Part shown: one piece after another, positions 1 through 7,092 of the stretch
How positions within the stretch are numbered: the stretch's first letter is position 1
How the letters are laid out: every line of letters starts with the position of its first letter
Origin: Octopus sinensis
Taxonomy: Eukaryota
Direction: 5' to 3'
Assembly: GCF_006345805.1 (NCBI RefSeq)
Contig: NW_021829051.1
Span: 1-7,092, forward strand
Length of the DNA: 7,092 nt
Translations under genes and position numbers: made by a program
The notes under the pieces: model-generated
Database searches by the model: none
What the model was told of the DNA's origin: nothing
What the model saw: only the letters and a program-made list of their open reading frames with translations

Positions 1-104
1 TTTCGTTTGTGTAACTGAGATATTTTGGCTGGATTATACAATCATTGGTGTTACGTAACTTTCTATATTCTGTAACTGTCACAATATACTTATCTTGGTC
101 TGAA

Positions 105-231
105 TTTTTTGTGAGGAGGGGGCCAGTTGATTACATCGACACCAGTACACAAATGATGCTTAATTTATCGATCCCGAAAGGACGAAAGGCAAGGTCGATC
201 TCGGCAGAATTTGAACTCAGAACGTAAAGAC
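105..231 (-). mobile_element. tRNA-derived SINE, family A, 5'-truncated copy
   Basis: Reverse complement reads ...ctttacgttctGAGTTCAAATTCtgccgagatcgaccttgcctttcgtcctttcgggatcgataaattaag..., with a B box, and aligns by eye to the + copy at 423-530. The A box is absent. Confidence 0.85.
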
Positions 232-363
232 AAACAGTCATAATATACAATCATTTCTCATGGCATCAGTACACTGTTTACAGATGTTTACATTTTTAAA
301 GTTTTCCGTGAATTTTTCACGGGTCCAGCTAGTTATTATCATTATTGATGTTGTTGTTGTTAA

Positions 364-580
364 GGCAGAGAGCTGGCAGAATCGTTAGCACGCCGGACGA
401 CATGCTTATCGACATTTCGTCCATCTTTACGTCCTGAGTTCAAATTCCACTGAGGTCGACTCTGCTTTTTATCCTTTCGGGGTCGATAAAAATAGCAGTC
501 TAGCAATGGGATCGTTGTAATTGGCTTATCCTCTTCCCGAAATTGCTGTCATTGTGCCAAAATATGAAAGCAATATTATG
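364..580 (+). mobile_element. tRNA-derived SINE, family A, near full length
   Basis: Head GGCAGAGAGCTGGCAGAATCGTTAGCA (A-box-like), B box GAGTTCAAATTCC (~436-448), body GAGGTCGACTCTGCTTTTTATCCTTTCGGGGTCGATAAA, and an AT-rich end. A second copy lies at 105-231. Resembles octopus SINEs from recall; the exact family name is not assigned. Confidence 0.85.
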
Positions 581-599
581 AGAAGGTTTATATACAGTA

Positions 600-672
600 G
601 CAGGGCCATAAATTTTAGCAAAATCTGTTACGGAGCCATAAGGATCTTTTGGGCCTCGGTTGAGAATCACTA
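600..672 (-). mobile_element. probable terminal fragment of a hAT (Charlie-like) MITE
   Basis: The minus strand begins TAGTGATTCTCAACC (672-658), close to the CAGTGGTTCTCAA terminal motif of hAT-Charlie elements. The partner TIR and an 8-bp TSD were not found. Confidence 0.4.
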
Positions 673-686
673 GCTCAAGCTGTCCG

Positions 687-985
687 AAGTGGTCAACGAC
701 ACACCAGACCAATATCAAGTCTGATGAATCATCATTCACCCCTTTTTGTCGCGTGGGGGCAAGTATACGCCTGGAGACACCCTAAAGAAGATCCCAGCCC
801 TCATTGTTTAGCCCCTACCGTGAAACAAGGAGAAAGTTCGGTGATGATTTGGGCAACATTATCGTGGAATTCTTATGACTCATTAGTTACTCTCCGTGGC
901 AGAGTTAATGCCAAAGACGAGTATTTTGGCTGATCATGATCTTCCTGTGGCTCAAACATTGTTCCCTGAAGCAGCGCCGGATTAA
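687..985 (+). pseudogene. Tc1/mariner (Tc1-type) transposase fragment, frameshifted
   Basis: Three frames join to give KWSTTHQTNIK-SDESSFT (687-740) / LFVAWGQVYAWRHPKEDPSPHCLAPTVKQGESSVMIWATLSWNS...VTLRGRVNAKD (ORF 724-933) / ILADHDLPVAQTLFPEAAPD* (923-985). This matches the Tc1 motifs WSDES (first catalytic D), VWR, PTVKHGGGSVMIW and IL.D.V.P. It ends before the QDDNAP motif. Confidence 0.88.
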
Positions 986-1311
986 GAAAAATAAGCACGT
1001 GCTTAGGGAATCAATGGAGGCGGTTGCGGGGTGGTGGGGAGCCCACAGAAATGGTAAATGGTCTACAGCACAAAAGAAATCACTTTAAACTTGCAAAAAT
1101 AATATTCGAAGTGGTGTATATGATTGGAATTGAAAAACTTTATTGAGTGAACCTTTCCTGATGTAGACATTACTTTTCGTATATTTTTAGCATTAATGGT
1201 CACAAATTGCTCAGCTGAGCATTCGTTTTCTCATTTGAAGTGTATTAAAAATTCCATCAGAACAACTATGCAACAAGGCAGGCTGGATGTTTTATATCTC
1301 TACTAAACATA

Positions 1312-1738
1312 GGCGCAGTAGTGGCTGTGTGGTAAGTAGCTTGTTTACCAGCCACATGGTTCCGGGTTCAGTCCCACTGCGTGGCACCTTGGGCAAGTGT
1401 CTTCTACTATAGCCCCAGGTTGACCAAAGCCTTGTGAGTGGATTTGGTAAGCAGAAAATGAAAGAAGCCCGTCGTATATATGTATATATATATATATGTG
1501 TGTGTGGTGTGTGTGATGTGTGTGTGTGTGTGTGTGTGTGTGTTTGTTTGTGTGTCTGTGTTTGTCACCCTAACATTGCTTGACAACCGATGCTGGTGTG
1601 TTTGTGTCCCCGTCACTTAGCGGTTCGGCAAAAGAAACCGATAGAATAAGTACTGGGCTTATTAAAGGCGGTGCTCCAGCATGGCCGCAGTCAAAATGAC
1701 TGAAACAAGTAAAAGAGTAAGAGAGAGTAAAGAGTATA
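1312..1738 (+). mobile_element. tRNA-derived SINE, family B (CORE-like), near full length with internal microsatellite
   Basis: A box TGGCTGTGTGG (1322-1332), B box GGTTCAGTCCC (1365-1375), CORE-like GGCACCTTGGGCAAGTG (~1383-1399), internal (TA)/(TG)n at 1475-1562, 3' end GGTGCTCCAGCATGGCCGCAGTC...TGACTGAAACAAGTAAAAG and a (GAGTAA)-like tail. Three more copies are in the window. Confidence 0.9.
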
Positions 1739-1987
1739 GAAGAAGATGTGTGACGTAAGATTAATTTTGAGGATCTGACCAAAGACTTCGCAATCAAAAA
1801 AGTAGGAGGAAACTTTTCAAATATAAAACGGGAGTATACAAAAATAAACATTATTTTCCACCTGACTCTTAGTTTTGTTTCATTCTGAAAAAAAAAAAAA
1901 ATGGTTTATTATTGTTTGTATTTTGAATTACCTACTTAAGGGGGTACCAAAATCTGTTAAGTGGTTAAGGCCTAATCTTTTATACTA

Positions 1988-2261
1988 TTTTACTTGTTTC
2001 AGTCATGTGACTCTGGCCATGCTGGAGTACAGCCTTTAGTCGAGCAAATCGACCCCAGGACTTATTCTTTGTAAGCCTAGTACTTATTCTACCGCTCCCT
2101 TTTGCCAAACCGCTAAGTTACAGGGACGTAAACACACCAGCATCGGTTGTCAAGCAATGTTGGGGAGAACAAACACAGACACACACATATATATATACGA
2201 CGGGATTCTTTCAGTTTCCATCTACCAAATTCACTCACAAGGCTTTGGTTGGCCTCTATAG
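1988..2261 (-). mobile_element. SINE family B, 5'-truncated copy
   Basis: Reverse-complement match to 1408-1712 (tacttgtttcagtca..., ccgctaagt, catcggttgtcaagcaatgtt, cactcacaaggctttggt). The tRNA head is missing. Confidence 0.9.
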
Positions 2262-2326
2262 GTTTTAATCTGGTCTTACCCTTATTTTAGCGCAAACTTC
2301 TAGAACGATAATGCACCGATTCCCAC

Positions 2327-2730
2327 TGTAATGTTGTTCAAAATTGGTACGATTATAGCTTTAGTTGAGCTATACAGAAAAAGAAGAACATCAACGGAGG
2401 ACCAGAGTTTGTCGGTGAAATATTTATTTAGTTACATTCAGTTAAATACGTGAGGGAGTGAACTGTCGGTCAACTCGTGCTTCGAAGAAGTCCCGCCTAA
2501 CCGGAAGTCCACTTCACTGCAGACCAGCTCTCTAGCTAGCTAGCCCGCAGCGAAGTTCCTGTCTACAGTTCGTCTGTCATAAGTCCTAGGGCAGTGCCCT
2601 ACACGACGAGCACAAAAGTGGTGTAGGCCACTTGGATTGGCACCACCAATCCCTGTATCTCGATATAATGGAACGATATAATGGAACATTTGGAGCACAA
2701 GCGACGAGTCACCTCCCTCCACCATCATCA
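2327..2730 (-). mobile_element. possible solo LTR or other unclassified GC-richer insertion
   Basis: About 400 bp, richer in GC and CpG than its flanks. It starts TGTAATG and ends CATCATCA (TG...CA), with a minus-strand AATAAA at 2423-2428, ~100 nt from the end. The putative TSD is imperfect (CCCAC vs CTCAG), so the boundaries are uncertain. Confidence 0.3.
2661..2686. repeat. perfect 13-bp tandem duplication (CGATATAATGGAA)x2
   Basis: Read directly: 2661-2673 equals 2674-2686. Confidence 0.95.
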
Positions 2731-2749
2731 CTCAGAGGTTTTACTTGGG

Positions 2750-2794
2750 ATATATATTGTACGCTTCTGCAATAAAGAAGCGTACAATATATAT
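2750..2794. repeat. perfect 19-bp inverted repeat with 7-nt loop
   Basis: ATATATATTGTACGCTTCT-GCAATAA-AGAAGCGTACAATATATAT. Confidence 0.95.
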
Positions 2795-2797
2795 GTA

Positions 2798-2865
2798 AGT
2801 GGATGTGTGGTAAGCTATTTGAACGAAATGCTTCTTTGCCGAGGAATGTCCCGAGTTCTAATCAC
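2798..2865 (+). mobile_element. degenerate SINE (family B-like) head
   Basis: GTGGATGTGTGGTAAG matches the heads at 1321 and 4521. A B-box-like GAGTTCTAATC lies at ~2853-2863. Confidence 0.4.
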
Positions 2866-2929
2866 TTGTTTTGGTAGCGCAGTGTTTAATCGGAATCATT
2901 AGTTACAAACACAGAAACACACCCAAACA

Positions 2930-3031
2930 GATACATAAATGCACATACATATATATATGATTGTATGTATGTATATGAATAACAATATAGTTTTGAAGAT
3001 TTTCTCGACTTTAATAAACAGTATATATATA

Positions 3032-3074
<43 letters not shown>
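2930..3074. repeat. (TACA)n/(TA)n microsatellite cluster
   Basis: Direct reading; long (TA)n at ~3023-3074. Confidence 0.9.
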
Positions 3075-3078
<4 letters not shown>

Positions 3079-3126
3079 CTGTATAATGTTATCAATGAAA
3101 ATTATGTATTAATGGAAAACCTCTAT

Positions 3127-3218
3127 TAATGGCTGATGATTGCTTAACATTTTAAAACTGTTGTAATACTTACAACATTTAATTAAATGATGTAGCGTGA
3201 AACGGTCGTACCAAATTA
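3127..3218 (+). ncRNA. type I hammerhead ribozyme motif with minimal stem III and extended stem II
   Basis: Stem I UAAUGG (3127-3132) / CC-aa-AUUA (3211-3218). Core CUGAUGA (3133-3139). Stem II UGCU (3141-3144) / AGCG (3194-3197) encloses a perfect 8-bp hairpin UGUUGUAA-uac-UUACAACA. GAAA at 3199-3202. Stem III ACG-gu-CGU. Cleavage triplet GUA, predicted cut after 3210. Confidence 0.7.
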
Positions 3219-3247
3219 CCGAAGTTATTCTTGTTGCTTATTTTGAT

Positions 3248-3347
3248 TATATATATATATATATATATTGGAAGTTTGGAGATGATGTACATGTATTTTA
3301 TATATATATATATATAATATATAACCACCATATGTAATATATATATA

Positions 3348-3388
<41 letters not shown>

Positions 3389-3464
3389 TCTTCCTATAAT
3401 AATATTGTATAAACTTGAGATGTTTGACGTCCTGCTTAACAATTATACATATATAATATATGTG

Positions 3465-3498
<34 letters not shown>

Positions 3499-3520
3499 AT
3501 GAATGTATGTATGTATGTAT
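3248..3520. repeat. compound (TA)n/(TG)n/(TATG)n microsatellites
   Basis: Direct reading; interrupted by short unique stretches. Confidence 0.9.
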
Positions 3521-3523
3521 AAA

Positions 3524-3588
3524 GGGTAAAATTGAACTTACTACCTCATGATTATCATCCTGACGCTCTAACCACTGAACCATGAGCC
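3524..3588 (-). mobile_element. tRNA-like SINE head, third family, truncated
   Basis: The minus strand reads GGCTCATGGTTCAGTGGTTAGAGCGTCAGGATGATAATCATGAGGTAGTAAGTTCAATTTTACCC, with A box TGGTTCAGTGG and a decayed B box at tRNA spacing. There is no acceptor stem, so it is not a functional tRNA. Confidence 0.65.
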
Positions 3589-3591
3589 TTT

Positions 3592-3810
3592 ACATGTATA
3601 CTCATGTATGTATGTACATATACATACGTATAACATATATGTATATATATATATATATATATATAAACACGTATGTATATGTACTGCATTACCTCTGGAT
3701 ATCCTTGTTGCATATTTTGATTATATATATACATGCACACACACATATATATGTATGTACATACACATGGATATACACATAATAAACACACATCATGATA
3801 CACGCACACA
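3592..3810. repeat. degenerate TA/CA/TATG low-complexity tract
   Basis: Direct reading. Confidence 0.85.
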
Positions 3811-4228
3811 TTGAAAGCAACAAGTTTAGCTATTCTATAAAACGAAGGCAATTTACCATCTATGTCTAGCACACAAAGTGACCACATAAATGCCACTTCT
3901 ATGATGTCGGGGGTGGTATTATGTCGACATCTTGCTCAGGTCGTGTTTTTGATATGTGATAAGGTGAAGCGGTACATTGCACGTTCATTTCCTGTGTCAG
4001 CTCTCTTCAAAATCTCATGACAGATTCGCGTTGATCACGTTTACTCAGCCTTGACAAAGCTTCGAGAAAATTAGGGCCCACGCTCGTTTAATTAAAGTGC
4101 TATTGCCTTTGTTGCTCACGCTGTTGTACTTGTTGTTGATGTTGTTGTTGTTGTTTTGTTAGTCTCGTTGTATTTCAAGCTATTGTTCTGTAGACAGGGA
4201 AATCCATTGATGTGTACAATGAACAAGG

Positions 4229-4232
<4 letters not shown>

Positions 4233-4264
<32 letters not shown>

Positions 4265-4326
4265 TGTGAGTATGTTTCTTTCTCTCTCACTTACTGTGTG
4301 TGCGTGTGTGCGTGTATGTATGTATG

Positions 4327-4362
<36 letters not shown>

Positions 4363-4409
4363 TATAATATAATATATATATATATACATACATAAGCATA
4401 TATATATTC

Positions 4410-4484
<75 letters not shown>

Positions 4485-4512
4485 TTATGTGTGTGTATGT
4501 ATGTGTGTGTAT
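4233..4512. repeat. compound (TG)n-(TA)n-(CA)n-(TA)n-(TG)n microsatellite
   Basis: Direct reading. Confidence 0.92.
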
Positions 4513-4906
4513 GGATGTGCGGATGTGTGGTAAGAAGCTTTCTTCCTTACCAAATGGCTCCAGGTTCAGTCCTACTGCGTGTCACTTTGGGTAAATGCTT
4601 TCTGCTGTAGCCGCAGACAAACCAATGTGGTTGGATTTGGTTTACGGAAAACTGAAAGCAGCCCATGTGTGTGTGTGTGTGTGTGTGTGTGGTGTGTTTT
4701 AGTCTTCAACCACTGCATGACAACCGGCCGGTGTTGGTTTGTTTACGATACTGTAGCTCAGCGGTTTAGCAAAAGAGACTGACAGAATAAATACCAGTGT
4801 TACAAAAAGAAAATGGTACTGGATCGACATATTCAACTGAAAGATTCTTCAAAGTGGTGCTCCAGCATGACCACATTCAAATGACTAAAATAAGTAAAAG
4901 ATAAAA
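4513..4906 (+). mobile_element. SINE family B, diverged full-length copy
   Basis: GGATGTGTGGTAAGAAGCTT...CAGGTTCAGTCCTACTGCGTGTCACTTTGGGTAAATG, internal (TG)n, and 3' GGTGCTCCAGCATGACCACA...ATGACTAAAATAAGTAAAAG. Colinear with 1312-1738. Confidence 0.88.
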
Positions 4907-4954
4907 TATATATATATGTATTCATGCACATACATCTATCTATTTACCTTTCTC

Positions 4955-5368
4955 TACATACACACATACACACACATACACATACATACATGCATACATA
5001 CATACATACATAACATACATACATACATACACACACATACATACATACACACATACATACATACATACATACATACACACATACATACATGCATACATAC
5101 ATACACACATACATACATACATACATACACACATACATACATACATACATACATATGTACATACATACATACATGCATACATACATATATACATACATAC
5201 ACACATACACATACGCATACATACATACATGCATACATAATGCATGCATACATACATACATACATACATACACACACATTCATACATACATACATACATA
5301 CATACATACATACATGCATACATACATACATACATACATACATACATACATACATACATACATACATA
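4955..5368. repeat. long (TACA)n tetranucleotide microsatellite, ~410 bp
   Basis: Direct reading; it is the source of the HTYI/MYVC pseudo-ORFs. Confidence 0.95.
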
Positions 5369-5642
5369 CGATGTGTATTTTTGACGCCCTCTACATTACA
5401 CATTGCATCATAAAACACATGCTACTTCTATTTCTAGCCATCTGAATGACCACACGGTTGTCCTTCCCGTTGACCTCATTACAATTAACAGTTTGTGATT
5501 GATAAACGTTGCGAAATGAAGTTCCGGTTTCGCCTCTGATCGTCTGACGTCACATCCGTTCCGATCAATGATGAAAGGCTTAAAACAGACACAAAGGCGC
5601 ACAACTAGCGGAGTATTTTTAATTAAATATTTTCGGCTGAAA

Positions 5643-5731
5643 GACACGGGATTCATAGAATCACTAGAGCATCAAATTAAATCTTTGTTCTGGCAATCTG
5701 AGGTGGCGAGTTCAAACCGTCCTGAGGTCAG
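5643..5731 (+). mobile_element. highly degenerate SINE family A head
   Basis: AGAATCACTAGAGCATC resembles AGAATCGTTAGCACG, and GAGTTCAAACCGTCCTGAGGTCA resembles GAGTTCAAATTCCACTGAGGTCG, at similar spacing. Confidence 0.45.
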
Positions 5732-5826
5732 TTTTTTTTTTATTTTATAAATTAGGGACATTCTCGTGGAAGTTGAACCAAAACAACTCTTTTGAATGAT
5801 CCGGAAAATTACCAAATCTTTTACCA

Positions 5827-6050
5827 TTTATTTGTTTCAGTCATTAGAATGCGGCCATGCTGGAGCACCTCCTTCAAGAAGAATTTTAGTCGGACAAATC
5901 AGTCCCAAGTACTTATTTTTATTAAAGCCTGGTACTTATTCTATTGATTTATTTTATCGAACCGCTAAGTTATGGGTGAATAACCACACCGACACCGGTT
6001 GTTAACGTTCGTGGAGAACAGAGACGTAAACAGACATATGTATATATATG
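5827..6050 (-). mobile_element. SINE family B, 3' half
   Basis: TTTGTTTCAGTCATT...GCGGCCATGCTGGAGCACC...GGTACTTATTCTAT...GAACCGCTAAGTTA...CACCGGTTG; colinear with 1988-2190. Confidence 0.87.
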
Positions 6051-6174
6051 TATGTGTGAGTGTATATAAATACACACAAACATATTAATCGAAGTGTAGC
6101 TTGTTATATATGAATGACCCACTCTACTGACGAATATACACGTGCAATTTTATCTAAGTTATGGCTCTTAGACG

Positions 6175-6180
<6 letters not shown>

Positions 6181-6239
<59 letters not shown>

Positions 6240-6268
6240 ATATATATATATATATAATATATATATAG
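6181..6268. repeat. (TA)n microsatellite
   Basis: Direct reading. Confidence 0.95.
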
Positions 6269-6269
6269 T

Positions 6270-6378
6270 GTAGGAAGAAATGAATGGAGCTGAACGAAGA
6301 TTTAACACAAATTCCTTTTTATTATTTTCTACATATGTTTCAAAGGCTGCAAAGTCCCTAATTCGGATTAAATCTTTG

Positions 6379-6379
<1 letters not shown>
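6270..6379 (-). mobile_element. Penelope-like/retrozyme-like fragment carrying the 3' half of a hammerhead
   Basis: Minus strand GAAA-CAUAUG-UA (6341-6330; palindromic stem III ACAUAUGU, GUA triplet) is followed by AAUAAA (6323-6318). Bounded by (TA)n on both sides. The CUGANGA half is absent. Confidence 0.45.
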
Positions 6380-6406
<27 letters not shown>

Positions 6407-6411
<5 letters not shown>

Positions 6412-6718
6412 TATAATATCGATATTTAAATATCGATCTTATCAAGTGGCCAGCATAGGAATAAATACCATACAAAGGTAATAATTATTTAAAACTATAA
6501 ATTAGGGTATCTGAGAGATACCACCATGCTGAAATAGCAGTCAAAATCCTGACCCTAAAGCGACATTAAATGTTCATATAGCGCTAGGAGAGAAGACAGA
6601 GAGACAAAATAAACTAGCAAAAAAGATTTTACTGGATAAATCAAGATCCTGGATTTCTGGCTTTGCATAAGAGAAGCTCTGCCTTCGTCAGTTGAATATA
6701 CCTGATAAGAACATAAAT
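6407..6718 (-). mobile_element. hammerhead-containing repeat unit (Penelope-like terminal repeat or non-LTR retrozyme), copy 1
   Basis: Contains the hammerhead at 6634-6702, several hairpins and a 20-bp palindrome. Its left 44 nt recur at 7049-7092. Flanked by (TA)n and (CA)n. Confidence 0.6.
6634..6702 (-). ncRNA. type I hammerhead ribozyme motif with minimal palindromic stem III
   Basis: Minus strand: GGUAUAUUCAA-CUGACGA-A-GGC-agagcuucucuuaugcaaa-GCC-A-GAAA-UCC-A-GGA-UC-UUGAUUUAUCC. Core CUGACGA (6691-6685), GAAA (6657-6654), stem III AUCC-a-GGAU, AUC triplet (predicted cut between 6645 and 6644), and stem I UCAA/UUGA plus an imperfect extension. Confidence 0.72.
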
Positions 6719-6830
6719 ACATACACACACACACACACACACACCACACAACAAACACACACATACATATATTATACATATATATATATTATATATATTA
6801 TATATATATATAGTATATATATATATATAT

Positions 6831-6878
<48 letters not shown>

Positions 6879-6892
6879 TATATTATATATAC
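6719..6892. repeat. (CA)n/(TA)n microsatellite
   Basis: Direct reading. Confidence 0.93.
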
Positions 6893-7048
6893 AGAACATA
6901 CGTTATACTCACATATACGAACGCTCATACATATAATATGCAAGTATGTACAAGACCAGCTTAAATTGCCCGCCTAACTGCTCCACGCGCGCGATATGGT
7001 CAAAATAAACATCGCAGTGAATACAATGAGGAAATGTATAAATTATAA

Positions 7049-7092
7049 ATAAGGATAATATCGATATTTAAATATCGATCTTATCAAGTGGC
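7049..7092. repeat. direct repeat of 6407-6450, running off the window edge (probable copy 2 of the unit)
   Basis: 43 of 44 nt are identical; 7055-7092 matches 6413-6450 exactly; offset 642 bp. Confidence 0.92.

Follow-up and report, generated by a model that had tools for sequence, protein, structure and literature searches.

The window, meaning the whole 7,092-nt stretch of the Octopus sinensis genome that was analysed, contains a truncated copy of a Hydra-clade Penelope-like element whose 3' end carries a type I hammerhead motif, and the active parents of this copy are likely to cleave their RNA after GUA by pairing stem III with that of a second copy, a reading to which we give a probability of about 0.85. 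The evidence comprises the identity and copy number of the element, a conserved core, covarying stems I to III, and a long, unbranched stem II that recurs in many subfamilies. The class itself is already known, as both Penelope-like elements with dimer-type hammerheads and a Hydra clade from octopus have been described; the first-pass annotation, made from the sequence alone, did not recognise the motif as part of a Penelope-like element, where such ribozymes and insertion into (TA)n have previously been reported. The features of the island are as follows.

3022..3074, no strand: upstream (TA)n flank (sequence)
3075..3247, plus strand: 3' part (pseudo-LTR region) of a Hydra-clade Penelope-like element, truncated at its 5' end and lying in (TA)n (copies have a fixed 3' end and a variable 5' end, and the longer ones show endonuclease and RT upstream)
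3130..3132, plus strand: stem I 5' strand UGG, partner 3211-3213 (descriptor; helix covaries across subfamilies)
3133..3139, plus strand: catalytic box CUGAUGA (descriptor; conservation counts)
3140..3198, plus strand: 59-nt unbranched stem II, with U·U, UGCU/AGCG, a middle helix and an apical hairpin (folding, covariation)
3159..3177, plus strand: apical 8-bp hairpin of stem II with a 3-nt loop (folding; two pairs with changes on both sides)
3182..3187, plus strand: AUUAAA, candidate poly(A) signal (conservation; putative function)
3199..3202, plus strand: catalytic box GAAA (descriptor; conservation counts)
3202..3209, plus strand: palindromic stem III, ACGGUCGU in the window copy and ACGAUCGU or ACAAUUGU in the family (copy comparison, covariation)
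3210..3211, plus strand: predicted cleavage site, after GUA (hammerhead consensus)
3211..3213, plus strand: stem I 3' strand CCA (descriptor, covariation)
3228..3239, plus strand: conserved U/G-rich motif UUCUUGUUGCUU, which may be a downstream poly(A) element or a site for protein binding (conservation)
3248..3268, no strand: downstream (TA)n flank (sequence)

The hammerhead motif in the window

The motif carries the type I core (CUGANGA...GAAA...UH), with CUGAUGA at 3133-3139, GAAA at 3199-3202 and a 59-nt spacer between them (3140-3198); CGGUCG-UA runs to 3210 and is followed by CCA, and three helices surround the core with the ends lying in stem I, which is the type I topology. The first-pass annotation had placed this core here, between (TA)n arrays on both sides, and had listed UGCU/AGCG, CAUUU/AAAUG, an 8-bp hairpin in the stem II region and a U·U at 10.1-11.1, all of which are present. 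It had also drawn stem II as branched, which did not hold: the three helices are nested within one arm, so that stem II is an unbranched rod, and none of 34 folded inserts had more than one hairpin. The 6-bp bulged stem I survives in part, as UGG/CCA is contiguous and gives the only three contiguous pairs of the window copy, but the outer columns are unpaired in 5/34 and 13/34 rows.

With a relaxed type I hammerhead descriptor that allowed spacers of up to 100 nt, only two matches were found in the window, this motif and one at 6691 on the minus strand, and shuffled sequence did not match equally well, any descriptor match occurring in only 5 of 1000 block-wise (local) dinucleotide shuffles. 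The expectation that length-limited searches would miss the motif was borne out: no hammerhead family was among 106 Rfam matches (E ≤ 10), showing that the standard models miss it, likely because of the long insert, and the core-only searches described in PMC8557442 allowed spacers of 7-17 nt. The 92-nt fold has a z of -2.5, and the hammerhead is not its lowest-energy form.

The window copy has drifted from its family at paired positions. Compared with its 29 closest relatives it differs at 3145, 3184 and 3205 within the motif and at 3081, and has a 6-nt upstream deletion. All 29 carry A at 3205, giving a perfect ACGAUCGU in most, and the G·U palindrome of the window is thus a private mutation of a perfect one; that a self-complementary stem III suits dimers was upheld, but the form with two G-U pairs on which this was first argued is found in the window copy alone. 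The stem III self-duplex is predicted at -10.0 kcal/mol for the family form against -5.8 for the window copy (G3205), and G3205 lets the 5' core pair with stem III in a helix. In monomer folding the probability of stem I is ≤0.001 for the window copy and <0.12 in four of six other copies. A hairpin upstream (3107-3131), with a 9-nt direct repeat and an internal palindrome, competes for the stem I 5' strand in the subfamily. As the window itself has no ORF, the motif three private changes and the fold a predicted defect, this copy is likely an inert relic.

The second match belongs to a hammerhead at 6634-6702 on the minus strand, within about 6410-6715 and 6895-7092, with a spacer of 25-27 nt and a stem III of AUCC-N-GGAU. 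Its family is multi-copy (3308 candidates), with inverted partners and TA flanks, and no ORF was linked to it among the copies examined. The view that the two motifs are separate families was supported, and outside the core no similarity was seen (the best local score of 20 was equalled in 81/200 shuffles); the architecture they were said to have in common was not found, as the spacer of the second lies at the edge of the ordinary range. Elsewhere in the window there is an abundant SINE-like repeat, which we take to be of octopus type, at 1312-1735, 1985-2235, 4515-4905 and 5825-6035, also present in many of the fetched loci, and a near-perfect inverted repeat at 2745-2795 (ATATATTGTACGCTTC / GAAGCGTACAATATAT) with AATAAA in its loop.

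The parent element

The 173-nt island between the TA runs is a dispersed repeat with 1524 candidates, and the 40 that were scored are 92-94% identical. A single-copy island, or homologues without the core, had been named beforehand as grounds for doubt; instead the island is multi-copy and its homologues keep the core. The 29 closest copies have a common 3' end near window 3247 and begin at different points, between about 70 and 790 nt upstream of the core, with 14 running into a common optional tail and 15 directly into TA repeats, and an inverted truncated partner lies beside several copies. Truncation at the 5' end, an optional 3' tail and inverted partners are all traits of Penelope-like elements. 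The optional tail is about 100 nt or more, against the 30-40 bp usually described, and holds an ATG reading MDNTIQN (L106:945, L123:2366 onward), possibly an ORF start.

Upstream of the motif in longer copies, and on one strand, come an A/T-rich 3' UTR, a GIY-YIG domain (Pfam PF01541, E 1.5e-4, 22.5 bits, just under the cutoff of 22.6) and then RT motifs (ADKT, FDINNYY and GLYRDD, on the ribozyme strand). In other copies RT together with a C-terminal GIY-YIG domain stands in one ORF on the ribozyme strand, and two related copies have an open RT-endonuclease frame of ~750 codons; the Pfam RT family gave no match on three broken ORF pieces. The Hydra-clade motifs RWK, DKT, CxCx5C, CxxC and CxH are all present, with RWK in L149 (RWI in L054), ADKT in L054 and the last three in dozens of copies, and among 120 homologues DKT/S was found in 102 and ADKG in none. 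Hydra-clade endonucleases lack a CCHH motif; by eye, the domain here resembles that of Hydra-1_Obim. Insertion is into (TA)n as in the Hydra clade, and an Argonauta homologue was found. By its motifs, C-terminal endonuclease and TA insertion the element is assigned to the Hydra clade of Penelope-like elements, a placement made on these sequence characters.

Hydra-clade elements are generally short (<3 kb). The common stretches of these copies reach 2.8 kb without a 5' end, which suggests that the elements may exceed 3 kb; their ORF is extended by asparagine-rich inserts and is followed by a 3' UTR of about 0.6-1.5 kb. Long inserts of this kind lie between RT and endonuclease at L146:1181-3544, L147:1193-3607 and L043:556-1197, and asparagine-rich inserts are mentioned for rotifer Penelope elements too (PMC3846280). 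Pieces of other Hydra-type elements adjoin family copies in L054 (plus strand) and L012:2432-2887 (minus strand).

A Naiad origin was considered because Naiads also insert in (TA)n, some with distant half cores, and was rejected since the endonuclease is C-terminal here and N-terminal in Naiads, a clade described as having no canonical hammerhead (PMC8557442). A non-LTR retrozyme, with tandem non-coding units carrying hammerheads, was likewise set aside, as the copies are dispersed and can be traced to a coding element.

Copy number and selection on the core and stems

Across the genome there are 1856 exact core matches with a 45-75 nt spacer and stem III ACGAUCGU (reversed control 0) and 3025 with stem III ACAAUUGU (reversed control 2), so that about 4900 exact long-spacer cores occur in one genome, about as many as the 4982 with an 8-38 nt spacer (reversed control 5). 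Among the first 100 long-spacer matches listed per pattern, most belong to the clade of the window motif. Spacers in the genome range from 13 to 77 nt, and in 20 fetched examples that look unrelated they measure 45-77 nt, with four or more stem I pairs in 13 of the 20. In one subfamily (L057-L083, L111-L115) numerous motif copies are identical and often form inverted pairs, which suggests that this subfamily was active recently. In several unrelated hammerhead-like motifs (L200, L201, L202, L207 and L224) spacers of 48-77 nt fold with two hairpins, so that other families may have branched stem II arms; in L200 and L224 the spacer itself encloses a second CUGAAGA.

Selection on the core was assessed in copies retrieved in ways other than by the core. 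Loci bearing the endonuclease were chosen so that the sample would not be picked by core: the strict descriptor, with spacers of 6-100 nt, was run downstream of 70 such loci (the top 30 and 40 further down a list of 151) and gave the long-stem motif in 35, other hammerheads in two and no match in 33. In 113 copies retrieved without the core pattern, the core is intact in 95, and its 11 positions show 0 lineage-level against 17 private changes, compared with 99 against 179 in the flanks (p = 0.001). At lineage level none of the 11 core positions changes, whereas N7 is variable.

For the stems, 34 copies were picked to span subfamilies. In these, 90.2% of cells are paired, slid controls pair at 26-52%, and there are 92 double changes against 29 when shuffled; each of the four helices is 86-100% paired and has changes on both sides. 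As the shuffle ignores the relatedness of the copies, a second count of changes was made on a tree built from 170 distinct copies, where the variable stem III pair switches between G-C and A-U on both sides on three branches, keeping the palindrome perfect, and pairs of the apical hairpin shift between U-A and C-G, one of them via U-G. One inner-hairpin pair is C·A in 23/170 copies. Because the tree is drawn from short alignments and inverted partners are non-independent, these change counts are approximate. From the plain alignment, RNAalifold returned stem I and the apical hairpin but placed GAAA in a shifted pairing with stem III and did not find the outer part of stem II, so the pairs of the named structure were counted instead. 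The pattern is consistent with selection acting in active parent lineages and with copies decaying neutrally once inserted.

The long stem II and its relatives

The stem II rod is 55-60 nt across the clade, with some 20 bp interrupted by internal loops, more than twice the length found in related elements of other marine animals. A hammerhead is present in 50 of 79 metagenome contigs that encode related proteins, and the 44 distinct ones have spacers of only 11-25 nt though 100 were allowed; this, together with loops II of 3-10 nt in the published Hydra elements (PMC8557442), makes the long arm look lineage-restricted in this sample, in agreement with the first-pass annotation, which had proposed an enlarged, lineage-specific stem II. 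The short stem II (4-8 bp) typical of dimer-type Penelope hammerheads is absent from the window clade. The mismatch at 10.1-11.1, also put forward as a special feature, turned out to be common, as U·U is found in 20/44 metagenome relatives and 14/25 published Hydra families (PMC8557442). This position varies in the clade (U·U, G-C, G-U, A-U), and U·U is described as the best-tolerated mismatch (PMC3088659).

In other respects the element agrees with the Hydra-clade elements as described by Craig et al. (2021, PMC8557442), which also have a C-terminal GIY-YIG domain, RWK, DKT, CxCx5C, CxxC and CxH, insert in (TA)n and carry a type I hammerhead on the sense strand near the 3' end. Several of the published Hydra rows read AUGG-CUGAUGAU-UGC..U-GAAA..CCA, as here, whereas Hydra-1_Obim, an octopus family given there, has a different, short hammerhead (PMC8557442). 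The metazoan Penelope hammerheads of Cervera and de la Peña (2014, PMC4209133) are similarly type I, with a short helix I, a palindromic helix III and a dimer model, and occur as single truncated copies and close opposite-strand pairs, but have a helix II of 6-8 bp with a conserved G10.1-C11.1 instead of a ~20-bp rod and a variable 10.1-11.1. The spikemoss element PLE-X1 is one published precedent for a long arm: in Selaginella its stem II is enlarged (35-nt loop, about 54 nt in PLE-X1_sMoe) and is marked there as departing from the canonical structure (Craig et al. File S2). Unlike the present case, this is a plant element without an endonuclease, of unrelated sequence and in single families, described there with no covariation analysis (Craig et al. 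File S2). By title and the start of the abstract, in a literature sample with subscription papers mostly outside it, no long stem II or poly(A) signal was reported for Penelope hammerheads, and the main text of an octopus repeat annotation (PMC13282606) mentions neither hammerhead nor ribozyme.

A candidate poly(A) signal within stem II

The 3' arm of stem II contains A(A/U)UAAA in 156/170 copies (AAUAAA in 140, AUUAAA in 16), at -29 to -32 from the predicted cut; 28 of the 29 closest copies have AAUAAA at the equivalent of window 3181-3186. All three lineage-level hexamer changes lead to AUUAAA, against two of 14 private events (p = 0.015), while a column-wise test gave p = 0.49, partly through an alignment shift. 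The U/G-rich motif lies 18-29 nt past the cut, about 40 nt past the hexamer, and is itself conserved (3 lineage-level against 21 private changes, p = 0.024), so that both parts of a canonical signal, A(A/U)UAAA and a downstream U/GU-rich element, are found. In the metagenome relatives A(A/U)UAAA starts at -1 to +10 from the cut in 12/28 families, with 0.93 expected from shuffled flanks; the families with such a cut-adjacent hexamer are on the Hydra-type metagenome contigs L236-L314. No hexamer was found at -1 to +10 in the window motif's clade. These hexamer tests were devised once the motif had been noticed.

Contigs of six runs, guessed to be RNA, were aligned to two family copies and gave no loose poly(A) end near the cut (in the 24 of 93 and 16 of 18 rows displayed) and no start or end peaks, which is evidence neither way since contigs cannot show ends. 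A search with one subfamily pattern found no genomic copies ending in poly(A) near the core. Placement beside or inside structured RNA has viral parallels, in that the antigenomic ribozyme of HDV cuts beside a poly(A) signal and HIV holds its signal in a terminal-repeat hairpin. The Clec2 split hammerhead also tolerates a long insertion, as here (PMC6765202). These are cases from viruses or host mRNA, in contrast to a candidate signal inside stem II of a retrotransposon ribozyme.

From conservation and position, the odds that the long stem II houses the element's poly(A) signal appear about even. A broader and tentative proposal, which we consider possible and rather more doubtful, is that Hydra-clade elements couple the hammerhead to a poly(A) signal, mostly right behind the cut, that the long-stem lineage would have moved this signal into its 60-nt stem II, and that cleavage and polyadenylation would be exclusive, the choice being set by dimer formation.

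Proposed mechanism and alternative explanations

The palindromic stem III is too short to close as a monomer, which is characteristic of the dimer type, and Penelope-type hammerheads are described as cleaving slowly as dimers (PMC4209133, PMC6765202). In a transcript that is tandem or multimeric, two hammerheads would pair via the 8-nt palindrome and cleave slowly after GUA, probably aided by the element's protein, as in an anole element in which cleavage needs that protein (PMC11167929). By staying closed as a rod, the long stem II would still allow the core to form. A CPSF cut 15-25 nt past the hexamer would fall in the GAAA and stem III part, and a ribozyme cut would part the hexamer from the U/G-rich motif, which would make the two ways of ending the RNA mutually exclusive. 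Uncut RNA would serve as the transposition template, because copies continue beyond the cut for about 36 nt or more. Against the main reading we count the low monomer probability of stem I with its competing upstream hairpin, a covariation shuffle blind to relatedness, the 33/70 endonuclease loci without a strict match, the C·A pair, the hexamer's column-wise p of 0.49 and the anole element, whose ribozyme mutants still inserted in vitro and for which no RNA-seq reads ended at the cut (PMC11167929).

The strongest competing account, which in our judgement falls only somewhat short of an even chance, accepts the ribozyme as real and takes the long stem II to be a neutral A/T-rich expansion kept by hairpin closure, with the hexamer conserved for its pairing only. 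The 13-77 nt spread of spacers, the many unrelated long arms that lack a hexamer in stem II, the existence of copies with deletions in the insert, the hexamer's being largely paired in the predicted rod folds and the column-wise p of 0.49 all speak for this account. It sits less easily with the 55-60 nt length, the inner hairpin and the hexamer at -29 to -32 all being kept in subfamilies with endonucleases as little as 59% identical to the query, or with the changes to AUUAAA at lineage level (p = 0.015). Tertiary contact, in which the long stem II meets another loop or the U/G-rich motif and yields a fast monomer ribozyme, is unlikely: conservation is seen in the apical hairpin as well as in the downstream motif, and by eye 3228-3239 could form 5-6 pairs with either hairpin arm, but stem III leaves no room for a loop, its palindrome is kept by compensatory change, which is a dimer signature, and the U/G-rich motif hardly varies and thus offers no covariation in support.

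That the conserved motifs act instead as DNA or protein-binding sites (a pseudo-LTR promoter, or a site for RT or endonuclease), with the core not used catalytically, we regard as very improbable. Pseudo-LTRs do carry promoters (PMC2377424, PMC3846280), and ribozyme activity is described as dispensable in vitro in one element (PMC11167929), yet binding sites would not account for 11 core positions invariant at lineage level while N7 varies, or for three helices that covary as RNA pairs. A chance match could be suspected given A/T-rich DNA and a relaxed descriptor, but is refuted by the 5/1000 shuffles and by thousands of copies against 0 and 2 reversed-control matches, and a host-recruited ribozyme specific to this locus is at odds with a window copy that has drifted from its family at paired positions; together these two explanations are scarcely credible. 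Cleavage by paired copies in active parents is the reading we prefer.

Significance for Penelope-like elements

The many diverged subfamilies provide a natural covariation set that shows selection on both the core and the dimer palindrome. Long-spacer hammerheads escape Rfam, and core-only searches with the 7-17 nt spacer limit used in PMC8557442 would miss them too, so that elements described as having no hammerhead are worth re-examining. The link to the hexamer offers a direct test of what Penelope hammerheads do; if that link is true, these hammerheads would choose between a polyadenylated mRNA and a read-through template for transposition.

What the first reader, a model, noticed from the sequence alone, without database searches (positions are those of the whole stretch)
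6407..7092. Ribozyme-containing unit appears tandemly repeated (642-bp offset): retrozyme or Penelope pseudo-LTR array
Seen: 6407-6450 recurs at 7049-7092 with one mismatch, and the match is cut only by the window edge. Copy 1 stops at a (TA)n tract, while copy 2 is preceded by ~110 nt of further unique sequence (6940-7048). Established: tandem hammerhead units can be processed to unit-length, sometimes circular, RNAs, and Penelope-like elements form partial tandem terminal repeats. Inference: a second hammerhead should lie ~190-250 nt beyond the right edge, giving a dimer partner and a releasable ~640-nt RNA.
Basis: partly seen in the sequence, partly recalled or inferred. Interest (0 to 1): 0.72.

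Follow-up and report, generated by a model that had tools for sequence, protein, structure and literature searches.

The report
Penelope-derived repeat with hammerhead-like motif
The repeated stretch is the end of a short non-coding jumping element, present in over a thousand copies, whose tail resembles the tail of a Penelope-like retrotransposon of the same genome and which is likely copied by that element's enzymes; it carries a hammerhead-like RNA fold that is predicted, not shown, to cut itself, so it is a new example of a known kind.

Summary
The repeat is real: 6407-6450 recurs at 7049-7092 (43 of 44). The window is a whole contig, so nothing lies beyond 7092 and the predicted second ribozyme cannot be checked at this locus.

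On the minus strand, 6381-7092 holds one unit of about 490 nt, swollen to 642 nt by a microsatellite at 6722-6871. It also holds the last 44 nt of an upstream unit. The family is dispersed, with at least 1,340 copies.

In 40 sampled copies the 3' end is fixed and the 5' end varies:
- 33 of 36 terminal copies abut (TA)n.
- 4 of 40 run on in tandem.
- At least 16 of 40 have an inverted truncated copy at the 5' end.

These are the published hallmarks of Penelope-like elements (PLEs). The unit's 3' part is homologous to the 3' UTR of an RT/GIY-YIG PLE in this genome, including a terminal hairpin and a type-I hammerhead-like motif (6632-6704, minus strand).

The motif's helices are kept through compensatory changes, and it is predicted to pair as a double hammerhead. 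However, it lacks the G10.1-C11.1 pair, no Rfam model matches it, and cutting is untested. No genomic 5' end lies at the predicted cut.

Verdict: a non-autonomous PLE derivative in partial tandem. A circle-making retrozyme is not supported. Earlier notes of this scan list other hammerhead candidates in this genome, none on look-alike DNA.

The parts
6381..6408 (.). (TA)n tract abutting the element's 3' end; likely the insertion target
   Evidence: In the 40-copy sample, 33 of 36 terminal copies are followed by (TA)4 or more within 45 nt. 18 of the 28 copies examined before the script stopped also have (TA)n upstream.
6407..6721 (-). 3' two-thirds of the full unit ('A', about sense positions 171-485), holding the hammerhead-like motif, an AU-rich internal site and the terminal hairpin
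   Evidence: matches at 85-96% in many loci. The sense strand is inferred from the fixed 3' ends and variable 5' ends.
6413..6442 (-). 3'-terminal hairpin (perfect 20-nt palindrome at 6418-6437), followed by the short AU-rich end
   Evidence: the window copy folds at -8.4 kcal/mol (z -0.68, weakened). A copy of the other subfamily (L046) folds at -15.3 (z -3.84, 0 of 200 shuffles). A hairpin with the same flanks but a different interior lies at the 3' end of the PLE family.
6476..6500 (-). Internal AU-rich site (about A80, window ~6486) where inverted 5' copies and some arrays end; resembles the 3' end
   Evidence: 10 of 16 inverted pieces have their outer end at sense 396-406. The homologous site is used in the PLE family: 9 of 17 partial matches end at query position 236.
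6632..6704 (-). Type-I hammerhead-like motif: CUGACGA 6691-6685, GAAA 6657-6654, helix III AUC-CAG-GAU, C17 at 6645, predicted cut between 6645 and 6644
   Evidence: This copy keeps the core but has 3 of 20 pairs broken, and its minimum-energy fold lacks helix I.
6722..6871 (.). (CA)n/(TA)n microsatellite expanded inside the unit, at the place of a short (TA)n in other copies
   Evidence: in L011, L012 and L014, A315 joins B1 directly. One search prints the unit sequence with its internal (TA)6.
6872..7048 (-). 5' third of the full unit ('B', about sense positions 1-170)
   Evidence: 82-90% matches in 15 other loci, always next to A in the same order.
7049..7092 (-). Last 44 nt (3' end with hairpin) of an upstream, presumably 5'-truncated, copy: the partial tandem (pseudo-LTR-like), cut by the contig end
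   Evidence: One search finds an exact match of the 43-mer at 7049-7091.

Best explanation
Window 6381-7092 holds, on the minus strand, one full unit of about 490 nt and the last 44 nt of a second, upstream unit of a non-coding dispersed repeat (at least 1,340 copies). The repeat's tail is homologous to the 3' untranslated end of an RT/GIY-YIG Penelope-like element (PLE) of the same genome. It was likely inserted into a (TA)n tract by such an element's enzymes as a partial tandem, the arrangement called a pseudo-LTR.

Shown:
- The repeat and the family.
- Fixed 3' ends fused to (TA)n, scattered 5' ends, tandem junctions and inverted 5' copies.
- Homology to a PLE tail, including a terminal hairpin.
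- A type-I hammerhead-like fold whose helices are kept by compensatory changes.

Inferred mechanism:
1. A PLE endonuclease nicks (TA)n.
2. The freed DNA end anneals to the AU-rich 3' end of the element's RNA (minus-strand sense), or to a look-alike internal AU-rich site.
3. The PLE reverse transcriptase, probably recognising the 3' hairpin, copies the RNA and usually stops early.
4. Running on into a second template or a tandem transcript gives the extra partial unit.
5. Priming from the other target strand gives the inverted copy.

The hammerhead-like motif would, as in other PLEs, cut transcripts only when two copies pair through their near-palindromic helix III. Whether it still cuts in this family is open. 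The copy in the window is worn.
For: 1. Family and strand.
- 209 matches to 6407-7092.
- 221 matches (1 mismatch or fewer) to a 3'-end 43-mer, 0 in the reversed control.
- 1,340 exact matches to a 3'-end 18-mer, 0 in the control.

2. Anatomy in 40 copies sampled by that 43-mer.
- 33 of 36 terminal copies run into (TA)4 or more.
- 4 of 40 continue into a next unit.
- 5' starts are scattered from 1 to 440.
- At least 16 of 40 have an inverted piece abutting the 5' end.
- Craig et al. 2021 (PMC8557442, passages read) list these as PLE hallmarks: 5' truncation, partial tandems forming pLTRs, an inverted 5'-truncated copy, and (TA)n as a preferred target.

3. Autonomous relative: locus L083.
- Local alignment of the unit to its 3' UTR scores 81 and 78, against shuffle means of 40 and 43 (sd about 6, maxima 64 and 66 of 200).
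- 12 of 12 further copies of that PLE tail end 'GCTGGCCA-TTGATAA-hairpin-TTATCCT...' directly on (TA)n. Our unit ends 'GCTGGCCACTTGATAA-hairpin-TTATCCTTAT...' in the same way.

4. Hammerhead-like motif.
- A type-I descriptor hits the window only at 6691/6657/6645 on the minus strand, and 0 of 20,000 dinucleotide shuffles of the unit.
- 25 of 35 copies keep all core letters, and N7 alone varies freely (A14, C11, U9).
- 92.5% of cells are paired, against 14-49% when partners are slid. One pair switches G-C (21 copies) to A-U (12 copies).
- RNAalifold recovers helices I and II by itself.
- A covariance model built from this family alone finds the L083 motif at 38.7 bits, E 7.5e-5.
- With L083 added, 10 of 21 pairs show changes on both sides, against 3.0 +/- 1.1 in shuffles (0 of 500).
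- Two copies are predicted to form a double hammerhead: -40.4 against 2 x -16.8 kcal/mol.
- PLE hammerheads with a long helix II, a palindromic helix III and action as dimers are described in PMC4209133 (parts 1-2 of 4 read).
Against: - L083 is only a distant relative. The alignment covers about 340-385 nt and is rich in mismatches. No closer autonomous partner was found, and only 1 of 12 PLE loci fetched shows the motifs. Which element mobilises the family is therefore inferred.
- No Rfam hammerhead model matches the window, three consensus-like copies, five older copies or L083, even at E 10.
- Per PMC4209133, the pair next to the core is highly conserved as G10.1-C11.1. Here it is A.A in 26 of 35 copies and C.A in 6 of 35, and A-U in the PLE.
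- Six of 35 copies share U4 to C in the core. A subfamily therefore spread with a core change expected to cripple cutting (expectation recalled, not tested).
- 0 of 40 genomic 5' ends lie within 5 nt of the predicted cut, and many copies run through the motif. Cut RNA is not the usual template.
- The descriptor was written after seeing the motif. Alignment A2 is fitted to the model.
- Expression and cutting are untested.
Confidence: 0.8

Rival explanations
1. A true metazoan retrozyme: tandem units are transcribed, cut at each hammerhead, ligated into circles of about 490 nt, and the circles are reverse-transcribed by rolling circle to give multi-unit insertions.
For: Tandem junctions exist. 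The motif has hammerhead architecture and is predicted to dimerise. Retrozymes are proposed to be PLE derivatives (PMC7229834 passages; preprint 10.64898/2026.07.22.740005, sections 14 and 16). Initiation at one AU-rich site on a circle could also give fixed 3' ends.
Against: Most copies are shorter than one unit. The longest array seen is 2.5 units (L011), against dimers to 62-mers in the paper. 0 of 40 5' ends lie at the cut. Only 2 of 10 junction loci hold two whole motifs. The core-adjacent pair is unpaired, and a subfamily carries U4 to C. No RNA data are available.
Confidence: 0.1
2. A SINE-like element copied by a LINE (for example RTE or CR1 type) with a microsatellite tail. On this view the PLE likeness is convergent or comes from an old chimera.
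For: Fixed 3' ends, 5' truncation and 5' inversions also occur with LINE machinery (recalled). LINE fragments lie near some copies (L010, L017).
Against: (TA)n lies on both sides of copies, so it is a target and not a tail. Partial tandems and the same inverted-copy end point are shared with the PLE tail family. The alignment with a PLE 3' UTR is colinear, covering motif, hairpin and end.
Confidence: 0.05
3. Local duplication or assembly artefact: the second 44-nt copy at the contig end is a mis-join or a collapsed repeat, or the tandem arose by unequal crossing-over as in satellite DNA.
For: C5522 is a 7.1-kb unplaced contig that ends inside the repeat. One sampled locus (L044) is a plain 740-bp local duplication.
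Against: The same B-to-A junction lies inside chromosome-scale contigs at 10 other loci. The two copies differ at 1 of 44 positions. The junction matches the family's junction letter for letter.
Confidence: 0.05

Closest known systems
Minimal hammerheads in the pseudo-LTRs of Penelope-like elements (Cervera and De la Pena 2014, PMC4209133; parts 1-2 of 4 read)
   Same: Type-I layout, a long helix II, a short near-palindromic helix III that calls for a dimer, and a place in the repeated terminal region of a PLE. Motifs are spread through the genome mostly as single copies from truncated elements, and some pairs lie on opposite strands 100-700 bp apart.
   Different: The paper stresses a conserved G10.1-C11.1 pair with one extra base on the 5' side. 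Here there is a base on each side: A-U in the PLE, A.A or C.A in this family. Helix I is long (6 bp, a 3x3 loop, then 3-4 bp), not 4-5 bp. The carrier is a 490-nt non-coding element, not a PLE.
Metazoan non-LTR retrozymes (Cervera and De la Pena 2020, PMC7229834, passages; Li et al. 2026 preprint 10.64898/2026.07.22.740005, abstract and sections 14 and 16)
   Same: A short, AT-rich, non-coding unit with a type-I hammerhead-like motif, found in tandem and related to a PLE terminal region. The preprint proposes exactly this origin for vertebrates.
   Different: Unit of about 490 nt against 150-450 nt. Arrays are at most 2.5 units, and most copies are 5'-truncated singles with a fixed 3' end. No circular RNA has been shown. 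The host is not a vertebrate, and the preprint says it did not examine other animals.
PLE insertion architecture (Craig et al. 2021, PMC8557442, passages)
   Same: 5' truncation, partial tandem forming a pLTR, an inverted 5'-truncated copy at the 5' end, a terminal piece present at one end only, and (TA)n as target.
   Different: Those features were described for coding PLEs (Naiad and others). The piece missing from the inverted copy here is about 90 nt, against the 30-40-bp 'tail'. The related PLE here has a C-terminal endonuclease, so it is not a Naiad.
LINE-SINE pairs that share a 3' stem-loop recognised by the reverse transcriptase (for example the eel UnaL2/UnaSINE1 pair; recalled, no paper read)
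   Same: A non-coding element shares with a coding retroelement a 3' hairpin whose flanks are kept and whose interior differs but stays self-complementary.
   Different: The partner is a PLE, not a LINE. Recognition of the hairpin is inferred only.

Membership tests
Hammerhead ribozyme, type I (PLE-type minimal variant) | Conserved core CUGANGA ... GAAA and a non-G base at the cut site | tested here: met
   Window, minus strand: 6691-6685, 6657-6654, C at 6645. 25 of 35 copies keep all of it, and N7 alone is free.
Hammerhead ribozyme, type I (PLE-type minimal variant) | Three helices around the core, kept by compensatory changes | tested here: met
   92.5% of cells paired, against 14-49% when slid. 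10 of 21 pairs have changes on both sides once the PLE relative is added, against 3.0 in shuffles; that alignment is fitted to the model. RNAalifold finds helices I and II.
Hammerhead ribozyme, type I (PLE-type minimal variant) | G10.1-C11.1 pair closing helix II next to the core (called highly conserved in PMC4209133) | tested here: not met
   The two bases are A and A in 26 of 35 copies and C and A in 6 of 35. They are A and U in the PLE family. The G-C pairs start one step further in.
Hammerhead ribozyme, type I (PLE-type minimal variant) | Palindromic helix III or loop 3 allowing a double hammerhead | tested here: met
   AUCCAGGAU is a palindrome but for the middle base. Cofolding gives an intermolecular helix III: -40.4 against 2 x -16.8 kcal/mol.
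Hammerhead ribozyme, type I (PLE-type minimal variant) | Match to a curated hammerhead covariance model (Rfam) | tested here: not met
   No hammerhead family at E up to 10, or up to 1. The same genome does hold RF00163 matches elsewhere: 8 over the cut-off among 74 scored.
Hammerhead ribozyme, type I (PLE-type minimal variant) | Self-cleavage | not testable with these tools
   Needs in vitro transcription of monomer and dimer constructs.
Penelope-like element (as a non-autonomous derivative) | ORF with PLE-type RT and GIY-YIG endonuclease | tested here: not met
   No ORF of 110 aa or more that is not microsatellite-like lies in the unit, so it is non-autonomous. [quoted passage not shown]
Penelope-like element (as a non-autonomous derivative) | 5' truncation, partial tandem (pLTR), and an inverted 5'-truncated copy | tested here: met
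   In 40 copies, starts run from 1 to 440, 4 are tandem, and at least 16 have an inverted piece. There are 11 junctions in 10 other loci.
Penelope-like element (as a non-autonomous derivative) | Insertion bias for microsatellites, (TA)n | tested here: met
   33 of 36 terminal copies. 12 of 12 copies of the PLE tail.
Penelope-like element (as a non-autonomous derivative) | Sequence homology to a PLE terminal region | tested here: met
   Alignment scores about 6-7 sd above shuffles. Covariance-model hit of 38.7 bits in both pLTR copies of L083. Shared end module.
Metazoan non-LTR retrozyme | Tandem arrays of the unit, from dimers to large multimers | tested here: inconclusive
   Only short arrays were seen, at most 2.5 units. 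4 of 40 sampled 3' ends are tandem. Among the first 100 listed 18-mer places there are 2 same-strand pairs 479-486 nt apart.
Metazoan non-LTR retrozyme | Expressed as unit-length linear and circular RNA | not testable with these tools
   The raw RNA runs offered gave 0-1 reads, even on an abundant SINE-like stretch, so they are no test.

The most novel reading that the evidence does not exclude
This animal's Penelope-like elements use a hammerhead variant that has given up the G10.1-C11.1 pair and escapes every curated model. The variant is held in shape by compensatory changes both in a coding PLE and in a 1,300-copy non-coding passenger. The passenger rides on a shared 3' hairpin-plus-AU-rich end that primes on (TA)n. 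That would make it the first defined 'LINE-SINE-like' pair for a PLE outside vertebrates, with a second, internal AU-rich priming site that explains the puzzling inverted copies of PLEs.
Probability: 0.35. Interest if true: 0.45.

Novelty: new member of a known kind. Interest (0 to 1): 0.3.

Why it matters
PLEs are the least understood retrotransposons. How their RT picks its template, and why insertions come as tandem and inverted pieces, is open; Craig et al. 2021 call for exactly such mechanistic study.

A small, abundant passenger shares only a hairpin, an AU-rich end and a hammerhead-like fold with a coding PLE. That narrows down which RNA features matter and gives compact constructs for testing them.

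It also extends to an invertebrate the recent proposal, made for vertebrates, that hammerhead-bearing tandem repeats are PLE passengers. For genome annotation, it explains a repeat family that would otherwise be filed as unknown or as satellite.

Tried and rejected
- Rfam scans of the window, of consensus-like and older copies, and of the PLE pLTR found no hammerhead family. They returned only microsatellite look-alikes of miRNA models.
- Sequencing runs: no RNA holder listed.
- Laying raw RNA runs X23 and X24 on a tandem copy gave 0 and 1 reads. Laying X21-X24 on the PLE tail plus a SINE-like stretch gave 0 reads. The organism may not be in these runs, so this is no test of expression.
- Contig-only runs X1 and X2 hold family pieces but cannot tell RNA from DNA.
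- ORF scan of the flanks of 17 loci found no PLE ORF next to copies.
- BLAST and motif scans of 36 hammerhead or GIY-YIG loci found only L083 related. The other hits were low-complexity.
- A third motif in L091 (27.4 bits) lacks a clear helix III and was not used.
- The idea that 6407-6721 and 6872-7092 are two separate insertions was dropped. The two pieces are contiguous in unit coordinates, and other copies join them directly.
- The script stopped after 28 of 40 copies, and only those are counted.
- Earlier notes of the scan: none near this place and none on look-alike sequence. Notes elsewhere in the genome concern other hammerhead candidates and were not used.
- Print search: no paper with 'hammerhead ribozyme' and 'octopus' describes such an element (listing). 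A 2026 octopus repeat annotation has no 'hammerhead' or 'retrozyme' (passages). That the host is an octopus is my recollection of its SINEs and was not tested.

Full report
**Observation.** The sequence and the repeat finder (family D13) show 6402-6450 and 7044-7092 agreeing at 47 of 49 positions. The window is the whole of contig C5522 of a 2.72-Gb assembly, so the match is cut by the end of the contig and no downstream sequence can be fetched.

**A dispersed family with a unit of about 490 nt.** The stretch 6407-7092 has 209 reported matches in the genome. Cutting it into A (6407-6721) and B (6872-7048) and laying both on 17 loci shows the recurrent order A-B-A. In several loci (L011, L012, L014) A315 joins B1 directly. 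The 150 nt at 6722-6871 are therefore a (CA)n/(TA)n expansion of a short internal (TA)n, and the true unit is about 490 nt, not 642. A 43-mer at the A1 end occurs 221 times with 1 mismatch or fewer. An 18-mer there occurs 1,340 times exactly, and the reversed controls give 0.

**Strand and ends.** I fetched 40 places from the 43-mer list, 20 of each of two subfamilies, and oriented them so that the 43-mer reads forward. That is the minus strand of the window. In these copies the right end is fixed at '...CCTTAT TTATAAATTTATATA' and runs straight into (TA)n. Of the 36 copies that end there, 33 are followed by (TA)4 or more within 45 nt, and the junction slides by a few AT letters from copy to copy. 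Four of 40 continue into a next unit.

The left ends are scattered, with starts at unit positions 1 to 440. At least 16 of 40 have an inverted piece of the same unit abutting the left end, and 10 of those 16 pieces have their outer end at positions 396-406. In the 28 copies that a later script examined before it stopped, 18 also have (TA)n on the left, and several of the rest show further inverted pieces that BLAST had missed.

A fixed 3' end, 5' truncation, partial tandems, inverted 5' copies and (TA)n on both sides describe retrotransposition into (TA)n. They match point for point what Craig et al. 2021 list for Penelope-like elements (PMC8557442, passages).

In the window this reads as follows:
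- (TA)n target at 6381-6408.
- A full unit at 6407-7048, with its swollen microsatellite.
- The last 44 nt of an upstream copy at 7049-7092.

**A coding relative.** No ORF lies in or next to the copies. A search of the genome with the GIY-YIG family gave 147 matches among 150 scored of 5,029 candidates. Of 12 such loci fetched at 10 kb, one, L083, shares sequence with the unit. [quoted passage not shown]

A local alignment of the unit with the last 700 nt before the PLE's end is colinear over about 340-385 nt. It scores 81 (young subfamily) and 78 (old subfamily), against 40 and 43 for shuffles (sd about 6, maxima 64 and 66 of 200). Two blocks stand out.

*The end module.* The PLE tail reads 'ATGCTGGCCA-TTGATAA-[hairpin]-TTATCCTACATTAGATGTA' followed by (TA)n in 12 of 12 further copies. 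The unit reads 'ATGCTGGCCACTTGATAA-[hairpin]-TTATCCTTATTTATAAATTTATA' followed by (TA)n. The outer five pairs of the hairpin are the same in both. The inside differs entirely but stays self-complementary: -15.3 kcal/mol, z -3.84 for L046, and -9.7, z -2.2 for L083. This is what one expects of a structure that the reverse transcriptase reads. That reading is inference.

*The hammerhead-like motif.* This is treated next.

The PLE tail family also shows inverted partial copies whose outer end sits at the homologous AU-rich site: 9 of 17 partial matches end at query position 236.

**The hammerhead-like motif.** On the minus strand, 6704-6632 reads:
- helix I (4 bp, a 3x3 loop, 6 bp)
- CUGACGA
- A
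- helix II (GGC / GCC, an internal loop, GCUUC / GAAGC)
- A
- GAAA
- AUC-CAG-GAU
- C (6645)
- the return strand of helix I

A descriptor for a type-I hammerhead, allowing one extra base on either side of helix II, finds this site alone in the window. It finds nothing in 20,000 dinucleotide shuffles of the unit. The descriptor was written after I had seen the motif.

Across 35 copies (alignment A1):
- 25 keep every core letter.
- The one core position that hammerheads leave free, N7, is the one that varies (A14, C11, U9).
- 92.5% of pair cells are standard pairs, against 14-49% when the partners are slid.
- One helix I pair switches between G-C (21 copies) and A-U (12), with 2 intermediates.
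- RNAalifold, given no hint, returns helices I and II.

A covariance model built from this family alone finds the motif in both pLTR copies of L083 at 38.7 bits (E 7.5e-5 over 385 kb searched). With L083 and two diverged copies aligned in, 10 of 21 pairs carry changes on both sides, against 3.0 +/- 1.1 in shuffles and 1-4 in slid controls. That alignment is fitted to the model, so it leans towards the structure.

Two consensus-like copies are predicted to fold into a double hammerhead with an intermolecular helix III: -40.4 against 2 x -16.8 kcal/mol. The PLE copy gives -49.1 against 2 x -20.3. Cervera and De la Pena 2014 describe PLE hammerheads in just these terms: a long helix II, a palindromic helix III, action as dimers, low activity in vitro, spread mostly as single motifs, and sometimes on opposite strands 100-700 bp apart (PMC4209133, parts 1-2).

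**Against a working ribozyme.**
- No Rfam hammerhead model matches any copy or the PLE, even at E 10. The genome has ordinary RF00163 matches elsewhere.
- The pair next to the core, stressed in the 2014 paper as G10.1-C11.1, is A.A or C.A here and A-U in the PLE.
- Six of 35 copies share U4 to C.
- None of 40 genomic 5' ends lies within 5 nt of the predicted cut, and many copies run through the motif.
- The window's own copy keeps the core but has three broken pairs, and its minimum-energy fold lacks helix I.

Structure has clearly been conserved between the families. Catalysis is predicted only.

Whether a second motif lies beyond 7092 cannot be checked. In other loci the upstream partial copy reaches far enough (A296 or beyond) at 3 of 11 junctions, in 2 of 10 loci. 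Those loci were picked as best matches to a query that contained the junction, so they are not an unbiased sample. The retrozyme picture of long arrays and circles has no support here, but RNA could not be tested: the runs offered gave 0-1 reads even on an abundant SINE-like stretch.

**Comparison and novelty.** PLE derivatives with hammerheads are in print: PMC4209133, PMC7229834 (passages), and the 2026 preprint 10.64898/2026.07.22.740005. That preprint shows for Xenopus that retrozymes match PLE termini, and says other animals were not examined. My searches found no description of such an element in octopus or other cephalopods. That the host is an octopus is my recollection of its SINEs and was not tested.

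This is therefore a new member of a known kind. Three details are worth a specialist's glance: the unpaired bases next to the core, the shared 3' hairpin with a swapped interior, and the fixed internal AU-rich end of the inverted copies.

Noticed in passing
window ~6476-6500 (unit position ~406); L083 ~7001-7025: Inverted 5' copies do not end at the element's true 3' end. They end about 90 nt short of it, at an internal AU-rich site that resembles the 3' end. The homologous site is used in the coding PLE's tail family (10 of 16 and 9 of 17 cases). This suggests a second priming site on (TA)n.
   Followed up: partly
L083:7110-7391 and 1175-1453: In this PLE copy a SINE-like stretch of about 280 nt sits between the usual 3' end (hairpin plus CCTACATTAGATGTA) and the flanking (TA)n. 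It is carried in both tandem pLTR copies. 12 of 12 other copies of the tail lack it.
   Followed up: partly
L091:9322-9443 (+) and 9700-9800: A third, more distant hammerhead-like motif (27.4 bits with my model) also has A...A flanking helix II. It lies about 300-400 nt upstream of an end fused to (TA)n, with an inverted twin across the microsatellite. Helix III is unclear.
   Followed up: partly
L044:1646-2981: A 740-bp local tandem duplication holds a 70-nt 3' fragment of the element followed by 61 nt of the start of a next unit, and then an unrelated long hairpin-forming sequence.
   Followed up: no
window 1323-1427 and 4521-4625; 1565-1661 against 2072-2168; 1989-2153 and 5827-6005: Several copies and inverted pairs of SINE-like repeats (76-88% alike) and long microsatellites fill the rest of the contig. 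No ORF other than microsatellite read-through was seen.
   Followed up: no
genome-wide, e.g. G000:C13:29988995-29989039: The genome holds ordinary type-I hammerheads by Rfam RF00163 (best 48.2 bits; 8 over the cut-off among 74 scored of about 266,000 candidates). None lies in this family.
   Followed up: no
L017:5406-6999 and L010:366-877: LINE-like ORF fragments (endonuclease/RT-like by eye) lie near two copies. They are unrelated to the element.
   Followed up: no

Follow-up and report, generated by a model that had tools for sequence, protein, structure and literature searches.

Does the minus strand near one end of a 7,092-base octopus contig encode a self-cleaving RNA and, if so, what kind of element carries it? 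The window, by which we mean the whole stretch of DNA analysed, is a complete contig of 7,092 bases from an assembly of 2.72 Gb, and its positions 6632..6704 (minus strand, as for all hammerhead coordinates below) can be drawn as a whole type I hammerhead. We consider it likely that this is a hammerhead of type I, enlarged by one base between C11.1 and G12 and located in a non-coding unit of about 482 bp that is a probable non-autonomous Penelope-like element (PLE), or non-LTR retrozyme, of which the window holds a probably inactive copy.

The type I core (C3 U4 G5 A6 N7 G8 A9, G12 A13 A14 A15.1, U16.1 H17) is complete in the window copy, and the positions follow each other in type I order, as an earlier note on this DNA had claimed. 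CUGACGA (C3-A9) lies at 6691-6685 and is followed by an extra A at 6684, between A9 and G10.1. Helix II, whose strands are GGC (6683-6681) and GCC (6661-6659) with G10.1 at 6683 and C11.1 at 6659, consists of 3 bp, a 3x3 purine loop and a distal hairpin; a second extra A (6658) separates C11.1 from G12 and precedes GAAA at 6657-6654. Helix III, spanning 6654-6646, is formed by UCC-A-GGA (6653-6647) with the A at 6650 in its centre, and U16.1 (6646) and C17 (6645) complete the stretch 6645..6691 that holds the core with helices II and III. Helix I joins AUUCAA (6697-6692) to UUGAUU (6644-6639) in 6 bp with one U-U mismatch and continues through a 3x3 internal loop into a distal helix (6704-6701 with 6635-6632). 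All three stems that the note had named were recovered, with their pairing kept among genomic copies, and its description of stem III as AUCC-A-GGAU with a 1-nt loop stands beside an alternative drawing with 3 bp and a triloop. The predicted cleavage site after AUC, placed from the core position, would fall at 6645/6644, the position already proposed.

An accidental likeness in a satellite or SINE-like repeat would be compatible with the covariance-model check, in which neither the whole window nor 6560-6720 yielded an Rfam hammerhead at E<=10, and with the poor folding of the monomer, as the window motif folded alone takes no hammerhead shape (z +1.0 to +1.4). Against this, a specific hammerhead pattern matched once in the window and never in 200 shuffles, a relaxed descriptor matched once in the window with a chance rate of 3 matches in 1000 shuffles, and the compensatory changes and the shared design of a coding PLE, both described below, refute accidental likeness. 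Judged on its sequence, the motif is not a chance pattern, and we regard this explanation as very improbable.

The motif departs from the strict consensus, in which the closing pair of helix II is directly followed by G12, by one inserted base. The two A's beside helix II had previously been read as an A-A mismatch and a possible mark of decay. Such a pair can be drawn in the subfamily of the window copy, but the two A's actually flank a G10.1-C11.1 pair that, with one base before GAAA set aside, is formed in 79 of 88 copies and replaced by G-U in 4. Between A9 and G10.1, where the window copy has its first extra A, 42 of these 88 copies also have A and 1 has C, while 45 have no base at all. 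Directly before GAAA, 73 copies have A, 10 have G, 4 have U and 1 has C, the non-A share being inflated because one pattern search excluded A; among flank-located copies, this base is A in 54 of 56 that are readable. Because of these counts, the 5' A is taken from the sequences to be an optional bulge typical of PLE hammerheads and the 3' A a fixed trait of the family. Decay as the origin of the A-A arrangement is ruled out by the family-wide 3' A and by the same design, with both A's, in a young PLE. An extra base between 9 and 10.1 is described as typical in the PLE hammerhead consensus of PMC4209133, in whose Fig. S3 one of 56 rows reads AGAAA, a row not assignable from the text. Among the papers listed in our literature searches, none deals with this hammerhead family, although Lunse et al. 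2017 (RNA Biol) may cover the variant, and a term search of two cephalopod papers found no mention of the element.

Conservation across copies, which the earlier note had proposed as a check, came out in favour of the ribozyme: core and pairing are conserved, with compensatory changes in helix I. We parsed 88 distinct copies for structure, most of them chosen by similarity or pattern, and counted pairs in 70 hand-picked ones, leaving out mainly indel copies and near-duplicates. Helices I and III are paired in 98.3% of the 700 cells of these 70 copies. Pair 1.2-2.2 of helix I is C-G in 28, A-U in 25, U-A in 13 and unpaired in 4. In a tree built from downstream DNA only, whose bootstrap had not settled, the A-U copies form one clade (32 rows, support 99/92) and the U-A copies fall within a different one (21 rows, 99/91), which they share with C-G rows; since the two forms sit in separate clades, at least two independent double changes seem to have occurred at this pair. 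The pair score was reached in none of 500 shuffles, a control that the relatedness of the copies inflates. Helix III has no double change among the 70 aligned copies; in a subfamily 72% identical to the unit, CCC-A-GGG replaces UCC-A-GGA with both sides changed. The distal hairpin of helix II, likewise changed on both sides, reads GCUUC/GAAGC in some copies and GCAU(U)/(A)AUGC in others. Taken together, the covariation comes from one helix I pair and from related sequences. The core is intact in 47 of 77 flank-located copies.

The element that carries the motif is compact. A search with motif and flanks gave at least 901 first-look candidates in the genome, and among the best 40 of these, which were scored and include the window, the others are 90-96% identical; the exact core pattern has at least 448 genome matches and none in a reversed control. 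Sharing is confined to the unit of about 482 bp, which exists in several subfamilies, and neither a protein ORF nor a shared flank beyond the unit was found in the copies examined. The window copy (6410..7092, minus strand) amounts to about 1.1 units, its 5' part being cut by the contig end. While the unit measures 482 bp in another copy (L007), it is 642 bp long in the window because microsatellites grew, with an (AC)n/(AT)n expansion at 6719..6891, inside the unit and upstream of the hammerhead. Where taxa are recorded, the protein clusters closest to those of neighbouring elements come mostly from molluscs; for the cephalopod assignment made in the earlier note, the hints are indirect. Contigs of seven sequencing runs, carrying two organism labels, match the unit, though such matches carry no information on ends, strand or level, and joints at the unit boundary in such contigs were seen in a probable DNA run too.

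The surroundings of the unit hold further repeats. At 6268-6373 on the minus strand, the window contains part of another hammerhead family, namely its 3' half (GAAA-CAUAUG-UA at 6341-6330), with an even palindromic helix III and no extra base; its 5' half is absent, its place being occupied by (TA)n and the element studied here, and full copies of that family occur elsewhere (L164, L106, L149). The flanks of the loci examined (L002-L249) hold at least six further hammerhead-like families with differing palindromic helix III, mostly beside TA runs. Common interspersed repeats are present in both orientations at 157-230/424-497, 1323-1680, 1989-2250, 4521-4900 and 5827-6005, and we take these to resemble the SINE-type repeats of octopus genomes.

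How the copies end is informative about how they might have been inserted. Hairpin A (6506..6522, minus strand) adjoins the commonest 3' end of the family on its upstream side, and hairpin B (6412..6443, minus strand), which recurs at 7054-7085, marks a second 3' end, at which the window copy stops; next to it, a (TA)15 run at 6380..6409 is the likely target. The 3' end lies close to hairpin A in 87 of 162 copies, close to hairpin B in 44 and between the two in 5; a further 12 continue and 14 have no readable hairpin A, and 91 of the 131 copies ending at hairpin A or B run into TA repeats. Hairpin A has an A-U to G-C double change in 11 copies. A CCU(A/U)AUUUAUA-like motif and a hairpin precede both preferred 3' ends, and it is possible that the two together form a recognition signal for a helper protein. 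The 5' ends vary widely, consistent with 5' truncation, and an inverted piece lies upstream in 37 of 88 copies. The anatomy of PLE-type insertion is found here: 5' truncation, inversion, fixed 3' ends and a microsatellite target. An AGUAAA hexamer (6633-6628, minus strand) and a U tract do lie beyond the cut site, as had been noted, but the poly(A)-like role suggested for the hexamer is not supported: only 2 of 77 copies have it, AGUAAU taking its place in 50, and the element ends 150-250 nt further on. We therefore rejected this reading.

Tandem copies are rare. Direct repeats at 482-503 nt, representing dimers and trimers, occur in 9 of 59 distinct long loci, two full-length motifs, mutated or intact, in 7 of 59 and tandem exact cores in 1 of 59 (L163). 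Because of these dimers and trimers, we rejected the idea that 5' extension is stopped at the cut site upstream. In a comparison bearing on rolling-circle copying, the identity of adjacent units is higher than that of the best match found elsewhere for 5 pairs out of 11.

The unit could instead be the pseudo-LTR of a lost or unsampled autonomous PLE, and its copies the 5'-truncated ends of that element. PLE insertions are described as mostly truncated to their 3' ends (PMC8557442), most copies here are shorter than one unit and the best 40 candidates were scored per search, all of which would fit such an origin. However, the long copies run upstream into another unit rather than into an ORF in all subfamilies seen, dimers and trimers occur, and the GIY-YIG matches near four family loci lie beyond the 3' end of the element, in separate insertions. 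No RT-EN ORF was found joined to the unit in the subfamilies seen, whereas a hammerhead of the same design, described next, does flank such an ORF. What tells against our own interpretation is that the 482-bp unit has no alignable DNA homology to the pLTRs of 30 PLE loci (best 30 of 25,722), short 3'-end fragments matching it at PLE loci look like separate insertions, and no pLTR homology was found at 30 GIY-YIG loci (best 30 of 14,243). We judge the pseudo-LTR origin unlikely and retain the non-coding, likely non-autonomous unit as our working interpretation.

Candidates for a helper exist in the same genome. Relaxing the search pattern brought up a decayed family in which a similar helix III lies downstream of a GIY-YIG-like frame, for whose domain Atlas matches carry PF01541 on 15-33% of members, and with a long homologue of that domain as query, intact ORFs of 717-728 aa were found. 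One of these, the 727-aa ORF of locus L220, contains YRDD and a Cys-rich linker, and its end is GIY-YIG-like; of 7,999 scored, 1,717 are homologues of its protein, and one of these carries PF01541. Scans of the 727-aa ORF, its GIY-YIG-like pieces and five homologues against Pfam and PDB gave no significant match, and homologue searches with short pieces found nothing. Since these scans were blank, the label Neptune/Nematis-type is drawn from motifs and domain order, and the element presumably is a PLE of that type. In this family, the terminal repeats of L220 are identical over 290 nt, and each contains a hammerhead whose 2-bp helix II is flanked by an A on either side and whose helix III, again of the 4-bp/1-nt form, reads CUC-A-GAG; this motif has 2,705 exact copies in the genome, and the family shows two alternative 3' ends in (TA)n as well as inverted copies. 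Other hammerhead families in the examined loci lack the extra base. The proposal that the window motif belongs to a Penelope-related or retrozyme family with a type I hammerhead gains support from the conserved copies, from their anatomy and from this intact PLE with the same design.

Several observations on these elements stand on their own. L220:1143-4600 is a very young intact PLE. Many of the 100 matches listed for its motif are back-to-back inverted pairs, and because their starts lie 30-60 bases apart, the inversion points seem clustered just 5' of the core. A second intact PLE family, of 717 aa (L224, L245, L246, L248 and L249), has a hammerhead-like motif with U4 changed to C, a U before GAAA, helix III as in L220 and, in helix II, a stretch complementary to its own core; with U4 = C, the status of this motif is uncertain. 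In an abundant decayed PLE family (L049, L054-L083; at least 14,243 first-look candidates), the GIY-YIG-like domain is preceded by a long low-complexity stretch of Thr/Asn/Ser and followed, about 120-250 nt downstream, by a hammerhead whose helix III is centred on 1-2 nt.

As to the window copy itself, it differs by 5.1% from the column majority of its own subfamily, close to the median of 5.3% in a sample picked for likeness to the window. Two private changes, at 6640 (A in 31 of 32 family members) and 6703 (T in 30 of 32), each break one helix I pair, and its distal helix II hairpin is a weak variant. With a hammerhead fold 5.4 kcal/mol above the minimum, the worst among seven copies folded, this copy is probably inactive.

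For the family, energy calculations point to a dimer, as the minimal palindromic stem III had suggested. Helix III is computed at +2.4 kcal/mol when it forms a hairpin, whereas the duplex reaches -7.6 with A and -9.9 with G in its centre, the junction pair of the monomer has a mean probability of 0.017, and in all four natural tandem pairs computed, the double hammerhead lies 5.5-14.2 kcal/mol below two monomers, while remaining 3.0-7.8 kcal/mol above the unconstrained minimum. By prediction only, the weak palindromic helix III would hence favour a dimer. A candidate "off-lock", in which the core CUG pairs with the centre of helix III, was rejected, its probability exceeding 0.5 in only 11 of 78 copies.

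That the active fold is not the energy minimum would also suit a hammerhead-derived but non-cleaving RNA, disabled by the extra base and competing folds and kept for protein binding or template switching. An insertion adjoining the general base G12 could impair catalysis, and the 717-aa PLE family has its U4 changed to C. PLE hammerheads are reported to have low activity in vitro, with other roles left open (PMC4209133), Naiad PLEs are described as spreading without canonical hammerheads (PMC8557442), and only one of nine Xenopus retrozyme dimers is reported to have been cleaved in vitro (preprint 10.64898/2026.07.22.740005); host factors have been suggested in the literature on such hammerheads. 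Yet all catalytic positions are kept in subfamilies that are about 20% apart in their flanking DNA, while the free position 7 varies, and mismatches (U-U) at the base of helix II are described as tolerated in active hammerheads (PMC3088659, PMC7229834). We find a non-cleaving role quite unlikely and favour a family of hammerheads that are predicted to cleave.

We infer that such a family would multiply as follows. Transcription through a rare head-to-tail dimer or trimer would allow two hammerheads to swap the strands of their near-palindromic helix III and to cut after AUC, releasing a unit-length RNA that might stay linear or be ligated into a circle. A PLE reverse transcriptase and GIY-YIG endonuclease, supplied in trans, would then use a nicked (TA)n target for priming, starting from one of the two hairpin-marked 3' ends, which would yield truncated, inverted or more-than-unit copies.

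Since hammerheads in PLEs and retrozymes are well described, the class itself is not news, and the insertion beside G12 is the twist. This insertion is kept both in an old repeat with many subfamilies and in a very young coding PLE; should these RNAs cleave, the hammerhead core would be more tolerant than present descriptors assume, and hammerheads would have been undercounted. We would put forward only tentatively, as a possibility short of an even chance, that a Neptune-type PLE lineage and its retrozyme passengers use an active hammerhead subtype defined by the C11.1-G12 insertion and a helix III of 4 bp around one purine. If true, thousands of ribozymes in this genome, and some PLE families considered "hammerhead-lacking", would have been overlooked, because Rfam and standard descriptors miss the subtype. 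The presence of a retrozyme-like unit and of intact candidate helper PLEs in one genome makes the proposed PLE origin and trans-mobilisation of animal retrozymes testable outside vertebrates.

In comparison with metazoan non-LTR retrozymes, as characterised by Cervera and De la Pena 2020 (PMC7229834), the unit is likewise non-coding and AT-rich with one type I hammerhead, and dimers, trimers, many monomers and co-occurrence with PLEs are shared features (PMC7229834; Li, Clavereau and Pollet 2026). In the axolotl HHR_Amex2, helix II likewise begins with a mismatch. With about 482 bp, the unit exceeds the RNAs of 170-400 nt given in PMC7229834 and falls inside the range of 51-972 bp in the preprint 10.64898/2026.07.22.740005. 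In contrast to those retrozymes, the arrays here are rare and short, circular RNA is a prediction, and comparison with 30 PLE loci found no pLTR sequence homology for the unit; a PLE origin of retrozymes is argued by Li, Clavereau and Pollet 2026 (10.64898/2026.07.22.740005).

The hammerheads in PLE pLTRs, as presented by Cervera and De la Pena 2014 (PMC4209133), resemble ours in type I topology, full core and G10.1-C11.1 pair, in the extra 9/10.1 base, which about half of the copies here possess, and in a palindromic helix III predicted to need a dimer, with dispersed single and inverted copies. The consensus given there has no base between C11.1 and G12, whereas the whole family here has one. 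The present family further differs from that description in an internal loop in helix II, a 6-bp helix I with a distal helix, and a 4-bp helix III around one purine, and a dimer therefore keeps a central A-A or G-G. The PLE hammerheads of PMC4209133 flank an RT-EN ORF, while the unit here was found joined to none. Neptune/Nematis-type EN+ PLEs, as described by Craig et al. 2021 (PMC8557442), differ from the unit in that the latter has no protein-coding frame and that about 90 nt separate its two 3' ends, where the paper gives a tail of 30-40 bp. The unit shares with them 5' truncation, partial tandems, an inverted 5' copy, two alternative 3' ends, a (TA)n bias and a hammerhead near the 3' end, and the 727-aa element of the same genome matches their published order of RT, Cys-rich linker and GIY-YIG-like end (PMC8557442).
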